This document shows, piece after piece, positions 1 to 64,000 of a stretch of 64,000 nucleotides of DNA (the stretch's first letter is position 1; the number at the start of each line of letters is the position of its first letter). The stretch spans positions 48,242 through 112,241 of IMG/VR virus record IMGVR_UViG_3300006925_000007, one strand, 5' to 3'. The notes beneath the pieces were generated by a model. The model worked only from the letters and a program-made list of their open reading frames with translations, did no database searches and was not told the origin of the DNA. Origin of the DNA: a virus. The position numbers and the translations under genes were made by a program.

Positions 1-1427
1 AACAATTGACTAGTTGTTGCATAACTACTATCGTTTGTAAATGAACTTACATTAGTTGGTATACGTGCATCAACTCTAGCATTAGTATAATATAAGTTTG
101 TTCCTTCTGTTAAATCAGAAGTAGTCTTAGCGTTAAATATTGTATTAACTCTAGCATCTGTATAATATAAATTTCCGGCTTCTGCAATGTCATCTGTATC
201 TAATGCACCTGTTCCACCTGATACTGATGAATCAACATATGCCTTGGTTGCGGCATGATTGGCACTACTTGGTGCGCCACTTAATGTAAGTGCGCCTGTC
301 ATAGTGTCGCCTGCTTTAGCAACCTTTGTTCCTATTGCTGTAGTTAATGTTGTGCTAAGATTTGGATCATCACCTAATGCTGCGGCTAGTTCGTTTAATG
401 TATCTAATGTTGCTGGTGCTGAATCTACAACACCTGCTACCGCTGTATCAGTGTATGCTTTTGCATCTACTTCGGCTTGGTCTGCATATGATTCATATGC
501 AGTTGTGATTGCTGTTTCTCTTGTATCAGTGTATGCTTTTGCATCTACTTCGGCTTGGTCTGCATATGATTCCATAGCAGTTTGTAGCGAAGTATTTGCA
601 CCTGCCGCCGTTGCTTCTGCCGCCGCCTGGGCTGCATCTGCTTTAGTAGTTGCATCTGCTGCCGCTGTGCTAATTGCATCTGCTTCGGCTTGATCTGCAT
701 ATGTCTGATATGCAGTTGTGATTGCAGTTGTTTGAGCTGTATCTAATGAGGCTGCTGTTGCTGCCGCTGTAGAAATTGCATCTGCTTCTGCCGTATCTGC
801 ATACGATTGAGCTGATGCCAATGCCGCATTTGCTTTAGTAGTTGCATCTGCTGCCGCTGTGCTAATTGCATCTGCTTCGGCTGTATCTGCATATGTTTCT
901 GTGGCATAATTTTTTGTGCCTAATAAAGTGTTTACTCTAGCATCAGTATAATAGAGATTGCCTGCTTCTGCTATGTCGTCTGTATCTAATGAACTTGTTC
1001 CGCTTGATATTGAACTATCTACATATGCTTTAGTAGAGGCATGATTTGCATTAGTAGGTGCACCACTTAATGTTAATGCTCCTGTTAATGTTCCACCTGC
1101 TAATGGTAGCTTAGTGTTAATGTTACCTGTGTTTGTACCAATGTCGGCAGCTAATGCAGATGTTGTTGATGTTAAGGCCGAGACAGCTCTTGCATCTGTA
1201 AAAAATAAATTAGTTGAGCCTTCAGTGACATTATCAGTATTAATTGATGCTTCCGTTAAATCAGCAATATCAACATTTTTTAATGTAATTTTTGGTGGCG
1301 AGGCTCCATCATGTGTAAATACATCTACGCCGCCAATTTGTAATTTATCTAGATTACTATTTGTTTCAATAACCGCTGAAGCGTCTATATCTTGTATTAC
1401 TGTTTGGTTACCAATTTTAAAAGCCAC
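1..1427 (-). CDS. Ala-rich coiled-coil fibre/virion structural protein (runs off the window start)
   Basis: Not in the ORF track because it is truncated. Read manually: GTG at 1427 after GGAG gives MAFKIGNQTVIQDIDASAVIETNSNLDKLQIGG...TDNVTEGSTNLFFTDARA. Shares AKAYTD/ADAISTAAADATTKA repeats and the LDTLNELAAALGDD motif with the gene at 2318-4852. Confidence 0.8.
   Translation of the reverse strand, partial: MAFKIGNQTVIQDIDASAVIETNSNLDKLQIGGVDVFTHDGASPPKITLKNVDIADLTEASINTDNVTEGSTNLFFTDARAVSALTSTTSALAADIGTNTGNINTKLPLAGGTLTGALTLSGAPTNANHASTKAYVDSSISSGTSSLDTDDIAEAGNLYYTDARVNTLLGTKNYATETYADTAEADAISTAAADATTKANAALASAQSYADTAEADAISTAAATAASLDTAQTTAITTAYQTYADQAEADAISTAAADATTKADAAQAAAEATAAGANTSLQTAMESYADQAEVDAKAYTDTRETAITTAYESYADQAEVDAKAYTDTAVAGVVDSAPATLDTLNELAAALGDDPNLSTTLTTAIGTKVAKAGDTMTGALTLSGAPSSANHAATKAYVDSSVSGGTGALDTDDIAEAGNLYYTDARVNTIFNAKTTSDLTEGTNLYYTNARVDARIPTNVSSFTNDSSYATTSQL
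444..571. repeat. 78-bp-period direct repeat (26-aa unit) within fibre gene
   Basis: About 50 identical bp (tgtatcagtgtatgcttttgcatctacttcggcttggtctgcatatgattc) starting at 444 and 522. Confidence 0.85.
630..744. repeat. 115-bp exact repeat, copy 1 (copy 2 at 2900-3014 in a different gene)
   Basis: Base-by-base identity at an offset of 2270. Confidence 0.9.
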
Positions 1428-1451
1428 GTTTAATCTCCATCCTATATTATA

Positions 1452-1459
1452 TATTTATG
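1452..1459 (-). promoter_or_regulatory. T4-like late promoter CATAAATA
   Basis: Motif just upstream of the GTG at 1427; the same motif recurs before most structural genes. Confidence 0.7.
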
Positions 1460-1463
1460 CTTG

Positions 1464-2216
1464 TTATGGAATAAGCTGATATGTAGAAGGAATAAGTTGA
1501 ACCCAATTTGTTCCATTATATCCTTCAAACATTTTTGTTGTTGTATTAAACCACATCATGCCTTCTACTGCTGGAGATGGTCGACCTACTGCCAGTCCTT
1601 TTGGCAATACAAATGTAGTTGTTACTTCAACATCACCAACTAATCCGCCAGTAAATGTAGTGCTTGTGCTTGACACATCTACAATAACTGTGCCAGTGTT
1701 GTTTATAACATCACCACGGAATGTTGCTGGTGTTGAAGCATCACCTGGATTCAATACAATCGATGTTGTGTCTGTTTCATCCGCTAAATTATAGCCAACT
1801 TTATTAGCATATGAAGAGTCTGTATCAGTAAAACTAATAACACCAGTGGAACTATCATAAGACAAACTACCAGTTGCCGAAATGGATGCTCTTGCATCTG
1901 CATCTGTATATTGTGTTGGTAAATTGCCTGCAACAAGTGTATCTGCAGTAAGTGTTCCTACTGTAATACTACCTTTTGTAATTGCACTTGCATTTATACT
2001 ATTAAGTGATTGTGGCGTTAATTCAACTGAATCAATTAGTAGAAATGTATTTGTTTCGTGATCTCTAACAAAGCCGGCATAAGTTATAGAGCCGATTTTG
2101 CCCAACCACCCTACGTCTGTTGGTAAGCTACTATCTTTATTCAGTATAAGTAATGGATCATTAAATCCAACGTCATTACTTATAAGATTAGTTGATTGTA
2201 TTCCTCTGAATGCCAT
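1464..2216 (-). CDS. Virion structural/short fibre-like protein
   Basis: 250 aa. YTDADARASISATGSLSYDSSTGVISF motif resembles a segment of the 5013-9503 protein; C-terminal RPSPAVEGMMWFNTTTKMFEGYNGTNW module typical of marine T4-like phage fibre proteins. Confidence 0.65.
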   Translation of the reverse strand: MAFRGIQSTNLISNDVGFNDPLLILNKDSSLPTDVGWLGKIGSITYAGFVRDHETNTFLLIDSVELTPQSLNSINASAITKGSITVGTLTADTLVAGNLPTQYTDADARASISATGSLSYDSSTGVISFTDTDSSYANKVGYNLADETDTTSIVLNPGDASTPATFRGDVINNTGTVIVDVSSTSTTFTGGLVGDVEVTTTFVLPKGLAVGRPSPAVEGMMWFNTTTKMFEGYNGTNWVQLIPSTYQLIP

Positions 2217-2241
2217 TTAAATTCTCTCTATGTTATGTTAG

Positions 2242-2249
2242 TATTTATC
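2242..2249 (-). promoter_or_regulatory. Late promoter GATAAATA
   Basis: Motif upstream of the ATG at 2216. Confidence 0.7.
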
Positions 2250-2270
2250 AATAAAAGAAATGTTAGTCAT

Positions 2271-2299
2271 AAAAAAAGCAGTGCCTAAGCACTGCTTTT
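2271..2299 (-). terminator. Intrinsic terminator (possibly bidirectional)
   Basis: AAAAGCAGTGC-ctaa-GCACTGCTTTT perfect stem with an A7 run (U-tract on minus), downstream of the stop at 2318. Confidence 0.85.
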
Positions 2300-2317
2300 A
2301 ATGTTAGTAATTTAAAA

Positions 2318-4852
2318 TTACTTTTTAAGTTCTTTAACTTCTGCTGATAGTTCTTTAACCGCTTCAATTAATAGACCTGTAATGTTACCATAAGCAACAT
2401 GATGTAAACCGTTTGCATCTGTGTGAACTGCTTCAGGTAATACTGCGTTTAATTCCTGAGCAACAACACCTGTTGATACTGAACCGTCTTCTAGTCTTTC
2501 AAAAGTAACACCGCGAACTGCTTCAACTCTATTTAGAGCGTTGTCAATTGTTTGGATGTTAGTTTTCAAACTCTCATCTGAGTAAGCTGTAATATCACCT
2601 GTTGCTGTAAAGCCACCTGTGAATGAACCTGACATTGCAATATCGTTTGCATTAACAGTAATACCGTTACCTGCAATTGCATTTAATGTAACACTTGAGT
2701 TTCCAGTTTGGTTAGCAGTGAATGATCCACCACCTGTCATACCAGCACCTGCTGTTACTGTCATTGTTCCATCACCAATTGTCAATCCACTAATAGCTGC
2801 TGAAAGTTCAGCATCTGTTGCCATTGCGTCTTGGATTTCTTTTAGTGTATCAAAAGCCGCGCCTGCACCGTTAGTTACGTCTGAAACTGCTGCTGCTCTG
2901 GCTGCATCTGCTTTAGTAGTTGCATCTGCTGCCGCTGTGCTAATTGCATCTGCTTCGGCTTGATCTGCATATGTCTGATATGCAGTTGTGATTGCAGTTG
3001 TTTGAGCTGTATCTTTAGCTGTTGCATCTGCACTTGCTGTTGCTTCTGCTGCCGCCTGGGCTGCATCTGCTTTAGTAGTTGCATCTGCTGCCGCTGTGCT
3101 AATTGCATCTGCTTCTGCCGTATCTGCATAAGTTTCTAATGCAGTTGTTTGTGCCGCATCTGCTGCCGCCCAAGCTGTATTAATTGCAGCTTCTCTTGTA
3201 TCAGTATATGCTTTTGCATCTACTTCGGCTGCGTCTGCTTTAGATGTTGCATCTGCTGCCGCTGTGCTAATTGCATCTGCCTCAGCTGCGTCTGCCTTAG
3301 TAGTTGCGTCTGCTGCCGCTGTGCTAATTGCATCTGCTTCGGCATTATCTGCATATGTTCTGTATGCTGATGTAATTGCTACTTCACGTGCATCAATATA
3401 TGAATGTTCAGCATCTGCTTTAGTAGTTGCATCTGTTGCCGCTGCTGCCTGAGCCGCATTTGCTTTAGTAGTTGCATCTGCTGCCGCTGTGCTAATTGCA
3501 TCTGCTTCGGCTTGATCTGCTTTAGTAGTTGCATCACTTGCCGCTGTGCTAATTGCATCTGCTTCGGCTTGATCTGCATACGATTGAGCTGATGATAATG
3601 TTGCCGCATCCTGTGTGTCAACATATGTAGTTGCTGCTTTTAGACCCAATGCTGTAGTCATTGTTGCACTAAAGTTAGCATCATCACCTAACGCTGCCGC
3701 TAGTTCATTTAACGTATCAATTGCACCTGGTGCCGAGTCAACTAAGTTAGCAACTTCAGTATCAGTATATGAAGCAGCTGCTGTTTGTGCCGCATTTGCT
3801 TTAGCTGTTGCGTCTGCACTTGCTGTTGCTTCTGCTGCCGTTTGGGCTGCACTTGCTTTAGTAGATGCGTCTGCACTTGCAGTTGAAATTGCATCTGCTT
3901 CGGCTGTATCTGCGTAAGTTTGCATTGCAGTTGTTACTGCTGCGTCACCTGCCGCCCAAGCAGTATTAATGCTTGAAGTTTGTGCCGTATCTGCCGCTGC
4001 CCATGCCGTATTAATTGCTGTTTCACGTGTGTCAGTGTATGCTTTAGCGTCTGTTTCTGCCGTATCTGCATATGATTCATATGCAGTTGTGATTGCTGTT
4101 TCTCTTGTATCAGTATATGCTTTAGCGTCTGCTTCGGCTGTATCTGCATAAGTTTCTAATGCAGTTGTTTGAGCTGTATCTGCCGCTGCCCATGCCGTAT
4201 TAATAGCCGTATCAGCCGCTGCAAATTCAGTGCGGATAGCCGCTCTGTCTGTAGATGCTGATGCTAAAGCTGTAGTAATAGTTGCCGCATAGTTGGCGTC
4301 ATCGCCTAATGCATTTGCTATTTCATTCAAAGTATCTAAGGCGCCTGGCGCTCCATTTACTAAGTCTGAAATTGCATCATCAACATAAGATTTATTTGCA
4401 CCATCTGTTGCTGCTGTAGGAGTTCCTACATTAACAATTTTATTTGAATCTGCATCAATTTTATCACCAAATACAACCGCTGTTCCACCTGCGTCAGTAA
4501 TTTTCTTACCTGATCCCATTTGTAACGTTTGTTGGACTGAAATTGGTTGATCTGAAGCAAATGCAATTTGTCCAGATCCTGTAGTTCTTGTTAATAGACC
4601 TTGGTTGTTGTCCGCCGATACGACGATTGTTCCAGAGTCTGAGTGAAGGACTTTTTGTCCATCAACATATAATGAGCCTTGTGATAAAAACAAGTCTCGC
4701 CATTTCTTCGTTGTTGAGCCTAAATCGTAACCTGTGGTTCCATCAGAGTCAACAGTTGGAAGAATGTGGCCGGTCATTTCCAGATTAGCTGATATGCTTG
4801 AATCATCGCTAGTTTGGAAGCCGCCGTCGATTATAAATTTTTTCTGTGCCAT
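2318..4852 (-). CDS. Tail fibre with Ala-rich coiled-coil shaft and C-terminal intramolecular chaperone (Peptidase S74-like)
   Basis: C-terminus YSDESLKTNIQTI...GVVAQEL...LPEAV...VAYGNITGLLIEAVKEL matches the S74 autocleaving chaperone pattern; LDTLNEIANALGDD fibre motifs; 19-aa repeats. Confidence 0.85.
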   Translation of the reverse strand: MAQKKFIIDGGFQTSDDSSISANLEMTGHILPTVDSDGTTGYDLGSTTKKWRDLFLSQGSLYVDGQKVLHSDSGTIVVSADNNQGLLTRTTGSGQIAFASDQPISVQQTLQMGSGKKITDAGGTAVVFGDKIDADSNKIVNVGTPTAATDGANKSYVDDAISDLVNGAPGALDTLNEIANALGDDANYAATITTALASASTDRAAIRTEFAAADTAINTAWAAADTAQTTALETYADTAEADAKAYTDTRETAITTAYESYADTAETDAKAYTDTRETAINTAWAAADTAQTSSINTAWAAGDAAVTTAMQTYADTAEADAISTASADASTKASAAQTAAEATASADATAKANAAQTAAASYTDTEVANLVDSAPGAIDTLNELAAALGDDANFSATMTTALGLKAATTYVDTQDAATLSSAQSYADQAEADAISTAASDATTKADQAEADAISTAAADATTKANAAQAAAATDATTKADAEHSYIDAREVAITSAYRTYADNAEADAISTAAADATTKADAAEADAISTAAADATSKADAAEVDAKAYTDTREAAINTAWAAADAAQTTALETYADTAEADAISTAAADATTKADAAQAAAEATASADATAKDTAQTTAITTAYQTYADQAEADAISTAAADATTKADAARAAAVSDVTNGAGAAFDTLKEIQDAMATDAELSAAISGLTIGDGTMTVTAGAGMTGGGSFTANQTGNSSVTLNAIAGNGITVNANDIAMSGSFTGGFTATGDITAYSDESLKTNIQTIDNALNRVEAVRGVTFERLEDGSVSTGVVAQELNAVLPEAVHTDANGLHHVAYGNITGLLIEAVKELSAEVKELKK
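2900..3014. repeat. 115-bp exact repeat, copy 2 (copy 1 at 630-744)
   Basis: Identical to 630-744. Confidence 0.9.
3461..3577. repeat. 57-bp tandem repeat (19-aa ADQAEADAISTAA[S/A]DATTK unit)
   Basis: Units begin at 3461 and 3518; further degenerate copies across about 2900-3910. Confidence 0.85.
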
Positions 4853-4962
4853 ATTTTAATTTTCCTTTTTCGCGAAAAACGGATCTACATTGAGTAGCAA
4901 TGTATTTACCGTTATCTTTAACATATTAAATGCTTTTATATTCATAATATACTTAACCTCTA

Positions 4963-4994
4963 ATATGGGGTGCAACCTCGGGCTGCACCCTATT
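4963..4994 (-). terminator. Hairpin, probable terminator or RNA stabiliser
   Basis: GGGTGCAGCC-cga-GGTTGCACCC on minus just after the stop at 5013; the U-tract is weak. Confidence 0.55.
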
Positions 4995-5012
4995 AATATT
5001 GGTTACCTCAAC

Positions 5013-8000
5013 TTACACATCAATGTATGTTGAAATAACTTTTACTGTTGCTGTTCCTGAGTTAGTTGTATAGGTTAACTCTACGTTAGCTCCGTTCATG
5101 TCAACACTTGCGTCACCCACTAAGCTAGAACCTGTATACACCATCGCATATTCTGTGATGTATGCTGTAGTTCCATCGTGTGTAACTAGTGCTTCACGTG
5201 TTTCGTAATTTCCATTACCATCGTCTGCTTGTATAATATACTTCGCTGAACGATATGTTGCTTTAGCAAAGGTATCGATTACATCTCCACCTGTTGTAGT
5301 TGAAACATTCGAACCTTGCACGTATGCTTTGATATCAGCTGATAATTTATCAGTTGTTACCTGTCCTGCTGTTAGCGTTGGTGATAGTCCTACTTGAGGA
5401 GCAATAACAACTGCTTGTGTGCCTACCGGCATTGCAGATGTTAATGTAATCACTTGGCTAGCAATTGTATAGTGTGTAACTGGATCCTGAATAACACCGC
5501 CAACAAATACAAATGCATCCGCTTGATTAATATCTTGCGTTAATGCAAATTGTGTTGCAACACCGTCACCTGCAATAGTTTGACGGAAGTTGTTAGTGAA
5601 TATCAATGAAGGATCTTTAAGTTCCATACCATCTTCGTTTGAATTAACAGTTAAAACATATCCATCTTTGTTAGTATATGCTGTGTCGCTTACATCTGTT
5701 AAATCTAGGACTGTTTTATCAGTATCAACGCTAATAACACCTGTGCTATTGTTATAACTTACTAAACCATCGCCTGCTGTATCTGTTACAGATATAGCTG
5801 CTCTTGATCTAGCATCAGTGTAATATAGGTTTGAACCTTCAGCTAAGTCGTCTGTGTCAAAGTTTGACAAGTCTAGTGCAGAAACTGCCGCATCTAGTTG
5901 ACTTTTGTTGATGGCATCGCCTGCCGCTGTTCCGTTTGCAAGTCCAGTTACTTTATTGCTACCCATTGCAATATCACCCGACATAGTTCCACCAGCAAGT
6001 GCTAGTTTAAGGTCGATGTTTGATTGTAATGTAGTATCTGCTGCCTTATAAGCTGTATCTAACGCCGTATCTGCCGCTGCACGATCAATTAGCTCTTGAG
6101 CTAAGCCTGCCGTGTTAGTTGCAATATCAGTTGCGTTAGCATTTACTAGTCCAGTCAATGTGCTATCAGCACCTTGGAATGCAGTTACAATTTCTGTAAG
6201 TGAATCTAGTGCTGCTGGATCAGTGTTGCTTAGAATACCTGCAATTGCTGTTGCGTTTACCGCCTCTGCCGCTTGTGCTCTTGTGGCTTCTGCTGCAATT
6301 GAGGCTGCGTTAGTTACAACGTCTGCTGCAATGGCGTTTTCTGCCGTTGTAGCTCTTGTTGTTTCTGCCGCAATTGCGTTAGCATTTGCAACTTCTGCCG
6401 CACGTGCTGTAGTTGCCTCTGCCGCTACCGCAGTAGTTCTGTCAGTAACTTCTTGTGCAATAGCATCTGCGTTTGCTTTAGCTTGTGCATCAAGTAATAA
6501 GTCAACTGCTTTTAAGTTAGAACCAGCATCAATGTAGTTTGAACCACTGTGTGCTGTATATGTTCCGTCTAAGTTCAGTCCACCACTTGCCTGTGTTGCT
6601 GTAATTTCTAACAAGTTAGCCGCTGCCGATGCCGCATTTGCCTGCTCAGCCGCTCTGGCTGTTGATGCCTCTGCTGCTAAACCGTTTGTAAGAACTAATT
6701 CTGCCGCTTCTGCTCTAGTCTTTTCAGTTAGAACTTCTGCATCAGTATAAGTTGCCGCTGCCGTAATAGCATCTGCTTCTGCCGTATCTGCATACGATTG
6801 TAAAGCTGTTGTTTGGGCTGCGTCTGCTGCCGTAAATGCACTTGTTACTACTACGTCTGCCGCAATATAAGCCGCTGTAACAACACCGTCAGCTGCTGCA
6901 AATTCTGTGCGAATTGCCGCTCTGTCTGTGTTTGCTGCCGCTAAGTTAGTATCAACTTCACCGTGAACTTCGTTTACTGCTGCAACTAAATCAGATGCTG
7001 TAGTATTTAAGTTACCAATTGTGCCTATATTAGTAGTATTAGTGTTTACTTCACCATGCACTTCGTTAATAGCACCAACAAGTGTTGTTGCTGTTGTGTC
7101 TAGTGATTGTCCACCTGTTGAAACTACTGCTTCTAAACTATCTAAACGACCTTCTGCTGCGTCCATTTCTGTTTCTAGTGTTACAATGTCAGCTTCGTTA
7201 GTTGTTAAACGTGTTCCGTTAGCTGTAATTAGACCTTGTAAAGTTGAATCAGCGGCTGCAAAAGCATCACCAATTTCTTTTAATGTGTCTAATGCACCAT
7301 CGGCATTTAACAAGATAGCGTCAACACGAGCTGATTCAGTATCAATGTTACTTTGTAACGTTGCGTCTGCTGCCGCTCTGGCTGTTGATTCAGTTGTAAT
7401 AGCTGCTGCGTTTGTAGAACCAGTTACTGTGTTAGCGTCTACGTCTGTGCGTAAACCTGCTTCAATACCAGTTGCACGTGTTACTTCATTTGTAATAGCA
7501 GTAGTGTTTGCACCTTCTGCCGCTCTAGCAGTTGTGGCTTCCGCCGCAATTGCGTTTGCGTTTACAAGTTCTGCTGCTCTGGCTGTTGTAGCTTCTGCTG
7601 TAATGTTAGCTTGTAACGTGTTATCTGCAGATGTTCTATCTGTAACTTCTTGTGCAATTGCTGCCGTGTTAGTTGCAATGTCACTTGTGTTAGTTGATAT
7701 GTCACCAGCGTTAGCTGTTACTTGAAGTTGAATAGCTGCGTCTGCCGCCTTATAAGCTGTATCTAGAGCCGTGTCAGCTGTTTGAAACGCTGTAGTTACT
7801 GCCGCGTCACCACTATCAATACGAGCTTTTACAGTGTTACCATTTGTTCCGTCTACAGTTGCATCACCAATTAGTGCTGCGTCTTCTGTATCTGCATGTG
7901 CAATCGCTGCCGCCTGTGCCGCGTTTGCTTTAGTAGTTGCGTCTGCTGCCGCTGTTGCCACAGATGCCGCATCACCACTAATTCTTGCAGTTTCTTCTGC

Positions 8001-9503
8001 AGTGATATTAGTTTGTAATGTAGTGTCTGCTGATGCACGTGAAGCCGCTTCAGTGTTGATATTACCTTGTAATGTAGTATCAGCACTTGCTCTTGCAGTT
8101 GCTTCAGTTGAGATAGCTGTAGTATTTGACGCAATTAAGGCACTAAAGTTACTGTCAGCTGCCTGGAACGCCGCTACAATTTCTGTTAACGAGTCTAATG
8201 CTGCTGGATCTGTATTGCTGATAATGTCATCAATACGTGCTGTTTCTGTGTCAATGTTTCCTTGTAGAACACCTTCGCGTGTGTCTGTGTATGCTTTTGC
8301 GTCTACTTCGGCTTGGTCAGCATATGCTTCCCAGGCTGTAGTATTTGCAGTTGTTTGAGCTGTGTCAGCCGCTGCCCACGCCGTATTAATACTTGTAGTT
8401 TGTGCCGCATCTGCTGCCGCCCAAGCTGTATTAATTGCTGTTTCACGTGTGTCAGTGTATGCTTTAGCATCTACTTCTGCTTGATCGGCATATGCCTCCC
8501 ACGCTGTAGTATTTGCTGTTGTCTGAGCCGTATCTGCTGCCGCAAAATCAGTTCTGATACTTGTATCAGCGTTCTGTCTTGCAGTTTCTTCAGAAGCGAT
8601 ATCAGCCGCGTTTGCCGCCTCAGCTCCTCTGGCAGTAGTTGCCTCTGCCGCTAAATTTGTTGTTAAGGTTGAGATATCTGCGTTAGTGGCTGAAATTTCA
8701 GCTGCTAATCCATTTGTTAATGTTGTGATATCACCTTCATTTGCAGTAACACGAACGTCTAAGGCATTATCTGCCGCTGTTCTTAATCCTGCTTCAGTAA
8801 CTACCGCTGCTGCGTTAGTTGCCTCAACTCCTTGTGCTCTAGTAATCTCAGCCGCAATATCACTTGCGTTTTGAGTTTCAGCTGCTGTTGCTCTAGTAAC
8901 CTCATTTGAGATTGCTGTGGCGTTTGCTGCAATACCTGCCGTAAATACTGAGTCTGCACTTTGGAATGCAGTTACAATTTCACTAAGCGAGTCTAGTGCT
9001 GCTGGATCTGTGTTACCTATAATATTTGTAATCTGTGTTTGTAATGCCGTATCTGCTGCCTTATAAGCTGTATCTAGGGCACTCTCAGCCGCTAATGCAC
9101 GTGTTTCCTCGTTTGAGATAGCAGTGGTGTTTGCACCTTCTGCCGCACGAGCCGTAGTAGCTTCGTTTGTAATTGCTGTTGTATTAGCCGATTCTGCTGC
9201 TGTGGCGCGATTCGTTTCTACTAAAACTGCTGCTGCGATATCTGAAGCAACTGCTGTCTTGGCTCTAGCATCAGTAAAGTATAAGTTTGAGCCTTCTGAT
9301 AAATCATCGGTATCATATGAACCAATAAGATCAGCTGCTGAAACTTTCTTCAAAGATGATGAAGCTGCGACGTGTAATAGAATTGTATCTAACGAATTAA
9401 CTGAACTTGCACCTGTTTGGCCAGAAACGGATGCTGCGTCTAGTTTGGATTCGGTTACTGATGCGTTAGCAAGAGCCGGCGTTTTTATTTGTCTAAAAGC
9501 CAT
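5013..9503 (-). CDS. Long Ala/Thr-rich coiled-coil fibre protein (~1496 aa)
   Basis: ORF track gives 5013-9518; ATG at 9503 (MAFRQIK) follows GGAG. Repeated AEATTARAAE and TDPAALDSLTEIV motifs, a YadA-neck-like KVTGLANGTAAGDAINKSQL, and a beta-rich C-terminus. Confidence 0.8.
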   Translation of the reverse strand: MAFRQIKTPALANASVTESKLDAASVSGQTGASSVNSLDTILLHVAASSSLKKVSAADLIGSYDTDDLSEGSNLYFTDARAKTAVASDIAAAVLVETNRATAAESANTTAITNEATTARAAEGANTTAISNEETRALAAESALDTAYKAADTALQTQITNIIGNTDPAALDSLSEIVTAFQSADSVFTAGIAANATAISNEVTRATAAETQNASDIAAEITRAQGVEATNAAAVVTEAGLRTAADNALDVRVTANEGDITTLTNGLAAEISATNADISTLTTNLAAEATTARGAEAANAADIASEETARQNADTSIRTDFAAADTAQTTANTTAWEAYADQAEVDAKAYTDTRETAINTAWAAADAAQTTSINTAWAAADTAQTTANTTAWEAYADQAEVDAKAYTDTREGVLQGNIDTETARIDDIISNTDPAALDSLTEIVAAFQAADSNFSALIASNTTAISTEATARASADTTLQGNINTEAASRASADTTLQTNITAEETARISGDAASVATAAADATTKANAAQAAAIAHADTEDAALIGDATVDGTNGNTVKARIDSGDAAVTTAFQTADTALDTAYKAADAAIQLQVTANAGDISTNTSDIATNTAAIAQEVTDRTSADNTLQANITAEATTARAAELVNANAIAAEATTARAAEGANTTAITNEVTRATGIEAGLRTDVDANTVTGSTNAAAITTESTARAAADATLQSNIDTESARVDAILLNADGALDTLKEIGDAFAAADSTLQGLITANGTRLTTNEADIVTLETEMDAAEGRLDSLEAVVSTGGQSLDTTATTLVGAINEVHGEVNTNTTNIGTIGNLNTTASDLVAAVNEVHGEVDTNLAAANTDRAAIRTEFAAADGVVTAAYIAADVVVTSAFTAADAAQTTALQSYADTAEADAITAAATYTDAEVLTEKTRAEAAELVLTNGLAAEASTARAAEQANAASAAANLLEITATQASGGLNLDGTYTAHSGSNYIDAGSNLKAVDLLLDAQAKANADAIAQEVTDRTTAVAAEATTARAAEVANANAIAAETTRATTAENAIAADVVTNAASIAAEATRAQAAEAVNATAIAGILSNTDPAALDSLTEIVTAFQGADSTLTGLVNANATDIATNTAGLAQELIDRAAADTALDTAYKAADTTLQSNIDLKLALAGGTMSGDIAMGSNKVTGLANGTAAGDAINKSQLDAAVSALDLSNFDTDDLAEGSNLYYTDARSRAAISVTDTAGDGLVSYNNSTGVISVDTDKTVLDLTDVSDTAYTNKDGYVLTVNSNEDGMELKDPSLIFTNNFRQTIAGDGVATQFALTQDINQADAFVFVGGVIQDPVTHYTIASQVITLTSAMPVGTQAVVIAPQVGLSPTLTAGQVTTDKLSADIKAYVQGSNVSTTTGGDVIDTFAKATYRSAKYIIQADDGNGNYETREALVTHDGTTAYITEYAMVYTGSSLVGDASVDMNGANVELTYTTNSGTATVKVISTYIDV

Positions 9504-9591
9504 GTTAGATTTCTCCAATCAATATATTGATAAAAACATATAAATTCTTTTATATGCCCAAGACAATGAGCTCACACTCATTGCATAATGT

Positions 9592-9641
9592 TATTTATCA
9601 ATATATTGTGAAGATTATAACGTATGAAAATGATATTTATG
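9592..9641 (-). promoter_or_regulatory. Two late promoter motifs (GATAAATA 9592-9599; CATAAATA 9634-9641)
   Basis: Motifs in the intergenic gap upstream of 9503. Confidence 0.6.
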
Positions 9642-9644
9642 ACT

Positions 9645-11228
9645 TTAATTTGGTAAGTATCTAAAGTCAACTACTGCGTTAGTGGATGGTGCAGTAGTAA
9701 TGGTTAGCGTTGATCCGCTAATGCTGTATTCAGTTGGTGGTAGAATTAATCCGTCTACAATAACCAATACACTGTGAACAGTATGTCCAGGTTGTATTAA
9801 GTAATCTGTAGTGGAGTTGTTTCCTGTATACTGACTACTAGTATATATCAAATTTAAGTGATGGTTTTCTATACTGTTATTGGCAGGTGATGACATTGTT
9901 GCATATGGATATCTATACTTGACATAAATGTTAAATCCAGAATCTGGTAACACATTAAATGTTAGCGTAGTTCCACTTACAGAGTAGATGCTAGGTCGTT
10001 GTAAGACATCGTTAACATACACATCAATTTCTTCTTCTCCTGCTGGAGCATCAGTAAGTGTAAATGAGTAACCTATACCGTCTGCTGTAAATTCTTGTGA
10101 TGCTGGAAGTGACGACTGTGTTAGTTGTCCGTCTACAAAACTAAATCCGCCATTACCATCTGTTTGTAGTATTTGGCCGTTTGTTCCGTCACTGATACCT
10201 AAGTCAAGTATTCCACTTACATCACTAGCAATTGTTATGCCTTTTGATCCAGGTGTTGTAACTGGTGTAATAGTAATATTATTACCAGCACGAATATCAA
10301 TTTCGTCAACAGCACTTGCAACAATATCAGTTGGTGTTAAATCACTTACCGTATCGTATATGTGCCACGTTTTAAACGTTGACTCAAGTGTAATTGTAAC
10401 TGTGCCATCGCTGTTGTCTGTTAGTGCAAAACCACCATCAACATCAAATTTCAATCCTGTTACATCTGCTACACTTACGTTTGATGACGGGTCGTTAATT
10501 TCTTCAACTGTAAGTGCCAAATCGCTTCGTATAGCGGTGTTTACGTTAGCAAGCTCTGTTGATGTTGCGAACGTTCCATCAGCTGTTTGAAACGCATTTA
10601 CGATCTCTGTAAGCGAGTCTAGTGCTGCAGGATCTGTGTTTGTAAGTATGCTTTGAACTTGAGATTGTAGTGTGCTAATATCAGCTGATATACTTGCTGA
10701 TGCTACGCCAAACTGTCCGCTGTATGTAGCACCTGTAATATAAACACTTTTACCTGTAAACGATTTACCATCTGGTAAGTTTTCACCAATAAAGTTTAAT
10801 ACACCTGATTGATAATCAAAGAACCATTCATCGTTATTACCACTACCAGTAGTAAAGACTTTGTTGGACATTGTTTCAGCACCAGCAGAATCTCCGCTAG
10901 TGTGAATATAAACGTTTACAAGATATGTTGATCCAAATTCTGTTGGAATCCAGTCTGTTATTCCTGTTTTCCATGTTCTGTTTGTTGACGCTGTAATATC
11001 AGCTGTAGTTTCAACTGCCGTTTGTAGCGTTACATAGCTATTAGAAGCAGAAGGTTTTACACTTGGTATTTGTGCCGACTCTGCCCAAATCGTATCACCA
11101 CGTATCAGTAGTGGACTTGGTAAACTTTCGTTGGCCGCTAATTTATTAAAGACTGTGTCAGTCTTAGTGGCACCGAATCCAACTTTCTTAAATAGATAGT
11201 CTAACTTTTGATTATCGGATATTGCCAT
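9645..11228 (-). CDS. Virion structural protein (fibre/baseplate-associated, C-terminal tandem beta-sandwich repeats)
   Basis: 527 aa. Shares TDPAALDSLTEIVNAFQ with the 5013-9503 gene; two VxVxxVLQ/LI-P--Y-ISGxTLT repeats at the C-terminus. Confidence 0.65.
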   Translation of the reverse strand: MAISDNQKLDYLFKKVGFGATKTDTVFNKLAANESLPSPLLIRGDTIWAESAQIPSVKPSASNSYVTLQTAVETTADITASTNRTWKTGITDWIPTEFGSTYLVNVYIHTSGDSAGAETMSNKVFTTGSGNNDEWFFDYQSGVLNFIGENLPDGKSFTGKSVYITGATYSGQFGVASASISADISTLQSQVQSILTNTDPAALDSLTEIVNAFQTADGTFATSTELANVNTAIRSDLALTVEEINDPSSNVSVADVTGLKFDVDGGFALTDNSDGTVTITLESTFKTWHIYDTVSDLTPTDIVASAVDEIDIRAGNNITITPVTTPGSKGITIASDVSGILDLGISDGTNGQILQTDGNGGFSFVDGQLTQSSLPASQEFTADGIGYSFTLTDAPAGEEEIDVYVNDVLQRPSIYSVSGTTLTFNVLPDSGFNIYVKYRYPYATMSSPANNSIENHHLNLIYTSSQYTGNNSTTDYLIQPGHTVHSVLVIVDGLILPPTEYSISGSTLTITTAPSTNAVVDFRYLPN

Positions 11229-14200
11229 TAGTTAGCTTCTCCTATTGATAGACTGTTTATTTGTTTGCCACTAGCAATTGCTATTCTAACCAACACAACA
11301 TTGTTTGTTGCATTACTCATGTTTTCAGCACCTAGTGTCATTGTGTAGCTTGAGTTAATGCTTGTGTTTGTTGGAACAACATCTGCACCTGTTAATGCAC
11401 AGCCATCTGATCCGTTACCTCCGTTTCCAGTATCACTACCAGGAACACCTGCACCTGCATATTGACTTGTGCATTCGATCCAACCATTTAATCCACTTGC
11501 AGTATCTATGCCAGTTCCAGGAGCTGCAATCCACATACCTGCAATGCCCGTAGAGTTAATGCTAATGTCGAAGTTAGCAACAACTTGTCTACGGAATGCA
11601 AATGTAAAGTATTGTGTTCCTGTATCTGAACTTCTATCAGGACCAACTGGTAGGTAGCCTGTGCTATAATCTGCAGTGTCGTGTTTTAACACACCCCATC
11701 TTACAGTAGCTTCTTGACTTCCACTTACACTAATTGCACCAGTAAATGGTGTAGCAGTATAATCAGTTGATCCGACAATAGTAGGAGTGTCCGTAGAATC
11801 CGCCACAAAGTCTGCAATACGAATTGCATTGTCTGTGACTACCCCATTACCTAAACTGGATTCTACAGGTATGGACGACTCAATTATTCCAAATGGTGTC
11901 GCTGTATGCACTTGAACTTTCTCGGGAAGAGAAACAAAGTTTCCAGTGCCATTGACATTATATGCTCTAACTTTCAAAGTTTCCACAGCCGCTATACTTG
12001 AATTAGTAATATCGATTGTTTGATCAGCAAATTGATAAGTTAAAGTGTTCGCTGTTGGAATGCCAGCGTTTAGGTAAGGGGTATTCTCTAAATCTGAATA
12101 ACTCTTATATTGAGTGCTAATAGTTGCGCCACTTGTGCTTTCTAAATTAGCACCATTAGATATTTCAAACACATTATTTGTATCTCTATATGCCTGTCCA
12201 ATCCAATTGTTTACTGTAACACCAGCCATTGTTAATTTTGGACTTCCTGTGTTATAGTATGGTATGCCCGAAATATATCTATAGCTACCGGCAACATCTT
12301 CTGTAAGTGTTGCACTAGCTACATCAATAGTTGGGCTACTTGTTAGGTCGTCACAAACCACTGTAACATAGTTTGTGTTGCCTGTTTCACTGTGTTCTAT
12401 ACGTTGGTCGTTAACACCAATTGTATATTCAGAAAATGGTTTAGAAATTTTTGAATCAAATGTTTGATAAAAACCTGTAGGATAAGTTGAAGAACTTATA
12501 CTATCGTTTGCATCTCTTTGATCACTAACAACAAGACTTCCAAAAGTGCCGTTTTCGTTTAAGGAAGTTGTAAAGTTTTGAGAACCATCGTCGACGCCAT
12601 TGACAACTGATTTTACTGTTCCACTTAATCCATTATATGAATTTTGTGCAACACTAGTGTCAAGGTTTCCACTTGTGTATCGTCTTGCTGTAGTTGTTTC
12701 CAAACTTGCACCTGCTACTAATGGAGCTGATGCACTGTTTTCTGTGAACCCATGTGCCAGTTTAGGACTAAGTCCTTGTGCTGAGTCTGTTAGTGAAATT
12801 GTTTTGCTACTTAATCCGCTTGGTGCATTTGGAACTGCATTTACTTGAAAGGTTAAGTTAGCTGAATCTGTTTGTGCGGTTATATCCGGTGTTCCGCTTG
12901 CTGTAAAGTCTAATTGGTAGTTACCTGGTGTAACACCTGTAAAGTCATGTTGGACACTGTTTAGTCCTGCTTCATTATCATTAGCACTGCTATCGTTCCA
13001 ATCATATTCATGATTGTCACCATTTTCACTTGTGTTACTTACAGTAACTAATGCTCTGTTTACGCCGTCATAATCTACGCCGTCATATACGTCATATTGA
13101 TTATCGCCATTGCGATCTGAAACTGTATCTGCACTACCTGAGATGCTTGCTCTAACATCTGGCTCAACATGAATTGTAAAGTTTGAACTTGAGAAAGGAC
13201 TGTTACTATGATCGTTTATAACTTGTAAGTTACCTGTAAAGTCTTGAGGTGTATTATTGCTTGAAAGTGTATACTTATGTGATATTGTTTGTCCTGTATC
13301 ACCAGATTGATTACTTCCTGCGTTTACTGTTGTGATTGTTCCATCGCCAAACGCCCATCTATACGTTGTTCCAAACTGTGTGTGATTACCAATTGTATTT
13401 TCTGTATTGTTTGTAAATATTACAGTAAGACCGTTATTGGCTTCTTCGTTAATACCTGTAGTAAGATCAGAAGTTGTGTCGGGCGTGTGTTCATCATAAA
13501 TTTTATATGAAGCATCGTCGTCAATTGGGAGTAATGATGGCGTAGCTGTGCTATGACTGTCTAATGTTAGTGTAACGGTTCTTTGCACTTCTGCTTCTGT
13601 GCTAAGAGCAAACGTGTGGGCTAAACGTCCTCCACCAACACCGCCTGCTACACTATCGCTATTAATAACTTCATCTGATGAGCCATCACCCCAATTCCAT
13701 GTGTATTGAATTGTTGCTCCTGATGTGTTAGTTGTTGTATTTTCAAAATAGACAGTATCGCCATCATCCCAATATGTAATTGCGTTGCCACCTGTTGGTG
13801 CATCGTATACTACAAATGAAACTGCTGGGTCGCCTGTAAAAATGGCTATGTAGTCTTCTCTTATTTTTTGTGCTGAGCTACCTGCTCCTGTTCCTGTATT
13901 GTTAAACGCTGTTACGTCTACATCAAACGGAGATCCGCTATTAGAAGCATATGTATGTGTGGGAGTTGAATCTGTTGTGGCTGTGGTTGTATTTCCGTCA
14001 CCCCAATCAATTGTATATCTGTTTGGATTACCTACTGAGCTAATAGTTAGTGTTGCTGTTAATCCTGCACCACCTGATGTTAAGTCAGAAACAAAGTCTA
14101 CGGACTTAACATAAGAATCTGTTCTTATATTTTCAATGATTTCAAGTATGTCATCTGTGTCAGCGTCATTTCCGCTATCAACAGCCGTAAGTCTAGTTTC

Positions 14201-14362
14201 TAAAAATATTTTTGTGACAGCATCTTGATCATCAACAGGATCTACTACATCAACGATTCTGTTTGTTTGGGCACTAATATTGTTATTGCCCTCTGCATCA
14301 AGTTTTAAATCTTTATCACTTGTTGATATCTTTCCACTATTGTGGTTAATATTAATCGACAT
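11228..14362 (-). CDS. PKD (Ig-like) domain-containing virion protein
   Basis: 1044 aa. Repeated PKD signatures YTIDWGDG, YTWNWGDG, YRWAFGDG followed by H-x-Y/F; Ser/Thr-rich. Confidence 0.75.
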   Translation of the reverse strand: MSININHNSGKISTSDKDLKLDAEGNNNISAQTNRIVDVVDPVDDQDAVTKIFLETRLTAVDSGNDADTDDILEIIENIRTDSYVKSVDFVSDLTSGGAGLTATLTISSVGNPNRYTIDWGDGNTTTATTDSTPTHTYASNSGSPFDVDVTAFNNTGTGAGSSAQKIREDYIAIFTGDPAVSFVVYDAPTGGNAITYWDDGDTVYFENTTTNTSGATIQYTWNWGDGSSDEVINSDSVAGGVGGGRLAHTFALSTEAEVQRTVTLTLDSHSTATPSLLPIDDDASYKIYDEHTPDTTSDLTTGINEEANNGLTVIFTNNTENTIGNHTQFGTTYRWAFGDGTITTVNAGSNQSGDTGQTISHKYTLSSNNTPQDFTGNLQVINDHSNSPFSSSNFTIHVEPDVRASISGSADTVSDRNGDNQYDVYDGVDYDGVNRALVTVSNTSENGDNHEYDWNDSSANDNEAGLNSVQHDFTGVTPGNYQLDFTASGTPDITAQTDSANLTFQVNAVPNAPSGLSSKTISLTDSAQGLSPKLAHGFTENSASAPLVAGASLETTTARRYTSGNLDTSVAQNSYNGLSGTVKSVVNGVDDGSQNFTTSLNENGTFGSLVVSDQRDANDSISSSTYPTGFYQTFDSKISKPFSEYTIGVNDQRIEHSETGNTNYVTVVCDDLTSSPTIDVASATLTEDVAGSYRYISGIPYYNTGSPKLTMAGVTVNNWIGQAYRDTNNVFEISNGANLESTSGATISTQYKSYSDLENTPYLNAGIPTANTLTYQFADQTIDITNSSIAAVETLKVRAYNVNGTGNFVSLPEKVQVHTATPFGIIESSIPVESSLGNGVVTDNAIRIADFVADSTDTPTIVGSTDYTATPFTGAISVSGSQEATVRWGVLKHDTADYSTGYLPVGPDRSSDTGTQYFTFAFRRQVVANFDISINSTGIAGMWIAAPGTGIDTASGLNGWIECTSQYAGAGVPGSDTGNGGNGSDGCALTGADVVPTNTSINSSYTMTLGAENMSNATNNVVLVRIAIASGKQINSLSIGEAN

Positions 14363-14415
14363 ACTCTTCCCTTTTTCAACTTTACCATAATGGTTATGTT
14401 ACTTACGCAACGATA

Positions 14416-15003
14416 TTAAACGTTTACGCTAGAACGGAAGTGCGAAACAATGTTCCAACTGCCATTTACAAATACTAATGTTGCACTATCGCCTTTTGCT
14501 GTAAAAGTGATTGAAGTAAAACCTGCTCCATTTGTTGGAGTAACTGTAGCAGGACCTGATGGGGTATCTGATACAGTAATAATTTTTTGTTGGCCTTCTG
14601 TGCCATCTGCTAAAACAAGAGCAACCGCAGTAGAACCATCAATTGCTGATAATGATGTGCTTGCTGTAATTTCTGTTGTTTCAGTTGTTGTGCTTACAAT
14701 AACTGTTTGTATATTGAGTTGATCCCACATATTGGAACTACTACCAATATCGTGTGTTTTTGTAACGCTTGGCAGTAAGTCAGTTGATATGTTGCTGTTA
14801 AATGCTACAGATCCACTTGCGTTTCCTAGTGTTATAACATCACCAGATGAAACTATTGTGCCTCCAATATATAAACTTCCACCAACCCATGCGCCGCCTT
14901 CGACATGCAGAGCAGAGTCTGTGCTACTTAAAGCATTTAAATCAAGATCTTTAATACTTTTAATTACTAATTGATCGTTATCTGGTTTTATATATGATGC
15001 CAT
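14416..15003 (-). CDS. Virion structural protein (hypothetical)
   Basis: 195 aa beta-rich protein with a LPSVTKTHDIGSSSNMW fibre-type motif; preceded by a late promoter. Confidence 0.55.
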   Translation of the reverse strand: MASYIKPDNDQLVIKSIKDLDLNALSSTDSALHVEGGAWVGGSLYIGGTIVSSGDVITLGNASGSVAFNSNISTDLLPSVTKTHDIGSSSNMWDQLNIQTVIVSTTTETTEITASTSLSAIDGSTAVALVLADGTEGQQKIITVSDTPSGPATVTPTNGAGFTSITFTAKGDSATLVFVNGSWNIVSHFRSSVNV

Positions 15004-15037
15004 ACGTTATTCTTCCTTATGTTCTCTTTACAATATG

Positions 15038-15045
15038 TATTTATC
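15038..15045 (-). promoter_or_regulatory. Late promoter GATAAATA
   Basis: Motif upstream of 15003. Confidence 0.7.
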
Positions 15046-15073
15046 CAAAAAAAGAATATATATATTTAGAATT

Positions 15074-15097
15074 AAAAAAGGGCCCGTTAAGGCCCTT
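15074..15097 (-). terminator. Intrinsic terminator of the porin-like gene
   Basis: AAGGGCC-N6-GGCCCTT stem followed by a U6 tract on minus. Confidence 0.85.
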
Positions 15098-15124
15098 AAT
15101 TATTGCAATAATTTTTAAATTAAT

Positions 15125-15934
15125 TTAAAATTTAAATGATGCACCGATTGCCGGTGTTAAACTTTCTGCATCTGTATCATACGATGCTTCTGCATAAAGA
15201 TCAATTCCCTTGAATGAACTTTTAACTCCTGCACCAACGTGTTGAAGTTTATTATCTTCGTCGCCGTTAACAAACACTGAAATTACTCCAGCATTTGCAT
15301 TTACTTCATATCCTAGCTTATCAGCAGAATATGTTGCTGTGCCACCCACTGACATGCTTGATGTAAGGTCAAGTGATGAACTTACGCCATAAGATTTTGC
15401 TTTAGTGTCAGTGTTATAATCAATTGCTGCACCCATTCCGATAACACCGACTTTAAAGTCGTATGCTGCCTGAACGTTATCAAGATCAGTTACGTCAGTT
15501 GATAAACTGTCAAAACCGGCCATTAATGAAAGACCACCTGCTTTAGCCATCACTGATTCGTTTACCGTAGGATTAGCAAGTGTAGTTGAACCTACTACTT
15601 CTAGTCCTGCTGATGGGAACAAGTCGCCTTGCTTACCTAGTGATACTGTTGCACCTGCAACTGCTGTTCCGATCTGCCAATCACCTAATGCAATTGTGCC
15701 ATCTGTAATTTTAAGATCAAACCCACCAAACGCTGGACCAGTTGAATCTAGGTCAAGGTTAAGTGTTGTGTTACTGACATACTTGCCAGTTGTTGAGTTT
15801 TTAGAAACATCAACATCAATAGTTGTAGTCAACGGAAGAACCGGTGATGCCGCTACTGTGGTTGTTGTTGTTTCGGCCTGTGCTGCAACTGATGTTGCAA
15901 ACAGAATAGCCAAAACGCTTACTGTTGTTTTCAT
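15125..15934 (-). CDS. Outer-membrane beta-barrel/porin-like protein
   Basis: Sec signal peptide MKTTVSVLAILFATSVAAQA, alternating amphipathic beta-strands, and a C-terminal aromatic BAM-type end (PAIGASFKF). Confidence 0.7.
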   Translation of the reverse strand: MKTTVSVLAILFATSVAAQAETTTTTVAASPVLPLTTTIDVDVSKNSTTGKYVSNTTLNLDLDSTGPAFGGFDLKITDGTIALGDWQIGTAVAGATVSLGKQGDLFPSAGLEVVGSTTLANPTVNESVMAKAGGLSLMAGFDSLSTDVTDLDNVQAAYDFKVGVIGMGAAIDYNTDTKAKSYGVSSSLDLTSSMSVGGTATYSADKLGYEVNANAGVISVFVNGDEDNKLQHVGAGVKSSFKGIDLYAEASYDTDAESLTPAIGASFKF

Positions 15935-16011
15935 ATTTTTTCCCTCTAAAATGCTAACTTCGTAGTCAGCTTCTATCCATTAGTTAACTCAATAACCAAA
16001 TGTAACTTTTA

Positions 16012-16040
16012 ATTATACGTGTATATGTGAATCTTGTCAA
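16012..16040 (-). promoter_or_regulatory. Consensus sigma70 promoter TTGACA-N17-TATAAT
   Basis: -35 at 16040-16035, -10 at 16017-16012, 17-bp spacer, pointing at the porin-like gene. Confidence 0.85.
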
Positions 16041-16058
16041 CCGAAATGTTGACTTTTT

Positions 16059-16066
16059 TATTTATC
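16059..16066 (-). promoter_or_regulatory. Late promoter GATAAATA
   Basis: Lies between the capsid terminator and the sigma70 promoter of the porin-like gene. Confidence 0.6.
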
Positions 16067-16098
16067 AAAAGAACAGGCCCCTTAAAAGGGACCTGCTC
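16067..16098 (-). terminator. Intrinsic terminator after the major capsid gene
   Basis: GAGCAGGTCCC...GGGGCCTGTTC stem followed by TTTT on minus. Confidence 0.8.
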
Positions 16099-16121
16099 CG
16101 TCAATATATCTAATTTAAGTA

Positions 16122-17282
16122 TTACTTAAATGATAGGTTACCTGCATTAACGTCAATTTTCGCTAAGTAGTCAGCCGCGTTACCAAGAGATGAAGCTTGG
16201 TTGTTAAGCTCTACATAACCATAACGTGTCATGAATGACACTGTTGGCTCGAAAGTTGCCGGGTCTAATACTGTGCCTGAAGACATAAGTGGGATGTATG
16301 GGCAATAGAACGCTGCTGCGTCGATTTCGCCTTCACCTTTATATCCAACAAGAACTGGTGTAGAATCTGATGCATATTGATCAACAAATACACGAACAGT
16401 GTTATTCAAAGTTCCAACAAATTTAGTGTTAGTTGGTGCTTCAAATGGACCTTCAGTTGTTCTTGCGAACGCTGAAGTTGTCGCACTTTGTAGAACAGTT
16501 AACATAGTTGGTGAAACAACTACGTAGTTACCTGCGCCACGACGTGTTCTTGCTGCGATCAAGTTAGCTGCTCTGTTAATAAGAACTGCTAGTGCGGCAT
16601 GCTGGTCACCAACGAAAGTTGCTTGACCTGATACTGCTGCTTGATCATATGAGTCAGTAGCTGTGCCTGCCAGTGTGCGTAATGAAGTTAGAACTTCTTG
16701 GTCAATTTCAGCAGTAATTTCTTGTGCAAGTGCTTGCATAATTTCTGCTTCTACGTCTAGACCGTGCATTGAATTGGCATCTTGTGCCGCTTCAAAAGTC
16801 CAACGTGCTGACAATTTACGTGTTTTAGCTTCAACTGTTTGTTTCAACACTTGAATTGACATTTTACGTCCTGCTTCAGCTTCTAATGAGCTTGTTGAAG
16901 ATGGACCACCTGTAGCCGCATCACCTGAGTAACCTTTTGCAATTGCAAATGGGCTAAGTGCTTCATCACCAGCGGCAACACCTGCTGCTGCTTGTGAATA
17001 ACGGATACGTAAAGTGTGGATCTGGCCTACTGGACCAGTCATTGGTTGAACACCAACTAATTCGTTCGCAATAACCGTCGGCATTACACGTCTGATTACT
17101 GGTAGAATTACTTTGTTTAATGTTGCGATGTTGCCTGACATAGTTGATCCGGCAGCTGCTGATTCTGAAAGATAGCTCTTGGTATTCTCAAGAACTGACT
17201 CCATAACAACCTTTTTATTGCCGTCTAAACCGTCAGTTAGGGCGCCTTTAGTTACGTCCCAATTTTCAAATAAGTTTGACAT
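16122..17282 (-). CDS. gp23: Major capsid protein (T4 gp23-like)
   Basis: LVGVQPMTGPVGQIHTLR, VEAKTRKLSARWTFEAAQD, EIMQALAQEITAEIDQE, AAFYCPYIPL, FMTRYG hallmark motifs. Confidence 0.95.
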   Translation of the reverse strand: MSNLFENWDVTKGALTDGLDGNKKVVMESVLENTKSYLSESAAAGSTMSGNIATLNKVILPVIRRVMPTVIANELVGVQPMTGPVGQIHTLRIRYSQAAAGVAAGDEALSPFAIAKGYSGDAATGGPSSTSSLEAEAGRKMSIQVLKQTVEAKTRKLSARWTFEAAQDANSMHGLDVEAEIMQALAQEITAEIDQEVLTSLRTLAGTATDSYDQAAVSGQATFVGDQHAALAVLINRAANLIAARTRRGAGNYVVVSPTMLTVLQSATTSAFARTTEGPFEAPTNTKFVGTLNNTVRVFVDQYASDSTPVLVGYKGEGEIDAAAFYCPYIPLMSSGTVLDPATFEPTVSFMTRYGYVELNNQASSLGNAADYLAKIDVNAGNLSFK

Positions 17283-17292
17283 GGTATACTCC

Positions 17293-18402
17293 TTAATTTG
17301 TAATGATACCTGCTAATTTTTTGAGGTTAATAATTTCAGCTTCGCTGCTAGTTTCCTGCGTAGTTGCCTGCTTATCACCTGTGATCTCAGTCTTCTGAGT
17401 CTCATTTAGCTGTGTTTTGTTTGTTTCTGCTTTCTTTACTGTTTCATTTAACACTGTTGGCAGATATTTATTAAATGCTGCTTTCAGTTTTGGTGTATTA
17501 ACTGATTCAAGTAAGTTTGACATCAACTTACGTTTGTCTTTTGACAAAGGTGCTAATAATTCAGCCATTGCTGTTTCACGTGCTCGGCTTTCGTTGATTG
17601 CTGCAACTTCTTTAGTTGCTTCTTCAATTTTAGCCTCTCTGTCAGTGATCTCTTTTTGTGATTCCTCTAATTGAGTCTTCACGTCTAAAAGTTCTGTTGA
17701 AAGTTTAGAGATATGTGTGCCTTCTGCAAGGTGTGAACCCATGAATTCAGCTGCAAATGTTTCGAAAATTTTGCGACCGAACATGTTTTCTTTAGCGGAT
17801 TTTATATCCTCTTTAAGCATACCTAGTTCTGTTTTAATTGTAGATTCTACAATGTCAGCTAGTTTGCCTGAAGATTTATCAATAAAGTCTGCTTTTGCTT
17901 TAGCAATCATATCTTTACCTTCTGAGACAAGTTTAACCTTCTGTTCAATAAGGTCTTTCTTGTCCTGGTGGAATTCGTTAAGTTCTGAAGTAAGTTGTTC
18001 CATAACAAAGTCTTCCAACTTCTCAAAGTTTCCTTCTTGAAGTTTTCTGTCTTCGCGTAGTTCTGTAACCTCTTTTTTAAGAGTTTCCATTACAAAACCA
18101 TCAAGTAGTTCTGCATGTTCTGAAATCTTACGCTTATACTCTACCTGAGCCTCAACTGCTTTTTGTTTATCTGCTTGGAATTCTTCTAATTCGCCTTTTA
18201 TTGTTTCAGATAACATGCTATCAAGTGCGGACACCATCTGCTCTTTATCTGTTTCATAACGATTAGCGAATTCTTCGCGTAATTCAGTTGTGATCTCTTC
18301 ACGAGTTTCTGCTAGTTTCTCATTCCATGCTTCGGAAAGTGTTGAACGCACTTCTTCTGATAGGACTTCTGAACTTAGGAGTTGTTCTATTGCATGAGCC
18401 AT
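17293..18402 (-). CDS. gp22: Prohead core scaffold protein (gp22-like)
   Basis: Glu/Lys-rich coiled coil located between protease and capsid genes. Confidence 0.8.
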   Translation of the reverse strand: MAHAIEQLLSSEVLSEEVRSTLSEAWNEKLAETREEITTELREEFANRYETDKEQMVSALDSMLSETIKGELEEFQADKQKAVEAQVEYKRKISEHAELLDGFVMETLKKEVTELREDRKLQEGNFEKLEDFVMEQLTSELNEFHQDKKDLIEQKVKLVSEGKDMIAKAKADFIDKSSGKLADIVESTIKTELGMLKEDIKSAKENMFGRKIFETFAAEFMGSHLAEGTHISKLSTELLDVKTQLEESQKEITDREAKIEEATKEVAAINESRARETAMAELLAPLSKDKRKLMSNLLESVNTPKLKAAFNKYLPTVLNETVKKAETNKTQLNETQKTEITGDKQATTQETSSEAEIINLKKLAGIITN

Positions 18403-19040
18403 TACTTTCTCCTAATATCTAGTGATTCAATGAACTTCAATACCTCTTCCTGGAGATATTTTTGTGCTGCATCATCTTTTGTTTTAGCTGCGGCAACGTC
18501 TAGTAAAATATTACCTCTTTTGCCATTCATAATTTGTTCATAAAGTGGATCTGGATACGCATCGGGAGCCGATGGGTTTGCAACTATGTCAACCGTTTGG
18601 ATTTCAAAGTCGCTTACATTTCCACTTTCTGTAACATTACCACTACCGCGTGATGATACACCAAGTTTAACGCCGTTCTCTAATAGGGTAATACAAATAT
18701 TTCCCATTGGAGTTGGCAACAATTTTAGTCTTCCATAACCATCGCTACCTTGCATCCACATACGTTCAATCATATGTGACACTCGGTCCAAATTAACTTG
18801 TAAGTCATCTGGGTGGTCAGCTTCGCCTAATACTGTAAAACCCTCGTCAATTTTACTCTGAACTGAATTAACAGCTTTGGTAATTTCATTAACGGGGTAA
18901 ATTCTTTGGTTCTGATTTTGTTTAGCACCTTGGACAAAGATACCTTCCATGAACAAGTTTTTACCGCCTTTGCCGTTATCCACGGCTTCGGTTACGATTT
19001 TAGCTTGGTCAAATGTAAGGTGTTCTTTAAGTGTAAACAT
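18402..19040 (-). CDS. gp21: Prohead protease (gp21-like)
   Basis: MEGIFVQG...NQNQRIYP, LGEADHP, VSH, LGVSSRGSG, DIVANPSAPDA motifs. Confidence 0.95.
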   Translation of the reverse strand: MFTLKEHLTFDQAKIVTEAVDNGKGGKNLFMEGIFVQGAKQNQNQRIYPVNEITKAVNSVQSKIDEGFTVLGEADHPDDLQVNLDRVSHMIERMWMQGSDGYGRLKLLPTPMGNICITLLENGVKLGVSSRGSGNVTESGNVSDFEIQTVDIVANPSAPDAYPDPLYEQIMNGKRGNILLDVAAAKTKDDAAQKYLQEEVLKFIESLDIRRK

Positions 19041-19924
19041 TACGCAGATTTACCTTTTTTCTCAGCGCCATGGCCTTTAGTCTCCGGTGATAGTTTAGCA
19101 CCATCTCCTGGATGAGCTACGCCCATATCTTTTGCTGATTTGTCTGATAAACCTTTGTCAGATCCTTTGCTGTCTTTTGTCATGTCAACTGCTTTGCCGC
19201 CCATGTCATTTTTACCTGCAACTGGTGATGCTTTACCATCATCGCCTGCTGGCATGTCTACTGGGTGCATTGCGCCGTCTTTACCGACTTTCTTTAGATC
19301 AGCTGCTTCTTCAAGTTCTTCTGCATCATCGTCTGATTCTGCTTCTTCAGTAACTTCGTCCGCTTCTTCTTCTTTTGCCTCTACAAACGCTTCTTCCATT
19401 TCTGGTTCCATGTCCATTTCTGGTTCCATGTCCATTTCTGGTTCCATGTCGCCTTCAACTTCGTCGTCGCCCATAATTTTGGCAAATTCTGCTTTAAGAT
19501 CAGATAGTGCGTCTTCCACACTAACTAATTTGTCTTCGATGTCACCATGCTCTTCGTCATGTGCGTCTATATCGCCGTCCATGTCTATGTCTGCTGGTGT
19601 TTCTTCATCTCCGCCTAACTCTTCTGCTGCTTCCAAGTCGTCCATTTCTGGCTCCTCATCTTCACCAAAAGCCTCTTCGGCCTCAATTTCTGCTTCATCT
19701 GATTCGATGTCATCTAGGAAATCATCAGCTTCTTCATTGCCGATAGCTTCTTCAATTTCTTCTTCTGCTACGCCATCTTCAACGATTTCATCTGCTTCGA
19801 CGATATCATTCCAGATTTCACGTGCTTTTTCAACGAAAGCCTCATGTAATAGATCTGAAGCTGATGCTTCGTCTCCGTTCACTAAGCTCTCGATTATCTT
19901 TGTATAACGATCTCGAGTACTCAT
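19040..19924 (-). CDS. Highly acidic prohead core/internal scaffold-like protein
   Basis: ORF track gives 19040-19960; ATG at 19924 (MSTRDR) follows AAGGAG. Extremely D/E-rich, in the position of T4 gp67/68. Confidence 0.65.
   Translation of the reverse strand: MSTRDRYTKIIESLVNGDEASASDLLHEAFVEKAREIWNDIVEADEIVEDGVAEEEIEEAIGNEEADDFLDDIESDEAEIEAEEAFGEDEEPEMDDLEAAEELGGDEETPADIDMDGDIDAHDEEHGDIEDKLVSVEDALSDLKAEFAKIMGDDEVEGDMEPEMDMEPEMDMEPEMEEAFVEAKEEEADEVTEEAESDDDAEELEEAADLKKVGKDGAMHPVDMPAGDDGKASPVAGKNDMGGKAVDMTKDSKGSDKGLSDKSAKDMGVAHPGDGAKLSPETKGHGAEKKGKSA
19395..19450. repeat. 18-bp tandem repeat x3 (MEPEMD)
   Basis: tccatttctggttccatg at 19395, 19413 and 19431. Confidence 0.9.
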
Positions 19925-20002
19925 TGTTTTGTTCTCCTTTAACAAGTCAGGTTGTAACATATATATTTAAGAAGTCTTGGTGTAGACCAACATATAATAC
20001 AT

Positions 20003-20027
20003 AAAAAACCGCACTTTTGATGCGGCC
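20003..20027 (-). terminator. Intrinsic terminator
   Basis: GGCCGCAT-caaaa-GTGCGGTT followed by a T-tract on minus, after the stop at 20054. Confidence 0.75.
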
Positions 20028-20053
20028 CGTATTATATTTACCATTTTAGGCGA

Positions 20054-20254
20054 TTATTCGCCGTCGTTACCTGCAGATCCGTAGATATCTTTATAACTTT
20101 CTACACGTTCTGCATGTTCTGCCTTTGCAAGCTCTTTCATGTTACGTAGCTTATGCAAATGACGTAATGTTAACTTAGGACGTCTAGTATCATCTAGATC
20201 CCATTTGTTATAGTTATCATCTTCGGCGTTTTGCGCCATGTCACTAAATCTCAT
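20054..20254 (-). CDS. Small hypothetical head-module protein
   Basis: 66 aa (DTRRPKLTLRHLHKLR); overlaps the portal stop. Confidence 0.6.
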   Translation of the reverse strand: MRFSDMAQNAEDDNYNKWDLDDTRRPKLTLRHLHKLRNMKELAKAEHAERVESYKDIYGSAGNDGE

Positions 20255-21908
20255 CTGTATCTCCTTCTAATCCTGCATCATTTCCTAGTGGAGATGTGTC
20301 AGCACCGGCATCAAAGTCGCCTTCTCCTTCTTCGTTTTCGGCGTCTACATCTGTTGGTTCAAATGTGTCTAGGTCTGTGTTTCTAATACCCATACCACCT
20401 AAATCTGTCTGTGAATCATTAGTAAACGAGTTTTGAGAATTTTCTTCTTTCCACATACGCTCGTTATTAATAAGTTCATCTTCAGTTAATCCAAGATACT
20501 TACTTAATATAAATCTCTTAGACATGTATGGTGTTGCTTCAACTTGTGAGAATAGACTTGCACGTGCTGTGTCAAGTTCTAGCTCTCTGTATTGACTAAA
20601 GCTCTGTGGTTCAATAAAGTTTAATTCAAATAAACTACTCGAAACTTCAATACCTCTGTTCTTTAAGAACATTTTAAACTCTTTGTCCAATGGTGGAAGT
20701 ATTGTGTCTTGTAATCTTTCACAGTATTTGCTGAACCTAAATTCTTGTATCATTGCTGTGCCAACTCGTCCGTCAGTATATGATGCTGATCCGTCCTCAG
20801 CTCCTGTTGGTAAGTAACTACTTGGTATACGTAGTCCACGCATTAGTTTGTTATTGAAATATTTTAGGTCATCAATTTCGCCTAGGTTTTCACCACCTGG
20901 TAAAACTTCAACTTTAGATCCACGTCCTTCTGCCGTTTGGGCAAAAAAGTAATCTTCCATGATTGACAGCGGGTTATACGCTGCATCCATAACCTTTGTT
21001 CCACCACCACTCATATTTGGAATACGTGTTTGGTGAACTTCGTTCTTTGTTCGCTCAACAAAACTCATAGCTTTATGCGGTGGTAAGTTACCAACGTCTA
21101 CATAAAATACTCTACGTTCTGGAGCTCTTTGAACACGATAGATAATAATACTATCTTCTAATAATTCTTTTTGTTTGTATACTTTAAATACACTATCAAG
21201 GATACTGTTACCAAATGGCCATGCATTTGTTAATCCATCACTTAATGCGATATGTAATACGTTTGCTGAATCAACAGCATACTCGGTTGTTCCGCCACCC
21301 GGTGCACCTGTTTGTATAACGCCTGCGTTGGATTTGTTGCTTGTTAATACTGTAGAACTTTGTGATACATCAGATGTTTGTTTTGTATCTACTACAACCA
21401 TATCATGTAAGTTAAGACTGATATTTTTAATTAGATACTGCTCAATGTCTTTGCCTGTGCTTTCGTTAATAATAGCCTTGGAAACATCTTGCACATTAAC
21501 CCAAAATAATTTATAGTTTTCTGGATCTCTAATAAAAAACTGATCGCCATATTTAATAGTTGCTCTGAATAATCCATGTATTCTTCTATCAAAGTCATTT
21601 ATGTTGACCCATTGTCTAAGTGCTGTTTCTAATGCATTTACTTCAGATTCTGTTGCTTCTTCTTTATAATGAACTTTAAATGGTAACTTTGTATCTGGGT
21701 CTGATTGTGTGGCAAATTCAGCAATAGTATCTAGGGCTGAGTTAATTTCACTGTCTTGATCCATAATATCGTATTGAGTATAACGTTCAACACGATTTGG
21801 TTGTCCGCTATATACTTCAGGAAGCCAACTGGCCCATCTGTTTGTTTTTTGTCCAAATGATCCACTACCTGATGGATCGTATTTTGTAAAGTGTTTTTTC
21901 CAGCTCAT
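20244..21908 (-). CDS. gp20: Portal vertex protein (gp20-like)
   Basis: LLEDSIIIYRVQRAPERRVFYVDVGNLP, EDYFF...GRGSKVEVLPGGENLGEIDDLKYF, LRIPSSYL motifs. Confidence 0.95.
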   Translation of the reverse strand: MSWKKHFTKYDPSGSGSFGQKTNRWASWLPEVYSGQPNRVERYTQYDIMDQDSEINSALDTIAEFATQSDPDTKLPFKVHYKEEATESEVNALETALRQWVNINDFDRRIHGLFRATIKYGDQFFIRDPENYKLFWVNVQDVSKAIINESTGKDIEQYLIKNISLNLHDMVVVDTKQTSDVSQSSTVLTSNKSNAGVIQTGAPGGGTTEYAVDSANVLHIALSDGLTNAWPFGNSILDSVFKVYKQKELLEDSIIIYRVQRAPERRVFYVDVGNLPPHKAMSFVERTKNEVHQTRIPNMSGGGTKVMDAAYNPLSIMEDYFFAQTAEGRGSKVEVLPGGENLGEIDDLKYFNNKLMRGLRIPSSYLPTGAEDGSASYTDGRVGTAMIQEFRFSKYCERLQDTILPPLDKEFKMFLKNRGIEVSSSLFELNFIEPQSFSQYRELELDTARASLFSQVEATPYMSKRFILSKYLGLTEDELINNERMWKEENSQNSFTNDSQTDLGGMGIRNTDLDTFEPTDVDAENEEGEGDFDAGADTSPLGNDAGLEGDTDEI

Positions 21909-21934
21909 ATGTTAGGTTACCTTTATTATAAGTG

Positions 21935-21942
21935 TATTTATC
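21935..21942 (-). promoter_or_regulatory. Late promoter GATAAATA
   Basis: Upstream of the portal ATG, overlapping the previous stop. Confidence 0.7.
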
Positions 21943-24652
21943 TCGAGTTCATCATATCGATGTCAATATCTAAATTATATTTTTTATTGAGTCTCTTAAC
22001 TATTGTTCTAAGTTGAACTAATGCCTCAATGGTATGTCTTTTACTATTGATAATTTCTGTTAATTCTTGACTATTGTTTATTTTACGCGATATATTTGGA
22101 TTTGTCAAGTTATTTTGTATCATTTCTAATATCTTGCTTCGAACTGGTGAATTGCCAGGCATCATTTCCATTGATTTTGCTATTTCTGGCATTAGTGCTT
22201 GCATTATTTCTATATTACTAGAAATTGTTCTGTCTGGTGACTTGCCATGTATCGTTTCCTGATTCATGCTCTTTGTTTCTTTATTACTAAGAATTGTTCC
22301 GTCTGTGTTTGGAACAAATAGCTCTGCTGTGTTTAGTCCTAACTGATCTCCAACAATGTAAGGATTTCCTGCGTCAACTGGTCCACCATGTTTTCTTGTT
22401 TCTGCAGGTTGGATTGTTAAATGTCCACCAGTGTCACCTGATTTAAAATTATTAATAGTTTGACTTTTAGCTTCTTGTGGGACTATTTGTCCGGTTCCTG
22501 CGCCTGTGTCGTTTATTAAGTTATTATTATTAAGTATAGATGCTAATTCTTTAGAATACATTCCGGTATCATCATTAGTTACAATCTGATCACCCTGTAG
22601 TATAAGAATACTAGCACCCATTGAGTTATTAGCCCATGTATCTTTATCTCCTGTTTGCTTTAACGTGCTACCAGTTGTTACTGTCATCTTTGTGTCTGTG
22701 TCTTTATACTTTTCATCAAACTCCTTCATTGCATTTAACATACGTCTACGCATTTCTGGTGCAAGTGAATTTAACTGCATTAATGAATTTTCAACATTTT
22801 CAATTTGTGTTAGTCCTTCAATATCTTCTTCTGTAATGTATCCGACCGATCTATTGGCTTTTTTTGCTTCTTTAACTTTTGCAGTATCGCCTTCCTCATC
22901 TGCAGCTGATTCATATTGAGGACGATATGCTACGCCACCTGTTACTGCAATTGTGGCATCTTGCATGTCAACGCCAATTTTCCCACCAAAGTTGTTTGTC
23001 TCTTGTTCACTTTCAGATAGAGCCGCAAGTGATGTCATTTTATTACTTGTTTTACCAAACAAATCATATACACCATTAAATATAGTAGCCACTGTTTCCA
23101 TGTCCATAGTAAGTGTTTCTTGCACTTCCAAGAAACGCCTAGTCATGTTATTCATTTCCATTGTAACTTTACCTGCTTCCTTTAAATTTTTCTTCATATT
23201 TGCTTTTTCTTTTGCAAATTCTTCTGGGTTTCCTAAATTACCAAATTTACGTTTTAATACAATTGCATTTGCTGCCAATCGTTGTGTTTGTCCAGATATA
23301 GTATCTGCTGCCGCATTAAATGTTGAAAACCTTGTTGTATCTGCAGTGTTAAGAGCATTAAATATAAAGTCACGAACATCATCATTTGATGCTTCACCTG
23401 TTTGCATCATTGCTTCTATACCTTCAACGAAATTAGGATAAACATTTGCCAGTGCGGCCTCAGAACCTTTCATCATTTCCTGCATTCTGCCGCTTAGATC
23501 AAAACTAGTAAAATCACCAGTTTTTGATTTTTCAAATGCTTCTTGTTGGAATGCATCCAATAATACTTGCATATGCTCATCGTCTGGTGCTAATAATCCT
23601 ACATTCTTAGTTATAGCTTTAAGAGTATCTGCCTTATTTGATAAGCCTAGATCTTCCAATGACATTGCTGCCGCTTCGCCAAATTCATCAAAGGCGCCAA
23701 GTTGCCTACGCATTGCTTCGTTTCTAGTTAATGATGTTAAACTGGCAACTGTGCCTGCTTCTATTTGTAAGTCAATAAATGACCTATTAACATCTTCAGC
23801 ACTATTATTCAAATCTGAATTTATCATTCCTGTTCTACGTGCATAATGTATAAACTCACCGTATTGTGATTGCATGTCTTTACTAGACAATCCCAAGTCT
23901 CCAAAGTTTCCTGCTGTCTCATCTAACGCTTGATAGAATCTTGTAAATTGTAGAACACCTTCGCTCATTGTTCCGCCTAGTCCTAACATACCTTCGCCAA
24001 AGTTATGAACATTGTCAATTAATGATGTGTATGATACACCTGTTGATAATGTGTTTTTTCGTAATTCGTCAAATGCAGCTGCGCCGCCGTTATATACAAC
24101 ACCTGCATCAATTATTTTTGACTGAGCTCCTGCAAACTGTTCTATCTTAGCTGCATTCCAACCTGCATATGCTAACATGGCATCAACTGCTATATTACCT
24201 GCTGTTCCTAGTGCGTTTGACCATAAACTACCTGATTTCATAAGACCGTCAAACAGTTTTAATCCACCCGATGAATCTTTTGCTCCTTTGACTAGAGAGC
24301 CGCCTGCACTTACAATTGCACTAAGTGGTTTTTCTGTATTACCAAAGAAAGTAGCAGTTTTCATTAGACCTTCTGAATTTTTAACTAATAAGGTGGAGAA
24401 TCTTTCAGATTTCTTTTCTTGTTGTTGATCTTGCACATTATCTTTTTGTGTTGCTGTTAGCAATCCGGAAATTTCTTTTTGAAGATCATTTACATTACCG
24501 CCTACCTTAGACATCATCTTATTAAGATCTTTAGATGTTTTATTTTCTGCAGACATATACGAAACAACTCTATTCATTGTTTCTTCGCTTGCCCACTGTG
24601 GCACTTGAACTTCCATTCCACCCAAGTTTAATGTTACCATTCTGTCTGCCAT
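21938..24652 (-). CDS. Tape-measure-like tail protein B
   Basis: 904 aa, helical. C-terminal RKHGGPVDAGNPYIVGD...ELFVPNTDGTILSN resembles tape-measure C-terminal motifs; N-terminus paralogous to the next gene. Confidence 0.6.
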   Translation of the reverse strand: MADRMVTLNLGGMEVQVPQWASEETMNRVVSYMSAENKTSKDLNKMMSKVGGNVNDLQKEISGLLTATQKDNVQDQQQEKKSERFSTLLVKNSEGLMKTATFFGNTEKPLSAIVSAGGSLVKGAKDSSGGLKLFDGLMKSGSLWSNALGTAGNIAVDAMLAYAGWNAAKIEQFAGAQSKIIDAGVVYNGGAAAFDELRKNTLSTGVSYTSLIDNVHNFGEGMLGLGGTMSEGVLQFTRFYQALDETAGNFGDLGLSSKDMQSQYGEFIHYARRTGMINSDLNNSAEDVNRSFIDLQIEAGTVASLTSLTRNEAMRRQLGAFDEFGEAAAMSLEDLGLSNKADTLKAITKNVGLLAPDDEHMQVLLDAFQQEAFEKSKTGDFTSFDLSGRMQEMMKGSEAALANVYPNFVEGIEAMMQTGEASNDDVRDFIFNALNTADTTRFSTFNAAADTISGQTQRLAANAIVLKRKFGNLGNPEEFAKEKANMKKNLKEAGKVTMEMNNMTRRFLEVQETLTMDMETVATIFNGVYDLFGKTSNKMTSLAALSESEQETNNFGGKIGVDMQDATIAVTGGVAYRPQYESAADEEGDTAKVKEAKKANRSVGYITEEDIEGLTQIENVENSLMQLNSLAPEMRRRMLNAMKEFDEKYKDTDTKMTVTTGSTLKQTGDKDTWANNSMGASILILQGDQIVTNDDTGMYSKELASILNNNNLINDTGAGTGQIVPQEAKSQTINNFKSGDTGGHLTIQPAETRKHGGPVDAGNPYIVGDQLGLNTAELFVPNTDGTILSNKETKSMNQETIHGKSPDRTISSNIEIMQALMPEIAKSMEMMPGNSPVRSKILEMIQNNLTNPNISRKINNSQELTEIINSKRHTIEALVQLRTIVKRLNKKYNLDIDIDMMNSR

Positions 24653-24653
24653 T

Positions 24654-27575
24654 TTATTGTTCTCCGCTCATTTCTATTTTTAACTTTCGCATTTCATCTG
24701 CCAGTTGTGCTTCTAGTGTTGCCAATTCAGTTTCTTGGCCTTCTGTTAAAGGAATGTCGCCTTCTACTATTTTTAGTATATCTATAATTTGCGTTTGTAA
24801 TGCTTGTATTTCTGGTGTTACTTGTTTTGCTTCAGTTATCTGCCCTGTATTCATTGCATTTAAAAATTGATTTGCATAATCTGTTCTCTGGTTTAAATCA
24901 GCAGTGCGTCCAGAACTTGTTGCTGTTTTTCCATACACAACTCTATACACGGTATCCATATTTCCTAAATCTGACTTGTATTCTTGCCACCAAGGCAAAT
25001 TAAAATAGGCAGCACTTGCTGCCGCTGAAATATTTGGGTCTAACATCAAGTCTGGATTACCTACTAAATCTTGACCAATCATTTCTCCAACAAGTTTATA
25101 ATTTTCTTTACCTGTTAATTGTATAAAGCCTCGTCCTCTATACTTATAACCTTCACCTTCGTTGCCCATGTCACCACCATATACATAATCAAAAAATGCC
25201 TTAGGATCTTTTTTCAATTTGTCTAGTTGATCATCATTTAAACCTTTAACACGATTGCCCAGTGCTGCTCTAATTCTAATATTAGATGTTTTTGCATATG
25301 ATTGTTCTTCTATCACTCTAAATGCTGATTCGCCTTGTATCATTCCTAATATATTTGCTTGTGCGACAGGGTCAGTAATTCCTTGTTCTTTTAATTGTGC
25401 TATAACTATACCTTGTAAGGAAGACCCTTGCTCATACTCGGATAGTCTATTTCTTCTTATTTTTCCCTTGTCTCCAATATATGATCCCAATTGGTCTTGA
25501 TACGATGCTAAATGCCCAATTCTTTCTTTAAGCATATCTCGTTGATCTATTAATGGTTGTGCAATAGCTTCGGCCTCTGTAAGTTTTTTCTGTGCGTTAA
25601 CTAACTCTAACTGAAGCCCAGAAATATCTTCACCTTTAGTTGATGCTGTTTTAATCTTAGCTTCAATATTGGCTACTTCGTCAACAAGTGTTTTATATCC
25701 TGTTTTCTTTATATCGCTACTTACAATATACATTTCATCTTGTGTAGTTTTTATAAGTGTTCTAATACTGATCATTTCTTTATATGCAGCTTCTTTATTC
25801 GCTTTGTCTACAATGGCGTTACTTTCATCATCATACCCCGGAACTGTGTTTGTTTTAATCGGTGCTGATCCGCCAACAGAATAATTATGATCTATATAGA
25901 ACCGCTCGCCTGGACCAATATGTTTTTTGTCTTTTTCCAATGCTAGTTCCATACTAGTTTCTGCCGTGCGATCTAATCCAAATATATCTCTCCAGAAGTC
26001 AGCAAATGTTCCTACTGAACTTTCCAACACTCCCATCACTGTTCCCATTGTTTCAAATCCTGGAGTAAAGGTATGTTGAGCTTTTAAGAATGCTTTACTT
26101 AGTCCACCAAGAATTTCAATTGAATCGTCTGCTCCATCAATTGCCTCGCTTGCTGATTCCATCTTTGCTCTCATTTCTGCTTCGGTGCCTGAGAAATATT
26201 CTTCTGGCAATAGATTCATGCTTGCTATTAATCTATTGACTTCGATACTTGTGGGATCTATACCTGATAGAGTAGGAGAGTTTTTTATAAGTAATAGTAT
26301 TTCTCTAAATTTTGCAGCATTTTCTTCTGGTCCATTAATTTTTCCTTGTGCACCAGTAGATAAAAAGTCCATCATGCCTTCAAAGACTCCTGGATCAAGT
26401 CGTTGTAGCATTGCTGCAAGTTGTTCATTTTGTATATTATTAATCGCTGAAGTATCATACTGAATGTCTGAAACTGTGCCAGTGAATGTATCTGTTAACA
26501 TTTTTGTAATCGTTTCGCCTAGTGTTGCATTGCCTAGCATAGCAAGCCAGTCTGCTGATTCTTGAACCTTCTTTGCTGCTCCCTCACCATATGTTTTATT
26601 TAAATATGCAGAATTTTGATGCATCGCTAATTGAAAGTCTGCATCTTCTCTTAGCATTTTTCTTGATTCTAATAAAGCACTACGTTGCACACCCAATGTA
26701 TCAGCTAGATATATTCCCATAGAGTTTGCTGCTTCAAAACTGTCTATAACTCGTGTTTGATCAGCGTCATTAAGTTCATTAATTTGATTAAGTTTATACA
26801 ACTGTTCTGATTCTTCTGCTAGTAAGCCTGATAACACTTTTGGACTATATCCAAAATTTTTAACTCTTTTTATTTTCTTATCATCGGTTAAAAAATTACT
26901 CATCAATCCTTGTCCTGATACTAAATTGTTCTGTCCTATATTAACTAAAAATTCTGATGTATTCTGAACCATTGCTGCATAATCTGTTAATGACATACCG
27001 GCTGCAACAGCATTACCACGCATGTGTGTATAATCTGATGTATTACCTAATACCATTCCCATATCAATCATTGTTCGTAGATCTTTTTCTTGCGTTGTTA
27101 TTATTTTGGCAAAGGCTGCGCCGACACCTGTTAATGCAACTGCACCGCCTGTTGCCCAAGAAAATCCACTTGCTACTTTACCTATTTTACCACCTGCTGA
27201 TGCTAAAGAGCTTGCTGCATGATCCATTGCTTCAGCACCTGCACCAGCAAGTTCGATCATTGATTCGAGTCCAGATTGTGAACTGCCGGATAATGATGCT
27301 CTGCCCAGCCTTCGTATGTTTTTGTCTGCCTGTTGCAACTTCTCCCTGCCGTCTATTACCGACTGATCAAGCTGGTTTGCTGTTTCTTTAATATTATTAA
27401 GCAATGCTTTAGCATCAGAAGCCGAGTTCAATCTAACAATAGCAGTAGCCAAAGCCGTAGTTTTTATACTGTTTGACCTTGTTAAACCGGCTAACTGTTC
27501 TGCGGTTTCTTCACCTGCCCACGGATATTGTGAGTAGACTGCTTTCATTGTATATTGTAATTCGTTCTGATCCAT
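24654..27575 (-). CDS. Tape-measure-like tail protein A with GH19-type (chitinase/lysozyme-fold) peptidoglycan hydrolase domain
   Basis: 973 aa, helical. ANILGMIQGES and GYKYRGRGFIQLTGKENY...DLVGNPDL motifs of phage GH19 enzymes. Confidence 0.75.
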   Translation of the reverse strand: MDQNELQYTMKAVYSQYPWAGEETAEQLAGLTRSNSIKTTALATAIVRLNSASDAKALLNNIKETANQLDQSVIDGREKLQQADKNIRRLGRASLSGSSQSGLESMIELAGAGAEAMDHAASSLASAGGKIGKVASGFSWATGGAVALTGVGAAFAKIITTQEKDLRTMIDMGMVLGNTSDYTHMRGNAVAAGMSLTDYAAMVQNTSEFLVNIGQNNLVSGQGLMSNFLTDDKKIKRVKNFGYSPKVLSGLLAEESEQLYKLNQINELNDADQTRVIDSFEAANSMGIYLADTLGVQRSALLESRKMLREDADFQLAMHQNSAYLNKTYGEGAAKKVQESADWLAMLGNATLGETITKMLTDTFTGTVSDIQYDTSAINNIQNEQLAAMLQRLDPGVFEGMMDFLSTGAQGKINGPEENAAKFREILLLIKNSPTLSGIDPTSIEVNRLIASMNLLPEEYFSGTEAEMRAKMESASEAIDGADDSIEILGGLSKAFLKAQHTFTPGFETMGTVMGVLESSVGTFADFWRDIFGLDRTAETSMELALEKDKKHIGPGERFYIDHNYSVGGSAPIKTNTVPGYDDESNAIVDKANKEAAYKEMISIRTLIKTTQDEMYIVSSDIKKTGYKTLVDEVANIEAKIKTASTKGEDISGLQLELVNAQKKLTEAEAIAQPLIDQRDMLKERIGHLASYQDQLGSYIGDKGKIRRNRLSEYEQGSSLQGIVIAQLKEQGITDPVAQANILGMIQGESAFRVIEEQSYAKTSNIRIRAALGNRVKGLNDDQLDKLKKDPKAFFDYVYGGDMGNEGEGYKYRGRGFIQLTGKENYKLVGEMIGQDLVGNPDLMLDPNISAAASAAYFNLPWWQEYKSDLGNMDTVYRVVYGKTATSSGRTADLNQRTDYANQFLNAMNTGQITEAKQVTPEIQALQTQIIDILKIVEGDIPLTEGQETELATLEAQLADEMRKLKIEMSGEQ

Positions 27576-27607
27576 TGGTTTCCTTTAATTAACTGGTATT
27601 TTAATTA

Positions 27608-27640
27608 GATAAATACATTTATACTGTAACAGTATTTATG
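27608..27640. promoter_or_regulatory. Face-to-face pair of late promoters (GATAAATA on +, 27608-27615; CATAAATA on -, 27633-27640)
   Basis: Both motifs lie in the 75-bp gap between divergent genes. Confidence 0.7.
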
Positions 27641-27650
27641 GAGATTAAAT

Positions 27651-28481
27651 ATGACAAACCCATTAATACAGGCTTATAGAAAGCCTGTTTTGTATGTATC
27701 GCTCCCAAGTGGTGGGAAATTTTACGATACAAAGCCAAAACTTAGTGTAGACGGTGAATTAGCCATTTATAGCATGACTGCTAGAGATGAGTTAGTTTCA
27801 AAAACACCAGATGCATTATTTAATGGCGAAGCTACGTTCAGCTTAATTCAAAGCTGTGCGCCTGATATTGGCAATCCAACTGAAATGCCAGTGAACGACC
27901 TTGTTGTTATTTTAATTGCAATACGTATGGCAACTTACGGAGATGCAATTGATGTGGATGTAAAATGTCCAGAATGCGACAATATGAACCAATTGACTGT
28001 GAGCACAAATGCTCTATTAGGTTCAGTTAAAGAAAATGTTGCATTAGATAAGGTTACACTCGATAACAAGTTTGTAATTAAGGTCAAACCTTATAACTTG
28101 CACGATAGAACTAAGTTACAAATACAACGACTTAAACAACAGAAATTAATTCAAAACTTAGCCGATGCAGAACTAAGTGATGAACAACGTCAAAAACAAT
28201 TTGGCGAAACGTTTTTAGAAATTGCAGATTTAACTGTAACTCTTATTGCAAATGCAATTATACAGGTTAAGCCACCAGAAGGCGATACAGTCGAAGATGA
28301 ACATCTTATACTTGAATGGCTGAAAAGTATAACCAAAGAAGATTATGATAAGATCAGAGAAACAGTTGAAGAATTAAGTGAAAGTGGTGTTGATACTAAG
28401 TTTGATGCTGAGTGTATTGAATGTAAACATACATGGAACACTAACATAGATTTGGATATTGCAAATTTTTTCGCGGGTTGA
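27651..28481 (+). CDS. gp26: Baseplate hub/tail assembly protein (gp26-like)
   Basis: LYVSLPSGG, MTARDE, ILIAIRMATYG, CPEC and CIEC pairs, C-terminal NFF. Confidence 0.75.
   Translation: MTNPLIQAYRKPVLYVSLPSGGKFYDTKPKLSVDGELAIYSMTARDELVSKTPDALFNGEATFSLIQSCAPDIGNPTEMPVNDLVVILIAIRMATYGDAIDVDVKCPECDNMNQLTVSTNALLGSVKENVALDKVTLDNKFVIKVKPYNLHDRTKLQIQRLKQQKLIQNLADAELSDEQRQKQFGETFLEIADLTVTLIANAIIQVKPPEGDTVEDEHLILEWLKSITKEDYDKIRETVEELSESGVDTKFDAECIECKHTWNTNIDLDIANFFAG
28466..28472 (+). promoter_or_regulatory. Putative -1 ribosomal frameshift slippery heptamer T TTT TTC
   Basis: In-phase X XXY YYZ (AAT TTT TTC GCG GGT TGA); the -1 frame reads CGC GGG TTG ATA GCA, continuous with ORF 28478-28717. Confidence 0.6.
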
Positions 28482-28717
28482 TAGCATCCCGACAACCCGA
28501 AGAAATAACTAAGTTAGTCGAAGACTACAATAAAGACTTAGAGAAAACAGAAGCCAGCTATTTAGATATAATTATCAAATCGGGAGGACTGTTATCATAT
28601 AAAGATGTTATGACGATGCCAGTTGGCTCGTTAACAAAATTTGTTGAAAGGTATAATGCTCACACCGAAGAGCAAAACCAACAAATGAAAGCTGCTCAAT
28701 CCAAGGGCAGAAGATAG
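28478..28717 (+). CDS. gp51: gp51-like baseplate hub assembly protein (probably the frameshift extension of the upstream gene)
   Basis: LSYKDVMTMP resembles the short gp51-like ORFs that follow gp26; TTG start without a clear Shine-Dalgarno. Confidence 0.55.
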   Translation: MIASRQPEEITKLVEDYNKDLEKTEASYLDIIIKSGGLLSYKDVMTMPVGSLTKFVERYNAHTEEQNQQMKAAQSKGRR

Positions 28718-29161
28718 TTATTGATCAAGCATTATGCGTTTATAATACTCTGCAGGCCAACTATCGTAATAAGATGTTTTATGTAATGATGCTCTGCGTC
28801 TAAGTAACTCAGGTCTTATTTGAATTAAAATCAAATCATATATATTTTTAACAAAATGCCCAGAAGTTTTTGTGCTTTTAAAATACATCAAGTCTGGGTT
28901 AAGTTCTTTGATTGTAGTTAGATCAATAGTATCTAAATCTATTTCATCACCGAAGTAACATACACCTACCATTTTTATTCTAGGGTCAAACTCAAGCATA
29001 GCTTCAGGATTAGGACCACTGCAATCTATAAATTGTAGTTTATTTTGGACTCTGGCAGTCTTTGCATACGGACATACAGGATATCCATCATCTTTTAAGG
29101 GTTCAACTTTGGTTATCACCCATTCTAAGAAGTCTTTTTGGAATTGTTCAAATTTACTCAT
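28718..29161 (-). CDS. Hypothetical protein with CPYAK motif (DUF1415-like)
   Basis: 147 aa, W-x-...-PVCPYAK motif; convergent with the gp51-like ORF. Confidence 0.6.
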   Translation of the reverse strand: MSKFEQFQKDFLEWVITKVEPLKDDGYPVCPYAKTARVQNKLQFIDCSGPNPEAMLEFDPRIKMVGVCYFGDEIDLDTIDLTTIKELNPDLMYFKSTKTSGHFVKNIYDLILIQIRPELLRRRASLHKTSYYDSWPAEYYKRIMLDQ

Positions 29162-29196
29162 AGCTATTCATTATCCATTATGTTGTTGTTTATATC

Positions 29197-29239
29197 GATG
29201 TCTTACGACATCATCATTATCGTATTGCTAACGCAATAC
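29197..29239. other. Two perfect tetraloop hairpins
   Basis: GATGTC-ttac-GACATC (29197-29212) and GTATTGC-taac-GCAATAC (29222-29239); loops read GTAA and GTTA on minus. Confidence 0.8.
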
Positions 29240-29303
29240 TCAATGTATGTTTTTAACTCTATATTAATATCTATTAACAATAAGAACTAATTAACTACTA
29301 TGT

Positions 29304-29311
29304 TATTTATG
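29304..29311 (-). promoter_or_regulatory. Late promoter CATAAATA
   Basis: Motif in the AT-rich tract, pointing to the gene at 29161; could be chance in AT-rich DNA. Confidence 0.45.
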
Positions 29312-29337
29312 TTAGCTTATTTCCTAGATTTTTTATT

Positions 29338-29647
29338 CACACTTAGCTTGTTACAGCCAAGTGCAAAATATTCATTTCCCGTCAAGAATACCCACTCGTT
29401 ATAGTAAAACCTTATTAGCACAAGGTAGTGGCGGTTAAGCGATACCACTTTACATACTGCTTATTAACGCAGAAACACTCTAAGCCATAACGACGACTGT
29501 CGAGCTATCCGTAAGTTCCAATTGTCAGGAGAGCTTACTCATTTCGGTTTGTCAAACCAATGCATTGACAAGGCACACCAGTTCCAGACACTTATGTATC
29601 TTCAAGGTGAGTCGAGCTTATCCCGACCAATCGGAGCCATGTGAGCC
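29338..29647 (-). ncRNA. Putative large structured non-coding RNA (family not recognised)
   Basis: No ORF of 60 aa or more; visibly GC-richer than its flanks; about nine helices including a multibranch junction; five helices contain G-U pairs on minus that would be A-C mismatches on plus. Confidence 0.6.
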
Positions 29648-29680
29648 TGTGTTAGTTTTGTGTTAGTTTTGTGTTGGTAG
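29648..29680. repeat. 11-bp tandem repeat x3 (TGTGTTAGTTT, third copy degenerate)
   Basis: Units at 29648, 29659 and 29670. Confidence 0.85.
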
Positions 29681-29774
29681 ATATTAGCGTTGTAATAGTA
29701 ATTATGTGATACTTTAATTATCTGCTGATAATAACGTTAAAACGTTATTTCTTGTTATTAGCATAACATATGTG

Positions 29775-30227
29775 TTATAGCTTGTCGACCTTTTTTAAAT
29801 GTTCTGTGAGAATCTTTGAACTGCCAACTCTCACATTAATGATACCATTGTAGTATTCATCTGATTCTAAAACTTTACGATCAAATTGTTCTTTTGCTTC
29901 CAAATAACTTAGAACTCCTCTACTAGGACAATAATACAAAATTTCTCTTGTAAACTTATCTTCTCCTAGTTCAAGGACATCTGCATTTAAGTGATCTGAA
30001 GAACCCCAATAAGTTTTCCAATCACTTTCTTTAGTGCCACGTCTTTTGTTTTTTTTGCCTTTAAGAGGCGGTTTGGTTGTTTTAAACTTTGCCAGCTTCT
30101 TACCTATATATTTCCGGCCGTTGGTAGTATTTGTGATTAAATACACAAATCCTTCTGCCTCTGGAGGTATTTCATCAACTATTATATTGTTATGAGTCCA
30201 ATCGCTAGTTTTTCTTTTGCTTGTCAA
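29775..30227 (-). CDS. Stand-alone GIY-YIG (Seg-like) endonuclease
   Basis: GFVYLITNTTNGRKYIGKK, YWGSS, FTREIL, YLEAKEQ, YYN motifs; 150 aa with no appended DNA-binding domain. Confidence 0.85.
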   Translation of the reverse strand: MTSKRKTSDWTHNNIIVDEIPPEAEGFVYLITNTTNGRKYIGKKLAKFKTTKPPLKGKKNKRRGTKESDWKTYWGSSDHLNADVLELGEDKFTREILYYCPSRGVLSYLEAKEQFDRKVLESDEYYNGIINVRVGSSKILTEHLKKVDKL

Positions 30228-30348
30228 TGTTTGTTTCTTTTAATAGTTTTTGCAAAATGTCATGGCCAATTAAATTCTCATTAATTTTTATTGCAGGCCA
30301 AAATTCCCATTGCAACGGCAGTTTCTTTATTTCTGCGTGATCACGCAT
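30205..30348 (-). CDS. Small hypothetical protein (47 aa)
   Basis: Read manually: ATG overlaps the gp46 stop (ATGCGTGA) and gives MRDHAEIKKLPLQWEFWPAIKINENLIGHDILQKLLKETNIDKQKKN; fills the gap to the GIY-YIG gene. Confidence 0.5.
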   Translation of the reverse strand: MRDHAEIKKLPLQWEFWPAIKINENLIGHDILQKLLKETNIDKQKKN

Positions 30349-32116
30349 CAATAACTTCTAACTCTACGTTAAAAGTAGTGAAACCGTTTTCTTTAGTAAC
30401 TTGTAAAACATTATCAACTCTACCCACTAGTTCATCTCTATGACTAATAAGTAAAATGTTTTTATGTCTTTCTCGTTCCATCTTCTTTAATACACCTAAT
30501 GCACTTTCAACACCAATTGTATCCATTCCGCTGTCAACTAATTCGTCAATACAAATTAAGTTAATAGGATGATTCATACTTTCGAATACATCACGGAAGC
30601 TCCAACTGAGTCCAAGTATAAGTCGATTACGTTCACCACGTGATAAGTTATCAAAATCTAAGTCTTGTCCTAACTGTGTAATTGTTACAGTCAAGTCGCT
30701 TTGGAATTGCACTTCATGTGGTAAGCCTAAACGTGTAATATAATACTCTAATCGAGTATTTAAGAATTGTAAGTTTTGTTCAATAATTTTCTTACGAACA
30801 AAACTATCCTTGTTTGTAAGTAGCTTCAATAAAAAGTCTTGATGCTCCTTTAGTTCTGTAAGTCTATTTACCTCTGACCAGTCAACTTCCTGCAAACCAG
30901 TGTCTTTTAATGCGGTTATTTGTTCATCATATGGATTTTGCTCATCTTTAATGCGAACTAACTCTGTTTCAACTAATCCGAGTTTACCTTGATGTTCATA
31001 CGCTTCTTTAACACTATTGTAATGCATCGTGGGTGCTTTGTTAAGTGGTCCTATGTCATTTAATGCATTATTATACTCATTAATCTTAGTATTATAATCA
31101 TCTATATGCTCTTGGCTTTCTGTTACTGCCTCTGTTTTTTGCTTAACAAGTTCTTCATGTTTCTCATCATGTAGTTCTTGTCCACATGCATAACATTTAT
31201 GATCTAACGTATCATTAAGATCCTTTTGTGCTTTGTTTAAGCGTTTTTGTTCTCTATCGTTAGTGCTGGTTAGTCTTGCTATTTCGGCAGTTAACGTATC
31301 TATTTGTTGCTTCTGACTAGTAAATTCTTCATAGTCTGTGTGTGCTTTTAGTTCAACTTCAATATCAATATGTTGCAAGTTTAACAGCTCTGTTTCTAAG
31401 TCTTGCAAGTCTTTATCACGCTTTGATTCCCATACTGTTTGCCTGCGTTCTAAGTCTGATATACTTTTACCAATACGTTCGTTTGCTTCTTCTGTGCCAC
31501 GAATACGATATGTTTCTTCTGTTATTTTGTCTTTACTAATCTTTGTAAGTTCTTTTAGTATTTCTGCCTTTTCGCTAAGTTTAGTAATACCTAGTAACTG
31601 TTCAATCATATCACGTTGATCAGTTGCTCGCATACTAAGGAAAGGTTCTGTGTAAGTATTCAATGCAACAATGTGCTTAAACATTGTATGACCCATACCA
31701 ATTACACGTTCAATTACACGTTGACTTTCACGGCCTTCGCCTTGCATTTCATCAGTAATTTCTCCGTCACTGCCTGCGCCATTAACAAGGAATTTAAAAA
31801 TGTTTGGCTTACGCCCACGCTCTACACGATACTCAATTCCATTCATTTCAAAGTCAACAGTAACTAACATACCTTTGTTGTTTGTTTTATTAACTAAGTT
31901 ATCTTTCTTAATATTATATAATGCGTTGCCAAACAATGCATAACTTAATGCATTAATGATTGTTGTCTTACCTGTTCCGTTACGTGACCCATCGCCACCC
32001 AAGTCCATGTTGTTACCCAACACAAGTGTTAGTCCTGCATTATCAAAATGGACAGCCTGTGTGACATTGCCCACACTCATAAAATTTCTTACAGTGATAT
32101 TTTTAATTCTTAGCAT
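30341..32116 (-). CDS. gp46: Recombination endonuclease ATPase subunit (gp46/SbcC/Rad50-like)
   Basis: Walker A NGTGKTT, CYAC zinc hook, LSRGE signature, ICIDELVDSGMD Walker B/D-loop, ISH H-loop. Confidence 0.95.
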   Translation of the reverse strand: MLRIKNITVRNFMSVGNVTQAVHFDNAGLTLVLGNNMDLGGDGSRNGTGKTTIINALSYALFGNALYNIKKDNLVNKTNNKGMLVTVDFEMNGIEYRVERGRKPNIFKFLVNGAGSDGEITDEMQGEGRESQRVIERVIGMGHTMFKHIVALNTYTEPFLSMRATDQRDMIEQLLGITKLSEKAEILKELTKISKDKITEETYRIRGTEEANERIGKSISDLERRQTVWESKRDKDLQDLETELLNLQHIDIEVELKAHTDYEEFTSQKQQIDTLTAEIARLTSTNDREQKRLNKAQKDLNDTLDHKCYACGQELHDEKHEELVKQKTEAVTESQEHIDDYNTKINEYNNALNDIGPLNKAPTMHYNSVKEAYEHQGKLGLVETELVRIKDEQNPYDEQITALKDTGLQEVDWSEVNRLTELKEHQDFLLKLLTNKDSFVRKKIIEQNLQFLNTRLEYYITRLGLPHEVQFQSDLTVTITQLGQDLDFDNLSRGERNRLILGLSWSFRDVFESMNHPINLICIDELVDSGMDTIGVESALGVLKKMERERHKNILLISHRDELVGRVDNVLQVTKENGFTTFNVELEVIDA

Positions 32117-32122
32117 ATTATA

Positions 32123-33145
32123 TTAATTACTTAATCCTTGATAAATGTCAATCAACATTTGTTTCTTGATAGTTTCACTTTGCACAGATTCTAATTGCGA
32201 CAACACAATTGTATCTACATTTTCCACTTCGATATCAACACCTTGTTGCCAGTCGTTTGTGTGTTCTTCTTTTTTACTTGGTATCAAACTAATCTCACGT
32301 AAGTCATATTGTTTAGCAAATGTTTCTTTAATAAAGTTTGCTTCTTCATATGTAATACCTACATCAAGTGCCACACGAGCATATGTTTTGTCTGCTAGAT
32401 ATTTTTCTGGGCTATCAATAAGTTTGCTTAATGGCAGTGTGCGATACTTTGGTGCCTCTGGCCAAGGTAGATAATCTATCTTACCAGCCCAGTCTAAGAA
32501 CATACAACCTCTATCATCATCCCATGCATCACTAAAGTTATGTGGGAAGCAGTTGCCCGGATAAATTACATTACCACGTTCTTGTCGTTTGTGAAAGTGT
32601 CCACTAAAAACTTTTTCAGGGCCTCTTAGGTCTTCTGCTTTAAGTCCACCATGGTCTGGCATTTGAACTAATGCATTCATATAAAACTGTGGAAGTTCAA
32701 AATGTCCAAACATATATTTGCATTTTACTTCCTTTACTTTCTTCCATTCATCATCAACAAGCCAGGGGATAAAAGCAACATCATCTTCAATTAACATAGT
32801 ATCATTTACAATGCGTATGTTAGGATATTCCTTACCCATTGGGATACTATGTATCTCACGCTTTTCTCGATAATATAAATCGTGGTTGCCCATAATCATA
32901 ATAACCTCATCAAAGTTATCATTGAGTCTACGTAGATTACTTACTGTATAATTTAATGTGCTTACATTAATTGTTGCTCTGTGATGATGCCAATCTCCCA
33001 AAAAGAAACATTTTTTAATTCCTCTTTTGTGTGCTTCATCAATCATCCATATAATAAAATCTTCACAGTCTTGATTATGTAACCGTGAATTGTTTTTATT
33101 ACCTAAATGAATGTCAGTGAATATTACTGCTTTATCAAATAGCAT
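32123..33145 (-). CDS. gp47: Recombination endonuclease nuclease subunit (gp47/SbcD/Mre11-like)
   Basis: Metallophosphoesterase motifs DIHLG, GDWHH, GNHD, GHFE, SGHFH. Confidence 0.95.
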   Translation of the reverse strand: MLFDKAVIFTDIHLGNKNNSRLHNQDCEDFIIWMIDEAHKRGIKKCFFLGDWHHHRATINVSTLNYTVSNLRRLNDNFDEVIMIMGNHDLYYREKREIHSIPMGKEYPNIRIVNDTMLIEDDVAFIPWLVDDEWKKVKEVKCKYMFGHFELPQFYMNALVQMPDHGGLKAEDLRGPEKVFSGHFHKRQERGNVIYPGNCFPHNFSDAWDDDRGCMFLDWAGKIDYLPWPEAPKYRTLPLSKLIDSPEKYLADKTYARVALDVGITYEEANFIKETFAKQYDLREISLIPSKKEEHTNDWQQGVDIEVENVDTIVLSQLESVQSETIKKQMLIDIYQGLSN

Positions 33146-33163
33146 ACTTGGTGTTACCTCTTT

Positions 33164-34048
33164 TTATTTTTTAGCTGCGGCGTTTTCGGCGTTCATTTGC
33201 CTAATCTTCTCAATCTCTTTTTTCTCTTTGCCTTCCCATTCAGCATTAAATGTTCTAGTGTGACTTGGATTAAGACCTGCTTCTTCTAGTAAGTCGTCTC
33301 TAATATTTTGACTACGCTTTTCTAAATTCAATACTCTAGTAAAGCTATTGTTAATAGCCGCAGTGTAATACGCAAAAGGGTTTTGCGATTTAAACTCATT
33401 AAACTGTAATCCAATTTGACTAAGTTGAACTAATGCCTGCCCACGCATCTCATCTACATATGTGTAACCACGCCAGTTGCCTCGCATACTATAACGTTCA
33501 CATAGTTTAATATACATTCCGCCTAGTTGATTTGTTGTGCCACCGTGTGTAGTGTTAAAGTAACCATTATCTAATCCACCTTCCCAATGACTTCTAGCGA
33601 CTTCTTTGAGGTTTCCTTCTTGATAAGCATAATGCTTAAACGGAGGGAAGTTACATTTACTATGTAAGTCTGCCTCTGTTTTGGGTTTGTTTTTTCTATT
33701 CTCTAATGGAATGTGATCAAATGTCATTACACGAATAACAATATCTGTGTCTAGTATTGTGTCTACTTCAACTAAGAAATCTGCTACTCTTGGTTTAGTT
33801 TTCTTGCCTGTTAGTCCTTGCTCCCAACGTTTAACTTCGGCTTCATGTGCTTTCTTTTGTAAACGTGTTGCACGTGATTGTTTTGCTTCTGCTACAGCAT
33901 CCGGTGTAATATCTTCAAATGTTTCAACGATCAAATCATAATCTGCATACTGATCATCATTCACATAACAATAGGACATCTTAGATTTATGTATTTCTTT
34001 TAACAACTCTTTGTTTGTTAAGTAAAATTGTTTTGGTGCTCTTGCCAT
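33164..34048 (-). CDS. gp55: Late-transcription sigma factor (gp55-like)
   Basis: YLTNKELL, NWRGYTYVDEM, NPFAYYT...NSF...EK motifs; located upstream of gp47/gp46. Confidence 0.8.
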   Translation of the reverse strand: MARAPKQFYLTNKELLKEIHKSKMSYCYVNDDQYADYDLIVETFEDITPDAVAEAKQSRATRLQKKAHEAEVKRWEQGLTGKKTKPRVADFLVEVDTILDTDIVIRVMTFDHIPLENRKNKPKTEADLHSKCNFPPFKHYAYQEGNLKEVARSHWEGGLDNGYFNTTHGGTTNQLGGMYIKLCERYSMRGNWRGYTYVDEMRGQALVQLSQIGLQFNEFKSQNPFAYYTAAINNSFTRVLNLEKRSQNIRDDLLEEAGLNPSHTRTFNAEWEGKEKKEIEKIRQMNAENAAAKK

Positions 34049-34072
34049 AATTTTATTCCTCTGTTCTTAACT

Positions 34073-34100
34073 ATTATAACTGAATGCGTGTAAAAGTCAA
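34073..34100 (-). promoter_or_regulatory. sigma70-type promoter TTGACT-N16-TATAAT for the gp55-gp47-gp46 block
   Basis: -35 at 34100-34095, -10 at 34078-34073; GAGG RBS before the ATG at 34048. Confidence 0.75.
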
Positions 34101-34115
34101 CCGGTTTTTGCAAGT

Positions 34116-34123
34116 CATAAATA
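34116..34123 (+). promoter_or_regulatory. Late promoter CATAAATA
   Basis: Precedes GGAG and the ATG at 34140. Confidence 0.75.
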
Positions 34124-34139
34124 CTAATGGAGAATAGAC

Positions 34140-34748
34140 ATGATTATAAATGAAATTATACAAATTAGAGAAGACGTAGGTAGCATTGCAGTATTTTATG
34201 GTGGTCGTTTTCAACCTATGCACCAAGGACACCGAGATGTATATCAACATCTTGTAGGTAAGTTTGGTGCAGACAATGTATTTATCGCCACAACTTTTAG
34301 TCAAAAAGCTACAAAGGCCCATGCTGCAGGCAACTACAGTGATGATCCATTTACGTTTGATGAAAAGAAAAGTATCATGTCTACAATGTTTGGCATACCA
34401 GCAGATAAAATTGTAAACAGCAATCCATACAGAAGCGAACCGTCTACAGTAGGCAGAGATAATAATACAACAGGTATTGTATTAGTGTTTGGTGCCAAAG
34501 ATGCAGGACGCTTAGGTGGATCAGCAAATGTTCAAAAGCTGCCAGACAACCTAAAAGACATAAAGCCTCAAAGCGAAATGATATATTATTATGAAGCACC
34601 ACTAATGCAAGGTGGAATGAGTGCAAGTGAATTCCGTGCAGCAATGGCAAGTAATGCCACACCGGAAGCAAAACAAAAAGAATTTACAAAGTTCTTTGGA
34701 AAGTTTGATGAGAAAATATTTAGATTCATCGAAGAGAGGTTGACATAA
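34140..34748 (+). CDS. Cytidylyltransferase-like (HxGH nucleotidyltransferase) protein
   Basis: FYGGRFQPMHQGH, DPFTFDEK, GAKD and MSASEFR motifs. Confidence 0.8.
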   Translation: MIINEIIQIREDVGSIAVFYGGRFQPMHQGHRDVYQHLVGKFGADNVFIATTFSQKATKAHAAGNYSDDPFTFDEKKSIMSTMFGIPADKIVNSNPYRSEPSTVGRDNNTTGIVLVFGAKDAGRLGGSANVQKLPDNLKDIKPQSEMIYYYEAPLMQGGMSASEFRAAMASNATPEAKQKEFTKFFGKFDEKIFRFIEERLT

Positions 34749-35389
34749 TGAGTTTCAGATCAGGAATACAAAATAGTAGCAATGAAAATAAAAGCTCGGA
34801 TGTAACTGGTGTAGTTTCATTATTAGTAAGGCCCAATAATCCATTTACCTTAACAGAAACACTATCGCCTTTGGCTGCAGACCACGGATTGGTATTCCCT
34901 TACACACCAACTGTTATGGTAGGTCATAGTGCTACTTATGGAACATATGATATTACACATACAATATATCAGCCGCAGTATTATATTTCAACACCAAATC
35001 CTAGCATAAGTATTACAGCAAACTTTACAGCAAATAGTATTGCAGAAGCAAAACACACAGCGGCAGCAATACAATTTTTAAAAACATGCACTAAGTCAGA
35101 CTTTGGTGAAAGCAGACTTACAACAGCAGGCACACCACCTCCGATACTAAGCCTTAAAATCTATGGAGGATCAACGCTTAATGCTCAAAATACACCAGTA
35201 GTAGTCAGAAGTATGAACTATACAATGCCAGAAGATGTTAACTATGTTGAAACAGAATATGGGACAGTTCCTACAATGTTATTGATAGCATGTGAACTAT
35301 CAGTTCAACTTTCGCCGAAAACAGTTAGAAAAGGATTTGACATAGGTAAGTTTGCACAAGGTAATTCACTTGGCGGAGGATTTATCTAA
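34748..35389 (+). CDS. Baseplate/tail-tube initiator-like protein
   Basis: GLVFPYTP, GTPPPIL and PVVVRSMNYTMPEDVNY; located directly before the gp53-like gene. Confidence 0.55.
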   Translation: MSFRSGIQNSSNENKSSDVTGVVSLLVRPNNPFTLTETLSPLAADHGLVFPYTPTVMVGHSATYGTYDITHTIYQPQYYISTPNPSISITANFTANSIAEAKHTAAAIQFLKTCTKSDFGESRLTTAGTPPPILSLKIYGGSTLNAQNTPVVVRSMNYTMPEDVNYVETEYGTVPTMLLIACELSVQLSPKTVRKGFDIGKFAQGNSLGGGFI

Positions 35390-35673
35390 TGGTAGAATAT
35401 CGAAGAGATAGTTTATATAGACACACTGAGGTAGAGAATAAGCAGTATCTTAGCATATGGGAACCAACGGTTACTGAAATTTCATCACTTACTACTCAGC
35501 CATATACAATAGAAAACAAATATCATCAACGACCAGACACATTAGCAGACAAGCTATATGGTAACGCTAAACTTTGGTGGGTATTTGCAACAATAAATCA
35601 AGATATATTAAATGATCCTATTACTGATTTTGAAGCAGGATTAACTATTCAAGTTCCATTAAGGTTTACATAA
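35389..35673 (+). CDS. gp53: Baseplate wedge protein, LysM-like (gp53-like)
   Basis: RPDTLADKLYGNAKLWWVFA..N...DPITDF..G..IQVP. Confidence 0.8.
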   Translation: MVEYRRDSLYRHTEVENKQYLSIWEPTVTEISSLTTQPYTIENKYHQRPDTLADKLYGNAKLWWVFATINQDILNDPITDFEAGLTIQVPLRFT

Positions 35674-37523
35674 TGTTAAGAGATAATTGGCTTAATACAG
35701 TCTCATCTGGGTCTTATAAGTTTACATTTATGATTGTAGACAAAGATACCTGGAATGACGCATCTAAAGGATCATTCAATAAAGAACAAACACTTGCACA
35801 AGGCAAAGGAATTATTGTTGCTGAAGATGGAGTTGAAAGTGCGTATGCTGTTCAAAATGTAAACATAATGACAAGCCAAGGCGCAGTATCCAATGGTTAT
35901 TCTAAATCTACATTAGTTCATTTTGATATAATGGAACCTCTTGGATTTGGACTTTTAGAAAGATCACTAACAGTATCAAGGATGCTCGGACAAGCTCAAA
36001 ATTTTAAATCAATTAACTGGGTATTATTATTAGATTTTATAGGAATAGATCCAGTTAACGGAGCAAGTAGAAAAAGAGAAGGCACATTTGTTTATGCATT
36101 AGTATTAAAAGATGTTAGTGCAACAATAGGCGAGGCCGGAGCAAAATACTTTTGTGAATTTAATAACATGGACACAGAGGCTAAACTTGATACAGTTACT
36201 AAAACTGACATGACAGTTAAAAATGTAACTACGGTAAAAACATTCTCTGAAAATTTAGAAACAGCATTAAATAAAAATGCACAGGCTATACGACCAGACT
36301 CGACAGTAGGCGGGCCTGCAGGACGAATGGTGCAAACTGAAGTTGAATATAAAGTTGTGCTCAGCTCATCAATGACTACACAAGCACAAGATTATTTTAG
36401 ATTACCAAGTTTTAATTTAAGTGAAGCACCTTGGGGCGGAACTGTTGATACTTCAACGTCTGGTGCTCAAAGTGAATCACTTGAAGCGTTAGGTATAAGA
36501 GATATAACAATCAATAACAATACACAATTATGTGCAAAAATACGTGAGCTTATTGCTGAAGTTCCAGCTTACGCTCAGCATAACGCACGAGCGTCAAAAA
36601 ACGGAATTACATATGAGGTCGTTGTTACGCCAAAAATGGAACTACTAGATGGAGTTGATACGACTGTTAATTTACAGCGTAAAAGAATTACATTGCATAT
36701 AGGTCTTGTAACACACGCTACACAAATTCCACAAGACAAAGTTAGTATTACACAGTTAAGAAACCAAAAAGCCGCACAGACAGAAAGATTCAATGACCTT
36801 ATTCGTCCCAATCTTGTTAAAAAATATACATATCAATATACAGGTGAAAACACAGAAGTAATGGATATTGATTTAAACCTTAATCAATATTTTTATAACG
36901 CATTGTCACCGCAGGCAGGAGTTTATTACGCAGATAATCATAGTATGTTTGAAGCAAACATAGTAAATGTAGATACTATAAATGATCCAGAATCGTTAGA
37001 CGCTAACCCGCACGATGGACAACGTGTTCCACTTCCTGCCAGATTTTTAAGCGACATGCCATTAGTAAAATACAACGTTGAACAAAGCCCAATATTCAGA
37101 GTGCAACCAGTTGGTCCACATGGACAACAAGTGAATGAATCAACAAGTGTAGATACGATTGCAAATTTATCATTACTTGACCACGCAGCAAGAACACGTG
37201 ATGCAGCAGAATTAACACTAGAAGTAAGAGGCGACCCTATATTCTTAGGCAAAAGTGGGAATGATCTTTTTTCCGAAGAAGAAGGAGATAGTCCAAAGTC
37301 AGCATATATGGCATTTTTAAACTTTACACCTAATCCAGAAGATTTATTAGGCAAGCAAAGAAAAGGCCCAGTTGACATGATAAGTACAGGTATATATAGA
37401 ATTAACGAAGTTAACAGTAAATTCCAACAAGGAAGTTTTACACAAACAATAAAAACATACAGAGATGGAAATAGTAATACGTATTTGTTACTTGATCAAA
37501 TAGTAGAATTAAAGGTAGATTAA
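35673..37523 (+). CDS. Baseplate hub protein (gp27/late-control-D-like)
   Basis: 616 aa. C-terminal LEVRGDP...TGIYRINEVNSKFQQGSFTQTI; located between gp53 and gp5. Confidence 0.6.
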   Translation: MLRDNWLNTVSSGSYKFTFMIVDKDTWNDASKGSFNKEQTLAQGKGIIVAEDGVESAYAVQNVNIMTSQGAVSNGYSKSTLVHFDIMEPLGFGLLERSLTVSRMLGQAQNFKSINWVLLLDFIGIDPVNGASRKREGTFVYALVLKDVSATIGEAGAKYFCEFNNMDTEAKLDTVTKTDMTVKNVTTVKTFSENLETALNKNAQAIRPDSTVGGPAGRMVQTEVEYKVVLSSSMTTQAQDYFRLPSFNLSEAPWGGTVDTSTSGAQSESLEALGIRDITINNNTQLCAKIRELIAEVPAYAQHNARASKNGITYEVVVTPKMELLDGVDTTVNLQRKRITLHIGLVTHATQIPQDKVSITQLRNQKAAQTERFNDLIRPNLVKKYTYQYTGENTEVMDIDLNLNQYFYNALSPQAGVYYADNHSMFEANIVNVDTINDPESLDANPHDGQRVPLPARFLSDMPLVKYNVEQSPIFRVQPVGPHGQQVNESTSVDTIANLSLLDHAARTRDAAELTLEVRGDPIFLGKSGNDLFSEEEGDSPKSAYMAFLNFTPNPEDLLGKQRKGPVDMISTGIYRINEVNSKFQQGSFTQTIKTYRDGNSNTYLLLDQIVELKVD

Positions 37524-37524
37524 A

Positions 37525-38730
37525 ATGGGTGTATCAGCAGGTTCAGGGTTTCAAACAGATGGCAATAAAGTAGCCAAACGTGCTCACGCATCAACTTCAT
37601 ACAACAGTAATATTCTTAACGGTTTATATGTTGGTGAAGTAATAAACAATAGTGATGCACAACACAATGGCAGAGTTACTGTTAAAATTCCAGAATTTGG
37701 AGCAGATTCAGAACGTATTGTGTTGCTGACTACTCCGTTCGGTGGCAACACAGAAATTAAAACTGAAATTAAAGAGCCGGATATAGAAGAAGGTTCAGCT
37801 ATTACATATGGCATGTGGCCACAACCACCTGAAATAGGATCAAATATTTTAGTGGGATACACAGGATCAATGGCACAAGGATTTTTCTTAGGTTATCTTC
37901 CACCCAAGGATAGAAATGCAACCATGGGCGGCAACGCAAGTAATGAAGCGTATGATGGTGACGGTAATATTATATTATCTCAAACTACAGAAAAAAATAG
38001 TCTAGATGAGTCTGATTCAGTAACAAAAGCAGCCAAACAAAAACAACTCGCTCAATTACTTGAGTCTGGTCTTATATTAGACTATGTTAGAGGACACAGT
38101 CAAAGTAGTGCAAGAAGAGAATCACCTAGTAAGGTATTTGGAATCACAACAAAAAGTGGACATACAATTAGTATGGACGACCACGAGGAAAATGATAATA
38201 TTAGAATTAGAACTAGTGGTGGTAATCAGATTTTGCTAGACGATACTAGTGGATTTATATTCATTAGTAATAACAAAGGTAATGCATGGATAGAAATGGA
38301 TGCAGATGGTCGTGTTGATGTTTATAGCCAAGGTGGTGTCAGCGTAGCAACAGACGGAGATTATAATGTTCATGCAAAAGGATCCATTAACATGCAAGCA
38401 GATCAAGGAGTTAATATTAAAAGCACAGGATCAGAAGGCCTTAAATTAGAAAGCAGTTCTGGATCAATTGATGTGCATAGTAATCTTGATATTAACAATA
38501 ACGCCGATGGAAATATTAATATAACTGCAGGCCCGAGTTATATTTTAAAAGCAGACCTTGTAGAGATTAACGGACCACAACCTGGTGAAACAAGTAAAGC
38601 AGCAGTTCAGGCACAGACAGTAAACACAAATGTAACGGAAAGTATTAGTAGCAGAGTTCCTGAGCATCACCCATGGAAAGGTGTATCTATACGAGAAAAA
38701 ATGGAAACGGGTAAAGGAAATTCAGGCTAA
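37525..38730 (+). CDS. gp5: Baseplate central spike (gp5/VgrG-like OB-fold plus beta-helix, no fused lysozyme)
   Basis: YVGEVINNSDAQHNGRVTVKIP, PPEIGSNILV, TKSGHTISMDD, RTSGGNQILLDD and short beta repeats. Confidence 0.8.
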   Translation: MGVSAGSGFQTDGNKVAKRAHASTSYNSNILNGLYVGEVINNSDAQHNGRVTVKIPEFGADSERIVLLTTPFGGNTEIKTEIKEPDIEEGSAITYGMWPQPPEIGSNILVGYTGSMAQGFFLGYLPPKDRNATMGGNASNEAYDGDGNIILSQTTEKNSLDESDSVTKAAKQKQLAQLLESGLILDYVRGHSQSSARRESPSKVFGITTKSGHTISMDDHEENDNIRIRTSGGNQILLDDTSGFIFISNNKGNAWIEMDADGRVDVYSQGGVSVATDGDYNVHAKGSINMQADQGVNIKSTGSEGLKLESSSGSIDVHSNLDINNNADGNINITAGPSYILKADLVEINGPQPGETSKAAVQAQTVNTNVTESISSRVPEHHPWKGVSIREKMETGKGNSG

Positions 38731-39455
38731 TGGCAACATATACTTTACCTAATATAATAACAAAGGAAGATTTACTACCTTTTGATCTATTTCCAGTTGC
38801 TGATAATACATTAGCTAAAACAATAGTTCCTATTAGAAATCTAGAAACTAGTCCAGCAATGATTAACTTAATGTTAAGAAATATTGGCTGGAGTGGATTC
38901 GCATACAAAGATGTTGACAATATTGTAAAAATAGGATATAATCTAACAGATGGTGTCGGCAGTGTAGGATTAACTGAAGCAGATGCATTTGAAAAATGGA
39001 TTAAACATTTCAAAGACGCTGAGAGAAGATTCAAAGAAATATTTGTGTTAGATTCAATTAGTCAAAGTCAGTATGATGGTATGGTAAGCATGTATTACTT
39101 TACAGGTGACTGGACTAGAGTTGGATCAGAACAAAGAACATTTCAATTATACGATTACGTAAAAAATAGAGAATGGGAATATGTAGCAACTGCTATGACC
39201 AGCAGTGGAGTTAATAGAATTCAACGACAGTTGGAAGCAAAAGTTATTATGCTTGCAGACTATGGAATAGTCAAAGATAGATCATTAATTAAAAGACAAG
39301 GTATACAAGACATAGCAAATAAATATCCAGCAAGAATGCTAGATGATAAAAGCAGATCTCAAGCGGAATATGTATACTATGCTGAAACAAAAAGGTTTTT
39401 GCCAAATATAGCAGAATCTAGACAACGGATACTATCCTCTAAATTAAATAGGTAA
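38730..39455 (+). CDS. Lysozyme-fold (GH24-like) tail protein, probably catalytically degenerate
   Basis: AYKD...KIGYN, ISQSQYDGMVSMYYFTG and RQLEA resemble phage lysozyme motifs, but the catalytic Glu of the EG motif is not evident. Confidence 0.55.
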   Translation: MATYTLPNIITKEDLLPFDLFPVADNTLAKTIVPIRNLETSPAMINLMLRNIGWSGFAYKDVDNIVKIGYNLTDGVGSVGLTEADAFEKWIKHFKDAERRFKEIFVLDSISQSQYDGMVSMYYFTGDWTRVGSEQRTFQLYDYVKNREWEYVATAMTSSGVNRIQRQLEAKVIMLADYGIVKDRSLIKRQGIQDIANKYPARMLDDKSRSQAEYVYYAETKRFLPNIAESRQRILSSKLNR

Positions 39456-39489
39456 TTATATAATCATTATATTAGCCGATAATGAATTA

Positions 39490-39497
39490 GATAAATA
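39490..39497 (+). promoter_or_regulatory. Late promoter GATAAATA
   Basis: Five bases before the gp25 ATG. Confidence 0.7.
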
Positions 39498-39502
39498 CTA
39501 GT

Positions 39503-39886
39503 ATGAACAGTATAGTAGGCTACACAACAATAAATCAGCAAAATGGAAGTCTAAGACTAGATGGTCTTGAACTTGCTAAACGCGACTTAGTAAATCATTT
39601 CCATATTCGCAAAGGCGAGAAATGGACAGACCCAGATTTTGGTAGCAACCTACTTGAATATGTGTTCCAACCACTAGATGAGTTTACAACAGATGCAATA
39701 AACGAAGAAGTATATAATATTGTATCATATGATCCACGTTTTGAATTAGATAAGCAAAGTATTGTTATTGATCAAGACGCTCATTCAGTTACAGTAACAG
39801 TCAAATTATTATATCTACCCACAACAACTGCAACAGAATTGCAGATTCAATTTGACAGTGATTTCACAGAACAGGCAGAGTTTTAA
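39503..39886 (+). CDS. gp25: Baseplate wedge/sheath initiator (gp25-like)
   Basis: IRKGEKWTDPDFGSNL...F.PL...I...V..DPRF. Confidence 0.9.
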   Translation: MNSIVGYTTINQQNGSLRLDGLELAKRDLVNHFHIRKGEKWTDPDFGSNLLEYVFQPLDEFTTDAINEEVYNIVSYDPRFELDKQSIVIDQDAHSVTVTVKLLYLPTTTATELQIQFDSDFTEQAEF

Positions 39887-39888
39887 TT

Positions 39889-42800
39889 ATGGCACAAAAT
39901 ATTAGACAATCAAAACTTTTTGCAGCTGAAGACTATGTAGCAGTATACGAATCATATATCAATGCTAACTTACAAGCATATGATTATGATACTATTCGCA
40001 CAGCGATGGTCGAGTATGTAAGAAGCACATATCCAGAAAACTATAATGACTGGATTGAAAGTTCAGAGTTTGTTGCACTACTTGACGTAGTAGCACAAAT
40101 GGGACACAACTTAGCATTTAGAGTTGACCTAAACTCACGTAATAACTTTTTAAGCACAGCAGAAAGACAAGATAGTGTTTATAAACTAGCAGAATTTATT
40201 GGCTACACACCAAGACGTAATGTGCCAGCATTTGGTGAGATGAAAGTAATTAGTGTAAAAACAAACGAGTCTGTAATTGGCAGTGCAGGAACCAGTTTAG
40301 GCGGGCAAGATATTAAATTTGAATCAACAAGTAATGTAAACAACTTGGATGATTTCATTGCGGTAATGAATAGTGTATTACAATTTGGTAATCAATATGG
40401 TAGTCCTAAAAAACAAACATCAGTAAATAATATCGCACAACAGTTTTATGAATTAAACAACGACGCAAATCAAATCAAGTTTGACGTAACAGGTATTGCA
40501 AATGGTAAATCATCCACATTTAATATTGTGAGTGTAGATTATGCAGACGGCATTGTATACGAAAAATCTCCTAATCCTAGTAATGCATTTGGATTATATT
40601 ATAAAAATAGTGGGTTAGGTTTATCAAACAAAGATACAGGTTTCTTCTTTGGAGTAAAAGAAGGAACACTAGCATTCCAAGATATTCAAATTACAGAAGC
40701 AATTGATAATCAGACTATTGATATTAATGTAGATCACATTAATAATAGTGACGTATGGGTGCAAACAATTACATCAGCAGGTAATGTTGTTAAAGATTGG
40801 ACCAATGTAAAAAATGTGGATGCGTATGCAAATACATCATACAATGGAGTAGTGGCTACAACTAGAGATATATACTCAGTTAAGACACGCAAAGACAACC
40901 AAATATCAATTAACTTTGCAGACCAAACATTTGGTAATGCACCAAAGGGAATTATACGTGTTTGGTATCGTGTAAGTAAAAACGAGTCTTATGTAGTTAG
41001 ACCAGACGATTTATCAAACAAAAAAATTACAGTTCAATATAAAGGCATTGATGGTAATTCTTATACTGCAACATTTACGTTGCAATTAAAAACAAGCATT
41101 ACAAACGGAAGCAGTGCTGAGTCATTAGATAGTATTAAACAAAATGCTCCAATGGCATATGCAAGCCAGAACAGATTAGTCACAGCAGACGATTATAATA
41201 CAATAATTGGATATCAAACATCAAGTGTTGTAAAAGTTAAAAGCCTTAACAGAACATTTAGTGGACATAGTAGATATGTTGACTTTACAGATCCAACAGG
41301 AGAATACAGTAACTTATTGTTACACGGAACCGATGGTCGTTTGTATGAAACAGATACAGTTAAAAGTAAAACCACAAGTGTAGGACAAAATAAAGATTAC
41401 ATCTTTGAAAAATACGTAAAGCCACAACTATCAGACTTTGATTTAATTAACCTTTACTATACAAAATACACAACCGCATTTGATAATTTAAAAAATACAT
41501 TTAATGCAGAAACATTTTATTGGGATGCACCAGGAACTAATTTATATACAGCGAACACAGGCAAATTACAAAATGCAAATTCAGTAGTTCAACGAGTAGG
41601 CAAAACTGCAACAAGCACAAACTATTTGAATCAGTTCAGAGTAGGAGCAATGGTTAAGTTTACACACCCAAGTAATGGAAGTCATAAATGGGCAAAAGTA
41701 TTAAATGTATTTGCTTACGGACTTGGTATAGACAAGACTGGAGTTCAGCTTGGTGAAGCAAGTGGATTAAGATCAAACGGACTTGGTGCAATTACATTAG
41801 ATGCAAATATTCCAACTGGTTGGACTGTTGATACTATTATCCCATCGTTCCCACGTTTATTTAAAACAAAAGAATCAAATATTATTACAACATATTTAGA
41901 AGCAAAAAGAACATTTGCTCTTTCGTTTGATTATCAAAATCAAAGTTGGGAACTAGACAGCAACCCTGGATCTTATAATGTAACACCTGGTTCATATGAT
42001 AAAGATACATGGCTTATTTACTTTAACTTCACTGGAGGAAAGTATAACATATATACAAGAACAACACAATACGTTTTAGAAAGCAACGATGTTGCATTTA
42101 CAAATGTTAGCATGAACAGTGGATTAGATTCATTAACAAAGAAAAAAGCAAGAGATACAGTTGAATTTACTAGTGTAGTAGATGGAGTATTAACGACTAG
42201 CGGTAAGATGCATGTAAGTGGTATAGAACAAGACTCTAATGGAGTTATTGATGCTTCCCACATCTTCTTATCATTGGTTGATGATAATTTTGACAACAGA
42301 CCAGATAATCCATTAGTGTTTACTGACATTGTTGGAGATTCAACAGCTATCGTTGATGGCATAGAGCGAGCTGATAAAAGTAATTTAAGATTTGAATGGC
42401 GCCATGTTGCAGCAGATAGAGAAATTGTTGATCCAAGCTACACAAACATTATCGATGTATATGTGTTAGATAAAACATATGATACAGATTATAGAAATTG
42501 GTTAATGACAAATGTAGGCGAAGAACCAATTGCGCCATCCAGTGATTCGTTAGCCACTAACTTTACAGGCATAGAAAAACAAAAAATAATTAGTGATACT
42601 ATTTTATATAAGCCAGTAAAATATAAAACATTATTTGGACCAACTGCTCATTCATCTCTACGTGCAACATTTAACGTAGTTAAAGTAAAAGGCAGCAATA
42701 TAGTTGACAGTGAAATTAGAGCAAACGTAGTAAAAGCAATTAATGAATTCTTCGATGTAGGCAATTGGGAATTTGGTGAAACATTTTACTTTACAGAATT

Positions 42801-42984
42801 GGCAGCATATGTTCATAAAGAACTATCTATGTTAATTAGTAGTTTTACTATTATACCACATGGTGCATCAAGTGTGTTTGGAGAGTTATTTGAAATTACA
42901 CCAAACATAGATGAGATGTTTATACCAGATGTAAGTATAGACGATATTAATATCGTTAGTAACGTTAACGCTGTTGCAAAATGA
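39889..42984 (+). CDS. gp6: Baseplate wedge protein (gp6-like)
   Basis: YDYDTIR, FLSTAERQDSVYKLAEFIGY.P.R and ESLDSIKQNAP..YASQNRLVTADDY motifs. Confidence 0.9.
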   Translation: MAQNIRQSKLFAAEDYVAVYESYINANLQAYDYDTIRTAMVEYVRSTYPENYNDWIESSEFVALLDVVAQMGHNLAFRVDLNSRNNFLSTAERQDSVYKLAEFIGYTPRRNVPAFGEMKVISVKTNESVIGSAGTSLGGQDIKFESTSNVNNLDDFIAVMNSVLQFGNQYGSPKKQTSVNNIAQQFYELNNDANQIKFDVTGIANGKSSTFNIVSVDYADGIVYEKSPNPSNAFGLYYKNSGLGLSNKDTGFFFGVKEGTLAFQDIQITEAIDNQTIDINVDHINNSDVWVQTITSAGNVVKDWTNVKNVDAYANTSYNGVVATTRDIYSVKTRKDNQISINFADQTFGNAPKGIIRVWYRVSKNESYVVRPDDLSNKKITVQYKGIDGNSYTATFTLQLKTSITNGSSAESLDSIKQNAPMAYASQNRLVTADDYNTIIGYQTSSVVKVKSLNRTFSGHSRYVDFTDPTGEYSNLLLHGTDGRLYETDTVKSKTTSVGQNKDYIFEKYVKPQLSDFDLINLYYTKYTTAFDNLKNTFNAETFYWDAPGTNLYTANTGKLQNANSVVQRVGKTATSTNYLNQFRVGAMVKFTHPSNGSHKWAKVLNVFAYGLGIDKTGVQLGEASGLRSNGLGAITLDANIPTGWTVDTIIPSFPRLFKTKESNIITTYLEAKRTFALSFDYQNQSWELDSNPGSYNVTPGSYDKDTWLIYFNFTGGKYNIYTRTTQYVLESNDVAFTNVSMNSGLDSLTKKKARDTVEFTSVVDGVLTTSGKMHVSGIEQDSNGVIDASHIFLSLVDDNFDNRPDNPLVFTDIVGDSTAIVDGIERADKSNLRFEWRHVAADREIVDPSYTNIIDVYVLDKTYDTDYRNWLMTNVGEEPIAPSSDSLATNFTGIEKQKIISDTILYKPVKYKTLFGPTAHSSLRATFNVVKVKGSNIVDSEIRANVVKAINEFFDVGNWEFGETFYFTELAAYVHKELSMLISSFTIIPHGASSVFGELFEITPNIDEMFIPDVSIDDINIVSNVNAVAK

Positions 42985-43000
42985 AATAGGATAAGATTTA

Positions 43001-46000
43001 ATGTCTAAGAAAAAATCAGGAAGTTATAAAACTCCAAATATAAAATCGGCAAATTTATTACCTCAGGTCTTTAATACTGATGTAAATAAAAAATGGCTTG
43101 ACAGCACATTAGACCAAATGATTTCAAAGGGTCGCCTAAAGAATGTAGAAGGCTACATTGGTGATAAATCTGGAAACAATAGATCTCAAGGCGATGTTTA
43201 TTTAGAAAATGGAAAATTAGATCCTGCAATTGTAATTACAAATACTGATAACAAATTAGTAGACGCAATTACAATGGACGACATTGCAAATGCAATTAAC
43301 ATAAACTTTAGCGAATACAATTATAATACAGCATACGCAACAAAATCATATAGTTACAGACCTCCTATTAACATACACAAGTTTGTAGACTATCAAAATT
43401 ATGCGTGGGTTGATCAAATGCCTACATACGAAAGTATTAGAACACTTGATGCTGCAACTGTAGGGACAGTAACATCGGGCTCATCATATCCTGCAAACCC
43501 ATCACATGGTGATTACTTTGCACTTAATGATGGAGTAAGCACAAAAACTTATCAATGGGATGACAATGTTAAAGTTTGGCAACCAAGCGGAACAACAGAT
43601 GCAATTTATACTAGGAACAATAATAATGCAGGATTTACAAGTGTAGTTAATCCAGTAGAAATGTTAACTGATCAATTATCTTATACAATTATAGATAACA
43701 ACAATACATTTGATCTAGCAGACCAAATGCTTATTAAATTTGTTGGCGATGGATGGCATTCAGATTCACGCACAAAAACATATCTTGTTACAGGAACAGG
43801 CAAAGAGCTTAAACTGATCAACATATATAGCTGGCCAATGCGACAGACATTATATCCGGAGACAACAAAAACTACAGTAACAGTAGGTGGAATATGGGAT
43901 AAAAGTAAAATAACTGATGTTGATCCTAACAAATCAAGTTCATTATATAGTCCTGCCACAACACCTAGTGAGATGAAGGGAAGTTATAATGTAGACGCTA
44001 ATCGCTTACCAATATTTGATGGATTTGTATTTACAAACGAAGAGTCAAACAAAACACAATTTATAGAAGGAGAGCTAATATCATTCTCAGATAGCTGGAG
44101 CATTATCGATCCCAATGGGATAAGTCAGCCAATTCTACCCGATGCTGACTATCATAAGATATGGTATACAACAGTAGACAATGTAACAGGTGATATTGAT
44201 TTTATATTAATTGTTGATGCAAAGCAAATAGGAACAAATCCTGGCAAGTGGGAACAGTTTATTGTGCCGGGCACAGACGAAACAGTATGGGCAAAATATA
44301 AAGATAGACTAGAAGGATTTGATACACAAAATTACGACAAGTCTACAGTAATCTTTACTGAAAAAGATTATCAAGTAATAGAAACAGATAGCCCATTTAG
44401 AACCGCATGGAGCAGAAACAACAAATGGACAGATATTGATACTCTTAAAAAGGTCAACGAACTTATATACGGTGGTATTAATATTGAAGCATTAACTGAT
44501 ACAAAGTTTATTGCAAAGAGACCTATTATTGAGTTTGACGGCAAATTAAATATGTGGCAGTGGGCAAATTACTCACCAGACTTAGGCGATAGTCATTGGA
44601 CTGGTGTAATTGACTTTATGGTTAAACCTATTGGTGATTATGCACCAACAGAATCAGCTGGACCAGTCTACTCGTTAGATTTAAGTAAGGTTGAAATAAA
44701 AGGTAACCAGAGAATTGCATTCACAGAAGGTGACTTATCAAATAAAATTTGGGAAGTAGGTTCTAATGGAGTATTAACAGAAGGTATTTCTTTAACAGAA
44801 AATAATTGTGCATATGTAAGGGAAGCATTACCGGATACTGAAGATAAGATTTGGTCAAATAGTGATGTGTTCTTTGATGGAACAAAATGGAGCACTGGGC
44901 AACAACGCACAACTATTAACCAAATGCCACTGTTTAAACTTTATACAACTGGTGGATTAGCAGTAGAACAACTAGAAGGCGGCAAGTTTCAAGGTAGTAG
45001 ACTTTTTAACTACAAAATAGGAACAGGCACAACCGATCCTGAATTAAGCATACCATTATCATATAAAGACATTAATGGCATTGGTGAGTATCAGTTTGAA
45101 AATTATTTGTTTACTGAAACACAATTTCAAAGTATTACATCTCAATTTAATAAAGACACAAATTACCATAGACAGATAATAGGACAAAACTTATTTAAAG
45201 TTAATGATAAATTAACTAATCTATACAAGCAAAGTGAAGAAATTAGTGGAGCAGAAACATTAGAAACATATGATGTAGATAGTGTAAGTTCAGACTTTAC
45301 AATTAATACTGGACACAGTTCATGGAGAGCAGATAGACGTATTGCATTACATCAGCAAAATAAAGAATGTGTAGTAACAGAAATACAAAACGGTGTTTAC
45401 TTAGACAAAACAAATGTAGACCACACAAACATATATGTAGGTAAAAATATACCTGTTGTATTTAACAACTTATTGGAAACTGGTGATGTTAGATTTAAAA
45501 CTGTAGCTGGTGTTGACATTGAAACAACTCCACAAGCAGGTGTAACTGTAACAAGAAGTGGAAATGATATTACCTTATCACTTACTACATACAGTAGCAA
45601 AATTATTATTGACCCAGCAGATGCAACATTAACAAATGACTATACAATTATACCACTTGACAACTATGATAGTATTCAGCATACAGTAGAAGTTAATGGT
45701 AAGCAGTTAAGTCCTAATAATTATACAATCAATGCAGATACAATTGTTATACCAAAAGAAAAACTAAATGTAGATGATGTTGTTGATTTAAAATATGCAA
45801 GTAATAATAATAAAAACAGAACCACAAACCTGTCATTACCTAAAACTTTAAAACATAATCCAAATAACGAAATATTAAAAACTTTTACAATGGGTGAAAC
45901 ATTAACACATTGGCAAGACATAATAACTTCTACTCCAGGATTTGAAGGTGATGTATTTGGTGTCAACAATTATGATGCAATTAATAAGCAACATTACTTT

Positions 46001-49000
46001 GGTGGTCAAATTTTCATTCATACTGATTTAAGTATTGTGCATGATGCCTTGTATGCCAACGATTCAATTAACATTACAAACGCATTAGCAACTACCGGAG
46101 AAGATTGGGATAACTTTAAAAATAGATTTAGAAGTCAAGTAGTTAGGTTATACGAAGCTAACACTTATAAAAGTATTAACGACTTAGTTGATGATACAAT
46201 TAAAGCAATTACAGTTACTAGACAGGGCGGAGAATTATTTAAAACATCTAACATGGTTTATACAAATAGTTCTCGATTAGAAAAATTTGTTTGGACAGAT
46301 ATCAATAACAATCCTAGAATATTTTTAAAAGATAATATTCACAGCGATGACAACATACAAGATCATGTTTATGTTTACTTGACAGACTGGAATGGAATCA
46401 AACTAGAAACTCGATTATTAATTAAGGATGTTGACTATAGGCAAGCAGGAAATTTAATTGAATTTACATTTCAGCCAATTGCAACACCAACTGAAGTTAA
46501 ACCAACAATTATAGTGCATCATCACGCAATGGATAATGCCTCATATGTTCCACCAAGTTTAACAAAACTTAAACTTACCTCTGGTATGATTCCAACATGG
46601 GACACTTCAACGAATACATTAATCGGACACGATGGAACACAGTGGAACTTAAGATCCACTGCAAAGTTAATTGATATGAACTCTGAATCATTTGATGTTA
46701 TAAATGCATGTCAGTTTGAATTAGAAAAAAGAATTTATTCAGGATTAGTTATTAGTGATCGTATTAATACAGATGACGCATGTGTTGAAAGTTTACAGTA
46801 TGGATTTACTTCTAAGTTTATACCAAACGCAACAAGAGAAACATGGTATACATTAGAAACAATTAATGATGCAATGTATAAATCATTCACGCAGTGGAAA
46901 GAAAAAAATAAACGTAGCGATATAAAAATTAATTATGATTCACTTGATGTAGATACTTGGAACTTTAGTTCGGTTGCACCGGGTGGTCGATTTGGAACTA
47001 ATAAACTTCCTGGTCAGTGGAAAGGTGCATACGAAGTTTTATTTGGAACAAGCACCCCACACTCAACACCGTGGCAAATGTTAGGATATGCATTTAAACC
47101 ATCATGGTGGTTTGCAAAATATAGCTGGACTGATGTAACAAAACGTGCTGCACTTATAAGTGCATTAAAACGTGGACAAGTATCAACTGACAGACAAGAC
47201 ATAGAATGGGCAAACCATATGTGGGATTGGGATAATCATTGCCCAGTTAATACATATGGCGCATTAGTGTCAATCGAAACAGTATTAGATCCTAACAACA
47301 ATATTACAAATGAAGGAAAGCAAAAACGTTTTACGTTTGGAGATTATGCAGGATTAGAAGCTGAATGGAGAAATAGTGCAAGCGGTAAAGCTGCATTAAT
47401 TGATGCAATTGTAAAATTAAATCCAACAAAAGCATCCAGTATATTCTATTCGCCTAGTTTACGAGTTACTAAAAAGCAACTAGATTATTTAAACAAAGAC
47501 AATTTAAATACTTACACAACATCTTCTATTGCAACACCAGGTAAAGTATATGGCAGAGTAGTTTCTGATGTTGAAATTAAAACAATTGATAGATTTTATA
47601 CAAATACATTTGTAAGATTAGTTGGAGCTGATAGTGTTGATGCTGAAGTTACATTAGCATTTGACAACAGACAATCAAGTTACCCAGAAATATTTGGCAC
47701 CGCAGGAGATGACGGTAAGCGTTATGTAGTTGGAGCAAGTTTATCACAGCGTGGTAGAAATCTAACAACACTGCCAGCAGTATATACTAATTTTAATCCA
47801 GCACAGATAGGAACTTCTACATTTACATTTAAAACAAAAGAAGTAGAACACGTAGCAAGCGGCATAGTTCAAGCACTATACAATTATACATTACGCAATA
47901 ATATTGATTATAATCTAGATAACTTACATACTAGAATTGACACACATTTATCAACTCAGTTACGTGGATTTAGTAGCAAACACTTGCTAGATTTTAAAAC
48001 ACAAACATATAACGATGCAAATCATACATTGAGTGAAAATGACTTTGCACTAGAAATGTATAAAAGCACACCAATTAACATTGCAATTGCAAGTTCGATA
48101 ACTGTTGAATGGTTAGAACCAGGTTGGAAAATTAGTGGCAACGGATATGGTAAACAAGAATTTAATTTCTTTGCACCAGACAATACAAACTCATCTTCGT
48201 TTAAAAATGTAGATATAGTAGGCACACAAGTTAGAAAATATAAAAAGTTTGCACCAACACATAGTATATTAGAATACAATGCAACACTTGACAAAATACA
48301 AGATGTATATTCATTTATACGAGGATACTATGCTTATTTAGAATCAATTGGATTTGAATTCCCATACAGCGGAGATAGTATAGCGGCTAGTTTTGCCAAA
48401 TGGGCATTGACTAATCCTAAAGAAAGCAAAACATTTGATTTAGGAAATAATTTTAAGTTTGCACCAACACACGGTAACGTTATGGAATTAAACACAGGTG
48501 TGTTTAAAGAAAATACAATAACTGATGCAACAAGCAATACAATTAATTCAGATAACTTACTAGTAGCTAGAGTAGATAATACATTAACATTAGAAACAAA
48601 AGATAATACAATGATTGGTTCGGCTGGATTTGTTGTAGTTGAATACGAACATATTGCATTATTAAATAACAAAACAAACTTTGGTGTTGTTGTGTATGAT
48701 AACGTAAAGAACATTATACAAGAGAAAATAAGATTTAGAGGACTAATAACAGATAAGTGGGACGGTAATAAACGAGCTCCAGGCTACTTAGTATTTGATG
48801 ATAAGATTGTTGAAAACTTTGATAGTAGCGTTCAGGCTGTAGATGATTATTATAAAACAGATGGAATAGATTTCAATCCTTCAGTTAGAAAATTAGAAGA
48901 TATTACAATTGGTAATTCAAATAACGAGCTTACAATCAGTGGCAATGAATTTGATTCAATAACTAAACGTAATTATTACCAAGGGTTAATTAAGCAACGA

Positions 49001-52000
49001 GGAACTTCCACAGGACTAGATAAAATTGAACGCAAGTTTATTGATGATAAGCTGGACATTAAAGTTCACGAACAGTATATGTTGTCTAGAAGTTACTTTG
49101 GTAATACCGATAAATTAAAAGCAGTAGAATTTACATTAGAAAATAATAGTTTTGAAACATCTCCACAAGCTATTAAGTTCTCTTCAGGAACAGTATATGA
49201 TGATGTTTTAGTTTATGCACCAGGTGATAAAAGGTTTGTTAATCCATTTGAAGTTGCAGCTAACTTTACTACTCAGCCTATTAAAGAAGTTGACATAAGT
49301 AATTTAACTGCTGGTTCATTATTAGACGCAGAAGCAAAATATAAAATAAACCTACTAAATGAAATTACAAATGTTTATGAACCAACATCAGATTATGCAA
49401 TAATTGAAACTTGGGCAGATAACAAAAGCTATAAATTAAATAACTTAGTAAGATACAGAGGTGCATTATATCAGTGTAACGTTGATAGCACGACTGTAAC
49501 TACGTCAACAGATGTCATTGAGCTAGTTGGTAGTAAATCACTTGCTCAATTTGATTACGACACATCAGTTATTATTGACGGAAGTGAAACAATATTAAGA
49601 ACTACATCAACAACTACCGATACAATTTCTGTCCTTGGCACCGAAACTAGCCCAGTTGTATTAGCACCAACACCAAGCACAACATTGACAATAGACGGTG
49701 TTTCAGTATCGTTAACTAATGTGCAAGAAGTTGATGTTGTTACTGGACCAGCATTATTAACTGGCAATGCAATTAACCCAGCATTTGATAGTAGTAATGG
49801 ATATGTCACTGGTAAAACAATTACAATAAATGGTTACGTAGTTGACTTTGATACAACTCCAGCAGATGTAATAGAAAACTTCACAGGTGTAGCGGCACAG
49901 CAAACATACACAATTAGTCAAGCACTAACTAGTTCAACATACAGTGTTGGCAGTGTTACAGTTGATGGAACAGCAAACACAGACTTTACAGTAAGTGGAC
50001 AAGACATTACATTTAATACTCCAACATTTGCAGGTGGCGAAGCTATTGTAGTAACACTAACTCATGTTGTGCTTGGAATGACTACAGCAGAAATTGTAAC
50101 TAAGATAAACGATACATTGACAGCAAGTGGTGTTAGCACAACAGCAGGTGTGGATGAGGCAATACTAGCAGACCTTACCGGCGATAATAGATTACGTATC
50201 AGATATTGGGCAACGGTTCAAACAAGTTTCTTAACTCTTTCAGCATCAACAACAAACTCAGTTTTAGGATTTCAAGATACAGGCGAGCAAGACTTGCCTA
50301 CAGCAGAAAAACAACAAATAGAACAAGATATGGATTTAGATGCAGTTGTAATCGCAATTAACAATACACCTGGACTTACATATATTTCTGCATCAAATGA
50401 GTCTAACCAGTTGAGATTAGTAAGTGCCGGCAGCAGAACAGAATTAACAATTGGTGGAAGTCAACGAACAGTATTAGGATTTAGTATTGACCCATATCAA
50501 GCTGGAACTAGCACAGTTCAAGCAAAAACCCCATTAAATCAAGCTGTAAACGATATACAGGCCAAATTGATTGCTGATGGTATTACAGGAGTCACAGTAT
50601 CAGATACAGGTAATTTTTTAAATATTACATCAACTAATTCAACACTTACATTACCAGCAAGTTCTACAGATCCTTTCTTAGTCCAAGCAGGCTTAACAAC
50701 ATCAACTGGAGTAATAAATCAACTATCAGATGATACACTAGAAAATACATTTGTATCAAATGAATGGACAAACATAAGCCACACAGATCCAGCATTGTTT
50801 AATATTTGGGTTGCTAACGATTCAGATTACGAAGTTAAAGGAATAAACGGTATTACAACAAAGCATTTTGGTTGGAATGTGTTACAAGTTCAAAACAAAG
50901 GATTATATACAGCAGATTTACAAAACAACGCAGAGGATGAATTTACAAAAAATGAGCCGTGTGGAATATGTGCAGGCGCAATGACTGCCGATGGAAACGA
51001 TGCACAAATAACAGTTCACATTAATCACGGATTAAAACTAGGCGATTATGTAATGGTGTTAAACACAACAACTATTCCTAATATTGATGGTATACACAAA
51101 GTTACAAAAATTAAAGACTCCACAACATTTTATATTGATGAATACATTGATAAGTGTGGATCATCTAGCTCTATAATGACATTGCGTCCAACAAGATTTG
51201 CATCAATAGAAGATAGAAATGCTGCATTACAAAGTGATAGTTGGAATGTTCCTCCTACAACTAATATATTTTCAGACTATGACAAAAAAGATAATGAAGG
51301 AAGAACAAGATCAATAAATGTATTTGAAACCACTTACTCAACAGATGGTGCAGGTTATATTGCAGGCACGTTATCACAGTCAACAGCATCTGAAGTAGAA
51401 GCTTCTCAAATACCGGCTAGAAGTCAATCAACTAGAATTACAAATACAGACCTAGACAATATTACAGTCTATGATTACGAAACTAATACACCTATGCTTG
51501 ATCTAGAATTATTTGATCCAATGCGTGGAATTATTCCAGGTGTTGCTGATGCAGAAATTGATATTAAGAGTGTGCATGATGTTGCAATATATAATACATC
51601 AACTGAAGAAGAATATGAAGCCGACGATGATAGTGCATGGGCAGATGCCGAAGTAGGTAAACGTTGGTGGGATACTAGTAAAGTAAGATACTACGATTAT
51701 GATCAGGGAGATATAAAAGATAAAACATCTAATTGGGCTAAACAATTTGTAGGTAGCGAAATTGCAATCTGGGAATGGACCAAGAGTTCAGTTGCACCAG
51801 ACGATTATACAAAGGCGGTTGCAAGTAATAAAGTGATGTTTGGTGTGCCAGCAAGTGGCACAGCTTATGCTGAATTTGACGTAGTAAAGAATCAAAATGA
51901 ATATTACTATACATTACGTAGTGAATGGAATGCAACCAATAGCAAATACGAAAGTGTTTATTATTTCTGGGTGCGTAACAAAGAAACAATTGGCTCTGCA

Positions 52001-54013
52001 GATAAAAACATTGTTATAAGCGAAGTAGAAAATATTATTACTGATCCAAGTGCAAACGGAATATATTGGTTCTCTGTAGTAGACAGCGATGCTATTATTA
52101 TATCAGACATTTGGGATTTTGTAAATAAAAAAGTTGTGCTACAATTAAATAAGAAAGTTGATAACAGTCATGCTCAATGGATACTTGTGGGCAGAGACAC
52201 AGATATTATACCCACGCATTGGTATACAGGATTAAAGAGTAACCTAGCATCTATAGACGAAGATGACTTACGTATTCCAGATTTCAACAAGCATGAGTAT
52301 GCAAGATACGGCGATGACAGAGCTAACAGACAAGCATGGTTTGATGATATTGCATCAGCTAGAAAAAATGCACTTGATATTATTAATAGATTACTTGTAT
52401 CAGTAAACGTATACAATGACTTTAAAACTAAATTCTTTCAATCAATTATCGACAATGGTATTCCTAATGATACATGGGAATGGACAGATTATATAGAACC
52501 AGAACATAATTTTTCTAACACATATACAAAAAATGTTACGAATATAGAAGAATTAGAATCACTTAATACAGACGAATACCAAACAGCTAGAATTGAAATA
52601 TTTAATGATGACAATGTTGATAGAACTGAATTCTATAGATACACAACAACTGGTTGGGTTTTAAGTAAAAAACGCAACGCAACTATTAACTGGATTGAAG
52701 AACGTCTTGCTAAATCTTATACCTGGGATATGGAACCATGGGATAGTGTAAACTGGAGCAGTGAAGCTATTGCTGATTGGTGGAAGGGTATTGTTCAAAT
52801 ACTAAGAGATGTATTATTTGTAAACGAACATACACATAAATTTAATAAGTTCTTCTTTGGAATGATTGACTATGCAATGTCAAGAACTAAACAAGTTGAA
52901 TGGGCAATGAAAACATCTTATATCAGACTAGAAGTCAAAAGTGATTTCAAAGAAGTCAAAAAATATAAGAAGGATATGCTGTCAACTATTGAAGGATATG
53001 TAAATGATGCTAAACCTTTCCATGTTAAAATAAGCGAGACAAGTAGAACATTCAATAAACAAGAAGAGGTTCCGCTTGCAATTACAGAAGAACACAACTC
53101 AGCAATTACAATTAAAGCAGATACAAGAGGCACTAACTTTAATGGACTTGTGCTTGATGCAAACAATGAATTAGAAAAAACTGTTACATTAGTTAACAAT
53201 GGAACAAACACTTATGTAATATCTAAAACTGATGCAGATATGACAGAATGGAACGCAACGTTAGTTAAGGACGGAGTAAGTGAATTAGTATTAGACACTG
53301 ATTATTTCTTAGTAGATCAAACGATAAGTTTTGCTTCAACACCATTGGGAACTGTTACAGTTACACTTGAATTTACTAATCCAATACAGTTAATAGGTGG
53401 CGATAGTCAAACAAACTTTATAGATATAAGTGGGGTAGGCGGATTTGCAATAGTAGATGGCGGAGACAGTTTACAGCCAGAGTATTATACATTAGCAAAT
53501 AATGGCAACAAAAATATATCAACTGACGCAGATATTAGACCACAAGAAACAGCAATAATTAAAGTGCAAACAAACAGATCAGGGTCAACTGATACAACTG
53601 AAACAAGAACATTTGCATATATGCTTGATATAAACAAGTATCAGCATGTATATGGAATGGAAGATGCAAAAACATCTACACTGTCAGCAGATCTTAATAT
53701 GAGTGACACAGTGTTAGCAGTTGCTGACCCAAGTAAATTTGCAACAGCAGAATTAGTATTAGTTAACAATGAAATAATACAAGTTCAAAACGTTGGCGGT
53801 GTAATTTATATTAAAAAACGTGGATTAAATCTAACATTTGCAAACAAACATACAACTGGCACAACCATTACTGATGTTACTGATAATGCATTACATTATG
53901 TAACTTCTTCAGCAGATAAAAGGTTTAATGACGATAACACAACAATTTTAGATAGTTCAACCTCAGCAGAAGCTATTATGTTGAACGGAATAGGAAAAGG
54001 AACTATACTATAA
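43001..54013 (+). CDS. Giant baseplate wedge/structural protein (3670 aa, gp7-position)
   Basis: Follows gp6; Trp/Tyr-rich; YVNDAKPFHVKI near the C-terminus resembles the KP-H motif of wedge proteins; internal beta-rich insertions. Confidence 0.65.
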   Translation: MSKKKSGSYKTPNIKSANLLPQVFNTDVNKKWLDSTLDQMISKGRLKNVEGYIGDKSGNNRSQGDVYLENGKLDPAIVITNTDNKLVDAITMDDIANAININFSEYNYNTAYATKSYSYRPPINIHKFVDYQNYAWVDQMPTYESIRTLDAATVGTVTSGSSYPANPSHGDYFALNDGVSTKTYQWDDNVKVWQPSGTTDAIYTRNNNNAGFTSVVNPVEMLTDQLSYTIIDNNNTFDLADQMLIKFVGDGWHSDSRTKTYLVTGTGKELKLINIYSWPMRQTLYPETTKTTVTVGGIWDKSKITDVDPNKSSSLYSPATTPSEMKGSYNVDANRLPIFDGFVFTNEESNKTQFIEGELISFSDSWSIIDPNGISQPILPDADYHKIWYTTVDNVTGDIDFILIVDAKQIGTNPGKWEQFIVPGTDETVWAKYKDRLEGFDTQNYDKSTVIFTEKDYQVIETDSPFRTAWSRNNKWTDIDTLKKVNELIYGGINIEALTDTKFIAKRPIIEFDGKLNMWQWANYSPDLGDSHWTGVIDFMVKPIGDYAPTESAGPVYSLDLSKVEIKGNQRIAFTEGDLSNKIWEVGSNGVLTEGISLTENNCAYVREALPDTEDKIWSNSDVFFDGTKWSTGQQRTTINQMPLFKLYTTGGLAVEQLEGGKFQGSRLFNYKIGTGTTDPELSIPLSYKDINGIGEYQFENYLFTETQFQSITSQFNKDTNYHRQIIGQNLFKVNDKLTNLYKQSEEISGAETLETYDVDSVSSDFTINTGHSSWRADRRIALHQQNKECVVTEIQNGVYLDKTNVDHTNIYVGKNIPVVFNNLLETGDVRFKTVAGVDIETTPQAGVTVTRSGNDITLSLTTYSSKIIIDPADATLTNDYTIIPLDNYDSIQHTVEVNGKQLSPNNYTINADTIVIPKEKLNVDDVVDLKYASNNNKNRTTNLSLPKTLKHNPNNEILKTFTMGETLTHWQDIITSTPGFEGDVFGVNNYDAINKQHYFGGQIFIHTDLSIVHDALYANDSINITNALATTGEDWDNFKNRFRSQVVRLYEANTYKSINDLVDDTIKAITVTRQGGELFKTSNMVYTNSSRLEKFVWTDINNNPRIFLKDNIHSDDNIQDHVYVYLTDWNGIKLETRLLIKDVDYRQAGNLIEFTFQPIATPTEVKPTIIVHHHAMDNASYVPPSLTKLKLTSGMIPTWDTSTNTLIGHDGTQWNLRSTAKLIDMNSESFDVINACQFELEKRIYSGLVISDRINTDDACVESLQYGFTSKFIPNATRETWYTLETINDAMYKSFTQWKEKNKRSDIKINYDSLDVDTWNFSSVAPGGRFGTNKLPGQWKGAYEVLFGTSTPHSTPWQMLGYAFKPSWWFAKYSWTDVTKRAALISALKRGQVSTDRQDIEWANHMWDWDNHCPVNTYGALVSIETVLDPNNNITNEGKQKRFTFGDYAGLEAEWRNSASGKAALIDAIVKLNPTKASSIFYSPSLRVTKKQLDYLNKDNLNTYTTSSIATPGKVYGRVVSDVEIKTIDRFYTNTFVRLVGADSVDAEVTLAFDNRQSSYPEIFGTAGDDGKRYVVGASLSQRGRNLTTLPAVYTNFNPAQIGTSTFTFKTKEVEHVASGIVQALYNYTLRNNIDYNLDNLHTRIDTHLSTQLRGFSSKHLLDFKTQTYNDANHTLSENDFALEMYKSTPINIAIASSITVEWLEPGWKISGNGYGKQEFNFFAPDNTNSSSFKNVDIVGTQVRKYKKFAPTHSILEYNATLDKIQDVYSFIRGYYAYLESIGFEFPYSGDSIAASFAKWALTNPKESKTFDLGNNFKFAPTHGNVMELNTGVFKENTITDATSNTINSDNLLVARVDNTLTLETKDNTMIGSAGFVVVEYEHIALLNNKTNFGVVVYDNVKNIIQEKIRFRGLITDKWDGNKRAPGYLVFDDKIVENFDSSVQAVDDYYKTDGIDFNPSVRKLEDITIGNSNNELTISGNEFDSITKRNYYQGLIKQRGTSTGLDKIERKFIDDKLDIKVHEQYMLSRSYFGNTDKLKAVEFTLENNSFETSPQAIKFSSGTVYDDVLVYAPGDKRFVNPFEVAANFTTQPIKEVDISNLTAGSLLDAEAKYKINLLNEITNVYEPTSDYAIIETWADNKSYKLNNLVRYRGALYQCNVDSTTVTTSTDVIELVGSKSLAQFDYDTSVIIDGSETILRTTSTTTDTISVLGTETSPVVLAPTPSTTLTIDGVSVSLTNVQEVDVVTGPALLTGNAINPAFDSSNGYVTGKTITINGYVVDFDTTPADVIENFTGVAAQQTYTISQALTSSTYSVGSVTVDGTANTDFTVSGQDITFNTPTFAGGEAIVVTLTHVVLGMTTAEIVTKINDTLTASGVSTTAGVDEAILADLTGDNRLRIRYWATVQTSFLTLSASTTNSVLGFQDTGEQDLPTAEKQQIEQDMDLDAVVIAINNTPGLTYISASNESNQLRLVSAGSRTELTIGGSQRTVLGFSIDPYQAGTSTVQAKTPLNQAVNDIQAKLIADGITGVTVSDTGNFLNITSTNSTLTLPASSTDPFLVQAGLTTSTGVINQLSDDTLENTFVSNEWTNISHTDPALFNIWVANDSDYEVKGINGITTKHFGWNVLQVQNKGLYTADLQNNAEDEFTKNEPCGICAGAMTADGNDAQITVHINHGLKLGDYVMVLNTTTIPNIDGIHKVTKIKDSTTFYIDEYIDKCGSSSSIMTLRPTRFASIEDRNAALQSDSWNVPPTTNIFSDYDKKDNEGRTRSINVFETTYSTDGAGYIAGTLSQSTASEVEASQIPARSQSTRITNTDLDNITVYDYETNTPMLDLELFDPMRGIIPGVADAEIDIKSVHDVAIYNTSTEEEYEADDDSAWADAEVGKRWWDTSKVRYYDYDQGDIKDKTSNWAKQFVGSEIAIWEWTKSSVAPDDYTKAVASNKVMFGVPASGTAYAEFDVVKNQNEYYYTLRSEWNATNSKYESVYYFWVRNKETIGSADKNIVISEVENIITDPSANGIYWFSVVDSDAIIISDIWDFVNKKVVLQLNKKVDNSHAQWILVGRDTDIIPTHWYTGLKSNLASIDEDDLRIPDFNKHEYARYGDDRANRQAWFDDIASARKNALDIINRLLVSVNVYNDFKTKFFQSIIDNGIPNDTWEWTDYIEPEHNFSNTYTKNVTNIEELESLNTDEYQTARIEIFNDDNVDRTEFYRYTTTGWVLSKKRNATINWIEERLAKSYTWDMEPWDSVNWSSEAIADWWKGIVQILRDVLFVNEHTHKFNKFFFGMIDYAMSRTKQVEWAMKTSYIRLEVKSDFKEVKKYKKDMLSTIEGYVNDAKPFHVKISETSRTFNKQEEVPLAITEEHNSAITIKADTRGTNFNGLVLDANNELEKTVTLVNNGTNTYVISKTDADMTEWNATLVKDGVSELVLDTDYFLVDQTISFASTPLGTVTVTLEFTNPIQLIGGDSQTNFIDISGVGGFAIVDGGDSLQPEYYTLANNGNKNISTDADIRPQETAIIKVQTNRSGSTDTTETRTFAYMLDINKYQHVYGMEDAKTSTLSADLNMSDTVLAVADPSKFATAELVLVNNEIIQVQNVGGVIYIKKRGLNLTFANKHTTGTTITDVTDNALHYVTSSADKRFNDDNTTILDSSTSAEAIMLNGIGKGTIL

Positions 54014-54031
54014 ATGCAAAAATACAATTGG

Positions 54032-54039
54032 CATAAATA
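54032..54039 (+). promoter_or_regulatory. Late promoter CATAAATA
   Basis: Upstream of AAGGAG and the ATG at 54065. Confidence 0.7.
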
Positions 54040-54064
54040 GTATATAAGGAGTAGGCGGACAGCA

Positions 54065-54655
54065 ATGAAAAACAATTATAACGAACAATCAAATATTTCA
54101 GTAGATGGTCACTGTGTAATTAAAGACATGGACACCGGTGAAGTATTATTAGACAAACATAATGCTATTAACTTTCAAAACTTTGCTTTTGCAGTTTCAA
54201 ACCTGCTTGCAAACAAATCAGTGAATGGTGAGCAGTTCTTCATTGAAGAGATGGCGTTTGGAAAAGGCGGCACTCTTATTGATGCTAATGGTAATATCAC
54301 TTATAGAAATCCACAAGTAGATGGTGTGCATGGCGCATTATACGAACCATTAGAACAACCAGCAGGAACTAATTTTTCGCTGGCAGTTGACAGTATTGAT
54401 GTAGTTGATGCAGAAAGTAATCCATATTCAGACATAACAGTAAAAGTTATACTCGATTATAACGAACCTGCATTACAACAAGCATCAGATAATGCAACAG
54501 ACTTTACAACTAACGATAATTTTGTTATTGATGAGATTGCACTTGTAACAGAAAGCGGATCATTCCTTACACATTTAATTTTTCATCCTATTCAAAAATC
54601 TAGCAATAGGAAAATAGAAATTCTGTATTCGCTTAGAATCAGAGCAGGAGTATAA
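54065..54655 (+). CDS. Baseplate/tail-fibre attachment-like structural protein
   Basis: 196 aa; EMAFGKGG, IDEIAL, LTHLIFHPIQKS..R.IEILY.LRI. Confidence 0.55.
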   Translation: MKNNYNEQSNISVDGHCVIKDMDTGEVLLDKHNAINFQNFAFAVSNLLANKSVNGEQFFIEEMAFGKGGTLIDANGNITYRNPQVDGVHGALYEPLEQPAGTNFSLAVDSIDVVDAESNPYSDITVKVILDYNEPALQQASDNATDFTTNDNFVIDEIALVTESGSFLTHLIFHPIQKSSNRKIEILYSLRIRAGV

Positions 54656-54658
54656 AAA

Positions 54659-55543
54659 ATGGCATACACAATTAACAGACTTAATAAGCTAACAGCTACA
54701 GACATAACAGTAGAATACGGCACCCTTAATACAGAAACCGACTTACAACTTGTTGGTAAAGATTATTTTGGATATGGTCAAGCAGTAGCTCAAAACTTTG
54801 TAGACCTATTAGAAAATTTTGCAAAAGAAACAACAGAACCAGCTAACGCAACAGCAGGTCAATTATGGTATCATGATGCAGCATCTACACTTAAAGTATA
54901 TGATGGAGCCAACTGGAATGGAACAACATTCAATCAGAAATCAATTAAAGATACATCAAATAATCCACATGATGTATTTGTAGTTGAATCCGAAGGGACA
55001 CCAATTGCAGCATTTAGCAATGCTAAATTTACAATTCATGCAAGTGAGTCAGATTACCACAATGCTTTATTTCCAGGTAACGAAATAGAAGTAGGAATAA
55101 CACTAGGCACAGGCATGAAAATGCACGGAACGGCAACTACAGCAGAATACGCCGACCTTGCAGAACTTTACACAAGTGATGCAGAGTATGAAGCAGGCAC
55201 AGTTGTTAAAATTGGCGGCGAAGCTGAAGTAACACAAACAACAATTGAATACTGTCCAGAAGTATTTGGTATTATATCAAGTAACCCAGCATACTTAATG
55301 AACAGTGGCGCAGAAGGCACCACAGTTCCAGTAGCACTAGAAGGTAGAGTTCCTTGCAAAGTTATTGGCGAAGTTCATAAGGGACAACGTTTAATTGCAA
55401 GTGATACACCAGGTGTAGCTAGAGCAGTAACAGATTACGAAAAAGAAGTAGGCATGGATTGGTTCCGTGTAGTGGGCAGAGCATTAGAGAATAAAGACAC
55501 ATTAGGCGTTGGATTAGTTGAAGTAGTAGTTGGGGTAAAGTAA
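54659..55543 (+). CDS. Short tail fibre/baseplate protein with C-terminal autoproteolytic chaperone (Peptidase G2-like)
   Basis: LVGKDYFGYG..VAQNFVDLLENFA...GQLWY N-terminal module; YADLAELY...FGIISSNPAYLMN...VALEGRVPCKV...PGVA C-terminal module. Confidence 0.7.
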   Translation: MAYTINRLNKLTATDITVEYGTLNTETDLQLVGKDYFGYGQAVAQNFVDLLENFAKETTEPANATAGQLWYHDAASTLKVYDGANWNGTTFNQKSIKDTSNNPHDVFVVESEGTPIAAFSNAKFTIHASESDYHNALFPGNEIEVGITLGTGMKMHGTATTAEYADLAELYTSDAEYEAGTVVKIGGEAEVTQTTIEYCPEVFGIISSNPAYLMNSGAEGTTVPVALEGRVPCKVIGEVHKGQRLIASDTPGVARAVTDYEKEVGMDWFRVVGRALENKDTLGVGLVEVVVGVK

Positions 55544-55544
55544 T

Positions 55545-56648
55545 ATGCCTGTTAGTGGATTACAAGCTGGTGAGAATATTACTGCCACACAGTTTAACGA
55601 GTTAGTTAGCTTATACAATGCTTTCTGGCAAGGCGGCTCATATTCATACGACACAAATCATTCTAGTGAATTTCCTAGAAGAAAAGGCTGGGGACAACCA
55701 GCGGTTATACCAACTGTAGCACAATCTACAACAATTACAGCAGAACATACAAATTATTTACTTGCACAGATTAACGCAGGACTATGGCACATTGAAGAAG
55801 ATGTTGCTTCTCTACAAGTTAAACGTTCATCTTCAACTTCAATATCAGCAACTTTATATACTCAATTAGAGAATGTATACGACAACGTTATAGAACCAAA
55901 GAAGTTTAATATAGACCCTTCTTCAAAAAATGTTAATACTGCTATTGTTACTACATCAAACAGTAGCACACCTTGGCCAGACGATTTGTATAGTGAACAT
56001 AAATTTGTATTCACAGATTACAACAAAGCTAGACACTTTTTTAATAGTGGCGGAGAATTAATTATTGATATGTCTTCTACTGTTGGTGGCACAAACCCAC
56101 CATCATTGGCATGGAATTCATTCTTTGAAAACTTAGGTATTGTCCGAGTAGGTGCAGAAACTACAACCAATGACGGTGACGGCGAAGGCGATGGACCTTA
56201 TAGTAGTCTTGGTGGTGCAAAAGGCTTTTATAGTTTAACTGGCGTTGATAATGGAACAACTCCTACAACTAATGATTGGGTAATAGTATACAATGTTGCT
56301 GCAGATGATTATGTTGAAAGTGCATATTCTAATGGTGGTTATAATTCACCAGGTGGTATATATTCACAACGAAGATTTCAAATTGAGCTAAGAGGAACTC
56401 TTAACACTAATCCAAATCAATTTGAAATACATGTAAAAATAAAACTTACCGAAGACGATGAAGATGGATCATCTATCAATACAAATATTGTAGGTGAGTT
56501 TGGATTCTCACAACCATTAAACACACCAGAGCCAAGTGAATCATCAGCACACGATTATTTCTCACCAGCAACTGGTGTAGACTATATATTTACAGAGCGT
56601 ACCGCTCCACTCATATCTCAAGTAACTCCATGGACGGCTGTTAGCTAA
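55545..56648 (+). CDS. Virion structural protein (hypothetical)
   Basis: 367 aa; GWGQ and ARHFFNSGG motifs; last gene of the tail block. Confidence 0.55.
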   Translation: MPVSGLQAGENITATQFNELVSLYNAFWQGGSYSYDTNHSSEFPRRKGWGQPAVIPTVAQSTTITAEHTNYLLAQINAGLWHIEEDVASLQVKRSSSTSISATLYTQLENVYDNVIEPKKFNIDPSSKNVNTAIVTTSNSSTPWPDDLYSEHKFVFTDYNKARHFFNSGGELIIDMSSTVGGTNPPSLAWNSFFENLGIVRVGAETTTNDGDGEGDGPYSSLGGAKGFYSLTGVDNGTTPTTNDWVIVYNVAADDYVESAYSNGGYNSPGGIYSQRRFQIELRGTLNTNPNQFEIHVKIKLTEDDEDGSSINTNIVGEFGFSQPLNTPEPSESSAHDYFSPATGVDYIFTERTAPLISQVTPWTAVS

Positions 56649-56677
56649 CCGTTACAATTACCGACGTCTACGTCGAT

Positions 56678-56715
56678 AATAAATACTTGACAAAACCCCA
56701 CAATTAGCGTATTAT
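56678..56715 (+). promoter_or_regulatory. sigma70 promoter TTGACA-N17-TATTAT preceded by a late-like AATAAATA
   Basis: AATAAATA 56678-56685, -35 at 56687-56692, -10 at 56710-56715, AGGAG RBS before 56741; CGACGT-ct-ACGTCG palindrome at 56662-56675. Confidence 0.7.
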
Positions 56716-56740
56716 AGTATATAAACTAGGAGAATTTTCT

Positions 56741-57091
56741 ATGGACGAACGTCTTGAGAAAGCGTTAGAGTTTAGTAATTACACTCTAACACTTAATAAT
56801 CAAAAACGAAATATTAAAAATAGAGTAGCACAATTACAATTAGTGCATCACCAAGCAGGTGTGTTTGTTGCAAATCAAGAAACAATTGCATTTGTAAAGA
56901 CATTAATTGATCTTGACAAAAGTAAAAATACAGTCTTAATTGATTCAAAAGATAATCCAGTTCAAGTTGCTGACCTAACTGAACTGCTTGATAAATTAGT
57001 AGATCAATATATTAGTGCTACACAAGAGTATGATGTTGAATACCAAAAACTACGAAAGTCTAGAAGTATCAAAACAATAATGGATTGGTAA
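56741..57091 (+). CDS. Hypothetical protein
   Basis: 116 aa (MDERLEKALEFSNY...LIDSKDNPV), good RBS. Confidence 0.7.
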   Translation: MDERLEKALEFSNYTLTLNNQKRNIKNRVAQLQLVHHQAGVFVANQETIAFVKTLIDLDKSKNTVLIDSKDNPVQVADLTELLDKLVDQYISATQEYDVEYQKLRKSRSIKTIMDW

Positions 57092-57999
57092 TGAGCGAAT
57101 ACAAAGTGCAACCATACAAAGAAGACGAAGGTGTGTGCTTCTTTGTTTATAATAATGAGCATTTAGATTATGTTGATCTGGCAATACTAGCTTCTCGATA
57201 TGTTAAAGAATATCTTAACTTACCAGTTTGTATAATTACTGATGCTGGAACATATGCATGGATGAAACAGTCACAAGAAGATGAAGTTATCAATGAGTCT
57301 TTTGATTATATAAAAATAACAGAAGATGAGTTCAGACCTAATGAGCGTAGACACTATGATAGTCCATGGACAGAATTTAAAGCACAGTTCAGCAATAGCA
57401 ACAAGCACAAGGTATGGGAATACAGTCCATTTTCAAAAACATTATTACTTGACACTGACTACATTGTAAAAAATAAATTCTTACTACGCAGTATGGCATA
57501 TGAAGGTGTTGCAATGTTTAACAATGCCATAAGTGCTAGAAATGAGAAACCACACATAAACGAAGTGTTACTATACCCAGGCGGTATTAAGATGTGGTGG
57601 AGCACAGTTGTATATTTTGATCGTAGCGACTTTAGTAAAATGTTTTTTGAGCTATGGGCTCATATTGCAGAGAACTATGAGTTCTATCAATTCTTATATA
57701 ATTTCCCACATAAACTATTTAGAACAGATTATTGTGTAAGTATTGCGGTTCATATACTAAATGGAATGGAAGATGGTGATGCTGTTCATAACTTTGATGA
57801 CCATCCAATGTATTTTCTATCTCAAAAAGATGATATAGTCGATGTTAATAATCTACAAGATTGGATCTGTCTTGGTAACGACACAAAAGAAGAATGGAAG
57901 AACATATTAATTAATCATAAAAATTTAGACTTGCATGTTATGAACAAACGTGCATTATCAAGAATAAAGCCAAAACTTATGGAGTTCTTTAATGAATAG
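57091..57999 (+). CDS. Nucleotide-diphospho-sugar transferase-like protein (GT-A fold)
   Basis: SPFSKTLLLDTDY DxD motif, WSTVVYF, FRTDY; ATG at 57091 coupled to the upstream TAA (ORF track starts at 57085). Confidence 0.65.
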   Translation: MSEYKVQPYKEDEGVCFFVYNNEHLDYVDLAILASRYVKEYLNLPVCIITDAGTYAWMKQSQEDEVINESFDYIKITEDEFRPNERRHYDSPWTEFKAQFSNSNKHKVWEYSPFSKTLLLDTDYIVKNKFLLRSMAYEGVAMFNNAISARNEKPHINEVLLYPGGIKMWWSTVVYFDRSDFSKMFFELWAHIAENYEFYQFLYNFPHKLFRTDYCVSIAVHILNGMEDGDAVHNFDDHPMYFLSQKDDIVDVNNLQDWICLGNDTKEEWKNILINHKNLDLHVMNKRALSRIKPKLMEFFNE

Positions 58000-58843
58000 T
58001 GAAATTATATCAGAGAACGGTTATGTAATTATAGCAGTTAATCCAATTGAGTTTAGACAAGCACAATGTTGTGCATTTTCAATTAAAAGTAAGATGCCAG
58101 ATGCTAGTGTAACACTAGTAGTTCCAGACAGCAATAAAGTAGAAAGTTCTTTTCTAACAGGATTTGATGCAGTTGCAGAATTACCATTTAAAAAACATAC
58201 AACATGTAGACAGAATGATTGGCAGCTATATTGGAGTAGTCCATATGAAAATACAATAGCGATAGATTGCAAGTCATTGGTCAAAGATGATCAAACTAGC
58301 ATGTGGGATTATTTAATAGATCATTATGATATTGTATTTCCAAACCAAGTCAATGATATTAGAAAAAATAAAATTAATCTAAAATATCAAGACGATTTAG
58401 AAAGTGAATACAATTTAAACATAGTTTACGCTAACATGTTCTTCTTTAAAAAGAATAACGTATCACTACGTCATTTTAAATTAGCAGATGTTTATTTTCA
58501 ATATTGGAAAGACACTTGTGTTAAATTTTTACAGCCTCAACACATACCAGACTTCTTTGATGTTGATGTTATGCACACGCTTGTTGCTACACACACAGGT
58601 GACAATGTAGTTGCACATCATAATGTATTACAATACATTGATATGAAAAATAGTGTAGAGTCGGGTGCATTAGGTAAAATAACCAAGTGGACTGATAAGT
58701 TAAACATTTGGTCAAGTGCTAATGGAAAAATTAAAATTCAAAACTATGCAATCAATGGAACACTAAGTTACCATGAGAATGAATTCCTAACAGACGAAAT
58801 ATTTAATGAGCAAAGAGACTACTACAGCAACATCACAAAGTAA
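57992..58843 (+). CDS. GT-A-like paralog with degenerate DxD
   Basis: SPYENTIAIDCKS aligns by eye with SPFSKTLLLDTDY of the previous gene. Confidence 0.55.
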   Translation: MNSEIISENGYVIIAVNPIEFRQAQCCAFSIKSKMPDASVTLVVPDSNKVESSFLTGFDAVAELPFKKHTTCRQNDWQLYWSSPYENTIAIDCKSLVKDDQTSMWDYLIDHYDIVFPNQVNDIRKNKINLKYQDDLESEYNLNIVYANMFFFKKNNVSLRHFKLADVYFQYWKDTCVKFLQPQHIPDFFDVDVMHTLVATHTGDNVVAHHNVLQYIDMKNSVESGALGKITKWTDKLNIWSSANGKIKIQNYAINGTLSYHENEFLTDEIFNEQRDYYSNITK

Positions 58844-59780
58844 AACGTGGTATATTCGATTTAATAAAAACTCAGGCAGAATACTGAGTATTGGTCCACG
58901 ACCATTTGTTACTACAACCGAAGACGAAGAAGTAACAGCATCCACAAATAATGTATGCAAGCATTTAATATCAGGCAAGAAAAAGATTAATAAGTATGCA
59001 GTTCATTGGGATCTATTTAATGAGGTTTGGGACATTGATGTAAAAAGTTCAGTGCTAGAATTAAAGACCAAGGGCGAGAAACTAAATCAAGCACTAGAAA
59101 GAGATCCAAGTATATGTGATGTATATATTAAAGTTATACGTGCAACTAATACTATCAAGATGGAAATTAATCTAACTACAATTAAACAGTCGTTAAACCT
59201 AGGACAAATCAATAGTATCAAACAAGATAACACAAGCATACTAGATCTTTATCTTTGTAGGAAGAATGATCCGGATTATATGATTGGTGTTATTCCAGTT
59301 GATGCAATTAAATTAATTAATGAAAGACATCTTTATATACAAGTTCCACCTAATATAACACGTCATATTAATAGTTGGGATGAAATAAGTTTTTTCACTA
59401 AGCCTGTGTTTGAATGCTATGGTATTGAATTTAGCGATGTTACAATATCAGCTGCTGATGATAACAACCAGCGGCCGCATCAATATGCAAACATAGGTGA
59501 AAACGCACACATAAATATGTATACATTAAATGATAAGTTAATTATTAAGAGCGAAGTCAATCCAGATACAATGTATTACTTTGATAACAAACCTAAGTTA
59601 GCATTACATGTATCAGATAAAGAAATTGACAACTATGTCAACACTTTAACATTTAACACTGACAAGTTGCTTAATAATAAGATAGAAATAGATTTGCCAG
59701 ATAATTGGCCAGCTAATCCTATAATTACATTTAAGAATAAAAAGTTAACAGTAAATTACTATGGAGAAAAGAATGAGTAA
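58806..59780 (+). CDS. Hypothetical protein
   Basis: 324-aa ORF within the operon; no motif recognised. Confidence 0.65.
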   Translation: MSKETTTATSQSKTWYIRFNKNSGRILSIGPRPFVTTTEDEEVTASTNNVCKHLISGKKKINKYAVHWDLFNEVWDIDVKSSVLELKTKGEKLNQALERDPSICDVYIKVIRATNTIKMEINLTTIKQSLNLGQINSIKQDNTSILDLYLCRKNDPDYMIGVIPVDAIKLINERHLYIQVPPNITRHINSWDEISFFTKPVFECYGIEFSDVTISAADDNNQRPHQYANIGENAHINMYTLNDKLIIKSEVNPDTMYYFDNKPKLALHVSDKEIDNYVNTLTFNTDKLLNNKIEIDLPDNWPANPIITFKNKKLTVNYYGEKNE

Positions 59781-60759
59781 CATGCAAAGCATTAATGAAT
59801 TTGATATTGTATATATCAGTTATGACGAACCTAATGCAGACGAGAACTACGCAGACTTGCTGGACAAATGTCCGTGGGCTAAACGCAGTCATGGTGTCGA
59901 GGGAAGTGATGCCGCACACAAGGCCGCTGCTAACATGGCAGATACAGATAGGTTTATTACAATTGATGCTGACAACATTGTGCATGATGCTTTCTTTAGT
60001 GTTGAAATAAACATGGATAAAATTAATGACACTGACGTTATTAGTTGGGCAGGCAAGAACATTACCAACGGACTTGTATACGGCAACGGTGGTATCAAGT
60101 GTTGGCCTAAAGAAGTTGTTATGAATATGAAAACACATGAGAATGCACCCAAAGGTGACAAGAGAGCACAAGTAGATTTTTGTTGGAACATTAACTATGT
60201 GCAGATGAATAATATCTATTGCACAGTAATGAACAATGGTAGTCCACTACAAGCCTGGCGTGCAGGTTTCCGTGAAGGTGTTAAGATGGGATTAGTAGAT
60301 GGAGATGTTATTGACCCAAGCGACTTAAAACAACGTGTGCATAGCAAAAACTACAAACGTTTGTTAACATGGATGAGCGTAGGTGACGATAGTGAAAATG
60401 GTATATGGGCAGTGTATGGCGCACGTCTAGGATGTCACATGACAAACATTACCAGAACTGAATGGGATTGGAAAAACGTTAGAGATTTTAAATGGCTTAC
60501 TAATTATTTTAATCAGGAAGTATTGCCACAGTTTCAAGATAATCCAGATCAATTATGTAAACGCACAGGCACACCATGGAATTACAAAGCAGTGGAAGAC
60601 AAGGCAATTGAACTTGGTATTGACCTACGCAAACGATTACATTTAGAAATTGCAGACTTAGGTAAAGAGGGCAGTGCTTTCTTTAAAGAAGTTTACATTA
60701 ATCCAAGTCGTATGGGAGCACAAATCAGAGAAGACCAAGTCGAAGATACATTAGAATAA
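59773..60759 (+). CDS. Glycosyltransferase-like protein (GT-A fold)
   Basis: DIVYISYDEPNADENY, AHKAAA, FITIDADN (DxD), YGNGGIK, QAWRAGFREGVKM; ATG at 59773 follows GGAG. Confidence 0.65.
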   Translation: MSNMQSINEFDIVYISYDEPNADENYADLLDKCPWAKRSHGVEGSDAAHKAAANMADTDRFITIDADNIVHDAFFSVEINMDKINDTDVISWAGKNITNGLVYGNGGIKCWPKEVVMNMKTHENAPKGDKRAQVDFCWNINYVQMNNIYCTVMNNGSPLQAWRAGFREGVKMGLVDGDVIDPSDLKQRVHSKNYKRLLTWMSVGDDSENGIWAVYGARLGCHMTNITRTEWDWKNVRDFKWLTNYFNQEVLPQFQDNPDQLCKRTGTPWNYKAVEDKAIELGIDLRKRLHLEIADLGKEGSAFFKEVYINPSRMGAQIREDQVEDTLE

Positions 60760-60762
60760 GAT

Positions 60763-62115
60763 ATGGCAGATACCAAAACTAATTGGGAAGAACATTACGG
60801 AGATACATTCTGTGTTTACCCATGGCTTAGCTTAATGGTAAACACAAGTGGAAGCATTGACTTTTGTTGTATTGCAAAGCCAAGTGTTCTACGAGACCAG
60901 GATGGAAAGATATTAGACATAAGCACCACTACTCTCAAAGAAGCGTGGAACAGTGATGATATGAAAGACCTTCGACTTGGTATGATACAAGGTGAACAGA
61001 TTAGTAGTTGTAAGCATTGTTACTTACAAGAAGAAGTAGGTAAAAAAAGTTTTAGACAAATGCACAACGAAGAATGGGAAAGTAGAATTGGTGCAGATGC
61101 AATACACGAAAGGGTTAAGGCAAGCTATGACAACGACATGGCACTACCTGATCACGATCCTGTATACTTAGATTTAAGACTAGGTAACCTATGTAACCTT
61201 AGTTGTAGAATGTGTAACAGTTATAACAGTAGCACAATTGCAAAAGAAAATAAGCAACTAGAAGAAATAGAACCTGAGTATAAAAAGATACAAGAAAAAA
61301 CATATGGCAAAACTCCAGACTGGGTATACAGCAAAGAGTATAGAGATAAATTTGATGCAGATGTTTTTTGGAAAGATATCTACGCATGGCTTCCAGACTT
61401 GAGAAAAGTTTACATGACAGGTGGTGAGCCCACTATGATCAAAAACAACATGGACTTCTTAGACTTTGCTGCAGACAATGGACATGCAGAACATATAACT
61501 GTATTCATGAATACAAATTGCACAAATGCTAATTCAAAATTCCTAAACAGCATAAGCAAATATGAAAGTGTAGATATTAATGCCAGCCTTGATGGTGTAG
61601 GCAATGTAAACGAATTCATACGTGGAACTAAGAGTTGGGATATCATTCTTAGAAACTATCGTGCTATGTTAGACAAGCCAAATGTTAACAGTAACATTAC
61701 TCCAGTGCTACAAATATATAATCTAAATCGTATACACGAAGTATTATACTTGGCAGCAGAACTAACAGATGAATATTATCCAAACCATGATTGGAAAACA
61801 ATTGGTGTAGATATATTAATAAACACACATCCAAATTATTTAGACATACGTAATCTTACAGTTGAACAACGAGCACCTGCATTAAAAAGATTACAAGAGT
61901 TTTCAGTTACATGCAAATATCTATACGAGAAGAATTGGTTAGTTAAGAATAGTGTAGACGGTATCATTAGTTACTTACAGCAACCTCAATTAGAAAACTG
62001 GCACAAAAACTTAACAGAGTTTGTTACATTAACTCAAGTATGGGATCGTAAACGTAATACAAACTTTAGTATTATAGACGACGAACTATATCAATCTATA
62101 AAAGAGATGTTATAA
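60763..62115 (+). CDS. Radical SAM protein with N-terminal SPASM/twitch-like Cys cluster
   Basis: CNLSCRMC (CxxxCxxC), TGGEP, SLDG; N-terminal FCVYPW...FCC...CKHCY. Confidence 0.9.
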   Translation: MADTKTNWEEHYGDTFCVYPWLSLMVNTSGSIDFCCIAKPSVLRDQDGKILDISTTTLKEAWNSDDMKDLRLGMIQGEQISSCKHCYLQEEVGKKSFRQMHNEEWESRIGADAIHERVKASYDNDMALPDHDPVYLDLRLGNLCNLSCRMCNSYNSSTIAKENKQLEEIEPEYKKIQEKTYGKTPDWVYSKEYRDKFDADVFWKDIYAWLPDLRKVYMTGGEPTMIKNNMDFLDFAADNGHAEHITVFMNTNCTNANSKFLNSISKYESVDINASLDGVGNVNEFIRGTKSWDIILRNYRAMLDKPNVNSNITPVLQIYNLNRIHEVLYLAAELTDEYYPNHDWKTIGVDILINTHPNYLDIRNLTVEQRAPALKRLQEFSVTCKYLYEKNWLVKNSVDGIISYLQQPQLENWHKNLTEFVTLTQVWDRKRNTNFSIIDDELYQSIKEML

Positions 62116-63410
62116 TGGCGCAAGACTTTTTAGAAGATTACGGAAAGGATTTCTGTATACTGCCATGGATACATATGGCAACACACACTGACGGCACTGC
62201 ATTACTATGTTGTGTTGCACAGAAGCCGCCAGACGAAAGAGTAAACTTAAATCACACAACAGTAGATGGCATATGGAATAGTTACTATTGGAAGAAAGCC
62301 AGACTGGCTATGCTCGCCGAGCAAAAACTAAAAGCATGTTCTCATTGTTACAAAGAAGAAGTAGCTGGTATTAGAAGTCATAGAATGAATGAAAACAATC
62401 TGTGGACAAAGAAGCTAGGCAGAGAATACATCGATGAATTAATTGCAAGCACAAACACAGACGGTAGTTTAGATCAAGATGTTGTCACATTAGACTTGCG
62501 TTTGGGAAACACATGTAATGTGCAATGCGTTATGTGTAGGCCTACTGATTCAAGTAAGTGGGTTAAGGCTGCTGAAATAATAGCCGCAGACAGTGAAGGT
62601 GAAGTCAAAAATGATTGGGATTGGAAGATACAAGATTTCAAACGTAATAAATTTAAGTGGGCAGAAGATGATGAGTTTTGGATTGAAGAAATTGAACCAC
62701 TGTTACCTACTATGCGTCATTTTATTTTTGCAGGCGGAGAACCACTATACCTAAAGAACCACAAACGTTTTTTAAAGATGTGTGTTGAGAGTGGGCATGC
62801 AGAACACATAGAGCTGCGTTATCATACCAATGGCACTATAATGCCAGACGATATAATTGAACTATGGAGTAAGTTTAAGTTTGTAGAACTAATGATTAGT
62901 ATTGATGGCATAGGCGAAATGAATAAATGGTTACGCTATCCAACTGAATGGAAAACAGTAGAACAAACGTTAGACAAGGTAGAGAACTCGCCACACGATA
63001 ATATTGTAGGCAAAGTATTATGCACCGTTAGTGCATTAAACATTTGGTATCTCCCAGACTTTGCTGAGTTCTTAATATCAAAACAATACAAAAAGATTGG
63101 AGCACAAGACCATTATGGTGTGTTCCATCCTGGTATACTACATTGGCCAACTTACTTATGCACAAAAGTTTTACCAGCTGGTCTTAAACAAGAGATAACA
63201 GACAAGATGCAAAAGTTGTTAGACGCACATCCTGACAATCCAAAAATACAAGAACTAAAAAACATTGTAACTTTTATGAACGAAGAAGACCACAGTCATA
63301 GTTGGAACGCACTAAACAAATACATACATTCGTTAGATAAGATGCGTGGCACAGACTTTAAAGAAGACTTTGCTTCTTTGTATGAGATATGGGAAAAGTA
63401 TGAAGTTTGA
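62115..63410 (+). CDS. Radical SAM protein with N-terminal SPASM/twitch-like Cys cluster (paralog)
   Basis: CNVQCVMC, AGGEP, TNG, SIDG; N-terminal FCILPW...LCC...CSHCY. Confidence 0.9.
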   Translation: MAQDFLEDYGKDFCILPWIHMATHTDGTALLCCVAQKPPDERVNLNHTTVDGIWNSYYWKKARLAMLAEQKLKACSHCYKEEVAGIRSHRMNENNLWTKKLGREYIDELIASTNTDGSLDQDVVTLDLRLGNTCNVQCVMCRPTDSSKWVKAAEIIAADSEGEVKNDWDWKIQDFKRNKFKWAEDDEFWIEEIEPLLPTMRHFIFAGGEPLYLKNHKRFLKMCVESGHAEHIELRYHTNGTIMPDDIIELWSKFKFVELMISIDGIGEMNKWLRYPTEWKTVEQTLDKVENSPHDNIVGKVLCTVSALNIWYLPDFAEFLISKQYKKIGAQDHYGVFHPGILHWPTYLCTKVLPAGLKQEITDKMQKLLDAHPDNPKIQELKNIVTFMNEEDHSHSWNALNKYIHSLDKMRGTDFKEDFASLYEIWEKYEV

Positions 63411-64000
63411 TTTAATACTTGGTGATAACAACAGTAAGCATACAGTGTTAAAGTGTGATATATTTCAGCACGAGTATCTAGATATTTTTCAAAATGATCC
63501 TACCATGTGCGAATGGAATTTATACAATGATAAATCAGCACAGCTACAAAAGTTGTCCGATGCGTTAAAAAAATTAATAGATATATGGAACACACATGGT
63601 ATACATCAACTCGATACAAGTGAGTTCCATTTGTTTAGCGATGACTCGGCAGTAGCTGCAATGAAACTGCATCAAGATATTCTTAATCCATTACAGTCAA
63701 GTATTATAACTGCATACAGAGATCTAAACGATAACAGTCAAGTAGAACACACTGAAGAACTAGTAGTTATGTTTAGAAAACTAAATCTAATAAGAGATAT
63801 AGTTTCACACTTGTCTGTAGATTTAGATTCGCAACAGTTTCAACTTGCGTTTGAAAGTGATTATAAGTTATTTGAAGATGACGACTTTGCAAGATTTAGT
63901 TTTGCTCGCAACCCAGGTGAAATATTTTTAGCACCAACTGACATTTCATATAACTATGATAATTTAATTATTGAAGAAAAGTCAGCATACGAAATAGATA
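63400..64000 (+). CDS. Hypothetical protein (runs off the window end)
   Basis: Read manually: ATG at 63400 (MKFDLILGDNNSKHTVLKCDIFQHEY...), open to the end of the window. Confidence 0.6.
   Translation, partial: MKFDLILGDNNSKHTVLKCDIFQHEYLDIFQNDPTMCEWNLYNDKSAQLQKLSDALKKLIDIWNTHGIHQLDTSEFHLFSDDSAVAAMKLHQDILNPLQSSIITAYRDLNDNSQVEHTEELVVMFRKLNLIRDIVSHLSVDLDSQQFQLAFESDYKLFEDDDFARFSFARNPGEIFLAPTDISYNYDNLIIEEKSAYEID

What the first reader, a model, noticed from the sequence alone, without database searches (positions are those of the whole stretch)
29338..30227. Minimal GIY-YIG nuclease followed by a ~310-nt highly structured RNA: candidate nuclease-ncRNA system
Seen: the longest non-coding gap in the window lies directly downstream of, and co-oriented with, a 150-aa GIY-YIG gene. 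On the minus strand its core folds into helices at 29611-29627, 29586-29601, 29549-29571 and 29511-29538. A long-range 9-bp stem (29485-29493 with 29396-29404) encloses three hairpins (29457-29472, 29427-29449, 29410-29425), and a 3' hairpin lies at 29340-29363. Five helices need G-U wobbles that exist only on minus, which favours RNA over a DNA cruciform. GGAUA(A)GCUCGAC occurs twice (29499-29510, 29611-29623). Established: GIY-YIG homing endonucleases such as I-TevI use separate C-terminal DNA-binding domains, and HEARO and OMEGA RNAs are structured RNAs paired with compact nucleases. This protein has only the catalytic domain plus a basic insert (KFKTTKPPLKGKKNKRRGTK). Inference: the RNA may bind, guide or regulate the nuclease, or act as a replication/recombination primer, since it ends the gp55-gp47-gp46 block. 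I do not recognise it as tRNA, tmRNA, RNase P or a group I/II intron.
Basis: partly seen in the sequence, partly recalled or inferred. Interest (0 to 1): 0.88.

Follow-up and report, generated by a model that had tools for sequence, protein, structure and literature searches.

The report
Conserved phage RNA beside swappable nuclease
The gene-free gap holds a real, roughly 300-base folded RNA gene that is conserved in over a hundred uncultured marine giant T4-like phages. The small GIY-YIG nuclease gene in front of it is an exchangeable neighbour, not a proven partner, and the RNA's job is still unknown.

Summary
Window 29162-29774 is the longest ORF-free gap. Its minus strand carries a GC-rich RNA of about 300 nt (about 29640-29335). 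Most are backed by compensatory changes in 30-36 non-redundant homologues from at least 117 IMG/VR contigs. An extra closing helix, P0, also emerged.

The gene upstream is a genuine stand-alone I-TevI-type GIY-YIG nuclease. The proposed RNA-nuclease system is only partly supported:
- The window's closest relatives (gp46 92-100% identical) keep the RNA at 83-87% DNA identity.
- In those relatives an unrelated PD-(D/E)XK nuclease (PF24608) replaces the GIY-YIG cassette, with sharp breakpoints.
- GIY-YIG homologues also occur without the RNA, for example in phage Melnitz and P-SSM2.
- I saw no guide-like variable segment.
- However, all 116 RNA loci with enough flank have one of the two nucleases adjacent.

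No Rfam model matches. The nearest catalogued thing is the Polynucleobacter-1 motif (RF01718). Its 2010 description places it downstream of PSSM2_218-like genes, which I show are this GIY-YIG family, and its 3' flank aligns to this RNA's 3' domain.

This scan had already flagged the same RNA family in two other genomes. The function remains unknown.

The parts
29335..29640 (-). Structured non-coding RNA gene, about 300 nt. The ends are approximate: the 5' end is set by helix P0, and the 3' end by hairpin P10 plus the conserved GUGUGAAUAAAA tail.
   Evidence: GC island. Fold z -2.76. Covariation. At least 117 IMG/VR homologues.
29572..29638 (-). P0 closing helix: GGC 29636-29638 pairs with GCC 29572-29574. 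It encloses P1 and P2/P3 as a three-way junction.
   Evidence: Two pairs switch between G-C and A-U across clades (AU:18/GC:14 and AU:17/GC:16). 82.8% of cells pair, against 22-48% slid. RNAalifold run per clade also predicts it.
29610..29628 (-). P1 hairpin, GGUCGGG-AUAAG-CUCGACU, followed by the near-invariant CACCUUGA.
   Evidence: 100% paired; the top pair is GC in 29 sequences and CG in 7.
29576..29609 (-). P2 (CACC 29606-29609 with GGUG 29576-29579), enclosing the variable hairpin P3 (29586-29601).
   Evidence: P3: 5 of 6 pairs show double changes. P2 is invariant, but it was fixed by the search pattern, so it carries no information.
29549..29571 (-). P4 hairpin (GUCAA...UUGAC). It may be pseudoknotted: UUGA at 29602-29605 could pair with UCAA at 29565-29568.
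   Evidence: The hairpin is present in the MFE fold. The clades have different hairpins here, each covarying within its clade as judged by eye. The pseudoknot rests only on complements conserved in both clades and was not tested by covariation.
29511..29538 (-). P5 helix (GUAAG/CUUAC), with the invariant GCUCU internal loop and a small inner hairpin.
   Evidence: 4 of 5 outer pairs and 2 of 2 inner pairs show double changes. GCUCU is invariant in 36 sequences.
29396..29493 (-). 3' domain: the long-range 9-bp helix P6 (29485-29493 with 29396-29404) encloses P7 (29457-29472), P8 (29427-29449, with the invariant CCGC of the ACCGCC motif; the next C is >=90% conserved) and P9 (29410-29425).
   Evidence: P6 is 96.6% paired with 8 of 9 pairs covarying. 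All 4 pairs of P9 and 3 of 5 pairs of P8 covary.
29340..29363 (-). P10, the 3' hairpin. It is not followed by a U-run. In the second clade it carries GNRA tetraloops (GCAA, GAAA, GAGA).
   Evidence: Alignment. 74% paired in the uncorrected alignment. No terminator call on the minus strand.
29648..29675 (-). 2.5 copies of an 11-nt tandem repeat (ACTAACACAAA on the RNA strand) directly 5' of the RNA. The last copy runs into CTAACACAGGC. It could be a promoter or a protein-binding site.
   Evidence: Tandem Repeats Finder. CTAAYAYAGGC is conserved in the window's clade but is not enriched across the window.
29775..30227 (-). 150-aa stand-alone GIY-YIG nuclease gene with a TTG start inside the end of the upstream small ORF.
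   Evidence: PF19835 5e-34 and phrog_447 2e-36. Y29, Y40, G42, E110 and N127 are invariant; R94 is at least 90% conserved. AF2 pLDDT 91.8. I-TevI catalytic domain Z 8.3, PD-T4-3 6.5, T4 EndoII 5.6, UvrC 5.5.
29679..30207 (-). The exchangeable nuclease cassette (529 bp). In six near relatives it is replaced by a 526-bp PD-(D/E)XK cassette.
   Evidence: blastn homology at 83-95% stops at 30208 and resumes at 29678 (29675 in L083). The replacement ORF matches PF24608 at 8e-25.
29304..29310 (-). ATAAATA late-promoter-like box (CATAAATA) between the RNA and the next gene. It probably marks the start of a separate late transcript.
   Evidence: ATAAATA occurs 18 times against 30 expected. By my reading of the coordinates against the ORF list (checked for the sites in 26000-34000), these sites fall between ORFs. 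TATAAATA occurs 0 times against 8.5 expected. Its function as a promoter is inferred.
28718..29161 (-). 147-aa gene of unknown function downstream. It is conserved in the window's clade only.
   Evidence: tblastn 38-84% identity in clade A loci and absent in clade B. No Pfam match.
30341..34048 (-). Upstream block: gp55-like late sigma factor (33164-34048), gp47/Mre11-like (32123-33145) and gp46/Rad50-like (30341-32116). A 48-aa ORF (30205-30351) bridges to the nuclease.
   Evidence: Metallophos, AAA_23 and SMC_N hits. 43% identity to the annotated PA5oct late sigma factor, E 2e-75. gp46 is 48.5% identical to PA5oct.

Best explanation
Two separable things sit side by side.

(1) An RNA gene. 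A single-copy gene for a compact, multi-helix non-coding RNA of about 300 nt is read from the minus strand. The 5' domain is a three-way junction (P0/P1/P2-P3) followed by P4 and P5. The 3' domain is closed by the long-range helix P6, followed by the terminal hairpin P10. It belongs to a large family of uncultured marine giant T4-like phages (PA5oct-related, estimated genome about 370 kb). That family is absent from Rfam and looks like a divergent, longer relative of the Polynucleobacter-1 motif region. The gene lies at the end of the gp55-gp47-gp46 block and ends before a late-promoter-like box. Most likely it is made with, or just after, the recombination genes. I infer, without having shown it, that it acts as a trans-acting structural or protein-binding RNA, and not as a guide.

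(2) A nuclease slot. The position just 5' of the RNA uses a shared TTG start embedded in the preceding small ORF. In this phage it holds a stand-alone I-TevI-type GIY-YIG nuclease. In the closest relatives it holds an unrelated PD-(D/E)XK nuclease, which cultured relatives annotate as a putative Holliday-junction resolvase. The two cassettes replace each other by recombination through the conserved flanks.

Shown: the RNA structure and its conservation, the cassette exchange, the nuclease fold and its catalytic residues.
Inferred: the transcription pattern, the trans action, and that the two nucleases do the same job.
For: RNA is real and strand-specific:
- z -2.76 on the minus strand against -1.23 on the plus strand, and a GC island.
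- 96% and 84.7% of cells pair, against 26-45% in the slid controls, with 12 and 17 covarying pairs.
- P0 covaries.
- At least 117 IMG/VR loci carry it. There is one copy in the window's own record.

Not catalogued: no Rfam hit at the gathering score or at E up to 10.

Independence from GIY-YIG:
- The cassette breakpoints are sharp, and the RNA-side flank is 83-87% identical in the PD-(D/E)XK-bearing relatives.
- Of 116 RNA loci with enough flank, 95 have GIY upstream, 17 have PD-(D/E)XK upstream and 4 have PD-(D/E)XK downstream.
- 20 of 68 GIY loci lack the RNA. Melnitz and P-SSM2 have the GIY homologue without the RNA gap.
- Five GIY-type records lack PD-(D/E)XK and five PD-(D/E)XK-type records lack GIY.

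Slot occupant looks like a core nuclease: the PD-(D/E)XK protein is 43% identical to PA5oct gp342, which also lies near gp46.

Link to Polynucleobacter-1:
- Its authors place it downstream of PSSM2_218-like genes.
- PSSM2_218 is 43% identical to this GIY-YIG protein, E 7e-24.
- The 3' flank of the Polynucleobacter instance aligns colinearly with profile positions 228-370.
Against: - No expression data exist, so the transcript ends and the timing are inferred.
- The RNA's function is not established by anything here.
- All 116 RNA loci have a small nuclease gene adjacent, in three different gene orders. Distant Polynucleobacter-1 RNAs also follow GIY-YIG homologues. A functional RNA-nuclease link therefore remains possible.
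- The mutual exclusion of the two nucleases rests on records that are at most 44% complete, and the searches were run without a positive control.
- The Polynucleobacter link rests on a 10.7-bit profile match plus shared gene context. The RF01718 motif part itself does not align.
- The homologue set was collected with a 20-base exact pattern, so invariance of P2 and CACCUUGA is partly imposed.
Confidence: 0.6

Rival explanations
1. The RNA and the adjacent nuclease form a functional unit whichever nuclease fold is present. For example, the junction-rich RNA could bind or hold back a structure-specific DNA nuclease as a branched-nucleic-acid decoy or scaffold. Alternatively, it could act in cis on nuclease mRNA stability or translation, as a 3' UTR element in most lineages and a 5' UTR element in the L082 lineage.
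For: 116 of 116 RNA loci have a small nuclease gene adjacent, in three arrangements: GIY then RNA, PD-(D/E)XK then RNA, and RNA then PD-(D/E)XK. Polynucleobacter-1 RNAs also follow GIY-YIG homologues. GIY-YIG has a conserved basic beta-hairpin, and the PD-(D/E)XK protein starts with a basic tail. No terminator separates the GIY gene from the RNA.
Against: A single RNA that is 83-87% identical at the DNA level would have to serve two unrelated folds. The region between gp46 and the baseplate-hub gene holds only a few genes, so adjacency may simply be inherited synteny. PA5oct and Phosso keep the PD-(D/E)XK gene near gp46 without a detectable RNA. GIY homologues work without the RNA in Kyanoviridae.
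Confidence: 0.17
2. Both nuclease cassettes are selfish free-standing homing endonuclease genes, comparable to the T4 seg and mob genes. They compete for one insertion site and use the extremely conserved RNA gene or the gp46 end as cleavage target and homology arm. On this reading, adjacency reflects target choice and not a shared function.
For: The cassette replacement is precise between flanks that are 83-95% identical. GIY and PD-(D/E)XK are distributed patchily among sublineages of one clade. GIY copies occur in several other genomic contexts. The best fold match is I-TevI, and the Pfam family is named after SegE. From memory, T4 SegB sits in the tRNA gene cluster (Brok-Volchanskaya et al. 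2008); I did not check this here.
Against: There are no empty sites among 116 loci. No DNA-binding domain follows the catalytic domain; only about 20 residues do. The family is very large and strongly conserved, with over 7,900 clusters at 90% identity, many 76-99% identical to the query, and homologues in 339 Synechococcus phage records. That looks like a core gene. The PD-(D/E)XK protein is a conserved neighbour of gp46 even in PA5oct and Phosso.
Confidence: 0.13
3. The element is mainly a 3'-end or insulator structure of the early/middle recombination operon. It would protect the transcript from 3' exonucleases and separate it from the downstream late unit, with no function in trans.
For: It is co-oriented with the upstream genes, with no terminator before it. 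A late-promoter-like box follows directly. The terminal hairpin is conserved.
Against: About 300 nt with ten helices, GNRA loops and blocks of invariant unpaired bases (GCUCU, ACCGCC, UUGA) is far more than a stabiliser needs. In the L082 lineage the RNA is not at the end of that operon.
Confidence: 0.07
4. It is a DNA-level element, such as a replication origin or cruciform, or it hides a small protein-coding gene (the 43-aa ORF 29317-29448).
For: The 43-aa ORF recurs in close relatives.
Against: Many conserved G-U pairs would be A-C on the other strand. Compensatory changes preserve pairing, not codons. The small ORF was listed only in one near relative (L175) among the ten loci inspected at a 45-aa cut-off.
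Confidence: 0.03

Closest known systems
Polynucleobacter-1 RNA motif (Rfam RF01718; Weinberg et al. 2010, Genome Biol 11:R31, PMC2864571)
   Same: It comes from aquatic metagenomes and has unknown function. Its authors state that most copies lie downstream of GOS11034/PSSM2_218-like genes. I show that this gene family is the same as the window's GIY-YIG (43% identity, E 7e-24). The 148 nt that flank the Polynucleobacter instance on its 3' side align colinearly to the whole 3' domain of this RNA: P7, P8 with ACCGCC, P9 and the terminal hairpin.
   Different: The RF01718 covariance model (141 positions) hits neither the window, nor its own record, nor 5 related records, nor 36 related loci, even at E up to 5-10. 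The catalogued motif part does not align to this RNA's 5' domain. The family here is marine, lies in giant T4-like phages, and is about 300 nt long with a different 5' three-way junction.
GOLLD and ROOL large 'ornate' RNAs of phages and prophages (Rfam)
   Same: They are large, elaborately folded, phage-associated RNAs with strong covariation and no known function.
   Different: There is no sequence or model match. This RNA is smaller. No tRNA genes were found in the window, whereas by my recollection GOLLD and ROOL usually sit near tRNAs. Self-assembly was not tested.
OMEGA / HEARO guide RNAs (TnpB, IscB, IsrB)
   Same: In both cases a structured RNA is encoded next to, and co-oriented with, a compact nuclease gene.
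   Different: Those nucleases are RuvC (with or without HNH) proteins of around 400 aa, and their RNAs carry a variable guide. Here the nuclease is a 150-aa GIY-YIG or a 181-aa PD-(D/E)XK, the two are interchangeable, no guide-like segment is seen, and co-occurrence is not obligate.
Free-standing GIY-YIG endonucleases of T-even phages (Seg proteins) and T4 endonuclease II (DenA)
   Same: The catalytic fold and residues are the same. The Pfam match is to the SegE N-terminal domain. T4 EndoII gives Z 5.6. EndoII is also a stand-alone domain of similar size. In Melnitz the homologue follows nrdA-nrdB, which by my recollection is where T4 keeps denA.
   Different: It lacks the C-terminal DNA-binding domain of Seg proteins. 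It has a conserved basic beta-hairpin insert. Neither homing nor host-DNA degradation has been shown.

Membership tests
Polynucleobacter-1 RNA (RF01718) | Scores at or above the Rfam gathering score (37 bits) with the family covariance model | tested here: not met
   No hit at E up to 10 in the window region or the own record, in 5 related records or in 16 loci at E up to 5. Nothing at the gathering score in 20 loci.
Polynucleobacter-1 RNA (RF01718) | Lies downstream of a GOS11034/PSSM2_218-family gene, as the describing paper states | tested here: met
   Paper text. PSSM2_218 against the window GIY-YIG gives 43% identity, E 7e-24. 95 of 116 RNA loci have this gene upstream.
Polynucleobacter-1 RNA (RF01718) | Sequence homology to published members | tested here: inconclusive
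   The 3' flank of the NC_009379.1 instance aligns to profile positions 228-370, but at only 10.7 bits. The motif part itself gives no alignment.
GIY-YIG nuclease superfamily | GIY and YIG tyrosines, conserved Arg, catalytic Glu and Asn, and the alpha/beta fold | tested here: met
   PF19835 5e-34. Y29, Y40, G42, E110 and N127 are invariant and R94 is at least 90% conserved in 36 sequences. I-TevI Z 8.3, EndoII 5.6, UvrC 5.5.
Seg-type free-standing homing endonuclease | A C-terminal DNA-binding domain after the catalytic domain | tested here: not met
   The Pfam domain covers residues 10-130 of 150, and only one helix (138-148) follows. Most relatives are 130-170 aa.
Seg-type free-standing homing endonuclease | Sporadic presence or absence between close relatives, with sharp cassette borders | tested here: inconclusive
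   The borders are sharp and the distribution is patchy. However, the alternative state is another nuclease and never an empty site.
Seg-type free-standing homing endonuclease | Cleaves the cassette-less allele and is preferentially inherited | not testable with these tools
   This needs enzyme assays and mixed infections.
RNA-guided nuclease systems (OMEGA/HEARO type) | RuvC/HNH effector, obligate pairing with its RNA, and a variable guide segment | tested here: not met
   The effector is GIY-YIG or PD-(D/E)XK. The pairing is broken in both directions. By eye on the alignments, the variable parts are paired or are AU-rich linkers.
Phage PD-(D/E)XK endonuclease PF24608 (the alternative neighbour, in relatives only) | Pfam match above the curated cut-off | tested here: met
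   8.1e-25 and 88 bits against a cut-off of 27. 43% identity to PA5oct gp342, which is annotated as a resolvase.

The most novel reading that the evidence does not exclude
The RNA is the constant core of a ribonucleoprotein that recruits whichever small DNA nuclease is encoded beside it (GIY-YIG or PD-(D/E)XK). It would either aim the nuclease or gate it. For example, it could act as a branched-nucleic-acid mimic that controls a structure-specific nuclease during recombination-dependent replication and packaging. That would be the first RNA-partnered GIY-YIG nuclease.
Probability: 0.07. Interest if true: 0.9.

Novelty: new variant of a known kind. Interest (0 to 1): 0.55.

Why it matters
Large, highly conserved RNAs of unknown function are rare, and past examples have led to new biochemistry. 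This one is abundant in marine giant T4-like phages, sits at a fixed place beside the recombination genes, and is missing from Rfam.

The work also ties three things together:
- It links an orphan Rfam motif from 2010 (Polynucleobacter-1) to a much larger RNA.
- It shows that the 'PSSM2_218-like' gene next to that motif is a GIY-YIG nuclease, widely mis-annotated as 'NAD synthetase'.
- It shows a clean either/or exchange between two unrelated nuclease folds at one slot. That exchange is a natural experiment on what this nuclease does in phages with no obvious T4 endonuclease VII; whether these phages have one was not checked here.

For the specific claim of an RNA-guided GIY-YIG system, the result is mostly negative.

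Tried and rejected
- Rfam: the whole window at the gathering score and the locus at E up to 10 (only a chance IS009 match inside the GIY ORF). Also 20 and 16 related loci. Nothing relevant was found.
- tRNA/tmRNA scan: none.
- blastn of the gap against 50,697 phage records: no match.
- Model R1 on PA5oct and Phosso, both as loci and as whole genomes, and on Melnitz: no match. The 663-nt PA5oct gap at the analogous place folds strongly on both strands, but through palindromic terminator-like hairpins. The four RNA-seq-defined ncRNAs of PA5oct lie elsewhere.
- The 20-base pattern in 185,579 bacterial and archaeal genomes gave 15 hits. None matches R1. By my own back-of-envelope estimate about 30 hits are expected by chance, so I treat them as chance.
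- A 15-mer taken from the Polynucleobacter flank gave 75 IMG/VR hits, none confirmed by the profile. This was a wasted scan.
- CTAAYAYAGGC and TAGGCTAAYA as genome-wide promoter motifs: not enriched.
- Sequence search of both nucleases against PDB chains: nothing.
- The pseudoknot UUGA/UCAA (CUUG/CAAG in clade B) could not be tested, because one strand was fixed by my search pattern.
- I did not build a model of the 3' domain, so P7 and P10 are counted on an alignment that looks misaligned between clades.
Full report
WHAT IS THERE

The window is part of a 112-kb IMG/VR record that CheckV estimates to be 30% complete, which implies a genome of roughly 370 kb. On the minus strand the gene order is as follows.

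- A gp55-like late sigma factor at 33164-34048, 43% identical to the one annotated in Pseudomonas phage PA5oct.
- gp47/Mre11-like at 32123-33145 and gp46/Rad50-like at 30341-32116.
- A 48-aa ORF at 30205-30351.
- The 150-aa GIY-YIG ORF at 29775-30227.
- A 613-nt gap.
- A 147-aa ORF of unknown function at 28718-29161.
- Two ORFs on the plus strand: a 79-aa ORF of unknown function and a 276-aa baseplate-hub gene.

The nearest cultured relatives by gp46 are the giant phages PA5oct, Phosso and Atu_ph07, at 46-48.5% identity. The gap is by far the longest ORF-free stretch in the window.

THE RNA IS REAL

- The core of the gap is a GC island of 0.40-0.49, against 0.20-0.30 in the flanks.
- It folds better than shuffled sequence on the minus strand only: z -2.76 against -1.23.
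These cluster into 37 groups at 93% identity.
- 5' domain, 36 representatives: 96% of cells pair, against 26-37% when the 3' partners are slid by 1-3 columns. 12 of 24 pairs carry compensatory double changes.
- 3' domain, 30 representatives: 84.7% of cells pair, against 39-45% slid, with 17 of 31 pairs showing double changes. The long-range helix P6 (29485-29493 with 29396-29404) is 96.6% paired, and 8 of its 9 pairs covary.
- I add a closing helix P0 (29636-29638 with 29572-29574). Its pairs switch between G-C and A-U across the two main clades. This makes the 5' end a three-way junction.
- Abundant conserved G-U pairs fix the minus strand as the RNA strand.
- The terminal hairpin carries GNRA tetraloops in the second clade and is not followed by a U-run, so it is not a simple terminator.
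- Unpaired invariant blocks (UUGA after P2, GCUCU in P5, ACCGCC in P8) point to tertiary contacts or a binding partner.
- The duplicated GGAUA(A)GCUCGAC is specific to the window's own sublineage.

WHERE THE RNA BEGINS AND ENDS

Homology to relatives that carry a different upstream gene starts at 29678. An 11-nt repeat in 2.5 copies lies at 29648-29675, and P0 starts near 29640. Downstream of the terminal hairpin (29340-29363) and a conserved GUGUGAAUAAAA tail lies CATAAATA at 29303-29310.

ATAAATA is under-represented in the window (18 occurrences against 30 expected), and the exact T4 box TATAAATA is absent (0 against 8.5 expected). By my reading of the coordinates against the ORF list, which I checked only for the sites in 26000-34000, the ATAAATA sites fall between ORFs. 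I therefore take it as this phage's late-promoter core. On that reading the RNA is not part of the late transcript of the next gene. Whether the RNA has its own promoter or is processed from read-through of the recombination operon is not known.

THE NUCLEASE

- The ORF matches Pfam SegE_GIY-YIG over the full model, at 5e-34.
- An alignment of 36 relatives, 39-84% identical to the query, keeps Y29, Y40, G42, E110 and N127 invariant, with R94 at least 90% conserved.
- The AlphaFold model is confident (pLDDT 91.8).
- The best structural matches are all GIY-YIG nucleases: I-TevI catalytic domain Z 8.3, PD-T4-3 6.5, T4 EndoII 5.6, UvrC 5.5.
- There is no DNA-binding domain after the catalytic domain.
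- The basic insert is a family-wide beta-hairpin.
- The family is very large: over 7,900 clusters at 90% identity and 2,226 at 50%, mostly 130-170 aa.
- It is found in 858 cultured-phage records, including 339 Synechococcus phage records, usually annotated as 'NAD synthetase'.

IS THE RNA THE NUCLEASE'S PARTNER?

The synteny gp47-gp46-nuclease-RNA holds in nearly all RNA loci, but the nuclease is not always GIY-YIG. Among the 116 RNA loci with enough flank:

| Neighbour of the RNA | Loci |
|---|---|
| GIY-YIG upstream | 95 |
| 181-aa PD-(D/E)XK (PF24608, 8e-25) upstream | 17 |
| PD-(D/E)XK downstream (L082 lineage, different gene order) | 4 |
| No nuclease adjacent | 0 |

The window's closest relatives (gp46 92-100% identical) all carry the PD-(D/E)XK gene.

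- DNA identity of 83-95% runs up to 30208 and resumes at 29678. In between, a 529-bp GIY cassette in the window faces a 526-bp PD-(D/E)XK cassette in the relatives.
- Both cassettes start at the same TTG inside the end of the 48-aa ORF.
- The RNA-side flank is 83-87% identical across this swap.

In the other direction, iterative profile search finds the RNA after 48 of 68 GIY loci. The other 20 mostly sit in other contexts: 17 have no gp46 nearby and most are followed by ORFs, while L047 and L050 keep the gp47-gp46-GIY-hub order with an ORF-poor gap and L010 has gp46 nearby in reverse. In cultured Methylophilales phage Melnitz the 78%-identical homologue follows nrdA-nrdB, with no room for the RNA and no model match.

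In ten partial records the two nucleases were mutually exclusive. This is weak evidence, because the records are at most 44% complete.

The PD-(D/E)XK protein is 43% identical to PA5oct gp342, which is annotated as a resolvase and also lies near gp46. It is 36% identical to the Phosso 'Holliday junction resolvase'. Neither of those phages has a detectable RNA.

My reading is that the slot holds a nuclease the phage needs, that two unrelated folds can fill it, and that the RNA is a separate conserved neighbour. No free hypervariable segment that could serve as a guide is visible in the alignments.

The invariable adjacency to some nuclease keeps a looser link alive (confidence 0.17). A selfish homing-cassette reading is also possible (0.13). 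It is weakened by three points: there are no empty sites, there is no DNA-binding domain, and the family is conserved like a core gene.

RELATION TO KNOWN RNAs

No Rfam 15 model matches the window, its own record, or 41 related loci and records, including at permissive thresholds.

An earlier follow-up in this scan, on another genome, named the Polynucleobacter-1 motif (RF01718) as a relative. I tested that lead.

- The covariance model never hits. The published motif part does not align to my profile.
- The describing paper says most copies lie downstream of genes resembling PSSM2_218 of cyanophage P-SSM2. PSSM2_218 turns out to be a 145-aa homologue of this GIY-YIG protein: 43% identity, E 7e-24.
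- The 148 nt that follow the motif in the Polynucleobacter genome align colinearly with the whole 3' domain of my profile, at 10.7 bits, covering positions 228-370.

So the catalogued motif seems to be the 5' part of a sister branch of a larger RNA family. The window's RNA belongs to an uncatalogued marine branch with a different 5' domain. I file it as a new variant of a known kind and not as a member of RF01718.

FUNCTION

Nothing here shows what the RNA does. The evidence consists of its size, the multi-junction architecture with GNRA loops, the invariant unpaired blocks, its single copy, and its independence from the identity of its neighbour. On that basis the most likely reading is a trans-acting structural or protein-binding RNA made alongside the recombination genes, in the same broad class as GOLLD and ROOL. 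This step is inference.

PRIOR FINDINGS IN THIS SCAN

Two follow-ups on other genomes (e1-5985122 and e1-5985130) described what appears to be the same RNA family. Their conclusions are compatible with mine.

Noticed in passing
window, whole (for example 27609-27615, 27633-27639, 29304-29310, 34117-34123): The exact T4 late-promoter box TATAAATA is absent from 64 kb (8.5 expected). ATAAATA is under-represented (18 against 30 expected). By my reading of the coordinates against the ORF list (checked for 26000-34000 only), its sites fall between ORFs. This suggests a variant late-promoter core ([C/G]ATAAATA) that is counter-selected elsewhere.
   Followed up: partly
window 30205-30227 and the same place in L165, L083 and L175: The GIY-YIG and PD-(D/E)XK cassettes share the same TTG start and first few basic codons. 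These are encoded in the conserved 3' end of the 48-aa ORF, so the recombination joint lies just inside the nuclease reading frame.
   Followed up: partly
L293:4712-5149 (P-SSM2 PSSM2_218); phrog_447; many Synechococcus and Sinorhizobium phage records: This GIY-YIG nuclease family is widely annotated as 'NAD synthetase'. The fold and catalytic residues show that this is a mis-annotation.
   Followed up: yes
L216:3498-3938 (Methylophilales phage Melnitz): A 78%-identical GIY-YIG homologue sits directly after nrdA-nrdB. By my recollection this is where T4 keeps denA (endonuclease II), so the family might be the marine counterpart of EndoII. I did not test this beyond a fold match of Z 5.6.
   Followed up: partly
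L082, L115, L129, L184: A third phage lineage (gp46 about 49% identical) has a different order: hub gene, then a reverse-strand ORF, then the RNA, then the PD-(D/E)XK gene, with gp46-gp47 on the opposite strand. The nuclease orientation relative to gp46 matches PA5oct, so this may be the older arrangement.
   Followed up: partly
L199:7368-8030 (PA5oct, between gp338 and gp337): This unannotated 663-nt gap lies at the analogous place between the resolvase and the baseplate hub. It is packed with long perfect hairpins (z -9 and -7 on the two strands). It is not homologous to the RNA and is not among the four published PA5oct ncRNAs.
   Followed up: partly
L047 and L050, about 850 nt after the GIY gene: Two loci with the gp47-gp46-GIY-hub order have an ORF-poor, GC 0.41 gap after GIY that my profiles do not recognise. 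It may be a further diverged branch of the RNA.
   Followed up: no
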